From positions 6,944,001 through 7,008,000 of the forward strand of contig CATNEN010000025.1 in the NCBI GenBank assembly GCA_950097015.1: 64,000 bases of DNA, in the 5' to 3' direction. The position numbers and the translations under genes were made by a program. The notes under the pieces were generated by a model. That model had not been told where the DNA came from, ran no database searches, and was given only the letters and a program-made list of their open reading frames with translations. Each line of letters begins with the position of its first letter. Positions within the stretch are counted from its first letter, which is position 1. Positions 1 to 64,000 of the stretch are shown one piece after another. Source of the stretch: Macrostomum hystrix (taxonomy: Eukaryota > Animalia > Platyhelminthes).

Positions 1-127
1 GGACTGGGCCGCATTGCTTAAAATCTGGACTCAGCCTGATGGGAAAGTCAATTTAAATAATTGCCAATCATTGGTGCTCGATACTGGCCTAGCCTAAGTC
101 AAGCTTTCATGAAGGTAGAATCCCCAT

Positions 128-180
128 CTGTGTGTGTGTACCTGTGTGTGTGTACCTGTGTGTGTGTACCTGTGTGTGTG
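128..180. repeat. (TG)n/TACC compound microsatellite, 14-bp period
   Basis: tgtgtgtgtgtacc repeated. Confidence 0.9.
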
Positions 181-3082
181 CGCGCGGACAACTCCGCTTA
201 TTAACCGTGGTCTCACAAATTTCTAGGGTTCCGCTTGGGTCTGCTTCTGCTGCAACTGTTTAATCTGCACTCAAAGATACGCATCCGGCCCCACCCCGCT
301 GATCCCCTCAGCGACCCTCTCGGAGTCATTCTTGAACAAACAGCGCGCCATGATTCTGCCATGGGATCTGGGGGTTGGGGAAGTTGACATTATATTATCA
401 GCATTGGCCAGCGATGGCCCACTCAGGGGGCTCCGGTAATATCTATGGCAAACAGAACCACCTTTGCAAGACTTTGCTTGCCCCAACCCACACTGAGCGA
501 GAATTGAATTGGGGACTGTTCTTTGGCGATCAATCATGGATCGCTTCTGCTGTTAATGGCACATGCCAGTTAAACATGACAAATTGCTATAAACGATAAG
601 CACTTGACTCGAACCTCCTCATAACTGACAGGGGATAAGATAAGTCTATGTTTTGATTACGGCTTGCAAAACAATTTGACAATTCGACAATTTGACAATG
701 CCAATGAGGTTAGTCTATGCCAAGTTCCTCGTTTGAGTCTGGCATAATGCTCAAGCATAACGTTGCTCAAATCTTCGCCCATGAGCCTTTCCATAAATCG
801 CCTCGTGCTTCTCAGTGCCACCCATTCCTCCCCCCCCATGGGATGCGAGAAAATTAGAAAGTATAAGAGAGAAGAAAGTGTCAGAGAGAGTGAGCACGTC
901 AAGTGACATTGAAGTGCTCAGTGCACATTGAGCCCACTGACTTGGGACCGCCGACTTGGGCTAAAAAAAGCTGGAAGAATGAAATCCAGAATAAGCGAAA
1001 GATGAAACGGGTCCGAAATTAACGAGTGTTGGCTCTATCTTTACTTGGCCGTGGTTCCACCCAGAACTCTGAATCAATCAGAGTCCTTCTTCATGACCTG
1101 TCAAGCCTTGAAAAATCGACTTCTCAACTTTGCGGCGAGAGCGTCGCAAGTCGAAAGAAATTCAAGAAAATTTGATTTCCTTCGGACTCACATGATTGAG
1201 CTGTTGAGCAAGATTTGTTTGACTATAGACTATAGATGCAAGTGCATTGCTCACCATTCTAGCATTATAAGACTGCTCAAAAAAACGAAAAACCCTCTTC
1301 ATTAAACGGGTAGTCGGGGACCTCACCGGAAACAGTAGCTAAAGTTTGAGTAATGTTTGAGTAAAGCAAGAAAAAAAGCAATTCCGGAAACTGGATGCAC
1401 CAAGCTACAGTGGAGATGTCTAACTGTTCCACCCGTGCCCTGCTGCAAACAAAGCCACCTTGCGCGATCAATAAAACATTAACAAAAAGTCTTGCCATGA
1501 GCTCACCTGCAACAGCCACTAGCAGCATTGGCAGCATGCAGTTCCGCATGTCTCGGACTATTATAGACTGTGAACTTGCAAGATCTATCAGGTCGCTTAG
1601 CCGATTCCCTAACTAGTTTCTCAGTTAATGCGTCAGAGAGAGAGACTGGCAGAGCGCTCGATTCCTCCGTGCGGGATCCGAGCTTTGCGCTCCGCTGGCG
1701 GTTAATATAGCAGCCGATCGTGACTGTCGCCCCGCCCCACTCCGTGTCTCTCCGTTGCCCCAGTCTCAGCGTCCTGAGTGGGCGTGGACCAACACGCGGG
1801 GGCTAACTAAGCGTAGGCCGAAGTCATTGGCATTGTCGCCTTGTGCTGATTCGCTGCTCTCTCTACTTCTGCTGCAGCCACCACCCCCAGCGTAGCCGCC
1901 AACTCTCTGAAGATCTTTTTCAGCGAGACCACCTACCTCCGACCGTCTTGTTTAAGAAGAAATCTTCAATCAACCATCGTTCAAATTATTCAAACGAAGT
2001 GGCTGTTTGATCCGCTACGCATAGCTTTTCAGTCCATGGACAGGGGGACATGTCCATGTCGATGAGTGCCGATTATCGATAGGTTGAAGCGCTCATATAC
2101 TCGTATTCCAATGCTGCCTTCTGATCTATCATTGCGCATCGCATCTCAGTGTGTTAACTCCAGCGCCGGTTCATATTCTAGAGGAAATAGATTATCTGAG
2201 AAAAAACTTCGTCCTTTTTGGTTAATGCGAGTTAGGATAGAAGCATGGACAGGCAAGCCATATTAGACTCGGATGCATTTTTTTTTCTCGCTAGATCAAT
2301 CCGTCAGTTGGATGCTGCCATTATTACTGCAAAGCCTGCAGGTTTTTCACAGCATACCTGCCAATTTAGATACTAACAATGCAATTGATATCCCCATTCG
2401 GAACTGAAAGGAGTTACTGTTTTAGTAAAAACTTGTGCCAACACATAAAAGCTGTGAAATATGCCAGCAGCCCCTTGGTGATTACTTTGCACGAGAAGAG
2501 GATCCATTAATGCTTGCCATTGCTGGGGGGCAACCGTTTCCTCTCGTTTAATCCGGACTAAAATGATCGGCTAACAGCATAACAAACAATGCAGCATTGT
2601 GGACCAACCGATCGCCCACCCCAGCTTTCCTGGCTCTATCTATCTATCAGCTGCCTTCCATATAGCTAGTTCCGGTGAGCCCTGCTGGGCGGGGGGCTCT
2701 ATTTTGTGAGTTTTTGGTCACAAGGATGATGGCAAACAAGTTTCGCATAGGTAGTTGGGGCGGGATTGTATAGAAGTGTTCTGGTGTATTGCACTCTCTC
2801 CTCATCCTTATAATCCCATTCTCACTGTGAGCACTCAATGTATTGGGTGATGGATGATAGCCAGCCCAAGTCATGTCTTCTGCAGTCACAGACCAGTTCG
2901 GAGCTCTCACTCAAGCATTTGCAGACTGTATCCATATATACTCTGCTTTTATTTGATCCGTTCACATTCAGATTCTACTAGCGGGCCAAAGTATGCGTGT
3001 ATGGCTTTACAATTAGAGCCTGTCTGTTGGTAGTCGTCAAGCAGCAGGGAATGCGAGATTAACTCGACCGTCCGTCAGTCTA

Positions 3083-4428
3083 CGAGGTGCATTCAAAAAG
3101 TTCTTTTCGGTCCTTTGGCATTGTTTTGTAAATGACACACAGATCAAAATTTTTTCGAATGCTGCAAGTTAAGTTTATGGCCTAAACCTTCCTGAGTTTT
3201 TAAGCCTTAGCTGGTGACTGTGTCTGAGCTACAAGCAATTTTTTAAGCTACCCTTCTATTTCTTGGCCATGGCAGAATCTTTTTCAAAGCAAGACGTTCG
3301 GAGCTTGATGAAGTTCCAATTCCTGCAAGGAAAGAAACCTCCGGAGATGTTTAGAGAGCTTCAGCAAGTGTTTGGTGACAGTGCACCAACTGAACAGACT
3401 GTTCGAAAGTGGTTCCGGTTGTTCGCTGAAGGCAGAGAGAGCGTCGAGGACAACGAACGCTCTGGAAGACCGATGACTGCCACCAACGAGACCGTGGTGA
3501 AGAAAGTGCAGGAGCTCCTGGATGATGATCGCAGACTGACTTGCGAAGAGCTGTCAGAAGATGTCGGAGTGTCAGTTGGCAGTGTGCACACCATTCTGAC
3601 AGAGCGTCTCAACCTGCAGAAGAAATTCAGCAAGTGGGTGCCACACCTGCTGACAGGTGAGCAGACGATGCAACGTGCTCTGGCCGCCACCAACCACCTG
3701 CGCCGTTTCCAGCGAGAAGGAGAGAATTTTCTTTCGAGAATCGTTGCCGGAGATGAAACATGGGTTTATAGCTGGGATCCGGAGACAAAGGCCCAGTCTG
3801 CTGAATGGCTTCCAGCCGATTCTCCAAGGCCTCAGAAGGCCATCAGGAAGCAGGGTGCATTGAAGATCATGCACGTCATGTTTTTTGATGTCCAGGGAAT
3901 TCTGCTGAACTGGGCAGTCCCACATGGAACAACTGTGAATGGGGACTATTATAGATGGATTCTGCAAGAGAAGCTGCGCCCGGCGATTCGAAAGAAGCGC
4001 CCTGGTTTGCTGGAGTCTGGTGTGATCTTGCTGCATGACAATGCGCCGGCTCATCGCAAGCACAATGTTGTCGAACTCCTGAGCGGTTGGGGCTGGGAAG
4101 TGCTGCAACATCCGCCCTACTCGCCCGATTTGTCACCCTGTGACTTCTTCCTATTCCCATCTGTGAAGAAGCACCTTCGGGGCATTCGATTCGACAGCGT
4201 CGAGCACATCAAAGCTGCTTGCCAAGGTGCGGTGCGTGAAACGGACGCGAGAGGCGTGGGTACTGGAATCAGAGGTCTGGTGCATCGCTGGCAGAAGTGC
4301 AAGGACATTGGCGGTGAATATGTTGAGTGACCGAATGACATTGAATGACCTAAACATGTTTTCATTGTTCCATACGTTTTTTGTTAATTTTTGCTGAGCA
4401 CCGAAAAGAACTTTTTGAATGCACCTCG
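3083..4428 (+). mobile_element. Full-length mariner (Tc1/mariner, DD34D) DNA transposon
   Basis: Perfect 29-bp TIRs: CGAGGTGCATTCAAAAAGTTCTTTTCGGT at 3083-3111, with its reverse complement at 4400-4428. TA target duplication at 3081-3082 and 4429-4430. Single transposase ORF inside. Confidence 0.97.
3269..4330 (+). CDS. Mariner transposase, intact
   Basis: ATG at 3269. N-terminal HTH region, WVPHLL (WVPHEL-like) and YSPDL motifs. Catalytic triad GDETW / HDNA / SPCD, with 34 residues between the 2nd and 3rd Asp. No stops or frameshifts. Confidence 0.97.
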   Translation: MAESFSKQDVRSLMKFQFLQGKKPPEMFRELQQVFGDSAPTEQTVRKWFRLFAEGRESVEDNERSGRPMTATNETVVKKVQELLDDDRRLTCEELSEDVGVSVGSVHTILTERLNLQKKFSKWVPHLLTGEQTMQRALAATNHLRRFQREGENFLSRIVAGDETWVYSWDPETKAQSAEWLPADSPRPQKAIRKQGALKIMHVMFFDVQGILLNWAVPHGTTVNGDYYRWILQEKLRPAIRKKRPGLLESGVILLHDNAPAHRKHNVVELLSGWGWEVLQHPPYSPDLSPCDFFLFPSVKKHLRGIRFDSVEHIKAACQGAVRETDARGVGTGIRGLVHRWQKCKDIGGEYVE

Positions 4429-4756
4429 TATTTAGACACTTTGTTGCCCCCCGAGTCCACAGCAGTCTGGAGTGTGGCAGCTTCCCGTCCTGCTTCCAAG
4501 CCCATAGTTTGGTGATGGTTTTGTTGCCCCTGACAACGGGAGGTATGGACACAGTGACAAGCGAGGTGATAACTAAGTGCGTCCGCTCTAAAAACGAAAA
4601 ATAGCCAGTGGGTTAAAATAGAGTCTGGCTGGCCTGAGTTTAATTTTTCTAATGCTTCATTTTTTGTACTACATTATTATTAGGAGTACACTATGCTTAA
4701 TTAATTGCATGGCACATAATTTGGCATAATTTAGCGACAGTCGACCCGCAGCAAGC

Positions 4757-4870
4757 GAGCACACGCTCACGCAGGTGTGTACATTTGCCCAGACTTTCTC
4801 ATCGTCAGGCGGTGTACACACTCCCTGTGCCTTTGCATGGAGGTTGGTCCTTTGGGCGAAAATTGCGTCA
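4757..4870 (-). mobile_element. SINE family A fragment
   Basis: Reverse complement matches the body of the copy at ~31165-31270 (gcaattt..gccc..ccaacctcc..aaggcac..gtgtacac..gacgatgagaaagtc..tgtacacacctg). Confidence 0.75.
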
Positions 4871-4979
4871 GTTTAATGTACATCAGCCTTCGGCAAACAG
4901 GACAAGGGTTGGAAAACTTGGACGAAGAGAACCTAAAAGACGACAGCGGGCCCCATTAACTGTAGGAATATGATAAAGG

Positions 4980-5725
4980 GGAGAGATGAGGTAGAGATGA
5001 GACACAGGAGAGATGAGACACAGGAGAGATGAGACACAGGAGAGATGAGACACAGGAGAGATGAGACACAGGAGAGATGAGACACAGGAGAGATGAGACA
5101 CAGGAGAGATGAGACACAGGAGAGATGAGACACAGGAGAGATGAGACACAGGAGAGATGAGACACAGGGGAGATGAGACACAGGAGAGATGAGACACAGG
5201 AGAGATGAGACACAGGAGAGATGAGACACAGGAGAGATGAGACACAGGAGAGATGAGACACAGGAGAGATGAGACACAGGAGAGATGAGACACAGGAGAG
5301 ATGAGACACAGGAGAGATGAGACACAGGAGAGATGAGACACAGGAGAGATGAGACACAGGAGAGATGAGACACAGGAGAGATGAGACACAGGAGAGATGA
5401 GACACAGGAGAGATGAGACACAGGAGAGATGAGACACAGGAGAGATGAGACACAGGAGAGATGAGACACAGGAGAGATGAGACACAGGAGAGATGAGACA
5501 CAGGAGAGATGAGACACAGGAGAGATGAGACACAGGAGAGATGAGACACAGGAGAGATGAGACACAGGAGAGATGAGACACAGGAGAGATGAGACACAGG
5601 AGAGATGAGACACAGGAGAGATGAGACACAGGAGAGATGAGACACAGGAGAGATGAGACACAGGAGAGATGAGACACAGGAGAGATGAGACTCTCCATCG
5701 CCAGATGAGAGAGAGATGAGACAAG
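4980..5725. repeat. 16-bp minisatellite GGAGAGATGAGACACA
   Basis: ~45 nearly identical units. Confidence 0.97.
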
Positions 5726-7589
5726 GGAAAGATGGGACATGATACTGTAGGTGTTTGAAGGGGCACGGAGCCGGATTTGGGAGCTTCGAGGGCCGCATCT
5801 GGTAAAAAACAGTCAGGCCTGTTAGATTGCCGGCCGGAAAGGCCGTTAAAAAAGATAATAGCGAGTTCTTCCATCCTAACCTAGTTTAACTCTCGACTCT
5901 GGAATTGATAAAAAGGCAAAGGCCGGTCAGAATCAATACTCCAGAATCTGAGCTGAGCTCCAGAACAAAAGGCGGTGGCGCTTGAACACGAAAGCCACTC
6001 GATTGCTTAATTGATGGATTGAGATCGGTGAGTGGAACCCGCCGCATGGTTTGGAATTGCTTAACCCTTTCTTCTACCGCTGCTTCCTTCCATCTCCGAC
6101 CTCGCTCATCGATGCCCTGCTCAAGAGCACATCCGCACGGGCCAGGAAATTGGATTTGCAGGACCAGCGACGCTCGGCCCTCAACAGGTACCTATTGTTT
6201 CGGCCTTTTCAATCCGGAAGCTAGCGGAGACCAAGGTTGATTGCTCGATTTATTTATAGCTTTTTAATGACGACCGCCGACTGGATAGATTGCTCTTATA
6301 TCGGCGCACGAACCAGCAGCACACGTATGCGAAACCCTGCAGGGCCTATCGACGTCGGCGAAAACATTAGACAGTCCAACGACAGCGAGAGATTTCAGTA
6401 CTCGCCCGGCTCCCAGAGATGATGGAGGTCTGAGATTTCCCCATGCTGTCGAAGAGAAAACGCCTCGTTCGGTGATCCCCAAACAGCATCCTGAGCAGCA
6501 TGCTCACGCGCTTCGTCAAAATGCGAACTCCATGCTGCTCGGGAATAAAAATCGAAACGCGACACGAAGAGTTTAGCCGGTGTTGCAGTAAAACCGGCTT
6601 GACTTTTTCAAAGCACTTTCCTTCACGCAATGGGATACTTACATGTACTATACCTGCGATTGGGACCTTTGCTTCCTGGGTTATGTATTAAGACACAATA
6701 AGTAAAGCAATCAACCTAACTTCGGTCACATCTCGTGATTTGTCATATAAAGTCAAAATGAGCTTCATCTAGAACTGCAGGTAGACACTGTACGTTGACA
6801 CAAATTATAAAAGAAAAATCGGAATCGCAGGCAATCTGATGTCTGCATTACTGCATGCAGTTATAGCTTAGAATGATAGGCACTCGTACAGAAATAGAGC
6901 ATCTGCGACTTTATTATTATCATATAATGTTGATTATAACTAAACTCAGCATCAGGGTTATCTTAAATTAGCGTCTGCTTGCTAATGCGACTTACAGATG
7001 CTGCATTTAAAATACGAGCCACGAAATTTACATCTATTACTATTCATGCAGCTTTTTGCAGCAGATGGTACTGTAAAGTAGAAGTAAAAAGTTTTTTTTT
7101 ACGATTTCATATTTAAGCGTTTGTACATACAAAAAGGAACAAAATTGGTAGCAAAATTCCTTCCGATTAGTAAAATACATGTAGGTGGCGGTATAGTCTT
7201 ATTTGTTTGCCACAAGTTTGCCACAATAATCTACTATAGTGCATATAGTGTAGAAAGTCGGTCAATTTGTTATTTTTCAATAAATTTGTGGATTTAAAAA
7301 TATTTTACATTCCTATATTCCAATCTTCCTTTATGTGTTGCATGCAAAAAAACGGTTTCCATCCTTTATTCACTCTAAACTTTAAATTTTAGAAATGCAC
7401 TGGTTCTTGGCAAGGAGAAACATTTTTAACTCTAATTTCCTTGCTCTTTTTGGTTAATATGCTTGCATCAACTTAATTAATTACAGTCAAATCTGTGGTT
7501 CGATTGATATTGACAAAAATCCTTTAAACTTACTAGTTACTCTAGCGTATTCGGGGAAAGTGTTTTAGCAGAGCTAGGATCACCAAAAG

Positions 7590-8085
7590 TTAGCTGAATC
7601 ATGGCAAAACCAGAGTTTCAATCATGGCTAAACCAGAGTCTGAATCATGGCAAAACCATTATCATCAGCATGGCTAAACTAGAGTTTGAATCATGGCCAA
7701 CCAGAGTTTGAATCATGGCTAAACCAGAGTTTGAATCATGGCTAAACCAACATCATCAGCATGGCTAAACCAGAGTTTCAATCATGGCTAAACCAGAGTC
7801 TGAATCATGGCAAAACCATTATCATCAGCATGGCTAACCTAGAGTTTGAATCATGGCCAACCAGAGTTTGAATCATGGCTAAACCAGAGTTTGAATCATG
7901 GCTAAACCAACATCATCAGCATGGCTAAACCAGCGTTTGAATCATGGCTAAACCAGAGTTTGAATCATGGCTAAACCAGCGTTTGAATCATGGCTTACCC
8001 AGAGTTTGAATCCTGGCAAAATCAGAGTTTTAATCATGACTAAACCAGATTTTGAATCATGGTTAAACCAGCGTTTGAATCAATT
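7590..8085. repeat. ~23-bp minisatellite ATCATGGCTAAACCAGAGTTTGA
   Basis: Tandem units with a 160-bp higher-order duplication (7641/7801). Confidence 0.95.
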
Positions 8086-8433
8086 TTATTTTCAAGTTGA
8101 CTAAATTAAACAGATTTATATTTATTGAACTTTTTTATTACAAAATCTTCATTAAATTTTATACAGATCATCTTGCTATGTAGTTAACGCATAGATTTTT
8201 GCCTATATTTATCAATCTGTTTTGGTATACTCACAGAACAGTGGAATGGACAGAATTGCCACCTTGCTTACTGGACTGCATCTAATGTAAAAATATACCC
8301 TGCAAAAAATATTTTTTACTTGTCTTTTGTACTTCCATTTTTTTGTTTTTAATTCGCTTCATATTTCAAAATAGCTCCCCATAATTAGCTAGATAGTGAA
8401 AAAAAGCTTTTTTACAAAAATACAAACTTCCAG

Positions 8434-11400
8434 GATATCTCGCTGCACACGGTGAAGGCCATTCTCATCCTTGACAATGATGGGAAGCGGCTAATAGCCA
8501 AGTATTACAGCTCGGATGCCTTTCCCTCAGTGAAAGAGCAGCGCGTGTTTGAGTCCAGCCTGTTTGGCAAGACTTCAAAGAATCTGTCAGCCGAAATTGT
8601 CATGTTCGAGGGCTACACCTGCGTTTTCAAAAGCAACGTTGATCTAATCTTCTATGTGATTGGCGACGCTGTTGAGAATGAACTCATCCTGTCCAACACT
8701 CTCAACACGCTATACGACGCAGTGTCTCAGATTCTAAAAAAGAATGTGGAAAAGCGGGCCTTATTGGACAGCTTGGATCTGGTGTTCCTGGCCATCGATG
8801 AACTGTGCGACAGTGGCATTGTGCTGGAGACTGACAGCGCTCAGCTTGTATCTCGGGTCGGTTCCCGGCTTGAAGACAATGCCCAGTTGGAGGGTTCCGT
8901 CACACAGGTCAGTATGTAACCGGCCTCATTTCTGATTGGTTCCTGTATCTCAGTGTGAAACAGGCCTTATTTCTGATTGGTTCCTGTATGTCAGTGTGAA
9001 ACAGGCCTCATTTCTGATTGGTTCCTGTATGTCAGTGTGGAACAGGTCTCATTTCTGATTGGTTCCTGTATCTCAGTGTGAAACAGGCCTTATTTCTGAT
9101 TGGTTCCTGTATCTCAGTGTGAAACAGGCCTTATTTCTGATTGGTTCCTGTATGTCAGTGTGAAACAGACCTTATTTCTGATTGGTTACTGTATCTCAGC
9201 GTGAAACAGGCCTTATTTCTGATTGGTTCCTGTATGTCAGTGTGGAACAGACCTCGTTTCTGATTGGTTCCTGTATGTCAGTGTGGAACATGGTTTCTGT
9301 ATGTATTTTTTGTTAAAAAGTTTTTTTACAATGTCAGACTGTTAGGTCATGCAGTTTTGCACAATGTCCGGCTGTCGGGTCATGCAGTTTGGCACAATGT
9401 CAGACTGTTGGGTCATGCAGTTTGGCACAATGTCAGACTGTTGGGTCATGCAGTTTGGCACAATGTCAGACTGTTGGGTCATGCAGTTTGGCACAATGTC
9501 AGACTGTTGGGTCATGCAGTTTGGCACAATGTCAGACTGTTGGGTCATGCAGTTTTGCCCAATGTCAGGCTGTTAGGTAATATAGTTTTGCAGAGTACAT
9601 AGTTTATGCTGCATCATTTGACTTTTTAAAGTAAAAAATGGCAGGATTCGTGTGATTTTATTCACATATTTTATTATAATTTTTTTGTAGCAAGTGACCC
9701 AGAAGCTGCAAGTAAGTATAATGCGAAATTATCTAAACTATTATATTCTGATCAATATGTAATCAGAATATCGAATCTGAACTATATTTTGTTGCCGAAT
9801 TATTGTCCATCACGTTAAATACCAGTATCTGCTGTGATGAAAAACGTTTTAACATATTCTATAAAAATGTAATAGTTTATCTAAGGCAACGTTAGTTGGT
9901 GCGGGTCTGTGCTATAGTCTAGATTTTGAACCGTTAAAATCATTTGAAATTAATTTGACACTACTTAAAGTAAAATGATTGAATCGCGTGAATAAAAATC
10001 GTAGTAATCAGATAAATCTATCGTTCTCATTTTTATTATCGTTTCCATTCTCTTGTTGCCATTTGTATTTATCTCTGTCCCTCTTATAGACAGATTCTGT
10101 GTGTGCAGCACACTTCGTAATGTCACAAAATAGTATTCTAAAATACTTGTTATTGTAAAGAACATTATTCAGTTAAGTAATATTGCTACTGGGTGAAGAC
10201 TGGCAACCCCAGGATCAGCTAGTGGGTGAAGACTGGCAACCCCAGGATCAGCTAGTGGGTGAAGGCTTGCAACCCCAGGATCAGCTAGTGGGTGAAGACT
10301 GGCAACCCCAGGATCAGCTAGTGGGTGAGGGCTGGCAACCCCAGGATCAGCAAGTGGGTGAGGACTGGCAACCCCAGGATCAGCTAGTGGGTGAGGGCTG
10401 GCAACCCCAGGATCAGCTAGTGGGTGACGGCTGGCAACCCCAGGATCAGCTAGTGGGTGAAGACTGGCAACCCCAGGATCAGCTAGTGGGTGAGGGCTGG
10501 CAACCCCAGGATCAGCTAGTGGGTGAAGACTGGCAACCCCAGGATCAGCTAGTGGGTGAAGACTGGCAACCCAAGGATCAGCTAGTGGGTGAAGGCTTGC
10601 AACCCCAGGATCAGCTAGTGGGTGAAGACTGGCAACCCCAGGATCAGCTAGTGGGTGAGGGCTGGCAACCCCAGGATCAGCAAGTGGGTGAGGACTGGCA
10701 ACCCCAGGATCAGCTAGTGGGTGAGGGCTGGCAACCCCAGGATCAGCTAGTGGGTGAAGACTGGCAACCCCAGGATCAGCTAGTGGGTGAGGACTGGCAA
10801 CCCCAGGATCAGCTAGTGGGTGAGGGCTGGCAACCCCAGGATCAGCTAGTGGGTGAAGACTGGCAACCCCAGGATCAGCTAGTGGGTGAGGGCTGGCAAC
10901 CCAAGCTATCTGTTAATGAAGGGCCCAGCTAGTGGGTGAGGGCCTGCGACTGAAAAAAGTACTAGTCTATTTAACTTTGCACTCCAAAGCCTTTACAAAT
11001 AGTCTGTTATTCTCGCCTGTATCCTTGATATGTAATATCCGTGTCTCAATGCTCAAGCTGTTCTATGCGCTGTAACTCCTTCACTGTTGAAATTGTATTT
11101 ACCTTGGTTGTCTCATGAGCATCTTATAAGTTAATCACGCTCTCCTTTGTACCCTAATCCATTTTCCTCAGAAAATAGAACCATATACAGTCATAGATAA
11201 GTCATGTTTAAAAGCATTTCAGTGCTTCTGTTGGTTTTGTTTACCGCTTATGTTATTCGCATTTTTTACTTAAAACGCACACTCTCACCGCCATCCTACT
11301 AGCAGTAGCTAGATTGTTGGTGAAGTCAGTGCGATTGTTTTTAATTGAATTTGAATTATTAAATGATTTCACACACCTTGAAATCCCTGTTTTCAGGTGC

Positions 11401-11444
11401 TGCAACAGGCCAAAGAGCAGTTCAAATGGTCGCTTCTTAAATGA
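8434..11444 (+). CDS. COPZ1: Coatomer subunit zeta (COPI), 5' exon not located. Exons 8434-8907, optional microexon 9691-9711, 11397-11444
   Basis: cag|GAT...DISLHTVKAILILDNDGKRLIAKYY...SVTQ|gtcagt. Last exon tttcag|VLQQAKEQFKWSLLK*, matching the known COPZ C-terminus VLQSAKEQIKWSLLR. All junctions are phase 0. Confidence 0.95.
8908..9290. repeat. 41-bp intronic minisatellite
   Basis: ggcctcatttctgattggttcctgtatgtcagtgtgaaaca, starting at the COPZ donor. Confidence 0.95.
9328..9580. repeat. 33-bp intronic minisatellite
   Basis: caatgtcagactgttgggtcatgcagtttggca units. Confidence 0.95.
10185..10945. repeat. 33-bp intronic minisatellite
   Basis: ggcaaccccaggatcagctagtgggtgaagact, with a 330-bp higher-order period. 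Confidence 0.95.
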
Positions 11445-11749
11445 AGATGGACTAAATTCTAAGAACGAATACAGCTTCTTAACGATTGTTTTTTTAGTAT
11501 GGAAATATTGCTTCATTATTCGTGACATGACACTTTAAGGCTTGTTTGTGAAGGTTAGCACCCCCTGTTGTTGAATGTCTATCAAGAATTTTACTGATTA
11601 TATTAACCTTTTTATAATAAAAACTATTAAAAATGATTTCGTTCTTTGTCCATTTCTTCTCGTTCTAGTGAACATTTATTCTGATGGTGTTTGGTTCGAT
11701 GGTTTTATTTATAATTGTTATTATAGTTTAAGATCCCCGATTCGTTGAG

Positions 11750-12340
11750 TCCCGCTCATTGCAGTCCCCCTCAAATGGGGTCACGCTCATTGCAGTCCCT
11801 TTCAAATGGCGTCACGCTCATTGCAGTCCCCCTCAAATGAAGACATGCTCATTGCAGTCCCTTTCAAATGGCGTCACGCGCATTGCAGTCCCCCTCAAAT
11901 GGGGTCACGCTCATTGCAGTCCCCCTCAAATGGGGTCACGCTCATTGCAGTCCCCCTCAAATGGGGTCACGCTCATTGCAGTCCCCCTCAAATGGGGTCA
12001 CGCTCATTGCAGTCCCCCTCAAATGGGGTCACGCTCATTGCAGTCCCTCTCAAATGAAGACACGCTCATTGCAGTCCCTCTCAGATGGGGTCACGCTCAT
12101 TGCAGTCCCTCTCAGATGGGGTCACGCTCATTGCAGTCCCCCTCAAATTGGGTCACGCTCATTGCAGTCCCTCTCAGATGGGGTCACGCTCATTGCAGTC
12201 CCTCTCAGATGGGGTCACGCTCATTGCAGTCCCTCTCAGATGGGGTCACGCTCATTGCAGTCCCTCTCAGATGGGGTCACGCTCATTGCAGTCCCTCTCA
12301 GATGGGGTCACGCTCATTGCAGTCCGTCTCAGATGAGTCC
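11750..12340. repeat. 31-bp minisatellite
   Basis: cgctcattgcagtccccctcaaatggggtca units. Confidence 0.95.
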
Positions 12341-12809
12341 CCCTCTAAGAGCCCGCCTTGTTATACATCCTATCGTTATACATTTATGCACTATTTGCAA
12401 CTATTTGTAAACAATATACTTTCTGCTCTAGCGCAACTGTAGTGATGTGAATGCCAATAATTAGTCTATTAATCTATTCTTGGCAATTGTTTAGTATCCG
12501 GTCCGTTGTTACTACCATTTTGCTGCAGTACGCCTGACTCCTAATAAAAAAATATCTTTAGTTTTAATTGAGAATTTGGGAATAGGACCTTAGTTCTGTG
12601 ATCCCGTTCTCGCCTATTTACCGGCTTTGAATTTCCACTATGTTCTTTTTCTTGCCCAATTAGTCAACTGATTAATATAACAAATTTACTCACAATTTCA
12701 CAATAAATAATGTCGGAAAATATGACGAGTATGAAGAATAACAGGCAATTCCGTAAGTTATGATCAACTAAATATTGTGTAAATTTATGTTGCTTTGCAA
12801 ATCTTGCAC

Positions 12810-13005
12810 CGAACCGAATTCGGAGTACAATTCGGAATACAATTCGGAATCGAATTCGGAATACAATTCAGAATACAATTCGGAATCGAATTCGGAATAC
12901 AATTCAGAATCGAATTCGGAAAACAATTCGAAATCGTATTCGGAATACAATTCGGAATCGAATTCGGAATACAATTCAGAATCGAATTCGGAATACAATT
13001 CGAGA
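12810..13005. repeat. 12-bp minisatellite AATTCGGAAT(AC/CG)
   Basis: Direct tandem units. Confidence 0.9.
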
Positions 13006-14274
13006 TGAATGTCGGGATCGAAGTCGTGCTAATTTTTCTGTGTACGTTCGTAGATTTTCTTAAATTTTGGTAGAATTTCTTTTCCTTGGAAACAATGACT
13101 CATTTTCGCTTAAAACCGACCTTGCAGTGATTCAAAATTCAGAAAACACCCTTAGCGAGCATTTTCTTTCCATTAAGGGAAGTTTTCCCCGTCTTCTGTT
13201 CTCAGCCCACCTCCAGATCTGGGATTTCTTATCTTGTACAATACTTGGTTCTCCGTTGACCGCGCTGTCAACAACACTGTCTGTCCAGATATTTATATAT
13301 CCCATTAGGAGTCGCCGTCTCACCTTCAGGGACAGTGTGTGGGGGTCCAGTGGCTGCCCGCGCGGCACGCTATTAGCTTCCTCTCTGGTATCCCGGGAGC
13401 CGAGAGACACACAAGAAGAAGACGAGCTCAGCCATGCACAAACGGCGCCGAGCTCCTCTTTTCTCCTCTCTCCCACCAGCGCAGCGCATCTTTCTGGCCA
13501 AAGCCCTTGCATACTCGACTAGCTTTCTCCCAAAATGCCCCATCCTTTCTTACTTTCTTTCTTCCCTCATTCACACTCGCCTTTTCTCCCGTGGTGCTTT
13601 GCGCCCGAGTACTAGAATAGCCCCTCAAGGTCTCTTTCGCCCGCCAGGCCATCCTATCCTTTATAATCCCTATAGTCGAGAGAATCTTGGGGAACTTAAC
13701 ATTTTTTGCGGCCCTCCGTGGAACCCGCAGAGGATGGGGATTGATTGTCGAATTCTGCAATCCAAACGGTCGACTCGACTCCCAACAAAATCAAGCCTTT
13801 CTCCCCCCCCCTACCCACTTCCAAAAACTTCTCCCCATCCTATTCCTCTCGCTAGCCATCCTTCAATAGGCCCATTGTTGAGGGGGAAAGGCCTCGACTT
13901 GCCCGACAGTTCTAGGATCGATAAAGTGAGCCCCGTCGTTTCGTCACGCGAACAGTTCGGGGATATTGGGGTGAGCTGGGAGCCGCCTGATGGGTTGGAG
14001 AGAGTGAGGGCGGGGATTTGGGTCTTTTCAACCCACCCCACCTCCGCTTCCACCCCAAATGAGATACGCGGACTCCTCTAAAACCTTCGCCGCGTTTCTT
14101 CGAGTTCGTTTTTTCTCCATGCTGAACTCAAATGTAGGAGAAAAATGTATTCTCTCTCTCTTCTTTAGGTAGATCCGGGATAAGCTTGTTTTCCTGTATT
14201 GAACGCTGCATTTTCAGTGCTGCATAGCATGTTGCACTAGCTCGGCCTAATGTCTTAATGACATTTAGAGCCTT

Positions 14275-14985
14275 CATAAATTAGATTACTAAGATTTGGA
14301 GTCTTCATAAACTAGATTAGTGAGATTTTGAGTCTTCATAAACTAGATTAGTGAGATTTTGAGTCTTCATAAACTAGATTAGTGAGATTTGGAGTCTTCA
14401 TAAACTAGATTAGTGAGATTTTGAGTCTTCATAAACTAGATTAGTGAGATTTTGAGTCTTCATAAACTAGATTAGTGAGATCTTCAGTCTTCATAAACTA
14501 GATTAGTGAGATTTTGAGTCTTCATAAACTAGATTAGTGAGATTTTCAGTCTTCATAAACTAGATTAGTGAGATTTTGAGTCTTCATAAACTAGATTAGT
14601 GAGATTTTCAGTCTTCATAAACAAGATTAGTGAGATTTTGAGTCTTCATAAACTAGATTAGTGAGATTTTGAGTCTTCATAAACTAGATTAGTGAGATTT
14701 TCAGTCTTCATAAACTAGATTAGTGAGATTTTCAGTCTTCATAAACAAGATTAGTGAGATTTTCAGTCTTCATAAACTAGATTAGTGAGATTTTGAGTCT
14801 TCATAAACTAGATTAGTGAGATTTTGAGTCTTCATAAACTAGATTAGTGAGATTTTGAGTCTTCATAAACAAGATTAGTGAGATTTTCAGTCTTAATAAA
14901 CTAGATTAGTGAGATTTTGAGTCTTCATAAACTAGATTAGTGAGATTTTGAGTCTTCATAACCTAGATTAGTGAGATTTTGAGCA
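14275..14985. repeat. 31-bp minisatellite
   Basis: gagtcttcataaactagattagtgagatttt units. Confidence 0.95.
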
Positions 14986-15689
14986 ATGTGGCTCTGAAAC
15001 TCTGATCGCTAATGTACATTGTCAAGCGTCGCTTTCATAATTTCTGACTGTGCTATGAAAAAATTACAGAATAAAAAAAACTAGGCGATTATGGTTTTCC
15101 ATTGTTAAAATCGTCAGTTTCTTTTAAAAAAGAATTTGCATGCGTTCTGGACTCTTCAATGCCTATTTACCGCCTCTGCGCAAATTACTAAACAAAAACA
15201 CAAAAGAAAATAGCTGTGGGCTCCAAATCAATGAGCCTACCGCAATCTGCAGTCTAGATTGCTATTTAAGCTATGGTTGGACAAATGATGCTGCTTATTG
15301 TCAACTCCATTCGTGCCTTCTCAATCTCACAATGGATTTATTAACAATGGACAATCACCGTGGGTGCTTAGCCGTCTTGCTTAGGGTGTCACCACATGAA
15401 AAAGCAGAGAGAAGATGATGATGACGAAAAGAATAGAATAGAATAGAGAGAGAGCAGAACAAAACACAGCTCTTCAGTGCTGTTAACAACGCTCGGCCCA
15501 GCATGTCTTTATGATCATCAATGATCATTGCCGTGGGCCCATTGTTACTCATTGTAAAGCTGTAAAGCATTAATTTTTTCATTTTCTTTAACAGTTAGCA
15601 CTTAAAAAATGCTGGTCTGACTGACAGCAAGAAGCGTCACCTGCAACAGATTGCTGGGCTGCAAAGCGTAATAAGGGATGCAAAAGGAT

Positions 15690-16510
15690 AAGAAATAAAA
15701 AATGAGAATGGGAGAAGGATAAGAAATAAAGAAAGGAGAACGGGAGAAGGATAAGGAATGAAGTAAGAGGAGAACGGGAGAAGGATAAGGAATGAAGAGA
15801 GAGGAGAACGGGAGAAGGATAAGGAATGAAGAGAGAGGAGAACGGGAGAAGGATAAGGAATGAAGAAAGGAGAACGGGAGAAGGATAAGAAATAAAGAAA
15901 GGAGAACGGGAGAAGGATAAGAAATAAAGAAAGAAGAACGGGAGAAGGATAAGGAATGAAGTAAGAGGAGAACGGGAGAAGGATAAGGAATGAAGTGAGA
16001 GGAGGTTAGGAGAAGGATAAGGAATGAAGTGAGAGGAGAACGGAAGAAGGATAAGGAATGAAGTGAGAGGAGAACGGAAGAAGGATAAGGAATGAAGTGA
16101 GAGGAGGTTAGGAGAAGGATAAGGAATGAAGTGAGAGGAGGTTAGGAGAAGGATAAGGAATGAAGTGAGAGGAGAACGGAAGAAGGATAAGGAATGAAGT
16201 GAGAGGAGAACGGAAGAAGGATAAGGAATGAAGTGAGAGGAGAACGGAAGAAGGATAAGGAATGAAGTGAGAGGAGAACGGGAGAAGGATAAGGAATGAA
16301 GTGAGAGGAGAACGGGAGAAGGATAAGGAATGAAGTGAGAGGAGAACGGGAGAAGGATAAGGAATGAAGTGAGAGGAGGTTAGGAGAAGGATAAGGAATG
16401 AAGTGAGAGGAGAACGGGAGAAGGATAAGGAATGAAGAGAGAGAAGAATGGGAGAAGGATATTAAATGAAGAGAGACGGGAATGTAAGAAGGATAAGGAA
16501 TGAAGAGAGA
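15690..16510. repeat. Purine-rich ~32-bp minisatellite
   Basis: gaaggataaggaatgaagtgagaggagaacgg-type units. Confidence 0.93.
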
Positions 16511-17354
16511 GGAAAGGGGTGGCTGATATGTTTGTCAACAAGAAGGTTAATAATTTTGAGCTGCAATTTACCAAGCTCATTCATTTGAAAAGCTTGATGA
16601 AAACTAAAGTATTTTCAAACCTTGCGCTTGACTACACGCGGATGTTGAGTTTGTGAATGTTTTCGATTATTTATTACCGATTGTTTTTGGGTTGTTAGGA
16701 CAACCTCCCCATTGTCTCCTCGGCCCTAGGCATGGGGTCGGGCTCCTACATTTTCATGCAGCCCAGCTTGGCTATTGTTGCTGGTGAGGGGGGAACAATG
16801 TGGAATAAGAGATAATGCCTTCACCCGTCGGAGACAAAGAGTTTAGAAGTTTCGCATGTAGCAGAATCTAAGCCCTGGGGGTTGGGCCATGGGAACCGGG
16901 TGTGTACAGGAATGCATGTATCTGTATATTGTAATGGGAGACAAAAGGCATAGCAAAATGGCATTTCACAGCAGGCAACAATGGCCCAGCCAGAATTCGC
17001 CCACCTCCAATTTCTCCTCCTGGACTAGCATTGTTCTTATACGATCACCGTTTCTGTCGTGTGTTTTTGTGTGTTTGTTGCTAGAGTTTAACCTAACTCA
17101 ATATAGTGTGGGTTGCCAAGCTCATAAGCGGACAAGCCGAGGTTGTTTGTCACAAATGAAAAAGCAGCAAGTGTCAATTGGTTGCAGCTTTCAATTCACT
17201 TTCGCTTCTACATAATGCAGCATCTTTTACGGCCTACGATAAAAATGCCTGAAACACACAGAAATAAATTCCTTTAGGTACCAGAGATTACAGACTTATC
17301 AGCATCAAGGAGACTACACCGACAGGTGAGGCTGAACTCGTGTTATATGAGGAC

Positions 17355-17800
17355 ACAGTGAGAGTGGTAGGAGACAGTGAGAGTGGTAGGAAACAGTGAG
17401 AGTGGTAGGAGACAGTGAGAGTGGTAGGAGACAGTGAGAGTGGTAGGAGACAGTGAGAGTGGTAGGAGACAGTGAGAGTGGTAGGAGACAGTGAGAGTGG
17501 TAGGAGACAGTGAGAGTGGTAGGAGACAGTGAGAGTGGTAGGAGACAGTGAGAGTGGTAGGAGACAGTGAGAGTGGTATGAGACAGTGAGAGTGGTAGGA
17601 GACAGTGAGAGTGGTAGGAGACAGTGAGAGTGTTAGGAGAGAGGGAGAGTGTTATGAGACAGTGAGAGTGGTATGAGACAGTGAGAGTGGTAGGAGACAG
17701 TGAGAGTGGTATGAGACAGTGAGAGTGTTAGGAGAGAGGGAGAGTGTTAGGAGAGAGGGAGAGTGTTAGGAGTGAGGGAGAGTGGTAGGAGAGAGGGAGA
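17355..17800. repeat. 19-bp minisatellite
   Basis: gacagtgagagtggtagga units. Confidence 0.93.
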
Positions 17801-19509
17801 GAATGTGAGTGATAAAGTCAGAGGTGGCAATGCTAAAAGAGATTTAGAGAGTAGTGGAGAAAGTCAAGTGATAAGGAAATTAGGGATTGTGAAGCATTTA
17901 CAGGTGCAAATATACGGGGACATTATTGCTTGCTTTCTTCCCTGTTTTGAGTCGTTTCTGCTTTTTTTCTTTCCCGGAATTTTCTCGCCAAAAGGCGGAA
18001 ATAGCAGGAGGATAATTTGGGGCGAAAATCGCACCGCGACTCAGGCGGGTGGCAGCGGGTGAGCAAGATCGAAGAGTGAAATCCTATTAGCCTTATTTTT
18101 TTCTTAGGCCCCTATCCGATGCAGGTAATTCGACTGCTGCAGCCTTTTGTTGGCCTCGGGGGGGACTCGGGTTTGGGAAGGGAATTCACAGGGATGAGGA
18201 AGAATGCAGAGGAAAAGGAGCAGCACCTTTTATTTCTTCGCTGAGGTGAAAATGAGCTCCGTTCCGCCATTGTGTGCGCTCAGGCAGAGGCTTCTCAGCC
18301 CGCTTCGCCTTCCTCCGTGATCCCCACGCAGCCGCTATTCCCCGCTATTCTTGCTGAGAACACCTTCGCTTTCGCTCTCAGAGCCACTTCGGCTGCTGCG
18401 GGAGACCCGTGCCGCTCTCTGATTATCCGCAGCTCGGCTCTGGAAGTCCTACGCAGGCTTGAGTGCTATGATCACACTTTTCGCATTACTTCCCCTCTGC
18501 ATATCCTCTAGCTCTAGTTTTCCTCTCTAGCTACCTATATAATAGGATTTTGGCCCATTGTGGGCAGAACTTTCTAGTTTCGCACCTGTGTGCCTGAGAA
18601 CAGAAAATTTATTGCTTTATATTCAACGATTTACTAAAACAATACCGAGTTTCTTATTGAAATTGATTTTATTAGCAATCCATTCTGCTTCAACTCTTGT
18701 TGACTAGACTAGCAATCCATTCTGCTCCAACTCTTGTTGACTGGACTAGCAATCCATTCTGATTTAAATATTGTTGACTAGACTAGCAATTCTTTTGGTG
18801 TTGGCCACAGTTGACAATGCCATCCGCATAGCCAGTCACTCATTAGTCTTGACATCATTAGCATTAGTCTACAATAATCTGCTTGCCTGTCTGCGGACTC
18901 ACACAAGCATGGCTGGCTCCTCAGTCTCTCCTGTGCTCGCTCTGGCTCTTTCTTTTCTTTCCCTCTTTCATCGCCGTCTGAAAAGGGGGGTGGAGTTAAT
19001 TTGGCGGACGGCACAATGGCCCTCCTGTTCCGTGTTTCTGCTTTCATCGAGAAAGCTTTCCTCTCCACCTATACCCTCGGACGCTGAATGCATTTTTCAT
19101 TATTATTTATGCATGCAGATTGCTTAGCCGCATTGTTGCCTTAGGCGGGGACAGTCAAAAGACTCTTATATAGTAAAATGGGATCGAGGATGCAGGATGA
19201 AGAATGCCGAGCAGCTGCCGCTCATGGCACTCGACTCGTAGCGCTTCACAATAGCGAATGAGGGCTGAGCCGATTCTGCGGACATACTGAGTTGATGATG
19301 AATGAACTGAAAACTGAGGACAGGGGCGATAGGAAAATTTCACTAGCAGCTGGGGCAACAGTGGCTTCGGATTTGAGTCGGACTAGATTTCCTGCTCATT
19401 TTTACTCGTATTAGCTATTTCCCTTCCATTGTATCTGTCCGTCTCCATTTCTTGTCTTCCCATTGCTGCTTTCGTATTCTGTCTATAGCCCTTGCATGTC
19501 CTACTCGTA

Positions 19510-20475
19510 TCTCTGTTGTTTCTGTCAGTGGGAATGCATTCGCATGCTCTCTCTGTTGTTTCTGTCAGTCAGGGAATGCATTCGCATGCTCTCTCTGTTG
19601 TTTCTGTCAGTCAGGGAATGCATTCGCATGCTCTCTCTGTTGTTTCTGTCAGTGGGAATGCATTCGCATGCTCTCTCTGTTGTTTCTGTCAGTGGGAATG
19701 CGTTCGCATGCTCTCTCTGTTGTTTCTGTCAGTGGGAATGCGTTCGCATGCTCTCTCTGTTGTTTCTGTCAGTGGGAATGCATTCGCATGCTCTCTCTGT
19801 TGTTTCTGTCAGTGGGACTGCATTCGCATGCTCTCTCTGTTGTTTCTGTCAGTGGGAATGCGTTCGCATGCTCTCTCTGTTGTTTCTGTCAGTGGGAATG
19901 CATTCGCATGCTCTCTCTGTTGTTTCTGTCAGTGGGAATGCATTCGCATGCTCTCTCTGTTGTTTCTGTCAGTGGGAATGCATTCGCATGCTCTCTCTGT
20001 TGTTTCTGTCAGTGGGACTGCATTCGCATGCTCTCTCTGTTGTTTCTGTCACTGGGAATGCATTCGCATGCTCTCTCTGTTGTTTCTGTCAGTGGGAATG
20101 CATTCGCATGCTCTCTCTGTTGTTTCTGTCAGTGGGAATGCATTCGCATGCTCTCTCTGTTGTTTCTGTCAGTGGGAATGCATTCGCATGCTCTCTCTGT
20201 TGTTTCTGTCAGTGGGACTGCATTCGCATGCTCTCTCTGTTGTTTCTGTCAGTGGGAATGCGTTCGCATGCTCTCTCTGTTGTTTCTGTCAGTGGGACTG
20301 CATTCGCATGCTCTCTCTGTTGTTTCTGTCAGTGGGAATGCGTTCGCATGCTCTCTCTGTTGTTTCTGTCAGTGGGACTGCATTCGCATGCTCTCTCTGT
20401 TGTTTCTGTCAGTGGGAATGCATTCGCATGCTCTCTCTGTTGTTTCTGTCAGTGGGAATGCGTTCGCATGCTTAG
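19510..20475. repeat. 40-bp minisatellite
   Basis: ctctctctgttgtttctgtcagtgggaatgcattcgcatg units. Confidence 0.96.
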
Positions 20476-20517
20476 CTAGCAAGACAAATAACTCTGCATT
20501 GCTTCAGTTCATCAAGC

Positions 20518-20640
20518 TGTTAAATGGTGCCAGCATTAGCTGGGGTACTTGAGGGTTGGTGTGGCGTCGCCCCCAGTCCATGGACTGAACATGCAGCCTT
20601 CAGATGCGCCGCGCGAAAGCTGTCGGCTGCACATCTGGTC
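20518..20640 (+). mobile_element. SINE family B 3' fragment
   Basis: gttaaatgg..ccagcattagctggg..cagtccatggactgaac..gcagccttcagatgcgccgcg..gctgtcggctgcacatctg, shared with the copies at 23400-23530 and 39680-39822. Confidence 0.8.
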
Positions 20641-23285
20641 TCCACAAAAGAGAAGCGAGACAAAAAATAATTGAAAAAAACCAAAGCCTTAATCATTTTC
20701 TTTTAAGTGTAAGTCTAAATTCACCAATGTCCTCCTATGTGGTGTGACTCAGGCCTCCGTCTCTTCACTCATCAATACCTTACAGTGTACGAGTGAGAGT
20801 CAGAAGGATAAAGTGGAGTTAGCGAAAGAGAGAGAGAGGCGGAGGCACACTGGGACGGGCGGAGACAATTTTGTTCGAAGAAGCAGGCAAAGTTGCGGAT
20901 GCTCGGCAATGTAAAATAAAGGGTTCGACTTGTGTGGAGTGGCGCTGGAGGGGAAGGACTAAGGCTGACAAGGAAGTCAGGCTTTCCTCCTCAAGCTGGT
21001 TACCTATAGACTGTCTCCTCCTGGCTCACCACACTATCCTTATCTCCCGCAGTAGGTTTGAGTCCTACCCCCTCTGCCCCATCCGCCGTGTCCCAAGATT
21101 CTGGTCTATACTTGTCAGACTCGATGGCGAGAATGAGGCGGTGGTATATAGGGATTTAGAGACTCACGGGTCAGGCAAGAGAGAAGGGAAAGAGTGCTGT
21201 GGGTGGCACCTCTAAAGCTGGCGCCTGATTATGTCTGCTTCGAATTGTGAGTAAGTCGCAGGGAATTGGGGCGGGTTAGACAGGGAGGGAGGATGGGAGG
21301 CGCGAGTGCTTCAGGCTCGAATGAATTGAGTCAGGGGGGCCAAGGCTGAAAGAAAAGAATGCATCCGAGAGAAGGAGGAAGATTGGGGGGAAGAAGTCAG
21401 CTGAATTCGAAGGAGTCCAACGAATGATCCCAAAATGCTGAGGTCTGCTGAAATTGCTAGCTCCTCCCCTTTATCCAAGCTTCCTTTTCCTGCGCGCCTG
21501 GTCTCTTTGCCTCATATTTCTCTCTGTCTCTCCCCATCTCTCTCTTGCTTCCTTTCTTTCCTCCCGAAGCCACGGTCCAGCGGCACAACAATTCTCCCCT
21601 ACAGCTCCTTCGTTGCCGCGTCTTGCCCTGTCTTCCTCTCATCTGGTCCATTCATTGTACACAATAGCAGCCTAGAGATAGAGGGAGTGTGGACTGGGAC
21701 GAGCACCGAATGGTAGCTCGCATGTTCGCCCACACACACGGATGCTGGCAACTGAGAAGCGGGCCTGATGAAGCAAACTGAGGCGGGTAGCTAGACTAAA
21801 GACGAGCGCGTCTCCGACAGAGATGCTTGTGCGAGAGGATGCGGACTCCGGTGCTCGGTCCCTTCCAAAAATCACCCTTTTTTTCTCCCCTCTCCCACAC
21901 ACGGACTCTTTCCTTCTGGCTTTCGAATTCTCTTGTTCCCATGCTGATTCTCTGTTCCCTGTTCTCCGTTCTCTCCCACACCTACCCCACCTCCCCCTCG
22001 GGGGAAAATAGCGAGCTGCATGGGAGAAGATGAGGGAACTGGGGTTGGGAGCAGGGAAGAACGAGGCCGGGCTGCACCAGCCTCTATTCCCATTCGTCTC
22101 GGCGCCTTTCTCTCCCATATAGCAGCCTCTCTTTCTCTCGGCGGCCGATTCCGAATAGTGGAGGGGAGCAAGCGAGCCCTGTGGGCCTTGGTGACGTACG
22201 GTGCGCGCAAACACAATGTATTCGCCCCCGAGAGAGCGACTGGGTAGCATTGGGGAGGGGAGTGGATAGAAAAAAAGAGACCGACGGGTAGGAGGGACAG
22301 TGGGATGGGGACGAGAGGATGATTTTCCCTTGTGTGTATTGCTGAAGGCTTAGCCCCCACCCCAGTACAGTCTCCATTATCTCCCGAACTACTTTGCGTG
22401 TCCGTGGCGCGGTCTTTCGGGGCTTCGAGCTTATTCGAGGGGGATGGGGGTGGTGAGGATGACGGAGTAACTGGGATGGGGTGGGCTGTCTCGGTTGTCG
22501 AGCCCAGAGGAAGTCTGTTTGGGAGGCACAGTGGAAAGAGAAGGAGGGGAGTTTGAAGGGGTGGCGGCTCGAGCTTATCTCCCCATTCATCCTCTCTTCC
22601 CCCTATTTCGCATCCTTCAGCCTCCGCTCCTCCTCTCATTCTCTCTCCCATTGAATTGAAAGAACTCCGACGAGCCAACCCAAAGTCTTGGAACACACAG
22701 GCGAGGGGGTGAAGGAAGGGTAAGGGCTCTGCCACCATCAGCAGTGTGTTGTGCGCGTTTGTGTTAGCCCTCTGTTCCCCACACACACACACCAACACAC
22801 TCCTTTCTCTCCTTCTCTTCAATTCTCTCGCACGCACACCCCTGGGTCCCCAAAAACTGGCCCGATCTCTCCTTGGGCCTCTCCGAACCAGCCCACCCCC
22901 CTGCAGCATCGTCCGAAACTCCCCTCCCTCCAAACTGCCTCCCGCGCCAAATACCCCCAGTTCAAGGTTTTATCGATTGCTGGCAGCACAAAAACACTCG
23001 CAGCCGGTCGGCCAACCCATCCTCCACTGTTGTTTCATCGGCAGTTGTTGTTGCTGCTGCTTTGACTCGAGTTTATCGTCGAAACGCTGCCTTTGGCTGG
23101 TCCGAACTTATTGTTTCTCTGAAGCTCAAAGAGACAATAGAACCCACCAACTGAACATACTGTCACTCAAACGTAACCTGCTCATAAAAAATTCTTCACG
23201 AAAAAACATCACTGTCACAGGTGAGTTTCTCTTTTAACTTTGTTGAGTCGTGTCCTGATGTGTCCGGACTCAGGGTTCATCATTA

Positions 23286-23590
23286 GGAGTTGTAGCCTAG
23301 TGGGTAAGAGCGTCGGACTTAAATGTCGTGGGTTCAAATCCCGACTCCACTTGAATAGCTTGTGCTCTTTAGCAATACACTTATTTAACCAGCTGTTAAA
23401 TTGATATCAGCATTAGCATGCGTCGTGTTTCCCAGTCCATAGACTGAACAGCCGTACGCTCTGCGCAGCCTTCAGATGCGCCGCGAGATAGCTGGGGCTG
23501 TCAAGGCTGTGCTGTCGGCTGCACATCTGACCCGTTCGGGGCATGTTTAGTCAACTACTACTACTACTACTAATAATAATATTATTGTTA
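23286..23590 (+). mobile_element. Full-length tRNA-derived SINE (family B)
   Basis: Pol III A box (tagcctagtggg), B box (ggttcaaatccc), central tgtgctctttagcaa..cacttat..ccagctgttaaat block, and an (ACT)n(AAT)n tail. Confidence 0.85.
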
Positions 23591-25446
23591 TTATACTCGT
23601 ATAAGCGTTTTCAATAAGTGCTGAACTGGTCTCTGGCTCAGCGCTTGGCTTGCGGAGTGCAGTGCGAGCGTTTTGCACACACACAACACAGTGCGCAAAC
23701 AGTTTTGAAGGCAAATATGGCCAGTGTTTCAGATAGCTATATGTGGAGTCCTTCAGAACTAGAGTTATCTTGCATTGTTAATTGTTATGTTCCAACTACC
23801 AATTTTATTAACTTTGGTATTGACATTTTAGTTTTATCTTCAAATTGTTTATCTATTCTTCTTCTACTCTGGAAGTCAAGTAATACTAGCTTAAAGGCCG
23901 CAACAGTAACTGTTACCGATAAAATTTGCATTCTTTTAGATTCTTTTTATAAGACAGAAGAAAAGAGAGAAAGGAAAGTGGAACGTGTTGTTGCTGCTCT
24001 TGCTTGTTCTGATTTTAAACTGAGGTGCCCAACAAGGAGTAATGCGGAGTTTTTATAGGTTAGAATAGACAAGCTTTTCAAACCTTTGATATTGTGCATT
24101 ACCATTTGCCAGCGCAGTCACACAGAGAAGGCCCCATACACCCTACACATAAAACCGCTACAACGGAGTCAAGTGTTGTTGGAATTATGATTTAAAATTG
24201 CGTCTCTCCAAATCTACCACCTCCTTTTATTTTCGATTCTTTCTAGCTTTCTCTGCTGCGCTCTGTCCCTTCTTCACCCGAAGGGGGCTAAAGCTGAACA
24301 CTGCACCGCCCGCACCCTGCCTGTTAAGCCAATTTTAGCAGCTTCGGACGCGTTTAATTTTAATAATGGCTCACTCAGCCTCGACACCCTCACTCCGCTA
24401 TTCTCTTCTCTCTCTTTCGATCTCGGTCCCCACCCCAATCCCAACCCCAAACCCAGATAAGAAAGTGTGGGGTGGCGCTAGCCTGCGGTTGGGGTTGGTG
24501 GACATGATGTGCATGCGTGTAGCCTTTTCTGCTCTCTTGTTTTACGGCCCGTGCTGCGACAGCCTCCCCCGACCCTTGGCCCATTAGTTGTTCAGTTATT
24601 ATGAGGCAGAGAACAAGTGCGCGAGCGCCTCCTATGTAGGATGAGGAGGCCGGCAGGCAGGTTGAGCGTATTATTATTGTAAGGCTCACTGCGACTTTGT
24701 GTCTCTCCTGGCCCTTACACTTCTCTCTCGAGTCTAGGCTAGCCAAGCCTTGGTCCTCATTTCCTCTTGCAGCCAATTGTTTATTGTGCACGCCATTTTG
24801 TGCTGGCGTCCTCCACTCGAAGCCTGGCAGGCAAGTGCCAACCCCAGGGCCAGGGCCACATTCTATACAGCGCAAACTAGAAGAACAAACCGATTCGCAT
24901 TCGCACTGAGGGAGGAGGGGTAACGCAGGCAAACAGGACTGAGGCTTGAGCGAGCGAACGCAGAGGCAGATACAAAAGTTGCGTGAGCTATTTATTTAAA
25001 CCACCAACGAACAGGTTCTTTCTTTGCCTATTCGGGCCAACATTCCATTAGCTCGAGACTGAGAATAAAGAATTGTTTGTTTCTAGTTTTCTCTCACTTT
25101 CACTTTCTTGCGAGTGAAAGCAAGCTCAAAGCAGAGAGCAGAGAGTTGACTGAGTCTACTACACCGGTCCAAAATCGACTTCCAATTTTGCGCCAGCAGA
25201 AGAAGAATCGAAAGTAAGGTTTTTTAATATTTTTATTGTTTTTTGGTAGTTGTGCTGACCTTATGAACAAAGTCTTGGAATAAACAAATTAAACTTTATG
25301 AATTTAGATGAAAGTTCCAAGCACAAAAGCCGAAAGCACTCGCTATGCCTAGGCCTTTTATATGCCCAAGTAATAGTTTCTCAACATCACCTGGCCTACA
25401 TCACCTGGCCTACATAGGAATGAGGCACAGGTTCTGCACAATTAAT

Positions 25447-25500
25447 CTGGGCGGGGCTTTCTCTATATAAAATCGGACGCCAACCACTTCAGCTGCATGT
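25447..25500 (+). promoter_or_regulatory. Candidate Pol II core promoter (GC box + TATA)
   Basis: gggcgggg followed by ctatataaaat about 10 nt later. The target transcript is unknown (possibly SoxD). Confidence 0.35.
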
Positions 25501-26639
25501 CAACCGTGCTATATCCCCTCCCTCTCACCTTCTCCCCTCTCTCTTGATGCCGCTCACCTTGGTAACAAAAGGCGCAAAAAGAAGAAGAGAAGGGTAAGAA
25601 AATGATTTGGAGAGCTGAGCCTCTATTTTAGGGACAATAAATTTATTCCCACAGCCACAGCGCCCGGGCCCGGGGCTTTTCTGTTCGGAGGATCTGAGAG
25701 GGAGTGCTTGGCCTCTGCATTATTATTTCCTCGCCCTTCTTGACATTTCGCCATTTCAACCAACTCTCTCTCTCTCTCTCAGTCGCTTTCTTCCACGCGA
25801 ATCCTGAAATCTCAACAATCTGTGTATTATGTAGCTAAAATCCTATATAAAACTCACTTTTTTCTGCTTCCCCCATCAGGCCATTGTCCCACACGGCGGG
25901 AGGCGCCTTTTGTGTAACCAGAAAATTGTGGACGCACACACACACACACACACACACAACTGCCCGCATGTTGTGACCAGCGAGTCTGTTTTCATCGCTT
26001 TACTTGTCAGTCAATGGCGATTTGAGCCTTTGAGTTGGGCTGGGGGGCTGGGGGGTTGGTTGGCTCTATTATTGTAATGTGCTCACAGTGTGCTCACTGG
26101 ACATTGAAGCCTGTTATGCCTGCAAAGTGTAAGTTCCACAATAGCTTGTGTAAGCTGTTAGTTTATGCCTTAGAATTTCAACAGAAATTAAACAACAATG
26201 TCATTATTTGGGCTAGACGGCTGACCCAAATGACCGGCAGGATACCAATGAAAGCAACTTTGTAGTTATTGTTAGGCACAATAGTGCGACAGAGTCTGGG
26301 ACTAGTATAGATTGCGGATGTCGGCGTAAGGAAATGCATACGGTAGAAAGTCTGTTTTGGAGCATGCGATTGGAGGTTGTCTCGTGACCCGTGCCCCGTG
26401 TCCAGGCCGGACGAAAACTTACTTTAATCACCTTTAGTAGTCTTCAGTCTTCTTCTTCTATTGATTTTGTCCGAATCCTCCTAAGTTGTCCAATATTAGA
26501 AGGGTATAACTGAATTCGACAAAATTCCATCAGATTACTTGTTCTGACTTTATTCGAAACACAGTTATACTCTTTTGAGCATAGGTTAACTTGTCTGAGT
26601 ACAGTTCTCTTTTGAGCGCTGCCCTACAATCTAAACACA

Positions 26640-28405
26640 TTTATACTATTCTGAGCACAGTTCTACTCTTCAGAGCACAGTTCTACTATTCTGAGCACAG
26701 TTCTACATTTCAGAGCACAGTTCTACTATTCTGAGCACAGTTCTACTCCTCAGAGCACAGTTCTACTATTCTGAGCACAGTTCTACTCCTCAGAGCACAG
26801 TTCTACATTTCAGAGCACAGTTCTACTATTCTGAGCACAGTTCTACATTTCAGAGCACAGTTCTACTCTCCTGAGCACAGTTCTACTCTTCAGAGCACAG
26901 TTCTACCATTCTGAGCACAGTTCTACATTTCAGAGCACAGCTCTACTTTTCAGAGCACAGTTCTACTTTTCAGAACTCAGTTCTACTCTTCAGAGCACAG
27001 TTCTACTCTTAAGAGCACAGTTCTACTCTTCAGAGCACAGTTCTACTCTTAAGAGCACAGTTCTACTCTTCAGAGCACAGTTCTACTCTTCAAAGCACAG
27101 TTATGCTATTCTGAGCACAGTTCTACTCTTCAGAGCACAGTTCTACTCTTAAGAGCACAGTTCTACTCTTCAGAGCACAGTTCTACCATTCTGAGCACAG
27201 TTCTACATTTCAGAGCACAGCTCTACTTTTCAGAGCACAGTTCTACTTTTCAGAACTCAGTTCTACTCTTCAGAGCACAGTTCTACTCTTAAGAGCACAG
27301 TTCTACTCTTCAGAGCACAGTTCTACTCTTAAGAGCACAGTTCTACTCTTCAGAGCACAGTTCTACTCTTCAAAGCACAGTTATGCAATTCTGAGCACAG
27401 TTCTACTCTTCAGAGCTCAGTTCTACTCTTAAGAGCACAGTTCTACTTTTAAGAGCACAGTTCTACTCTTCAGAGCACAGTTCTACTTTTCAGAGCACAG
27501 TTCTACTCTTAAGAGCACAGTTCTACTTTTCAGAGCACAGTTCTACTCTTCAGAGCACAGTTCTACTCTTAAGAGCACAGTTCTACTCTTCAGAGCACAG
27601 TTCTACTCTTCAGAAGTCAGTTCTACTCTTCAGAGCACAGTTCTACTCTTCAGAGCACAGTTCTGCTCTTCAGAGCACAGTTCTACTCTTAAGAGCACAG
27701 TTCTACTCTTCACAGCACAGTTCTACTCTTCAGAACTCAGTTCTACTCTTAAGAGCACAGTTCTACTCTTCAGAGCACAGTTCTTTTCAGAGCACAGTTC
27801 TACTTTTCAGAGCACAGTTCTACTCTAAAGAGCACAGTTCTACTCTTCAGAGCACAGTTCTACTCTTCAGAGCACAGTTCTACACTTCAGAGCACAGTTC
27901 TACTCTTCAGAGCACAGTTCTGCTCTTCAGAGCACAGTTCTACTCTTTAGAGCACAGTTCTACTCTTCAGAGCACAATTATACTCTTCAAAGCACAGTTA
28001 TGCTATTCTGAGCACAGTTCTACTCTTCAGAGCACAGTTCTACTCTAAAGAGCACAGTTCTACTCTTCAGAGCACAGTTCTACTCTTCAGAGCACAGTTC
28101 TGCTCTTCAGAGCACAGTTCTACTCTTTAGAGCACAGTTCTACTCTTCAGAGCACAGTTCTACTCTTTAGAGCACAGTTCTACTCTTCAGAGCACAGTTA
28201 TACTCTTCAAAGCACAGTTATGCTATTCTGAGCACAGTTCTACTCTTCAGAGCACAGTTCTACTTTTCAGAGCACAGTTATACTCTTCAGAACTCAGTTC
28301 TACTCTTCAGAGCACAGTTATACTATTCTGAGCACAGTTCTACTCTTCTGAGCACAGTTCTACTCTTCAAAGCACAGTTATGCTATTCTGAGCACAGTTC
28401 TAAAA
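26640..28405. repeat. 20-bp minisatellite
   Basis: cagagcacagttctactctt, with a 280-bp higher-order duplication. Confidence 0.96.
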
Positions 28406-29274
28406 ATGATTTCTTCTGATCGCCATCTGTGCACAATGCTGATTCTATTCTCAAAGCAGTCGAGACAGTTCCCTGAGCACAATGTTAAATTTTTCTCAAT
28501 AATGAATCTCAAGATAAGGCGGAGGAATATAGATAAAAACATTTGGTTGAATTTCCGAATTTTCCTTGACTCATCTTCAAGAATAGGAGGAGCGTAGCAG
28601 GGCTAGATCCGTTTAATAACTTGCTGCCCGCAGAGGGACCTGATGCCTCTGTTTGAGAGCTGTCACACCGCCTGTCAGGAATTCTGAAGAAGTTTAATCG
28701 AATTGAAGCTATAAGAATCGAATGATCCCAGAAATCTTACGATCGTAGCGCAGCCTTTAAAACCTTTTCAGGCTTACCTGGGCCGTTTCTTATCTGTTCA
28801 TATCCCACACCGAGTATAGAGTCGAAAACCTGCATTGGTGGGCCAATCTGTTGTTTGTATACGAGTTTGGTTCCCATTGTGAAGTGCAGGGACTTCCATG
28901 GGGCACGGATCGGCCGGCGGTTGCGTGGGAAGAAATTTTTCCTTTATCCAGTTCTTTGCTCAGCTCGGAGCTCAGACTCCAAGCCCAATCTAGCTCATTG
29001 CGAACCAGCTATTTTGAAAAGAAAATACTCTTCTAAGTAAGATAAGGAATCACCCCCGACGGAGCCGACTATGCGATTTTGTACAACTGAAATTAATAAT
29101 ATAGAGAGGATCAAACATTTGCCGACGAAGCGCGGTGGTGGGTCGAAACTGGAAAATACAATCAAAATAACTCTGAGTACAGCGCGTTGACACCGTAAAA
29201 TTAAATTCCTATCCCATTCTTATTTGATTAAAATCGATAGAAATTAGTATAACTAGTATAGGACGCTGGTTGTC

Positions 29275-29340
29275 TCCCTTGGATGAAATCGAACTCCCGA
29301 CCCTCCGGTCGGAAGTGCGAAGTTCTAACCTCTAGGTGAA
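29275..29340 (-). mobile_element. tRNA-derived SINE head fragment
   Basis: Reverse complement cctagaggttag...ggtcgggagttcgattt contains A- and B-box-like motifs but lacks a full cloverleaf. Confidence 0.55.
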
Positions 29341-30553
29341 ATGCTCCCTTCATTTAATGAAATTTGAAATTTGAAATTTAGAAATCAAAATTTTATTTAC
29401 ATTACAACGCAAGTCTTAACAGCAAAAAATTCTGATTGGTTAGAGATTCGCTATTTTTAGACTATGTTCAGGAATCCCACTTTAACCAACCCCAACCCAA
29501 GTGCGTGACTCACACGACGGCCAATAGAAAGCCTCGAATTATAATTTGCGCGCCACGCATGTCCATGTTAATCTTACTGAGGGAGAATCTCAGCAGCTCT
29601 CATTGACACAGATTTTGTCTTGTCTAACCGGTCATGTCTCCCCCCACAATGACAGCCCGCCGAGCTGAGTCGCTCCTGATTGGACCAATTTCCCACTGTA
29701 GGCCGAAATTCTGACGTAGAAGCAAAATGACTCCTTTGGCTCGAGTGGCACTCTGTACGAGATCGAATCCTTTCTTTTTACTTATTCTTCCCTTTGTCCT
29801 CGGCTCCTTGCTGCGTTGCTTCCCTTTCTGGCGACTCGCGACCTGCAGGACCCCCTCACTTTCCGTTCCGTCGTGTTTTTTCTCAATTAAACGGAGCTTC
29901 AGCTCTCTTTCCTCAAGGAAATTCGCTTTGTTCCTCACTGGCTAGTCGTCCACCTCCGAACTGCCCCCAACCTCACCCCAAGCCGGACGAGTAGTAAATC
30001 TCTTCCCCCATTCAAACACTCCTCATCTCGGGCTCATTGTTTGTGTAAAACACAGATAGAGATAGAGAATAGACGAGAGGCCGCACCAGTCATAAAGCCC
30101 CGACGCTCTCCCCAGGCCTTTCGGGTGAGGAGACGCAAAGAAAAGGGGAAGAGAGACAGAGAGGAGAGCGATAGGAAAAAAGGAACAAAAAGGAGAGGAA
30201 ATTTAAAAAGGCATTTTTTCAGTCTTTCCCAGTCGGAGAGCTAATTTCTTAACTGCCTGAAAAGCGAAGCCTAGTTTGTCTAGTCTCTTTGCCAATTTCT
30301 ACCCCCCCAACTGTGCTGCCAGCTCGCATTCTCAAATCAAGACCAAGGACGAGCAGTTTAGTTGTAGTATAGACATTGTGATCGATCTTCGATCCGGTTG
30401 TCTCTGTTTCCTTTCCCTTCCTGCTCGCTTGAATAGCTAATCCAGACATTTCATTTGTGCACTCAACTAGACCCTACCAGACCCAACACCAATTACTGCT
30501 GCCACCCGCGGACAATGCAGGTTTGCCGAACCAGCAGCAGCAGCAGCAGCAGA

Positions 30554-33500
30554 ATGTCTTCGAAGCGGAAAACTTCGGCGCCGAATCGTCTACTGCTTGG
30601 CGGGGTCAAACCTTCAGCCGCTGTTGTCAAGCCGGCTCCACCGAGCAGCCGCGCCAGTCCAGCGTTTGTTGTCGCCTCAGCTGCCGAGGCCTCTTCGTCA
30701 GATTTCTCGTCGCCAGCTGGCAGCCCGCAGGCGGCGTCGCCGGCGATGACAGCGACTGCAACGACGGAGCAGCTTCCGATGGCGTCGGCCACGCCCGCTC
30801 AGCTGGCGCAGTGGCTGCAGGAGACTCGCTTCGCCGACTGCGGCGACGCTGAGCAGCTCCGCTACCTTGACGAGCTGCTCAGCCAATTGGCGCAGCTCAG
30901 GGCGCAGCTCTGCCTCCGGGTTGGAGGCGGCACGATAGCTCTGCCACTGGTGAGTGCGAGGGCTGCTGATCTTTTTCATTATACGGAATGCCTGGCTTTC
31001 ACATGCATCAACTTTGTAACTTTATGGACGAGTCAAATGGGGGGTCGGTAGCAGAGCGGTTAACGCTTTTGCCTCTCGCACCACGGTCCCTGAGTTCGAT
31101 TCCACGGCGAGGCCATATTTATTTGGAGCGCAGCAGCGGAAGAGAAGGCTTTGGGGGCTTGTCGTGCAATTTACGCCCTTGAGGGCCAACCTCCAAGGCA
31201 CTGTGAAATGTACACTGACTGACGATCAGAAAGTCAGGGCAGATCTTCACACCTGTGTGAGTGTGTGCCTGCGTACAAAATCTGTGTGCGTGTGTGCTCG
31301 GGAGTCCGCGAAATGGGCAGAAATGCCTCCTCGCTAGCTGCGGGTCTTGTGTCACGAAATGATGTGCCATTACCCCCAGCCCTCCTGCAATTATAATATA
31401 CTTGTATATATATGGAGGAGTCAAATAATATCAGGGATACAGAGTGCTTGAGGATCAGAATGGATGGGGATCAGGGTGGGTCATGGGATCAGAGTGGGTC
31501 ATGGGATCAGAGTGGGTCATGGGATCAGAGCGGGTTCTGGGATCAAAGCGGGTCTGGGGATCAGAGTGAGTCAGGGGATCAGAGTGGGTCAGGGGATCAG
31601 AGTGGGTCAGGGGAGCAGAGTGGATGGGATCAAAGAGGATCAAGGTGCCAAGGAGTTGGGAATCTATCGAATTCAGAATTGTAGTTGGGATAGTTTCTGA
31701 GTTGCCCTGAACTGCGAGTCAGTGAGAGACAGGTCAGTTGTTTTATGAAATAAGATTTTTTTCCGCGAAAAAATTGTTAATTAATTTTTTCTAAGAATTG
31801 CCTTGCTGATTTTTGCATAGCGTGGGAACCATTTTGGAATATAGGAGAATACTAATAGCCAGGCTATTGTGGAGCTTGCTGGTTTTGTTCCAAGAGCTGA
31901 AAAAAGGCTAAAAGAGAAAGAAAGAAGAGAGAATAGTGAGGTGAAGTGAACTAGATCTGAGAGACAGGCAGAAATGGAGAAATGGATATAGTGAAGCTTG
32001 AGGCCACCTGTTCGATAGGGCGGCCTCCCTGCTAGAGGCAAGACAGAAAGAAATCGAGGCAAAAATTAAAACAAAAAGGAAGAGAAAATAAGAAGAATTC
32101 GAGTGCCTGGTGCCAGCAACAGCAATGGCTGGGTGGCTTTGGGTTTTGTGGGGCCTGAACTGAATGAAAACTAATTCTTACACTCCCACCCCCCTATCTG
32201 CCAGCATGTCTGCCTATCTTGGCAATAGCAGAACCTGTAACTCGAGACAGGAATTGTAAGCCTCGTTCAAATGCTGCAGTAATAAGGGGCTGGTCAAGGT
32301 GCCGCACAACAACACCACAATGCCTATTGATAAAGGCCTGAATGCTGAATCGTTCGGCTTCATAAGTATAAAGGTCGAGTCTAAGCTAAGGCTTGACAAC
32401 AACACAAACCAGTAGATTCACAACAACACAAACCAGTACAGTCACAACAGCAGACACCAGTACAGTCACAACAGCACACACCAGTACAGTCACAACAGCA
32501 CACACCAGTACAGTCACAACAGCACACACCAGTACAGTCACAACAGCACACACCAGTACAGTCACAACAGCACACACCAGTACAGTCACAACAGCACACA
32601 CCAGTACAGTCACAACAGCACACACCAGTACAGTCACAACAGCACACACCAGTACAGTCACAACAGCACACACCAGTACAGTCACAGCAGCACACACCAG
32701 TACAGTCACAACAGCACACACCAGTACAGTCACAGCAGCACACACCAGTACAGTCACAGCAGCACACACCAGTACAGTCACAACAGCACACACCAGTACA
32801 GTCACAGCAGCACACACCAGTACAGTCACAACAGCACACACCAGTACAGTCACAACAGCACACACCAGTACAGTCACAACAGCACACACCAGTACAGTCA
32901 CAATAGCACACACCAGCAGATTCACAACAGCACACACCAGTACAGTCACAACAGCACACACCAGTACAGTCACAGCAGCACACACCAGTACAGTCACAGC
33001 AGCACACACCAGTACAGTCACAGCATCACACACCAGTACAGTCACAGCAGCACACACCAGTACAGTCACAGCAGCACACACCAGTACAGTCACAGCAGCA
33101 CACACCAGTACAGTCACAACAGCACAAACCAGCAGATTCACAATGATACCATCCCGAAACTTCACCAGAACAAAAACTCGAAACTTGACAATAGCCTAGT
33201 CATTCGGTGGCCCACACAGGCGACCATGACTCACATTTAAAGAGACACAGATAATAACAACAGGAACAGGAACAAAGAAGCAAGCAGACCGAATGCATCT
33301 GCTTGGGTTGCTGCCATGGAAAAGAAAAATATTTACACGACAGTTGGCCAAACAATTACCTTCCATCCCTCTATCCTAATTTTCTTAGCGATCCAATGCC
33401 CCGGGGATTTCTATTTTTAAGACTCCATCGTCTAAGAGCCTTTGTCTGAAAGATGCTATCTTTCGCCAATTTTATCGCAAACTTTTGTCAGCTTTTTTTT

Positions 33501-36500
33501 AGTTTTCCAGCGTAGAGTTTTGCTATGGCATTTATTAGTTGCTATTTGGCACGCATTTTATTGCAGGTTCAAATTTGTTTTCTTCTAAAAATGTTGTCGA
33601 AACTCCCTACCTGTCATTCACTGATAATTCACCTTGATGCCTGGTCTAATTACATCAGTTCTTGGAATGCTGCCCTCACACTGTCTACTTCTCTACTTTA
33701 TTCACACCAACTACGCGCCTCTCCTTCTCTCTACCCTCCTTTCTTCTACCCTCCTCTCCTCCACTCTACCCTCCACTCCTTCACTCTACCCTCCTCTCCC
33801 TCCCTCTACCCTCCTCTCCTTCCCTCTACCCTCCACTCCTTCACTCTTCTCTCCTCTTCTTCCCTCTACCCTCCTCTCCTTTTCTCTACCCTCCTCCCCT
33901 TCCCTCTTCTCTCCTCTTCTTCCCTCTACCCTCCTCTCCTTTTCTCTACCCTCCTCCCCTTCCCTCTTCTCTCCTCTTCTTCCCTCTACCCTCCTCTCCT
34001 TTTCTCTACCCTCCTCTTCTTCCCTCTACCCTCTTCTCCTTTTCTCTACCCTCCTCCCCTTCCCTCTTCTCTCCTCTCCTCCCCTCTACCCTCCTCCCCT
34101 TCCCTCTTCTCTCCTCTTCTTCCCTCTACCCTCCTCTCCTTTTCTCTACCCTCCTCCCCTTCCCTCTTCTCTCCTCTTCTTCCCTCTACCCTCCTCTCCT
34201 TTTCTCTACCCTCCTCCCCTTCCCTCTTCTCTCCTCTTCTTCCCTCTACCCTCCTCTCCTTTTCTCTACCCTCCTCTTCTTCCCTCTACCCTCTTCTCCT
34301 TTTCTCTACCCTCCTCCCCTTCCCTCTTCTCTCCTCTCCTCCCCTCTACCCTCCTCCCCTTCCCTCTTCTCTCCTCTTCTTCCCTCTACCCTGCTCTCCT
34401 TTTCTCTACCCTCCTCTTCTTCCCTCTACCCTCTTCTCCTTTTCTCTACCCTCCTCTTCTTTCCTCTACCTTTCTCTCCTTCCCTCCACCTTCTTCCCAG
34501 ATATTCTCATCTCCTCTGCATTTCGCATCTCACCCTGTCTGTATTACTGAGTCCAATATTACGGCAATCAGGAAGGCTAACAATGATTTGCGCAGCAGAT
34601 CAAGATCGACCAAACCGATCTTTATTACTTCTCTGATATAATAGCTATGTTTTAATTCCCTGCTGAACGGCTGCATTCCCTACCCGGAATTCTCCAGTCA
34701 GTGCGGCTGAGTCAACAGCGACAAACCATTCTCATTCTCTCCCCTGTCTTCTCAATGAGAGCTAGCTAGATAATGGAGTGCAGTACAAATGCATATGCTT
34801 GTGTGTATAACACTTGTGCAGGTTGTACTCTCCTTCGGGTGAAAGTGATCCCCACTTTGGCCGAACCCCGCCTCCTCTCCATTCGATCGTATCCAAAAAT
34901 TGACCCCAAGAATACGAGAGAGAGAGAGACGAGGGAAAAACTTAAGAGGGTAGCGGTCGTAGGGGGTTGTTGTGGGTCAATGCGAGCATGCATTCGAAAT
35001 CAATTAGTGGAATTGATTTACAACTTTACGTTGCTCCGTGACTCCATTCCATTTTTGACTAATATCTGACTTACTGCGCGTGGTGGGTGCGAGGAACTCA
35101 TACCGGGCAATATCTGTCTGTCTGCCTTTCAGTTTGTCTGTATCTCTCTCCGAATCTTTCTGTTTTTATCTGTCTGTCTCTCTTTCTGTCCTTACCTGTC
35201 TCTACTTGTCTGTCTGTCTGTCTCTCTTTCTGTCCTTACCTGTCTCTACTTGTCTGTCTGTCTGTCTCTCTTTCTGTCCTTACCTGTCTCTACTTGTCTG
35301 TCTGTCTGTCTCTCTTTCTGTCCTTACCTGTCTCTACTTGTCTGTCTGTCTCTCCTTCTGTCCTTACCTGTCTCAGCGTGTCTCTGTCTGTCTCTCCTTC
35401 TGTCCTTACCTGTCTCTACTTGTCTGTCTGTCTCTCTTTCTGTCCTTACCTGTCTCTACTTGTCTGTCTGTCTGTCTCTCTTTCTGTCCTTACCTGTCTC
35501 TACTTGTCTGTCTGTCTCTCCTTCTGTCCTTACCTGTCTCAGCGTGTCTCTGTCTGTCTGTCTGTCTCTGTCTTTTCTAGTAGCTTTGTGTTTCTGTTCG
35601 TTCGTCATTTTTGTTATCCTCTTATCTCGTTTAGGCAAACCAGTTAAAGTTGCTAAAATTTAACAGACTCAAGTTGTGACGTGTGCCCTCGCTGATGCCC
35701 ACAGAATGAATGCTTGGCTTAAATTCGTAGATTTATCCAATGTCGAGAAGCCAGCCATCTGTTAGGCAGTCTTCCGTCTGCCACACAGTCAGATGCGGCA
35801 CATGCTCTTTCATTTTTCCGTTAAGATTTCTTGAAACAAAGACTCCCAGATGTAAATAAAGACCCTTCAGTCGGCGTCTATTCGACTGTCTCAGGTGTTT
35901 CATTGTTTTAATTCATGCTATACAGGCTATACCTTTTATTGCCGATTTCAAGATCAAGATTATAATTCAAGAAATAATTAAACGCCAGCCATTTGAGACT
36001 ATTTCTGGTCTATTTAAAAGCAAAGAATATCAAGTTCAAAATATAAGTGGCAGATGGATGGTGTATGATTCTAAATAGGTTTAATATGTTGGTACGAGAT
36101 AGTAAGTAGATTGTAAGCTGGCAGGTGGCATGAAGCACTGAAGCAGGGTTAGTAGGCTGGCAGGTGGCATGAAGCAGGGTTAGTAGGCTGGCAGGTGGCA
36201 TGAAGCAGGGCTAGTAGGCTGGCAGATGGCATGAAGCAGGGTTAGTAGGCTGGCAGGTGGCATGAAGCAGGGCTAGTAGGCTGGCAGATGACATGAAGCA
36301 GGGCTAGTAGGCTGGCAGGTGGCATGAAGCAGGGTTAGTAGGCTGGCAGGTGGCATGAAGCAGGGTTAGTAGGCTGGCAGATGGCATGAAGCAGGGCTAG
36401 TAGGCTGGCAGGTGGCATGAAGCAGGGCTAGTAGGCTGGCAGATGACATGAAGCAGGGCTAGTAGGCTGGCAGATGGCATGAAGCAGGGCTAGTAGGCTG

Positions 36501-39500
36501 GCAGGTGGCATGAAGCAGGGTTAGTAGACTGGCAGATGGCATGAAGCAGGGTTAGTAGACTGGCAGGTGGCATGAAGCAGGGTTAGTAGACTGGCAGATG
36601 GCATGAAGCAGGGTTAGTAGACTGGCAGGTGGCATGAAGCAGGGTTAGTAGGCTGGCAGGTGGCATGAAGCAGGGTTAGTAGACTGGCAGATGGCATGAA
36701 GCAGGGTTAGTAGACTGGCAGATGGCATGAAGCAGGGTTAGTAGGCTGGCAGATGGCATGAAGCAGGGTTAGTAGGCTGGCAGATGGCATGAAGCAGGGT
36801 TAGTAGGCTGGCAGATGGCATGAAGCAGGGTTAGTAGGCTGGCAGGTGGCATGAAGCAGGGTTAGTAGACTGGCAGATGGCATGAAGCAGGGTTAGTAGG
36901 CTGGCAGATGGCATGAAGCAGGGTTAGTAGGCTGGCAGATGGCATGAAGCAGGGTTAGTAGGCTGGCAGATGGCATGAAGCAGGGTTAGTAGGCTGGCAG
37001 ATGGCATGAAGCAGGGTTAGTAGGCTGGCAGGTGGCATGAAGCAGGGTTAGTAGACTGGCAGATGACATGAAGCAGGGCTAGTAGGCTGGCAGATGGCAT
37101 GAAGCAGGGTTAGTCGGCTGGCAGATGGCATGAAGCAGGGTTAGTAGGGTAGAGCAGTAGAGCAGAAAGATAGGCAGGGCATCTGATGGCCTTCATCCAA
37201 AGCTAGTGTCTGCGCCTGGCTGTCTGCAGCAACCAGCTCAGAAATCACGAACTGAGCTGGTTGAGGGACAGAGCCGAGTTCCAGACTGGCTGATCCAATG
37301 TCTCTCTCACAGTCTCTGTCCTCTCCCAGTTTATATTTTGGCGCACGTCGCGGTGATTACCATCGTGACTGCAGAAACTGTCTCCTAGGCTAAAATAGAA
37401 TCATGCAGCCGCTCGCGGCCTCATTTTCTATTTAGATTGCTTTCCAAAAAGTCGAACAAACTATAACATTACTCGCATAGTGTTTTAGAGAAAATCTCTT
37501 TATAATAGGCCCTGCCAACTGATTGCTCAAACACCTGTGCTCGAGGTTCGTAAATGCATATGCGATCCACAGATAGGGCATTTCCTGACCTGTACAAAAA
37601 TCGATGATACAGATTTAAAGGATATTTGAGACTGAAAGTCAAGACTGTCTTACGAACTCAACCACTGTGCTCAAGACTAAAACTAGCTACTGACCAACTA
37701 TTGACTGTTGACTGCCCAGATTCATATTTTCAGTTTATTCTAGCAGTTCTCAGCATTCTTATTCTGCTTGCGACCTGAGGTGACGTCACGGATTGACAGA
37801 CTGGGGCAACACGGTCACCCACACACACACACCTACACACACTCCCACACACAATGACCACACACTCATGCTATCGACTGCCAAAATCATCCACACACGC
37901 CCACAATCACCCACACGCTCCTATAATCACCCACACACTTCATAATCACCCACACACTCCCACGATCATCCACACACGCCCACAATCACCCACACACTCC
38001 TTTAATCACCCACACACTTCATAATCACCCACACACTCCCACAATCACCCACACATACCCACAATCACCCACACACTTCACAATCACCCACACACACCCA
38101 CAATCACCCACACACACCCACTATCACCCACACACACCCACAATCACCCACACACACCCACAATCACCCACCCACTTCACAATCACCCACACACACCCAC
38201 TATCACCCACACACACCCACAATCACCCACACACACCCACAATCACCCACCCACTTCACAATCACCCACACACACCCACTATCACCCACACACACCCACA
38301 ATCACCCACACACACCCACAATCACCCACACACACCCACAATCACCCACACACTTCACAATCACCCAGACACTCCTATAATCACCCACACACTTCACAAT
38401 CACCCACACACTCCTATAATCACCCACACGCTTCACAATCACCCACACACTCCTATAATCACCCACACACCCACAATCACTCACACACCCACAATCACTC
38501 ACACACCCACAATCACTCACACACCCACAATCACCCACACACCCACAATCACTCACACACTCCTATAATCACCCACACTCCCATAATCACACACACATTC
38601 CCACAATCACCCACACAATCACGCACAATCGCAAAATTGGTCCCTGTCCGAGCCGAGCAGAAAATGTGAGCTACAAGGGAGATAGCGAATGGCCCGGATG
38701 GGAGATGGGAAAAATTCAACGAATCGAACAGCTGCGGCTGTGGGGGGATATTTTTTATTCCTCAAAAGCATTCAATTGTGGCGTTGGTCTGCTGCTGCCG
38801 CTGCCGGGAGGGAGATGAGCAGAAAAGGAGTGTGAGAATGGCACCGATAACGGAGGGTTCGAGGTTAGAGGAAGAGAGAGTATTGAGGAATGAGTAAAGA
38901 ATCGTGAGCCTGCCCCGTCTGTCTTAATACAGAGCGGACGCTGGGATTCATGTGTGCGCCAGGGCCAGTCTTTCTTCATCTGCGACTGCTAAAAGGCCCC
39001 GAGGCTGTGCTCAGGAAACTCTTCCCTATCGACACCCACCCGCCCCCCATTCCCGGTTTTGTTGGAGTTCGAAGTAGGGCAGGCATGTGCAGATGTGATG
39101 GTGACTAACTGCGAGTCTGCCCCCCCTCAGTCTATACAAACTGTGCCGTTTCCACCAAAGCGAGTTTTCAACTGAAATATTTAGTATTAAAATTACAACA
39201 TAGAAATCTTCGCCTAGAGAATCGAACTCTCGACCTCTCTAAAATCTGGGCTACCAGCTGCACTTAAAGCTAATAGTTTCCATAATAAGCCATTGTCACT
39301 TAGGGGTTAAAGGTTAGTTTTTAGGGCGTTGGACTCTCGACTTGAAGGTCGGAGGTTCGATTCCCGACTCCACTGGTACAATTTGTGTCCTTTAGCAAGA
39401 CAGTTAACTCTCGTTTGCCTCTCGCGCCAAGGTCCCTGAGCTTGATTCCGTGGCGAGGCCACATTCAATTGGGGCGCAGCCGCAGAGGGAAGACTTGGGG

Positions 39501-39888
39501 GCTTGTCGTGCAATTTACACCATTGAAGGCCGACCTCCAAGGCACAGTAAGAGTGAGAAAGTCAGGGGAGATGTACACACCTGTGTGAGTGTGTGCCTGA
39601 GTACAGAGCGTGTGTGCTCAGGAGTTATTGCTGCCTCGCTGCCTGCGAGATTAGTGTCTCCAGATGATATGCCATTGCCAGCAGCTGTTAAATGGGTACC
39701 AGCATCAGCTGGGTAATTGAGGGTGGGTGTGGTGTCCCCCCCAGTCCATGGACTGAACAGTCGTACGCAGCCTTCAGATGCGCCGCGTTATAGCTGCGGC
39801 TGTGCTGTCGGCTGCACGTTTGTTACGAGTACAATCGGGGAAAGTTTAATGAATTATTTTTATGCAAATTATTATTGTTGTCATTGTC

Positions 39889-39920
<32 letters not shown>

Positions 39921-40864
39921 TTCAGCCCTGCATCACCAGCCAGCACCAGCTGTTCCTAGGCAGCCCCGGGGCCGGCGGCAACGGCATCGGCTGCATCATC
40001 GGCCTGCCGCGTCACCTGGACGTCAGCAGCATGGTGGCAGCCGCCGCGGCCGCCGCCGCAGCCGCCGACAACGGCAATAATACGCCGCTGAATTTGTCAC
40101 GACCAAGAACAACTGGCAAAGAGGCCGCCTCAGCAGACGATAGCAACGGCTTACATGTGAGCTCATAAGAATTTTATAGACCGATTTCTAATTGTATGAC
40201 GAGGCGCTTCCGCTTGTTCTGGGATACATAGTTGCTCGCATCATTTAACCCTATTTATAAATGGGTAGATTTTCCTTGGCTAATTTGAAAACATTCGCCC
40301 CGTTGCCCTGTCCCAGGATCTGTCTAAGCGGTCCAAATCCCAGCGCCAAGTTCGCACCCCACCTCCGGCTCACGGCCAGACCATTCCGCAGCAGCAGCAC
40401 CAGCAGCAGCAGCTGACAATTCCACAGACGCAGCTTCAGCAACAGCAGCAGCAGCATCAGCACTTCCTTCATCACCAGCAGCTGCCGCAGACAACAACAG
40501 TGTCGGCCATCACAGTGGACAGTCAGCAGGTGGCTGCGGCTAGCATTCTGGCAGCAGCCGGGCTGACCGTGCCGCAGCTGCTGTCACACCCAGGCCTAGC
40601 GGCTCTAAGGTGCGTACACGCGTCCACTACTACTGCTGCTAGCGTGAGTCAGTAGTGCAGTTCAAATATGCTTTAATTGATTCGCTTCCGTTCCTTTGCC
40701 ACCAGGTCGCCGGCTGTCACTCAGGCCACGCCGACCACCCAGCAGCTGCTGATCGCCGCTGCCGCCCACGGTGTCGCCCTGCCAAACGCGGCTCTGGCGC
40801 TCTACTCGCAGCCTGCCACTGTTCAGGTGCAGCCAGTGCACCAGCTATATCATCATTCGCACCT

Positions 40865-40898
<34 letters not shown>

Positions 40899-43033
40899 CA
40901 GGACAAGCAGCCGCAGGCGGTGTTGGCACTGACCACCACCAACATGCAGCAGACGATACAGTCACTGCAAAGTCTGCCACTTCAGCAACAGCAGCAACAG
41001 CAACAACAGCAGCAGTATCAGCAGCAGCAGCAGCAGCCAGCAACAGTCACAGTGACGTCAGTCTCTCAGGAGGTGGTGACGCCACCGCAGCCGACGGTGA
41101 CCAATCACAGCAACGGAAAGGCTTCGTCGCGCTCCTCGAGGCCGTCGGCCAATCAGCAGGAGAAGTCGGCGACCCCCGCTACGCCTGCCGCTGCTGCAGC
41201 CACGGCTTCAACTGAGAAAGAGGCCGGAGGGGGCGGCGGCAGCCACGTGAAGCGGCCGATGAACGCCTTCATGGTCTGGGCCCGAGAGGAGCGTCGTAAG
41301 ATTCTGAAGGCCTGCCCGGACATGCACAATTCCAACATATCGAAGATCCTCGGCGCCAAGTGGAAGGCGATGACGCCGGAGGAGAAGCAGCCGTTCTACG
41401 AAGAGCAGTCGCGCCTGTCCAAGATCCACATGGAGCAGCACCCCGACTATCGCTACCGGCCGAGACCCAAGCGCACCTGCATCATGGACGGCAGGAAGCT
41501 GCGGATCTCCGAGTACAAGGACCTGGTGAAGGGCCGACGATCAGGCGGCGGCGGCGGTGCGGCCACGCCGGTGAAGCAGCAGCTGGACGATGAGGAGGAG
41601 CCGCAGGCCGAGGACTGGGACGAGGAGGTCGCGAAAGCGGAGCAGAAATCAGTGGCGACCGAAGATACCGAGGAAGGAATTCTGGGTGAGTATTTATTTT
41701 ATATTGCTTGTGCTACTTAAAGTAGGAAGTATGCGTTTTAAACTAAAACTTTTATTACAATTATCATTTTCTTTTGTGGATCTTGTCTCACTCAGACTCA
41801 TCCAATCTCGTCAATCTCATCCATTTCTCTCGCACTGTCAATCTCATCAATGTTTCTCACGCACTGTCAATCTCATCAATGTTTCTCACGCACTGTCAAT
41901 CTCATCCATTTCTCACTCAGTCAATCTGATTAATTTCTCACGCACAATCAATCTCATGAATGTTTCTCACGCACTGTCAATCTCATGAATGTTTCTCACG
42001 CACTGTCAATCTCATGAATGTTTCTCACGCACTGTCAATCTCATCCATTTCACACGCACTGTGAATCTCATAAATTTCTCACTCACAGTCAATCTCATGA
42101 ATTTCACACGCACTATGAATCTCATAAATTTCTCACACACTGTCAATCTCATCCATTTCTCACGCACTGTGAATATCATGAATTTCTCACGCACTGTGAA
42201 TATCATGAATTTCTCACGCACTGTGAATCTCATGAATTTCACACGCACTATGAATCTCATAAATTTCTCACTCACAGTCAATCTCATCCATTTCTCACGC
42301 ACTGTGAATCTCATAAATTTCTCACTCACAGTCAATCTCATGAATTTCTCACGCACTGTCAATCTCATCCATTTCACACGCACTGTGAATCTCATAAATT
42401 TCTCACTCACAGTCAATCTCATGAATTTCACACGCACTATGAATCTCATAAATTTCTCACACACTGTCAATCTCATCCATTTCTCACGCACTGTGAATAT
42501 CATGAATTTCTCACGCACTGTGAATATCATGAATTTCTCACGCACTGTGAATCTCATGAATTTCACACGCACTATGAATCTCATAAATTTCTCACTCACA
42601 GTCAATCTCATCCATTTCTCACGCACTGTGAATCTCATGAATTTCTCACGCAGGCCCATCAACACCCCAGTTGGTACTGAAGCTGGAGCAACCGCTAGAT
42701 TCAGCCGTTGTCAACCAAGCGGAAGCAGATGACGAGGATGACAACGAAGACTGCGACGCCATCATGCTGGTTGACGACCTTCCCGCTGATGATAACGCGC
42801 CGCAGTCAGTCGACGCAGATCCAAAGAATGTGTCAACTTCGTCAGCCGAGACCTTGATGGAGACCATCGAGTCTGTCGCCGCCGTCGCAGTCGACGATGA
42901 TGTCGACGAGATTGAACTCCGACCAATGATCATTGACGAGACAGCCGATTCAGAGTCTCACGTTGACCAGCAGCAGCAGCCCAAAAGGCCAACTTTGCCG
43001 CCGTGTTCAGCAGCGCTAAGTGCGGTGCCATGA
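30554..43033 (+). CDS. SoxD: SoxD-group (Sox5/6/13-like) HMG-box transcription factor. Exons 30554-30949, 39893-40156, 40317-40609, 40706-41685, 42654-43033
   Basis: N-terminal MSSKRK, leucine-zipper-like [20 protein letters not shown] motif and polyQ tracts. HMG box [37 protein letters not shown]...[12 protein letters not shown] is diagnostic of SoxD. Splice phases 0,0,2,1 join in frame. The start could instead be the upstream ATG at 30515, and extra exons in the 8.9-kb intron are not excluded. Confidence 0.93.
31039..31300 (+). mobile_element. tRNA-derived SINE (family A) in SoxD intron
   Basis: A box ggtagcagagcggtt, B box gagttcgattcc; body shared with 4757-4870, 39414-39620 and 58520-58660. 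Confidence 0.85.
31450..31640. repeat. 18-bp minisatellite
   Basis: gggatcagagtgggtca(t/g) units. Confidence 0.88.
32400..33140. repeat. 24-bp minisatellite
   Basis: cacaccagtacagtcacaacagca units. Confidence 0.96.
33715..34500. repeat. Pyrimidine-rich (C/T) tandem repeat
   Basis: ccctctaccctcctctcct-type units; almost no G. Confidence 0.93.
35110..35580. repeat. (TCTG)n-containing compound minisatellite
   Basis: tctgtccttacctgtctctacttgtctgtctgtc units. Confidence 0.92.
36110..37145. repeat. 31-bp minisatellite
   Basis: ggcaggtggcatgaagcagggttagtaggct units. Confidence 0.96.
37815..38620. repeat. CA-rich ~20-bp minisatellite
   Basis: cacaatcacccacacacacc units. Confidence 0.92.
39310..39830 (+). 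mobile_element. Family B SINE interrupted by a family A SINE (39414-~39630)
   Basis: B head with ggttcgattccc, then the A body, then the B 3' part resumes (cagctgttaaatgggtaccagc..cagtccatggactg..). Confidence 0.75.
41785..42653. repeat. 27-bp intronic minisatellite ending at the SoxD acceptor
   Basis: tttctcacgcactgtgaatctcatgaa, with a 324-bp higher-order period. Confidence 0.95.
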
Positions 43034-44119
43034 CATGGGAGGGCTGTCAGAGGAAACCGAGACAACAGTTTTTTCCAATTGCAATGATTCCCAATCGCAT
43101 AGCATTTCTTTTCCGAATCAGTTGAAGACTTCACTGTCACTTCTTTCTGACTCATTTGGAACTGCTTTGCTGATTTCAACATTCGAATTCAGGTGTCAGT
43201 AGGTCAGTAGGTTTAGTTGGGTCTACTGTGCGCAGACTACGGTAGGATTATCGATATAAAATATCCTATATTTCCTTGCCCCCGCCACACAGTGAAAGAG
43301 TGTGCAATAAATTATTTATTTTTGTTCAGTCCTTTTTTCAAACAGCAATAACTTCAGTGTGCAATGCAACTCTATGTGTCCTATAACAAATGTTTACCAG
43401 AAATTTTTGTTTATTCTGTTTTTTAACGACACTTAGCTCTCCTCGTCACAATGCGCCAGTGTTGTTCCCGCATCACAAGTCAATGCTGATATTCATATTG
43501 TGTGAGTGTGCAATCTAACTGCAGTTGCAACTCACAACTTTAGCAACTGGACGCAGTATTTGTTGTTGTTCTGATTATCAAAGAATATGAACTGTTTTGC
43601 GCACAAAATGTTTTATTTTTATTTGTTTATAAAATTGTTCGTACTATGAAAGTATTATTAAAAATGTTTTTTCAGATTCGCAGATACTCGCCCGATTGAG
43701 TCACAAGTGGATGATTTAGTTTTTGTATTTCGCACTTACTACTCGTTAGTAGTTTACTGTTGATTTAGTTGTAGCGTTTTTGCAGTTCTCTGAGCTAATT
43801 TCCATGGTGTTTTGTTTGTTTCCGTCAGAATTTTACCTCTGCTGTAATTTGAGTCTAATTATGCTTCCGTTTTGTCTGCAATTGTTTTAATATATTTTTT
43901 AGTCCTTTGCAGAGAGTACATTGTATGTGCAATGCAGTCCTTTTCTCTGTTTATTCACAAAACATTTATCGATCGACATCAATTTTCCATTTTTTACTTA
44001 GTTTATTGTTTTGAATGTTTGTCCGTGCTCTGCATAGCTCGCTTCAGTCACAAAATGATTTTTTAACGAAAAAAAACCAATCAAAGAAGATTGATAGTTT
44101 ATCCCTTTAAATCTATCTG

Positions 44120-44400
44120 GTGTTTCTCACCCACCTCCTTCCAATTCAAATTATTCACCCACCTCCCTCCGCTGCAACTCAGTCGCCCACCTCCCTCCAA
44201 TGGAAGTTAGCCACCCATCTCCCTGCGTTGTGAGTCAGTCACCCACCTCCCTCCGCTGGAAGTCAGTCGCCCATCTCCCTCCACTGGAAGTTAGCCACCC
44301 ACCTCCCTCCGCTGCAAGTCAGTCACCCACCTCCCTCCACTGTAAGTTAGCCACCCACCTCCTCCGCTGCAAGTCAGTCACCCACCTCCCTCCACTGTAA
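44120..44400. repeat. ~28-bp minisatellite
   Basis: cacccacctccctccgctgcaagtcagt-type units. Confidence 0.85.
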
Positions 44401-45514
44401 GTTAGGCACGGCGGTCAGTAAGTCAAAGCAAACTAATTCAACTGATCAGAGCGAGGCCAAGCTTGTGCAAGCCCAAAAGTCGCACATTTCCTCTGGTGTA
44501 GTTATCTGTAATTATCAAAGCCCACCCATTGATTGCTGTTGATTTCTTGCCTCCTAACTGGTGACTAGCAGCGTCGAATTAGTAATCGGGCCTCGTTTTT
44601 GTTGCCATAGTTATCATTTCCTTGTATGCGAATTAGTCAATGGTTTTATTTGTCACAAGTATTTTATGAATTACTTAGCCGTAAAAGTATTCAGTCATTG
44701 TTGCTATACATTCGATGTCCGTCTCGATGGTTCGACAGGCAAATTGATTAACTTTCCTCTTATATTCAGAAATATAGTAAATGAAACAAAATCTGACAGT
44801 CGCGTCCATACGTGACTACTTAAAGTAGCAAAAGCAGCATCGAAAAGCTTAAACAAATCGAAGCAATTCTGTATAAGTCGTTCTCTCTGTGTTGTCATTG
44901 CCGTCTCGTGTGCTTTTCGCTTTCGATCAATTTTACTAGTTTTTAATTAATTTTTTTATTTCCTTACAGAAGTTCAGCGCTTGGCAGTTTACCCCCCTCC
45001 CGTTTTTGTCGTTGAGTTGTTGAGTTGCTTTCAGTTGTTCTCGTGTTGTTTAAATTCCTCCTTTTTGTCTGCCATTCTCCGAATTATCAAAAACATTCAT
45101 TTGATTAGTTAAATGTGTTCATTGTACATATTGGCTAAACAAAATACGCATTCATTAATGATAGGAAGACTTTTGATTGCTGAATTAAAACAAAAGCAAA
45201 AAAGCTTTGCAGAAACCAATTGGGTCTAATTTAAATTTATCGACAGATGGAAACCTGCATTAAAAACCTTTCTTCTGACTGCCTAGCCTTATCTATGTCA
45301 GAGGTATGGCTGTATTTAACAAAAAACATACTAACAGATTCTTAAAAGCAACAATAAAGAAGCTAATAAATGTGTTCTAATTATGTTTTGCAGTGTGGAC
45401 TCAGACAGACTCAGACTCAGACAAGATTTTTCGGGCACAGCACTGATTCAGGTACTTTTTAGTTTTGGATTCTAAAAAAACCATAAAATGCTTTAGAAAA
45501 ACCTCTGATTATCA

Positions 45515-46100
45515 GATAAATCCCAGATTATTAGAAAAATCCCAGATTATTAGAGAAATCCCAGATTATTAGAGAAATCCCAGATTCTTAGAAAAATCCC
45601 AGATTATTAGAGAAATCCCAGATTATTAAAGAAATCCCAGATTATTAGAGAAATCCCAGATTATTAAAGAAATCCCAGGGTCTTAGAGAAATCCTAGATT
45701 CTTAAAGAAATCCCAGATTCTTAGATAAATCCCAGGTTCTTAGAGAAATCCCAGATTATTAGAGAAATCCCAGATTATTAGAGAAATCCCAGATTATTAG
45801 AGAAATCCCAGATTATTAGAGAAATCCCAGATTATTAGAGAAATCCCAGATTCTTAGAGAAATCCCAGATTATTAAAGAAATCCCAGGGTCTTAGAGAAA
45901 TCCCAGATTATTAGAGAAATCCCAGATTCTTAAAGAAATCCCAGATTATTAGAGAAATCCCAGATTATTAAAGAAATCCCAGATTATTAGAGAAATCCCA
46001 GATTATTAGAGAAATCCCAGATTCTTAGAGAAATCCCAGATTATTAGAGAAATCCCAGATTATTAGAGAAATCCCCGACTCTTAGAGAAATCCCAGATCA
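45515..46100. repeat. 19-bp minisatellite
   Basis: gagaaatcccagattatta units. Confidence 0.95.
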
Positions 46101-46384
46101 TCAAGTGCAGTGAGTACAAAATACAACTTACAGAGAGCACGATACGAAAACGAACAATGGACTAAGTTTTTACACAGAAGACACAGAAATTTTATTTGAG
46201 AGCTAAAAGTACAGCTGATTGTCTGATTTAGAAAAAAATTCGGGCTGATTTGAAATACATGGAATTTTTTTTAAGTTCTAAAGCCGCAGGGACAACACGT
46301 CACAATATGCTTTTTTGCTAAGTACACTTCAGGTTCCCACGACAATCGCTGGGACAATGTACGAGTATAAACGAGACAAGTGAA

Positions 46385-47110
46385 AGATAAGACACGGGAA
46401 ATATGAGACAGGGGAAAGATGAGATGAGAGGGCTGAGACAGGGGAGAGATGGATATGGAAGAGATGAGACAGGGGAGAGATGAGAAAGGAGAAAATGAGA
46501 CACGGGAGAGATGAGACACGGAAGAGACGAGACACGGGAGAGATGAGACACGGGAGAGATGAGACACGGGAGAGATGAGACACGGGGGAGATAAGACACG
46601 GAAGAGATGAGACACGGGAGAGATGAGACACGGGAGAGATGAGACACGGGAGAGATAAGACACGGGAGAGATGAGACACGGGAGAGATGAGACACGGGAG
46701 AGATGAGACACGGAAGAGATGAGACACGGGAGAGATGAGACACGGCAGAGATGAGACACGGGAGAGATGAGACACGGGAGAGATGAGACACGGGAGAGAT
46801 AAGACACGGGAGAGATGAGACACGGGAGAGATGAGACACGGAAGAGATGAGACACGGGGGAGATAAGACACGGAAGAGATGAGACACAGGAGAGATGAGA
46901 CACGGGAGAGATGAGACACGGGAGAGATGAGACACGGGAGAGATAAGACACGGGAGAGATGAGACACGGGAGAGATGAGACACGGAAGAGATGAGACACG
47001 GGGGAGATAAGACACGGAAGAGATGAGACACGGGAGAGACGAGACACGGGAGAGATGAGACACGGGAGAGATGAGACACGGGAGAGATGAGACACGGGAG
47101 AGGTGAAACA
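46385..47110. repeat. 16-bp minisatellite GGAGAGATGAGACACG
   Basis: One substitution away from the unit at 4980-5725. Confidence 0.95.
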
Positions 47111-47371
47111 CGGGGGTGATGAGGTGGGAGAGATAAGACGGGAGAAGTTTCCACGCGAATGAGGACACAAAGCATGGCAGTCGAGTTGAGTTTTGAGTAA
47201 CTGGGGCGCCCAAAGTTTCAAGTGAATTGCGTTGTAAAATGTCTGCTCACAATGATCAGCTGAGGTTTGAACAGGACACAACAGGCAGGCTAAAAACGGA
47301 ATATTAAACATAGAAGTGTCATCGGTGTATGTATTTTTTAAGGGAACTAATGGGGAAAAATCCTAAAAAAT

Positions 47372-50300
47372 TCAGGTGCAGCGCATCCTGTTAATCTCGG
47401 CGCTCGTCTCTTCGTCTTGGACTGGCGGAATGACCTCCACCCTGTACAGCAGCCGCTTGCCCCGGGTCCAGCTGAAGCTGTTGTCAAATATGAGCTCGTC
47501 TGCAAATGGAACAGAATATGCGACCGCGGTTTCAATCCAAAATATTCAAGTATTATATCCAAATGTTAACATAATTCACAAAGCTTACTTGAGATGAGAA
47601 CTCAATTCCTGAGTCTTGAGTATTCCAGATTTCAATACATCCAAAGATCCCACACATCCCAGGGGTCCCACACATCCCAGAGATCCCACACATCCCAGAG
47701 ATCCCATACATCCCAGAGATCCCACACATCCAGAGGTCCCACACATCCCAGAGATCCCAGACATCCCAGAGATCCCATACATCCCACAGATCCCACACAT
47801 CCCAGAGATCCCACACATCCTAGAGATCCCACACATCCCAGAGATCCCACACATCCCAGAGATCCCATACATCCCACAGATCCCACACATCCCAGAGATC
47901 CCACACATCCCAGAGATCCCACACATCCCAGAGATCCCACACATCCCAGAGATCCCACACATCCCAGAGGTCCCACACATCCCAGAGATCCCAGACATCC
48001 CAGAGATCCCATACATCCCACAGATCCCACACATCCCAGAGATCACACACATCCTAGAGATCCCACACATCCCAGAGATCCCACACATCCCAGAGATCCC
48101 ACACATGCCAGTGCCAGGCTATGGGACGGGACTCACACAAGCCTGCAGTCTCGCACAGAAGGTTGCCGACCTCGGGTGCAATGTGCGAGTTGTACCTGGC
48201 CGTTGGCAGCACGTGGGATCGATTCTTGGCGCTGTCGCCACGGCCGCTCTCGTCTGCAACCACCAAATCGATGCCGAACGCGATATCGTAGCCTTTAGTG
48301 CTGAACTCGAATCTGGGAAGTAGCCGCGTTTGTTAAACTCATTCTAGGATTCTTTAACTATCAGCCTTACCACTTTCTCCCACTTTTCATCCCACTCGCT
48401 TTAATTCTCTCTTTCCCACTGTCGCAACAACTCACAATCCTCTCCAACATATCCACATTCTCTCGCTGCTACTCCTCACGTACTATCCTCTTCCACTCTA
48501 CCCCACCCTCTACCCTATCCCCATTCTCCCGCACTCTACCCATTCTCCCCAACACTCTTTAACCTATCCTCTATCACTCTCACCCCCTATCGCCAACTCT
48601 CCTCCCACTATCGCCTACTCTCCCCGAGTATCGCTTACTCTCCCCACCAGTATCGCCTACTCTCCCAGTATCGCCTACTCTCCCCCCAGTATCGCCTACT
48701 CCCCCCCAGTATCGCCTACTCTCTCCCCAGTATCGCCTACTCCCCCAGTATCGCCTACTCTCCCCCGAGTATCGCCTACTCTCCCCCCAGTATCGCCTAC
48801 TCTCCTCCCAGTATCGCCTACTCTCCCCCAGTATCGCCTACTCTCCCCCAGTATCGCCTACTCTCCTCCCAGTATCGCCTACTCTCCCCCCAGTATCGCC
48901 TACTCTCCCCCCAGTATCGCCTACTCTCCCCCCAGTATCGCCTACTCTCCTCCCAGTATCGCCTACTCTCCCCCCAGTATCGCCTACTCTCCTCCCAGTA
49001 TCGCCTACTCTCCTCCCAGTATCGCTAACTGCCCCCCCAGTATCGCCTACTCTCTCGCCTACTTTCCATCGGTCTCCAACACTTTCGTTCACTCAACCCT
49101 CTTCTCCGACTCCAATTCTCCCACTTTCTCCGACTCTCTCCTCACTTGAGCAGTGAGCCGGCCTGGGCCACCTCAACGGCCACAGTCTTGCGCTCATAGA
49201 AGCCGATTTCCATTTCAAGGGCGTCCTCACAGCCAGCCAGGCCATCGCTGAGGTACAGGTCCTCTGGCACCTTCAGGCCCTGAGGGCCCAGCTAAAAATA
49301 AAAAATTAAAACAAGATTTTGCATTTTGTATTTTCTCATTGATAATAAGTTCTTTTACTACGTCTACGTCTTTCCACATATCATCGCCAACCCTCCTCTC
49401 ATTTCTATCCCTAGCCTTATTTCATCCATAGTCTCATCTCATCCCTAGTCTTATTTCCATCTTAAGTCTCATCCCCATTCCTATCCTAGGTCCCATCCCC
49501 ATCCTAAGTCCCATCCCCATCCCAAGTCCCATCCCCATCCCCAGTCCCATCCCCACCCCAAGTCCCATCCCCATCCCCATCCCAAGTCCCATCCCCACCC
49601 CAAGTCCCATCCACACCCCAAGTCCCATCCCCATCCCAAGTCCCATCCCCATCCCCACCCTAAGTCCCATCCCCAGTGGCTCACAATGGCTATGCACATG
49701 GCGTCGCCATTGTCGTCAACTTTTGAGCCTCCGTAAGCTGCCGGAAACTGGTCCTCATCAATGTGCTGCCTGAGCACCTTCTGGTAGTCACCTGGTGATG
49801 AGAATATTAGAATATAATCATCTGAAATACTCGTACTCGCATAATAGCTAAAATAGAGCAATACTCACTGCCTAGAACAAATATTTTCTTCTTTGTCTCC
49901 TCGGCCAGGAAGGGTCGAAACAATTTCCACAACAGTGGGAAAATTGCTGGAGCTAAAAATATGATAAAAAGCAAACGAAAAAATAAAGACTGTAGTGATT
50001 TATATTTCAGTGATTCTTCGGAGGCCAAAGTTGAGAATAAACTGCTCACCATTGACTACAAACATTTTGCCCAGCATCTCCGGATAGTTACTCTCCAGCA
50101 TCTTGGCGAAGTACATGTTGATGTCCCTGGCTGAGAAATTGTGAGCGTAAAATCGTGATACGGCGTAATAAAAAAACTTTTAATTCCTAGAAATCCTAAC
50201 GAATTGTGGGAAATTCCATAGAATTAGTCGAAACTCGCATAGAATTTGTAGGAAATCCCTAAGAGTTGTCGAAAATCCCTAAGAGTCGTAGGAAATCCCC

Positions 50301-53228
50301 CAAGAGTTGTAGGAAATCCCTAAGAGTCGTAGGAAATCCTTAAGAGTTGTAGGAAATCCCCCAAGAGTTGTAGGAAATCCCTAAGAGTTGTAGGAAATCC
50401 CTAAGAGTTGTAGGAAATCCCTAAGAGTTGTCGAAAATCCCTAAGAGTCGTAGGAAATCCCTAAAAGTTGTCGGAAATCCCTAAGAGTCGTAGGAAATCC
50501 CCCAAGAGTTGTAGGAAATCCCTAAGAGTTGTAGGAAATCCCCCAAGAGTCGTAGGAAATCCCTAAGAGTCGTAGGAAATCCTTAAGAGTTGTAGGAAAT
50601 CCCCCAAGAGTTGTAGGAAATCCCTAAGAGTTGTAGGAAATCCCCCAAGAGTTGTAGGAAATCCCTAAGAGTTGTAGGAAATCCCTAAGAGTTGTAGGAA
50701 ATCCCCCAAGAGTTGTAGGAAATCCCTAAGAGTTGTAGGAAATCCCTAAGAGTTGTAGGAAATCCCCCAAGAGTTGTAGGAAATCCCATAGAATTTGTAG
50801 GAAATTCCTAAGAGCTGTCGGAAATCCCTAAGAGTTGCAGGAAATCACGAAGATTTGTAGGAAATTCCATATAACTGTAGGAAATCCCTAAGAGTTTTAG
50901 GAAATCCCCTAATAGTTGTAAGAAATCCCCCAAGAGTTGTAGGAAATCTCCCAAGAGTTGTAGGAAATCCCAAAGAGTTGTAGGAAATCCCATAGCCGCA
51001 AATCTCATTGACAGATCTAGGTTTTGAATCCAAATGGCACTCACCTGGACCCCACAACATCTCGGAGCCGTGACTCTGGTCGAAAATGATGACCATCTTG
51101 TCGACCCACTTGCCCAGCCGGCGGGTCTGCGCCTCTAGCTGGCGCACAACCAGCTCGCATTCGCGTAGGCGGTTGCGTATGATGTCCTGCCGGCGACAGG
51201 ACAGCATCAGGCCCTTCAGGTCCATGTTGGTGGCGGCGAACTTCACGGGGGAGCCGTCCTTGGCGTGGCCGATGATTCCGCCGCAGTAGTACTGCTTCAG
51301 CACCGCGGGCGGCTCCCAATCCAGCAGGTTGTCGACGTCCATCTCCTTCTTGAACTTCTCGCTCTGCAGTAGGTTAGCGGGTGCGGGAGCTGCTGACTAA
51401 CTGCTGTTGCTGGCATCTGCGGTGTGCTAAGATCTTGTTTTCTGTAGTTCTAAGGTGTGCAAGAATCTGGGTGTGCAGGGATCTGGGATGTGCAGGGATC
51501 TGGGATGTGTAAGAATCTGGGTGTGCAGGGATCTGGGATGTGCAAGGATCTGGGGTGTGCAGGGATCTGGGGTGTGCAGGAATCTGGGGTGTGCAGGAAT
51601 CTGGGGTGTGCAGGGATCTTGGGTGTGCAGGGATCTGGAGTGTGCAGGGATCAGGGGTGTCCAAGGACATGGGGTGTGCAGGAATCTGGGGTGTGCAGGA
51701 ATCTGGGGTGTGCAGGGATCTGGGGTGTGCAGGAATCTGGGGTGTGCAGGAATCTGGGGTGTGCAGGGATCTGGGGTGTGCAGGGATCTGGGTGTGCAGG
51801 GATCTGGGTGTGCAAGGATCTGGGGTGTGCAGGGATCTGGGGTGTGCAGGGATCTGGGTGTGCAGGGATCAGGGTGTGCAGTGAAGTCATTCAAGATGTA
51901 AATAAAAGCCCACCTCCATAAACATAGCGACAGCCTTGTCCACATTCCAGTCCCTGGCAATAAGCCACTTCTGCAGAAAATGATCGTGATGCAGGAACTT
52001 GGCCTCCACAATCAGATGGGCCACCCTGGCCTTGAACTGAGGCGGGTATGCGAGATTATATTTAGCTATTTAACAATTAATTTCTTAGCAATAAATTAAC
52101 AGCGAACAATGAATAGCTCAGATAGCTGACCTCAGCGAAAACCGTTTGCCGCTCCGGTGACAGCTCGGTTTCCTCTGGTGGGAATGCGCTCTGAGAGAAT
52201 TCAATGGAAGATTCGGCGAAAAGTTATAATGAGCGCGTGTTAACAAAATGATGTATAGAAAGCAATGAGCAAAGACATATTTTGATCTGGATTGGTCTTA
52301 ACGCGCCAGTTTAAAGGCCTAGATTCTTCGAAACAGCAAACAATTCCTAGAAAGTAATGAGCAGAGACGTGTTTTGATCTGGATGGGTTTTAACGCGCCT
52401 AGATTCTTCGAAACAGCAAACAGTTCCTAGAAAGTAATGAGCAGAGACGTGTTTTGATCTGGATTGGTTTTAACGCGCCAGTTTAAAGGCCTAGATTCTT
52501 AGAAACAGCAAACAGTTCCTAGAAAGTAATGAGCAGAGACGTGTTTTGATCTGGATGGGTTTTAACGCGCCAGTTTAAAGGCCTAGATTCTTAGAAACAG
52601 CAAAAAAATCCTAGAAAGTAATGAGCAGAGACGTGTTTTGATCTGGATGGGTTTTAACACGCCTAGATTCTTCGAAACAGCAAACAATTCCTAGAAAGTA
52701 ATGAGCAGAGGTGTTTTGATCTGGATGGGTTTTAACGCGCCAGTTTAAAGGCCTAGATTCTTAGAAACAGCAAAAAATTCCTAGAAAGTAATGAGCAGAG
52801 ACGTGTTTTGATCTGGATGGGTTTTAACGCGCCAGTTTAAAGGCCTAGATTCTTAGAAACAGCAAGCAATTCCTAGAAAGTAATGAGCAGAGACGTGTTT
52901 TGATCTGGATGGGTTTTAACGCGCCAGTTTAAAGGCCTAGATTCTTAGAAACAGCAAAAAAATTCCTAGAAAGTAATGAGCAGAGACGTGTTTTGATCTG
53001 GATGGGTTTTAACGCGCCAGTTTAAAGGCCTAGATTCTTAGAAACAGCAAGCAATTCCTAGAAAGTAATGAACAAAAGCATATTGCATATCGGGATCCGT
53101 TTAAACGCGCAAGTTTAAAGGGCCAAGATTTCTTAGAAACAGCCAGCAACTGGAACAAAGCTTTGAGAACAGGAATAGAGTTTTTGATAACCGGAACGCT
53201 GAAAACTCACCGTAACGGCAGTGGCCAT
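47372..53228 (-). CDS. SEC14-like CRAL-TRIO + GOLD lipid-binding protein (SEC14L2/3/4-like), 413 aa. Exons 53228-53211, 52190-52131, 52036-51914, 51363-51045, 50130-50050, 49952-49869, 49791-49685, 49291-49146, 48312-48137, 47499-47372
   Basis: All junctions are GT-AG and in frame (1242 nt). Motifs [66 protein letters not shown], and GOLD-domain [12 protein letters not shown] and FDNSFSW. Confidence 0.93.
47640..48105. repeat. 18-bp intronic minisatellite
   Basis: atcccacacatcccagag, with a 234-bp higher-order duplication. Confidence 0.95.
48590..49060. repeat. ~21-bp intronic minisatellite
   Basis: ccagtatcgcctactctccc(c) units. Confidence 0.93.
49440..49675. repeat. 18-bp intronic minisatellite
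   Basis: atccccatcccaagtccc units. Confidence 0.9.
50210..51000. repeat. 20-21-bp intronic minisatellite
   Basis: gaaatccctaagagttgtag units. Confidence 0.94.
51465..51880. repeat. ~18-bp intronic minisatellite
   Basis: gtgtgcagggatctgggg units. Confidence 0.93.
52280..53130. repeat. 92-bp intronic tandem repeat
   Basis: cagtttaaaggcctagattc recurs at 52741, 52833 and 52925. Confidence 0.93.
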
Positions 53229-53860
53229 TTTTATCCAGTCTGTGAAATCCTGAATCGTTCCTGAAGAGGCAATATTAAAACGGTTATTGACTGACTGACA
53301 ATATGCAGGCAGCGAGAGCAGAGGGAGAAAACCAGTTTTGCTGTGTTTTTTACAGAACAACGCTTGCCAGGGGTGGGTGGCAGAGTCTGAGAGACACGAC
53401 TCACGAAGAGGGGTTGGCGCTACTGATCTAGTCACAAAGCGTGTCTCATCGCTCTCTAAGAGCAGTCAGTGTACTCAGTCAGGCAAACAGGCAAGGCCCT
53501 ATTTCAATTGGTTGAAAGTTGAGTTGCTGCTCAGTATGACATGCAAAGGGAGGAGGTTGGATTAACTGTGAGGTGTTGCTGTTCACATTGCTGATTAAAG
53601 GACCCGGCCGCCCACTGACGCACATGCACGCACAGTTTCCCTATCGATCTGATCTCAAGGTGGAAAATAGCAGCTTACCTTTCTTTATTATTAACTTGGA
53701 ACTTAATTCTCCGAACTCTAGACAAGTTTAGCAGCTGTATTTGGTTGGCCTTTCTCTACATCTGTTTCTCTGAAAGCAGTTGGATTTATAATTCACAGTC
53801 TTGGCGCAGTGTAAGAAGAGAAGGAAAACAAGCGGTTGATAATGCTCCAGGTGCATTGCA

Positions 53861-53888
53861 CTAACCCTAACCCTAACCCTAACCCTAA
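53861..53888 (-). repeat. Short interstitial (TTAGGG)n
   Basis: ctaa(ccctaa)4. Confidence 0.9.
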
Positions 53889-54449
53889 GACAATGCTTTC
53901 AGAATATCTAATTAATAAAAATAGAAAGAAAAAAAAGAATAGGCAGCATGGCACTGCTTATCTTCGCTTTGAATATAATAACCTAGAAAATGCCTAAGGG
54001 TGGGGTAAATCAGCCTTGCTTCCAACTCCTGACAATAGAGAATTTTAACAATAGCGGACTCTTTATCAAGAAGTGGCCAGGGGGTTGGCCAGTAAAGAAT
54101 GAGATGATTTTCCGCCGAAAAAATGGCATTGCGCTTGTCACTTCTGTTGTACAACGCGAACTAAAGAAAAGGAAGTAGCCAACGACATTCTATAATAATT
54201 GAACAGCAGACTATAAGATTGCAGCTTTATTGTTCCTTCATTCACTCATCACAATAGGCCTATGGCTCGATCAAAGGAAATGCCTATTGTCCGATTAAAG
54301 GCCTACCGTTCAATGATAAAACATGATTTATTACTACTATGCGGATAGTGAGGAAACTCCTACAAATATTTTATAAATGTCAGATCTTCTGAAATTACGA
54401 GTAATTTTCTCGAAATTTTAGCATGCATGTCCTGAGCATGCTAATTTCA

Positions 54450-56365
54450 AGCTGAATCACTGAAGTTAGTGATAGCTGAATCACTGAAGTTAGTGATAGA
54501 TGAATCACTGAAGTTAGTGACAGATGAATCACTGAAGTTAGTGACAGATGAATCACTGAAGTTAGTGACAGATGAATCACTGAAGTTAGTGATAGCTGAA
54601 TCACTGAAGTTAGTGATAGCTGAATCACTGAAGTTAGTGATAGCTGAATCACTGAAGTTAGTGACTAGATGAATCACTGAAGTTAGTGATAGCTGAATCA
54701 CTGAAGTTAGTGATAGCTGAATCACTGAAGTTAGTGATAGCTGAATCACTGAAGTTAGTGATAGCTGAATCACTGAAGTTAGTGATAGCTGAATCACTGA
54801 AGTTAGTGATAGCTGAATCACTGAAGTTAGTGATAGCTGAATCACTGAAGTTAGTGATAGCTGAATCACTGAAGTTAGTGATAGCTGAATCACTGAAGTT
54901 AGTGATAGCTGAATCACTGAAGTTAGTGATAGCTGAATCACTGAAGTTAGTGATAGCTGAATCACTGAAGTTAGTGACAGCTGAATCACTGAAGTTAGTG
55001 ATAGCTGAATCACTGAAGTTAGTGATAGCTGAATCACTGAAGTTAGTGATAGCTGAATCACTGAAGTTAGTGATAGCTGAATCACTGAAGTTAGTGATAG
55101 CTGAATCACTGAAGTTAGTGATAGCTGAATCACTGAAGTTAGTGATAGCTGAATCACTGAAGTTAGTGATAGCTGAATCACTGAAGTTAGTGACAGCTGA
55201 ATCACTGAAGTTAGTGATAGCTGAATCACTGAAGTTAGTGATAGCTGAATCACTGAAGTTAGTGATAGCTGAATCACTGAAGTTAGTGACAGCTGAATCA
55301 CTGAAGTTAGTGATAGCTGAATCACTGAAGTTAGTGATAGCTGAATCACTGAAGTTAGTGATAGCTGAATCACTGAAGTTAGTGATAGCTGAATCACTGA
55401 AGTTAGTGATAGCTGAATCACTGAAGTTAGTGATAGCTGAATCACTGAAGTTAGTGATAGCTGAATCGCTGAAGTTAGTGATAGCTGAATCACTGAAGTT
55501 AGTGATAGCTGAATCACTGAAGTTAGTGATAGCTGAATCACTGAAGTTAGTGATAGCTGAATCACTGAAGTTAGTGATAGCTGAATCGCTGAAGTTAGTG
55601 ATAGCTGAATCACTGAAGTTAGTGATAGCTGAATCACTGAAGTTAGTGATAGCTGAATCGCTGAAGTTAGTGATAGCTGAATCACTGAAGTTAGTGATAG
55701 CTGAATCACTGAAGTTAGTGATAGCTGAATCGCTGAAGTTAGTGATAGCTGAATCACTGAAGTTAGTGATAGCTGAATCACTGAAGTTAGTGATAGCTGA
55801 ATCACTGAAGTTAGTGATAGCTGAATCACTGAAGTTAGTGATAGCTGAATCGCTGAAGTTAGTGATAGCTGAATCACTGAAGTTAGTGATAGCTGAATCA
55901 CTGAAGTTAGTGATAGCTGAATCGCTGAAGTTAGTGATAGCTGAATCACTGAAGTTAGTGATAGCTGAATCACTGAAGTTAGTGATAGCTGAATCGCTGA
56001 AGTTAGTGATAGCTGAATCACTGAAGTTAGTGATAGCTGAATCACTGAAGTTAGTGATAGCTGAATCACTGAAGTTAGTGATAGCTGAATCACTGAAGTT
56101 AGTGATAGCTGAATCGCTGAAGTTAGTGATAGCTGAATAACTGAAGTTAGTGATAGCTGAATCACTGAAGTTAGTGATAGCTGAATCACTGAAGTTAGTG
56201 ACAGATGAATCACTGAAGTTAGTGATAGCTGAATCACTGAAGTTAGTGATAGCTGAATCACTGAAGTTAGTGATAGCTGAATCACTGAAGTTAGTGATAG
56301 CTGAATCACTGAAGTTAGTGATAGCTGAATCGCTGAAGTTAGTGATAGATGAATCACTGAAGTTA
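54450..56365. repeat. 24-bp minisatellite, ~80 units
   Basis: gctgaatcactgaagttagtgata, highly homogeneous. Confidence 0.97.
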
Positions 56366-56529
56366 ATCATCGAAATTAAAGGGAATAGTGGTAGGAAGGA
56401 CGCGGTTGACAAGCGGATTAGGGTGAAATATAGAGAATATGAGGTGCTTGGATAAGCAATAGACAGCCGTAGTTAAATGATGGTCATCGGAGGTTGTGAA
56501 GTGTGGAGCGGAATCTGAAAGGTAACCAG

Positions 56530-56670
56530 TGGAGGTTGAGAAGTAGAGAGCGGAAGGTGAGAAGTAGACAGCGGAGGTTGAGAAGTGGGAAGCGGAAGGT
56601 GAGAAGTAGACAGCGGAGGCTGAGAAGTGGGAAGCGGAAGGTGAGAAGTAGACAGCGGAGGTTGAGAAGT
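56530..56670. repeat. 21-bp minisatellite
   Basis: gagaagtagacagcggaggtt-type units. Confidence 0.85.
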
Positions 56671-57777
56671 AGAGAGGGGAAAGTGATGGTAGTCGGGTAG
56701 GCAGAGGGTGAGGAACGATAAAAATAGGAAAAGGGTAATTTGAGTATCAGGCGCCATTTGGAACAGAAAAAGACAAAAAGAAAATGAATCCGGCAATGAG
56801 AGGCTGATTTGAGATTTTCTGACAAGATTAATCAAGGCTGGGCCAGGGATAAAAGAGGTTAGGAACACGATTCACAATTCGCGTGTTAGGCCTCCTATGA
56901 AATATAAGTCTCCCTGGATTGCAGGCTCTGCGCGGTGAAGGAAATCTGAAGGAGGGTGGGCGGGTAGCAGGCAGGCCGGCTATTCGACTCCAGGGCAGCT
57001 CAGAGCCTAGGAATTAAAACCGGTTCAAACTGGTTCAAGCTGGAATTTCTTAAACATCTCAGGTAAGAAATCTAATTTTACCTGTACAAAACGGGAAGGG
57101 AATGAAAGTCAAAATATATGATTATGATGGGCATTTTATCTATTAACAAACAACTGAAAATATTAACAGCGCTTGACAGAAAAGCGAAGTGCAACCTAAG
57201 CCGCTAGAGAACGCATCGGAGAGGGATTAATGAGGCCACATTGCTGCAACACAGATTTTGTGATAGTCTAATAGATTGACACTACACGATAGAATTTAGG
57301 TGATAGGTACGGATACATAGTGGATGCTGAGAAGTAGACAGTGGGAAGTGATAAGTAGATAGTTGGGGTTGAGAAGTAGATAGTGGGGGTTGAGAAGTAG
57401 ACAGTGAAAGCAGATAGGTACACAGAGCTTTAGAAATAAAAAATAGGAAATTGTAATTTAGAGAGGGAGGAAACTAACAGATGGAAAGTAGGCCAAAAAG
57501 GTGAGTGCTCTTCGGCTAGTCTTTCGTGCTCACTCTATAGTTAAAATTAATCTCGCATTCGTCGGCCTCTAAAAATAAAAAGACCTCAATGCAAATGCTT
57601 TTCCACGGTCTATGGAGACATTGAAAAAACTAACATAGCTATTTTCAGCTTGAAACAAAGTCTGAATAGTACTTTTATTTAGAAGAGATTGTCTTCTTGA
57701 GCAGATATTAGCAATGATTATTTATGACCGAAGCTCTTAAATGCATGAATTTGTTGAAATATATGAGCAAAATATAA

Positions 57778-58352
57778 GGCCGTATGAATAACTTGAGCAA
57801 TTGCTCACGAGTAAATGCTCCTACTCTGAGTTTGAGCAACCGCTCACTTTTCGTATGAATAATGATTTATCTCAAACTTCGAGCAAGTTCCCAGCCACCC
57901 GAGCAGTTGCTCAGCGAATTTTTACCATAGACAAAATGGTGATCAAAATCAGTTCCCTCTTCTTTGCTGTTTAATGGAACGAACGAGGCTCGCCTCGCAA
58001 GCAGGATTTGCTACGTGGTATGAAAAAATGTCGAATCAAGACGAAGACGATGCGATTTTCGTTCGCTATGCTAACAGAGCAGTAGGAAAGTATGCTACTG
58101 AATAGGCGCTGAGCACGCTGCCGACTTGACTCAAGAAAACGCCAGCAAATGCTTCAGACATTTGTCTATGGGCAGAGTTTATTCTTGCTGACGCGAGTCT
58201 CTACTCAGTCACAGAGCAATTGCTCGAGGGGTGAACACTAACTCTTGAGACAATCATGGTGAGCATTTGCTCAGCAGCAAGCACTCACTTTATTCATTCT
58301 GAATTGAGAATCTCGTAGACTTTGAGCAATTGCTCACTATATTCATACGGCC
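57778..58352. mobile_element. MITE (non-autonomous DNA transposon), PIF/Harbinger-like termini
   Basis: 30-bp TIR GGCCGTATGAATA-N4-GAGCAATTGCTCA with 3 mismatches. Flanks are TAA and TAT (imperfect 3-bp TSD). Internal repeated GAGCA(A/T)TTGCTC-type palindromes; no ORF. Confidence 0.75.
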
Positions 58353-58519
58353 TATTGTTCTGGTAGTTTATGGTAAAAGCAAAAATTTACAAAACCAAAT
58401 TATAAATGCTGACAGATGTTGACAGACAATTTGATTAGAACACTAAAAGAAGATAATACGATATGTATCGAAAATCGTATTTTATAAAGCGCCAGTGTTC
58501 CACTCCGAACTAGTGTGTG

Positions 58520-58660
58520 TTCCTGGTCTCGATTCCGCGTCACGGCCGCATTTTTTGTGGAGAATGCATTCTGGGCTTGTCATGCGAGTGAGGGTGTACA
58601 CTGTCAGACGATGAAGAAGTCAGGGCAGATGTACACACCTGTGTGATTGTGTGCTCAGGG
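58520..58660 (+). mobile_element. Degenerate SINE family A copy
   Basis: gggcttgtc..gtgtacac..gacgatgaagaagtcagggcagatgtacacacctgtgtga..gtgtgctcagg matches the other A copies. Confidence 0.7.
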
Positions 58661-58748
58661 GTCAGCGGAATGACGTGAAGAAAACCGATATGTAGCGAAA
58701 AACACATTTAATTAATGATAAAAATGATTTTAACAGTAGAAAAGTCGG

Positions 58749-58952
58749 ACAGACTGAAGGAAGAATAGCAAAATAATCAGTTTTTGCCGCACTTTGCCGC
58801 AGCATCGCCCCCGCCGTTCGGCTGCAAGAAGACGCAGCCGAAGTCTTCCTCACAGACTGAAGGAAGAATAGCAAAATAATCAGTTTTTGCCGCACTTTGC
58901 CGCAGCATCGCCCCCGCCGTTCGGCTGCAAGAAGACGCAGCCGAAGTCTTCC
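58749..58952. repeat. Perfect 101-bp direct duplication (period 103)
   Basis: 58749-58849 is identical to 58852-58952. Confidence 0.92.
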
Positions 58953-61900
58953 AGTTGGGCCCGTAGCCGGCGACCTTCCGCGCGCAGACGGCGGGCCTCG
59001 TGAGCAGCGGCGCTGCGCAAAGCCAGCTGGCGCGCATTGGCGGCCAGGATTTCGTTGACGCCGTGCAGCTGGCGCAAGCTGCCTCGGTTGTCGCGCGTGA
59101 ACACGGCCTTCTGGTAGGCGTGAAAACACAGCGGCCGGCCAGGCTTCACGCTCACCTGTGGGGTGGCAGAGTGACAGTTGGAGTGAAAGAGTGACATTTA
59201 GGATGACAGGGTGACAAGTTAGGGCCGCAGAGTGACACAAGGGAGTGGCAGAGTGACACTAGGGGGTGGAAGGGTGAAACAAGAGGGGTGGAAGGGTGAC
59301 ACTAGAGGGGTGGAAGGGTGAAACAAGAGGGGTGGAAGGGTGACACTAAAGGGGTGGAAGGGTGACACAAGAGGGGTGGAAGGGTGACACTAAAGGGGTG
59401 GAAGGGTGACACAAGAGGGGTGGAATGGTGAAACAAGAGGGGTGGAATGGTGAAACAAGAGGGGTGGAAGGGTGACACTAAAGGGGTGGAAGGGTGACAC
59501 AAGAGGGGTGGAATGGTGAAACAAGAGGGGTGGAAGGGTGACACTAGAGGGGTGGAAGGGTGAAACAAGAGGGGTGGAATGGTGAAACAAGAGGGGTGGA
59601 AGGGTGACACTAAAGGGGTGGAAGGGTGACACAAGAGGGGTGGAAGGGTGACACTAAAGGGGTGGAAGGGTGACACTAGAGGGGTGGAAGGGTGAAACAA
59701 GAGGGGTGGAATGGTGAAACAAGAGGGGTGGAAGGGTGACACTAAAGGGGTGGAAGGGTGAAACAAGAGGGGTGGAAGGGTGACACTAAAGGGGTGGAAG
59801 GGTGACACAAGAGGGGTGGAAGGGTGACACTAAAGGGGTGGAAGGGTGACACAAGAGGGGTGGAATGGTGAAACAAGAGGGGTGGAATGGTGAAACAAGA
59901 GGGGTGGAAGGGTGACACTAAAGGGGTGGAAGGGTGACACAAGAGGGGTGGAAGGGTGACACTAAAGGGGTGGAAGGGTGACACAAGAGGGGTGGAATGG
60001 TGAAACAAGAGGGGTGGAATGGTGAAACAAGAGGGGTGGAAGGGTGACACTAAAGGGGTGGAAGGGTGACACAAGAGGGGTGGAATGGTGAAACAAGAGG
60101 GGTGGAAGGGTGACACTAGAGGGGTGGAAGGGTGACACAAGAGGGGTGGAATGGTGAAACAAGAGGGGTGGAAGGGTGACACTAAAGGGGTGGAAGGGTG
60201 ACACAAGAGGGGTGGAAGGGTGACACTAAAGGGGTGGAAGGGTGACACAAGAGGGGTGGAATGGTGAAACAAAAGGGGTGGAAGGGTGACACTAGAGGGG
60301 TGGAAGGGTGACACAAGAGGGGTGGAAGGGTGACACAAGAGGGGTGGAAGGGTGAAACAAGAGGGGTGGAAGGGTGACACTAAAGGGGTGAAAGGGTGAG
60401 ACTAGAGGGGGATGGAAGGGTGACACTAGGGGGGTGGAAGGGTGACACTAGAGGGGTGGAAGGGTGACACAAGAGGAGGTGGAATGGTGAAACAAGAGGG
60501 GTGGAAGGGTGAGACTAGAGGGGAGTGGAAGGGTGACACTAGGGGGGTGGAAGGGTGACACTAGAGGGGTGGAAGGGTGACACTAGGGGGGTGGAAGGGT
60601 GTCACTAGGGGGTGGAAGGGTGACACTAGAGGGGTGGAAGGGTGACACAAGAGGGGTGGAAGGGTGACACAAGAGGGGTGGAAGGGTGAAACAAGAGGGG
60701 TGGAAGGGTGACACTAAAGGGGTGAAAGGGTGAGACTAGAGGGGGGTGGAAGGGTGACACTAGGGGGGTGGAAGGGTGACACTAGAGGGGTGGAAGGGTG
60801 ACACAAGAGGAGGTGGAATGGTGAAACAAGAGGGGTGGAAGGGTGAGACTAGAGGGGGGTGGAAGGGTGACACTAGGGGGGTGGAAGGGTGACACTAGAG
60901 GGGTGGAAGGGTGACACTAGGGGGGTGGAAGGGTGTCACTAGGGGGTGGAAGGGTGTCACTAGGGGGTGGAAGGGTGACACTAGGGGGCGGCAGCACACA
61001 CCTGAACCACCAGAGGCTGTCCCCGGCGCCTCTCCTCGGCCAGCACTCGGCCAGTGACCGGATGGAAGCGCACGGAGACGCGGCCGGGATCGGGCACCGG
61101 GTCGGCGCTGAACAGCAGGCGCTGAAGTCCCAGGATGAGCCGGTCGCGATCCTCAAGGCGCACAAGAATGCCCTCGATGGAAGCTGAGACGGGCGACACG
61201 CCAATGAGCAGGTGGCCCCCGCGGCGGTTAATAAGCGACATGAGGTGCGGCGCAATGTCGTTAGCCATGAGCTCGGCTGCTGAGTGCCGTGAATTCAGCA
61301 GCGCCAGAGTCGCTGATTGGCCAACGCCGGCCGGGAGTCTTTGTCCGGCCCGCAGCGGCCAAGCCAGACTGTGGCGGCCAAGTTCCAGGGAGCCATCGGA
61401 GTCGTTGGCGTACACGCTGCTGGCACGGCCAACCAAATCGGCGTAGCAGACGGAGGCCGGCTTGCCAACCTGCGGCTGGAGGCCAATTTCGACGGGTGCG
61501 GGCGGCGTGGCGCCGGAACGGATCGCCATGGCTGTCAGAACCGCATTGGTTGCCGCCGTTGGCGGCGGCTTTGCGGGAGCTTGAACTAGGACACAGTCGA
61601 ATGCGAGGCAGTGGGCCAGTTCCAAGCACTGTCCCAGTTTGGCCGACTCGCCAAGGACAGCCAAAGTCAGGTCCGTCAGGGCCAGTCGGACCGAGGAATT
61701 CGGCGCCCTGACGGAGGAGTCCCCAACCAGCAGGCGCGCGGCGGCGTCGGCCAGAGCGTCGGCCAGCTCGTCGCGCAGACAGTCGACTCGCAGCGTTGTC
61801 GGCTGTGCCCGGAGCAGGCCGGCTGCCGCGGACAGGCCCCGGGCCGCCGAGGTGGCGTCCGATTGGCGTGAGGCGCGGTCTAAACGGAATTCCGGCACGT

Positions 61901-62707
61901 CTTACTAATCCGTCATAAATTCACTAATCCGTCATAAATTCACTAATCCGCCATAAATTCACTAATCCGCCATAAATTCACTAATCCGCCATAAATTCAC
62001 TAATCCGCCATAAATTCACTAATCCGCAAAAATCACCACTAATCCGCCTTAAAATCACTAATCGGCCAATATACTCACAAATTATGCTACTGTTTACTAA
62101 CACCACAGATTTACTAGTCCTTTATTAGTTTAATAATCCCCTGATAATTCACAAATTCTCCATCGATTCACTAACTCATCGATTAACTCTCAGCTATCGC
62201 TCTCACCAATTAGAGTGCGCAGCAGTTTAGTCTGGCATGCGAACCGCACCAGACCGGAAGCTGGTTGACGACCAAGAGACTCTTCAACAGCTTCCAGGGC
62301 GCCGATGTAAACCGCATTCGAGTGTGACTTATCTGTCGAGGGGGCAGCGGTAATGTCCATTATTTATATAGAATGATAGCTTTGAACTTCAAACAGAGCG
62401 GTCGGGAGTTCGAATCGCAGCCCAATGGAATCGATGTGTTCTTGAGCAAGATTTGCTTGAGCTCACCCAGTTGTAAAATGGGCTACCAGCATGAGCTGGG
62501 GTAGATATATAGGTGGGTGTAGCGGCCATTCCAGTCCGTGGACTGAACATACAGCTTACCGTGGCTCTAATCACCCACCTTGAGATTAAAAAATAACTCA
62601 CCACTGTTAATTGAGTGTTTCAAAATGGCTTCAGACAGCTCCTCAACAGAGGCTACATCAGCAAATTGATCAGGCACAGATGGCTTGCTAGACGAGGCGC
62701 GAGACAT
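58880..62707 (-). CDS. Schlafen/AlbA_2-domain protein (SLFNL1-like) with C-terminal coiled coil. Exons 62707-62602, 62332-62207, 61900-61002, 59155-58880
   Basis: Exons join in frame (phases 1,1,0). Core IAPHLMSLINRRGGHLLIGVS...IEGI...DRDRL...VRFHPV...VVQVSVKPG...VFTRDNRGS resembles the SLFNL1 AlbA_2 pattern (YVCAFLNSEGGSLLVGV...VQGI...FIPV...VFLRRDGS), recognised from memory. Ends with a coiled coil followed by GC. Confidence 0.78.
59265..60985. repeat. 22-bp G-rich intronic minisatellite
   Basis: gaggggtggaagggtgacacaa-type units, with a 572-bp higher-order duplication. Confidence 0.96.
61903..62060. repeat. 19-bp intronic minisatellite abutting an acceptor
   Basis: tcactaatccgccataaat units. 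Confidence 0.92.
62394..62560 (+). mobile_element. SINE related to family B
   Basis: B box gagttcgaatc, tgtgttcttgagcaag, cccagttgtaaaatggg..ccagcatgagctggg, cagtccgtggactgaac. Confidence 0.7.
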
Positions 62708-62906
62708 TTGGTCAAGACTAATTAGCAGTTTACTTAGTACACTACTGAAAAGTAGAGTGAGGAGATAACGGTTCCAGAAAATAAATTTAAAAAAAATCTA
62801 AAGCTCCAACTCCTTGATTCTAGAGGTAAAACGTTATTTCAAGAATTAAATTGAAACAAATACTAATAAGGAACCATTATTTTGATAATAAAATTCTAGT
62901 GCAATT

Positions 62907-62912
62907 TTTATT
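62907..62912 (-). terminator. Candidate poly(A) signal AATAAA of the ZDHHC gene
   Basis: tttatt on the + strand, ~135 nt downstream of the ZDHHC stop, in AT-rich context. Confidence 0.5.
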
Positions 62913-63045
62913 TTTGCGCTGCGAAAAATTAAAATTTTTGTTCATAAAAATATGTACAGTGACTAGGCTATGTAAAAACATAATACCATAATGTACTTTT
63001 AACTGAATAAGCTTGTCATAGATGTAAGAATCGCAAAACAACAAT

Positions 63046-63477
63046 CTACAAGTCGCGCATATTGCTATTACTACTACTAAAAGTAGCATAGTCGGCATCG
63101 GCGGCAGGATTTCGCCGTCTAGCCGATTCAGCAGACGGGCCATTGTTATTGTTGCGATGATTTCTAGCCGAAGCGGAGAACCCATAGACACGATCTCGGC
63201 CGAGTCGCTCTAGTGGCAGCAAAGTCTCGCGCCAGTTCTGACGCCAGCCGCGACTGAAGCCGCCACCGACGCTGCCCGCATCGAAGCCGATATTGCCGCC
63301 TAGACGAAAAAGGCGTTGTCGTTCAGCCTGCAGGTGAGCCAGTTTTCGACGCTCATATCCAGTCTGATTGATAGTTGCCAGGTAGAGATGATAGCCAGTG
63401 TAGGTGATTAGCGGCAGGACTACCACGGCAGGGCCAAGGGCAAGCAGAACAAGCCGAGGATAGGACACGAACAGATG
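63046..63477 (-). CDS. Terminal exon of a DHHC palmitoyltransferase (ZDHHC4-like); upstream exons lie beyond the window
   Basis: Acceptor ccgacag|HLFVSYPRLV, then TM4 followed by YHLYLATINQTGYE (TTxE-like) and FSRGWRQNWRETLLP (PaCCT-like), typical of DHHC C-termini. The DHHC motif itself is not in the window. Confidence 0.8.
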   Translation of the reverse strand, partial: HLFVSYPRLVLLALGPAVVVLPLITYTGYHLYLATINQTGYERRKLAHLQAERQRLFRLGGNIGFDAGSVGGGFSRGWRQNWRETLLPLERLGRDRVYGFSASARNHRNNNNGPSAESARRRNPAADADYATFSSSNSNMRDL

Positions 63478-63669
63478 CTGTCGGAGGCGGGGGAATGAAA
63501 ACAGTGCGAATGTGCATTATTTTGTCACGCCGATCGAGAGATAATCAGGAAGACAATTTACACTGATTGGCCAGGCTGTTTGAGGGATAGACAGCGAGCC
63601 AATGTTCACTGATTGTCTATTCAAGCTGAGAGATCAGACATGAAGGCATTGGTTATTTAGGCTGATGCA

Positions 63670-64000
63670 GGGAGACGCTGTAGATTGGCTAGTCAGGATG
63701 AGGGATAGGCAGGGAGACGATGTACGCTGGCTAGTCAGGCTGAGGGATAGGCAGGGAGACGATGTACGCTGGCTAGTCAGGCTGAGGGATAGGCAGGGAG
63801 ACGATGTACGCTCGCTAGTCAGGCTGAGAGATAGGCAGGGAGACGATGTACGCTCGCTAGTCAGGCTGAGGGATAGGCAGGGAGACGATGTACGCTGGCT
63901 AGTCAGGAGGAGGGATAGGCAGGGAGACGATGTACATTGGCTAGTCAGGCTGAGGGATAGGCAAGGAGACGATGTACGCTGGCTAGTCAGGCTGAGGGAT
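63670..64000. repeat. 42-bp intronic minisatellite (runs off the window)
   Basis: ggctagtcaggctgagggataggcagggagacgatgtacgct units. Confidence 0.94.

What the first reader, a model, noticed from the sequence alone, without database searches (positions are those of the whole stretch)
58880..62707. Schlafen/AlbA_2 protein predicted to be a pseudo-nuclease
The C-terminal half follows the SLFNL1-type AlbA_2 fold pattern. Schlafen RNases (the tRNA/rRNA-cleaving SLFN11/13/14 and related prokaryotic domains) use acidic residues in ExxxxEFK and GVxD. The equivalent positions here read VGQSATLA and IGVSP, so all three acidic residues appear lost by my manual alignment. The domain is fused to an unrecognised, Ala/Leu-rich helical N-terminal region and a C-terminal coiled coil. 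An invertebrate Schlafen-like pseudoenzyme with a novel N-terminus could be an RNA-binding adaptor, or a regulator or decoy of active Schlafen nucleases in innate immunity or the germ line. This is the best candidate for an undescribed system in the window.
Basis: partly seen in the sequence, partly recalled or inferred. Interest (0 to 1): 0.8.

Follow-up and report, generated by a model that had tools for sequence, protein, structure and literature searches.

The report
Flatworm Schlafen-like protein without catalytic residues
A Macrostomum flatworm expresses a conserved four-exon gene whose C-terminal half weakly but consistently resembles the Schlafen/AlbA_2 RNase fold yet lacks all three acidic catalytic residues, so it is probably a non-cutting binding protein, a modest curiosity and not a new system.

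Summary
**Observation: confirmed.** A minus-strand gene runs from ATG 62707 to stop 58880.
- RNA-derived contigs that match the window exactly prove three of the four exon borders and fit the fourth. Exon 3 starts at 61879.
- The same contigs carry the Macrostomum spliced leader at the 5' end.
- The M. lignano orthologue (456 aa) lies in the same ZNF593 > ZDHHC > gene > CRAL_TRIO order. It is 63-67% identical, with dN/dS about 0.25-0.35.

**Schlafen/AlbA_2 assignment: probable, below threshold.**
- Pfam PF04326 scores E = 0.013 (window exon 3) and 6e-4 (orthologue). Both are under the gathering score.
- Rat SLFN13 is the best interpretable solved-structure match (E = 0.014-0.17).
- ESM feature hits, and all ten structural-neighbour rows for the Atlas model of the orthologue, are PF04326.
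- My own AlphaFold models failed (pLDDT about 40).

**Catalytic residues: absent in both species.** Aligned to SLFN13, E205/E210/K212/D248 read V/T/A/P in the window and L/K/A/P in M. lignano.

**Other points.**
- No relative outside Macrostomum was found in 5.8 and 1.84 billion proteins. The "SLFNL1-type" label is therefore unsupported.
- Dead Schlafen-fold subunits are already known, for example TOFU-1 in the PUCH complex.

**Verdict:** a real, constrained, probably non-catalytic Schlafen-like orphan. It is a new variant of a known kind, of moderate-low interest.

The parts
62745..62746 (-). AG acceptor used for spliced-leader trans-splicing; the mRNA body starts at 62744
   Evidence: The X3 and X5 contigs carry 24 non-genomic letters 5' of 62745. 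With the shared G, these equal the last 25 nt of the published M. lignano SL. The SL is absent from the window.
62602..62744 (-). Exon 1: 37-nt 5'UTR, ATG at 62707, 35 codons plus 1 nt
   Evidence: Contig pieces 62602-62745 and the joint to 62332, with GT..AG on the minus strand. Translation. Aligns to the N-terminus of P0002.
62207..62332 (-). Exon 2 (126 nt)
   Evidence: Both borders are proven by joints in three runs. Aligns to P0002.
61002..61879 (-). Exon 3 (878 nt; 292 in-frame codons from 61877): helical Ala/Leu-rich region, a Pro-rich linker, and most of the AlbA_2-like domain
   Evidence: Joint 62207|61879. The contig continues past 61002 into exon 4 sequence. 66% identical to P0002.
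58880..59155 (-). Exon 4 coding part (91 codons plus stop TGA 58882-58880): last strands of the AlbA_2-like domain and a long Arg/Ala-rich helix
   Evidence: The 230-letter loose end of the contigs begins with exon 4 sequence. Acceptor cacag|GTG is in phase 0. 57-60% identical to P0002.
61002..61355 (-). AlbA_2-like domain, part in exon 3 (exon 3 residues 175-292)
   Evidence: Pfam PF04326 partial hit. SLFN13 alignment. ESM feature hits are all PF04326. dN/dS is 0.25.
59078..59155 (-). AlbA_2-like domain, part in exon 4 (about 26 codons)
   Evidence: In P0002 the Pfam match runs to residue 397, profile position 115 of 118. This maps to exon 4 residue 26 by alignment A1/A2.
61302..61325 (-). 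Strand equivalent to ExxxxEFK of Schlafen RNases. It reads V-G-Q-S-A-T-L-A: V at 61325-61323 for E205, T at 61310-61308 for E210, A at 61304-61302 for K212.
   Evidence: phmmer/hmmsearch alignments to 5yd0. Codons checked. Catalytic roles come from PMC5862951.
61191..61196 (-). Ser-Pro in place of the Asp-Asp of GVDD (D247/D248 of rat SLFN13)
   Evidence: The same Ser-Pro is present in M. lignano.
58940..59065 (-). C-terminal Arg/Ala/Leu-rich helix (exon 4 residues 31-72); possible oligomerisation helix
   Evidence: This is the only confidently modelled element of the orthologue: pLDDT 76-85 at model residues 211-230, within helix 205-226. The heptad pattern is weak.
61904..62068 (.). 19-bp minisatellite (8.6 copies) inside intron 2
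   Evidence: The stretch is intronic.
59232..60988 (.). 22-bp minisatellite (about 80 copies) filling intron 3 almost from donor to acceptor
   Evidence: The ORFs listed there are repeat artefacts.
58749..58952 (.). Exact 103-bp tandem duplication covering the last 23 codons, the stop and the start of the 3'UTR
   Evidence: The RNA contigs end at about 58923, inside the first copy.

Best explanation
This is a real, expressed, protein-coding gene of a Macrostomum flatworm (not M. lignano itself). It has four exons, encodes 461 codons, and is SL trans-spliced about 300 nt downstream of a ZDHHC gene. The protein has three parts: an Ala/Leu-rich helical N-terminal region with no known family, a single highly diverged Schlafen/AlbA_2-fold domain, and a long C-terminal helix. 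The domain keeps the structural core motif (N-x-x-G-G-H-L-L-x-G and the following strands). It has lost the two glutamates, the lysine and the aspartate that form the Mg2+-dependent active site of Schlafen RNases. It therefore most likely does not cut RNA by the Schlafen mechanism. I infer that it works as a non-catalytic module that binds RNA and/or a partner protein, possibly a catalytic Schlafen-fold partner, as TOFU-1 does in the nematode PUCH complex. The helical N-terminus and C-terminal helix would supply protein-protein contacts. Shown here: gene structure, expression, conservation, selection, and absence of the motif residues. Inferred: the fold (probable), the lack of nuclease activity, and the binding or adaptor role.
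For: Gene and expression: spliced contigs with canonical joints and the spliced leader, and splice phases that agree. Conservation: the full-length orthologue P0002 is collinear over all four exons. Three near-identical M. lignano copies show the same gene order, zf-C2H2_jaz > DHHC > gene > CRAL_TRIO. dN/dS is 0.25 on the AlbA_2 side and about 0.35 overall, at dS about 0.9-1.0. Fold: PF04326 is the only Pfam hit for exon 3 and the top hit for P0002 (E = 0.013 and 6e-4; in P0002 it covers profile positions 20-115 of 118). Rat SLFN13 is the best PDB hit for exon 3 and for the two-species profile, and second for P0002, in the same register each time (E = 0.17, 0.014, 0.038). All listed ESM feature hits are PF04326 (score 0.90). 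All ten structural-neighbour rows of the Atlas's own model of P0002 are PF04326 clusters, with TM by row up to 0.55 over residues 242-417. Loss of catalytic residues: V/T/A/S-P in the window and L/K/A/S-P in M. lignano stand at E205/E210/K212/D247-D248. The 5yd0 chain index minus 13 reproduces all three published residue numbers. There is no acidic residue anywhere in the 18-residue stretch around the first strand, so the loss does not depend on the exact register. Precedent: TOFU-1 lacks catalytic residues yet is an essential PUCH subunit.
Against: Every sequence-based match is below curated or conventional significance: 16.5 and 20.8 bits against the gathering score of 25.3, and PDB E-values of 0.01 or worse. 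Both of my AlphaFold2 models were unusable (pLDDT 40.3 and 39.3), and fold searches with them returned noise. The structural support rests on one mediocre ESM model (pLDDT 0.56) with TM mostly 0.3-0.55. The Pfam alignment does not cover profile positions 1-19, so the mapping of the first strand rests on the SLFN13 pairwise and profile alignments alone. No partner, RNA ligand or tissue of expression is known. Conserved acidic residues elsewhere (LEDRDRL, ELGRH) could in principle form a different site.
Confidence: 0.6

Rival explanations
1. It is a highly diverged orthologue of vertebrate SLFNL1. SLFNL1 has the same layout: an unknown N-terminal region plus one C-terminal AlbA_2 domain, about 400-460 aa. 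On this reading the protein lost its active site in the flatworm lineage.
For: The architecture and size resemble the description of SLFNL1 in PMC9256597. An AlbA_2-like domain sits in the C-terminal half.
Against: No sequence similarity to any non-Macrostomum protein at E <= 0.001 in an exhaustive phmmer search, nor at E <= 10 in the word-index searches. SLFNL1 is reported to keep its catalytic residues. The neighbours here are ZNF593, ZDHHC and CRAL_TRIO, not CTPS1 and SCMH1. No SLFNL1 sequence was available from a tool for a direct comparison.
Confidence: 0.15
2. The AlbA_2 resemblance is a chance or convergent match. The C-terminal half would then be an unrelated, lineage-specific alpha/beta domain, and 'lost catalytic residues' would have no meaning.
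For: All E-values are marginal and below Pfam's threshold. bL19 and other unrelated chains score almost as well in the PDB profile search. My own models gave no Schlafen match.
Against: Four different methods point to the same family in the same register: the Pfam HMM, phmmer against PDB, ESM features, and the structural neighbours of the ESM model. The score rises when the full-length orthologue or a two-species profile is used. The conserved N-x-x-GG-x-LL-x-G core is the family hallmark.
Confidence: 0.12
3. It is still an active nuclease that uses a rebuilt active site, for example the conserved Glu/Asp of LEDRDRL or the His of ELGRH.
For: The domain is under purifying selection (dN/dS 0.25). 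Several acidic residues and a histidine are conserved between the two species.
Against: E205A and E210A abolish SLFN13 activity outright, while mutants of other exposed acidic residues, D259 among them, were not absolutely inactive. By my count on the alignment D259 lies in the DRD stretch. The positions equivalent to E205 and E210 differ between the two orthologues (V/L and T/K), which is not expected of a site under catalytic constraint.
Confidence: 0.1
4. It is a decaying or non-functional gene copy.
For: The motif residues are lost. The introns are packed with minisatellites, and there is an exact 103-bp duplication over the stop codon.
Against: The reading frame is intact in two species at dS of about 1. 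dN/dS is well below 1. The mRNA is spliced and SL trans-spliced in several runs. Synteny is conserved.
Confidence: 0.02

Closest known systems
Schlafen RNase N-domain (rat SLFN13, PDB 5YD0; SLFN11/12/14)
   Same: It is the top PDB match for exon 3 and the two-species profile, and the second for P0002. The alignment covers strand 1, helix 1 and strand 2 of the C-lobe AlbA_2 unit, including the N-x-x-GG-x-LL-x-GV core and a DRD-x-L stretch.
   Different: E205, E210, K212 and D248 are replaced by V/T/A/P. Only one AlbA_2-like unit was detected, where SLFN13 has a two-lobe pseudo-dimer. No SWADL or helicase regions were found. The N-terminus is unrelated. Similarity is about 30% over some 75 residues, at E >= 0.014.
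Pfam PF04326 SLFN_AlbA_2 family (prokaryotic and eukaryotic AlbA_2 domains)
   Same: It is the only Pfam hit for exon 3 and the top hit for the orthologue. All ESM feature and structure neighbours belong to this family.
   Different: Scores are 16.5 and 20.8 bits, below the gathering score of 25.3. Profile positions 1-19, which hold the E-x4-EFK strand (position recalled from memory; the profile could not be viewed), are not matched.
TOFU-1 (and SLFL-3/4) of the C. elegans PUCH piRNA-precursor nuclease
   Same: It is a Schlafen-fold protein without catalytic residues that works as an obligatory partner of a catalytic Schlafen-fold subunit (PMC10567574). A 'tofu-2-like' cluster is the second-best ESM feature hit.
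   Different: No detectable sequence similarity. No evidence here for a complex, a partner, a membrane anchor or any link to piRNAs.
Vertebrate SLFNL1
   Same: It has an unknown N-terminal region followed by a single partial Schlafen/AlbA_2 domain, is of similar length, and lies outside the Schlafen cluster.
   Different: SLFNL1 is reported to keep its catalytic residues. No sequence similarity was found. The genomic neighbours differ.

Membership tests
Pfam PF04326 SLFN_AlbA_2 | Whole-protein score at or above the curated gathering score (25.3 bits) | tested here: not met
16.5 bits (E = 0.013) for window exon 3 and 20.8 bits (E = 6e-4) for the full-length orthologue P0002.
Pfam PF04326 SLFN_AlbA_2 | AlbA_2-type alpha/beta fold | tested here: inconclusive
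   The Atlas's own model of P0002 (pLDDT 0.56) has only PF04326 clusters among its ten neighbour rows, with TM by row up to 0.55. My AlphaFold2 models had pLDDT 40 and 39 and gave noise.
Pfam PF04326 SLFN_AlbA_2 | Core motif N-x-x-G-G-x-L-x-x-G-V after helix 1 | tested here: met
   INRRGGHLLIGV in the window and INCRGGHLLLGL in M. lignano align to ANTQGGYLLFGV of SLFN13.
Schlafen-type RNase (SLFN11/13/14, TOFU-2) | Carboxylate triad E205/E210/D248 (rat SLFN13 numbering), within E-x4-E-F-K and G-V-D-D | tested here: not met
   V/T/P in the window and L/K/P in M. lignano, with K212 replaced by A in both. The triad is defined in PMC5862951.
Schlafen-type RNase (SLFN11/13/14) | Two-lobe pseudo-dimeric N-domain made of two AlbA_2-like units | tested here: not met
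   Only one matched stretch in the Pfam and PDB searches. The N-terminal 200 residues are predicted all-helical. No confident model was available to exclude a cryptic second lobe.
SLFNL1 orthologue group | Detectable sequence similarity to SLFNL1 proteins | tested here: not met
   The exhaustive phmmer search (1.84 billion representatives) and three word-index searches returned only the M. lignano orthologue.
SLFNL1 orthologue group | Conserved catalytic residues, as reported for vertebrate SLFNL1 | tested here: not met
   for the report on SLFNL1; for their absence here.
Non-catalytic Schlafen-fold subunit (TOFU-1-like) | Schlafen fold without active-site residues | tested here: met
   conditional on the fold assignment. 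Precedent.
Non-catalytic Schlafen-fold subunit (TOFU-1-like) | Stable complex with a catalytic Schlafen-fold partner | not testable with these tools
   This needs IP-MS or co-expression.

The most novel reading that the evidence does not exclude
The protein is the non-catalytic Schlafen-fold subunit of a flatworm multi-subunit RNA-processing nuclease, analogous to the nematode PUCH complex. Its lineage-specific helical N-terminus would recruit substrates or anchor the complex. That would extend heteromeric Schlafen nucleases, possibly in small-RNA biogenesis, beyond nematodes.
Probability: 0.06. Interest if true: 0.7.

Novelty: new variant of a known kind. Interest (0 to 1): 0.3.

Why it matters
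If the fold assignment holds, this is a conserved, expressed Schlafen-like protein in a regenerating flatworm model genus that has given up the nuclease site but stayed under selection. It would add an invertebrate example to the small set of non-catalytic Schlafen-fold proteins. Transgenesis and RNAi are available in M. lignano (from my own knowledge, not checked here), so one could ask what a Schlafen fold does when it does not cut. Such proteins are already known, and nothing here links the gene to immunity, the germ line or small RNAs. The finding is therefore a useful annotation and not a surprise.

Tried and rejected
1. Relatives. I ran three word-index searches (exon 3, its AlbA_2 part alone, and the two-species profile A1) and one exhaustive phmmer search. 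They found only the M. lignano orthologue, so no deep alignment could be built.
2. AlphaFold2. I folded exon 3 alone, then the orthologue's C-terminal 242 residues with a three-row alignment. Mean pLDDT was 40.3 and 39.3, so both models are unusable.
3. Fold searches. Foldseek against PDB and the Atlas shape search with the second model returned unrelated, insignificant matches, as expected for such a model.
4. Other family libraries. NCBIfam and PADLOC scans gave nothing.
5. Plasmids. A tblastn of the domain against plasmids, meant to collect AlbA_2 sequences for a profile-profile test, gave noise only.
6. Paralogues in the window: none.
7. Selection among M. lignano copies. The three copies differ at only one codon, which is uninformative.
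8. Literature. No paper holds both Schlafen and Macrostomum, or the M. lignano gene id.
9. Repeat ORFs. I rejected the long ORFs at 59302-60380 as coding. They are reading-frame artefacts of the intronic 22-bp minisatellite.
10. UniRef name. I gave no weight to the name 'PDZ domain-containing protein' for P0002, because Pfam finds no PDZ in it.
11. Joined protein. The full-length orthologue P0002 stood in for it.
Full report
**What is in the sequence.** The stretch 58880-62707 holds a minus-strand gene. Small coding pieces lie at 62707-62602, 62332-62207 and 59155-58880, all with canonical GT..AG borders and matching phases. The long 'ORFs' at 59302-60380 are artefacts of a 22-bp minisatellite of about 80 copies (59232-60988). 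A second, 19-bp minisatellite lies at 61904-62068. Both are intronic.

**Expression and gene model.** Four small 2020 runs of one organism hold 85-98% of the sampled words of exon 3. I laid three of them, plus one 2024 run of another organism, on 60990-62760.
- The three 2020 runs each contain a spliced contig of 1371-1405 nt with 0-2 mismatches.
- These contigs prove the joints 62602|62332 and 62207|61879. They continue beyond 61002 with letters that are the start of exon 4 at 59155.
- Exon 3 therefore begins at 61879, 21 nt inside the ORF. This gives a better fit to the orthologue.
- Upstream of 62745 two of the contigs carry 24 non-genomic letters. Together with the shared G, these are exactly the last 25 nt of the published 35-nt M. 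lignano spliced leader (PMC8629364), which is absent from the window.
- The mRNA is therefore SL trans-spliced at the AG 62746-62745, 37 nt before the ATG.
- The CDS is 106 + 126 + 878 + 276 nt, or 461 codons plus the stop.
All searches used the exons by reference.

**Orthologue, synteny and selection.**
- The only relative of exon 3 among 5.8 billion clustered proteins is a partial M. lignano protein, P0001 (E = 1.4e-41, 63% identity). The exhaustive phmmer search of 1.84 billion representatives found nothing else.
- P0001's cluster holds a full-length member, P0002, of 456 aa. P0002 is collinear with all four window exons, at 42, 36, 66 and 60% identity.
- M. lignano has three almost identical copies. 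Each follows a zf-C2H2_jaz (ZNF593-like) gene and a DHHC gene. The one locus that extends downstream (L002) shows a CRAL_TRIO gene after it.
- The window has the same DHHC upstream and CRAL_TRIO downstream.
- The best-matching neighbour segments are 69-97% identical at protein level, against 63-67% for this gene. It evolves somewhat faster than its neighbours.
- It is clearly constrained. Nei-Gojobori estimates computed exon by exon give dN/dS of 0.25 for the AlbA_2 side, 0.33 for the helical part, 0.58 for the Pro-rich linker and about 0.35 overall, at dS about 0.9-1.0.
- The window is thus from another Macrostomum species, and the gene is functional in both.

**Is the C-terminal half a Schlafen/AlbA_2 domain?** Each single line of evidence is weak, but they agree.
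- Pfam: PF04326 is the only hit for exon 3 (E = 0.013, 16.5 bits, profile positions 20-60). It is the top hit for P0002 (E = 6e-4, 20.8 bits, residues 285-397, profile positions 20-115 of 118). Both are below the gathering score of 25.3.
- PDB sequences: rat SLFN13 (5yd0) is the best hit for exon 3 (E = 0.17), the second for P0002 (E = 0.038), and the best for the two-species profile (E = 0.014). The register is the same each time.
- ESM features: all the listed nearest clusters for exon 3 are PF04326 (score 0.90), including a 'tofu-2-like' cluster.
- Structure: the Atlas holds its own model of P0002 (pLDDT 0.56). All ten neighbour rows are PF04326 clusters, with TM by row up to 0.55 over residues 242-417.
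- My two AlphaFold2 runs failed for lack of an alignment (pLDDT 40.3 and 39.3). Searches with the second model gave noise.
- I put the probability of a genuine AlbA_2-type fold at about 0.85-0.9. The curated membership threshold is not met.

**Catalytic residues.** The SLFN13 paper defines E205, E210 and D248 as the active-site triad, and the E205A and E210A mutants are completely inactive (PMC5862951). In the 5yd0 chain these residues lie at index 218, 223 and 261. A constant offset of 13 fits all three. The alignments place residues as follows:

| Rat SLFN13 residue | Window (exon 3 numbering) | M. lignano |
|---|---|---|
| E205 | V185 | L |
| E210 | T190 | K |
| K212 | A192 | A |
| D247-D248 | S228-P229 | S-P |

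- There is no acidic residue in the 18 residues around the first strand, so the loss does not depend on the exact register.
- The two former Glu positions differ between the orthologues. The surrounding G-Q-S-x-x-L-A-L-L-N and GGHLL-x-G-x-SP motifs are conserved.
- One caveat applies. Pfam's own alignment starts at profile position 20, so the mapping of the first strand rests on the SLFN13 alignments, and on the domains being homologous at all.

**Other parts of the protein.**
- The first 200 or so residues (exons 1-2 and the first 130 residues of exon 3; Ala 22% and Leu 15% in the exon 3 part) are predicted as five helices at low confidence. They match no family in Pfam, NCBIfam or PADLOC.
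- The C-terminal 40 or so residues form a long Arg/Ala/Leu helix. This was the only element modelled with pLDDT 76-85.
- Its heptad pattern is weak: 6 of 12 a/d positions are hydrophobic. 'Coiled coil' is possible but not shown.

**How it most likely works.** Without the carboxylate triad the domain cannot use the Mg2+-dependent mechanism of Schlafen RNases, yet it is under purifying selection. The best-supported reading is a non-catalytic Schlafen-fold module that binds RNA and/or a partner protein, with the N-terminal helical region and the C-terminal helix providing protein contacts. This last step is inference. No ligand, partner or tissue of expression is known.
- Precedent: TOFU-1 lacks catalytic residues but is required in the trimeric PUCH nuclease (PMC10567574).
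- Contrast: vertebrate SLFNL1, which has a similar layout, is reported to retain catalytic residues (bioRxiv 10.1101/2024.01.12.575368; PMC9256597). No sequence link to it was found, so 'SLFNL1-type' is not supported.

**Novelty and score.** I found no paper that mentions Schlafen together with Macrostomum. By sequence the protein is an orphan confined to Macrostomum. Catalytically dead Schlafen-fold proteins are an established kind, the fold assignment here is sub-threshold, and nothing ties the gene to immunity or the germ line. I rate it a new variant of a known kind, interest 0.3. The most novel reading not excluded is a PUCH-like heteromeric nuclease subunit in flatworms, at about 6% probability.

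**Constraints observed.**
- The joined spliced protein of the window was neither built for any search nor folded.
- The dN/dS counts were made exon by exon and only summed as numbers.
- The scan's other notes identify the same genome as Macrostomum and note the ZDHHC > gene pair. I used them as leads only.

Noticed in passing
window 62745-63046 (minus strand): The gene starts about 300 nt after the stop of the upstream DHHC gene, and its mRNA carries the spliced leader at the AG 62746-62745. One contig (run X4) instead has 29 other letters 5' of that acceptor. Their last 18 letters resemble (16 of 18) a site inside the DHHC gene of the three M. lignano loci. This suggests read-through transcripts cis-spliced from an upstream DHHC exon that lies beyond the window end, which would be operon-like co-transcription.
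   Followed up: partly
window 59232-60988 and 61904-62068; L002 9355-9812, 10311-10957, 11193-11388, 11988-13114: The introns of this gene are packed with minisatellites in both species, but the repeat units are unrelated: 22 and 19 bp in the window, and 15, 34, 45 and about 28 bp in M. lignano. In the window the 22-bp array begins 13 nt after the donor of intron 3 and ends 76 nt before its acceptor.
   Followed up: partly
window 58749-58952: There is an exact 103-bp tandem duplication spanning the last 23 codons, the stop and the first 3'UTR bases. The RNA contigs stop inside the first copy. It is either a very recent duplication or an assembly artefact.
   Followed up: partly
L001/L002/L003 (M. 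lignano) against window exon 3: M. lignano has an extra intron inside the stretch equivalent to window exon 3, between P0002 residues 211 and 212 (L002 10256 to 11368). This intron is absent from the window, so it was gained or lost within the genus.
   Followed up: no
window 47373-52039 (minus strand): A CRAL_TRIO/GOLD-domain gene lies downstream. Its best-matching exon segments are 69-97% identical to the M. lignano neighbour, which confirms conserved synteny. A low-complexity repeat at about 51460-51890 cross-matches repeats in the M. lignano loci.
   Followed up: no
window 62396-62517 (intron 1): Short pieces (34-40 nt, 3 mismatches) of other, more abundant contigs of the same runs match inside intron 1. 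This is probably a dispersed repeat, such as a SINE fragment, that is transcribed elsewhere.
   Followed up: no
P0002 (M. lignano orthologue): The nearest structural cluster of the Atlas model of P0002 is a family of 'RRM + AlbA_2' proteins (567 aa; 272 residues aligned, from residue 52 to the end). Another note of this scan (s1-273990) describes an RRM-bearing gene in the same genome with a helical module and an unidentified tail. A relationship between the two was not tested.
   Followed up: no
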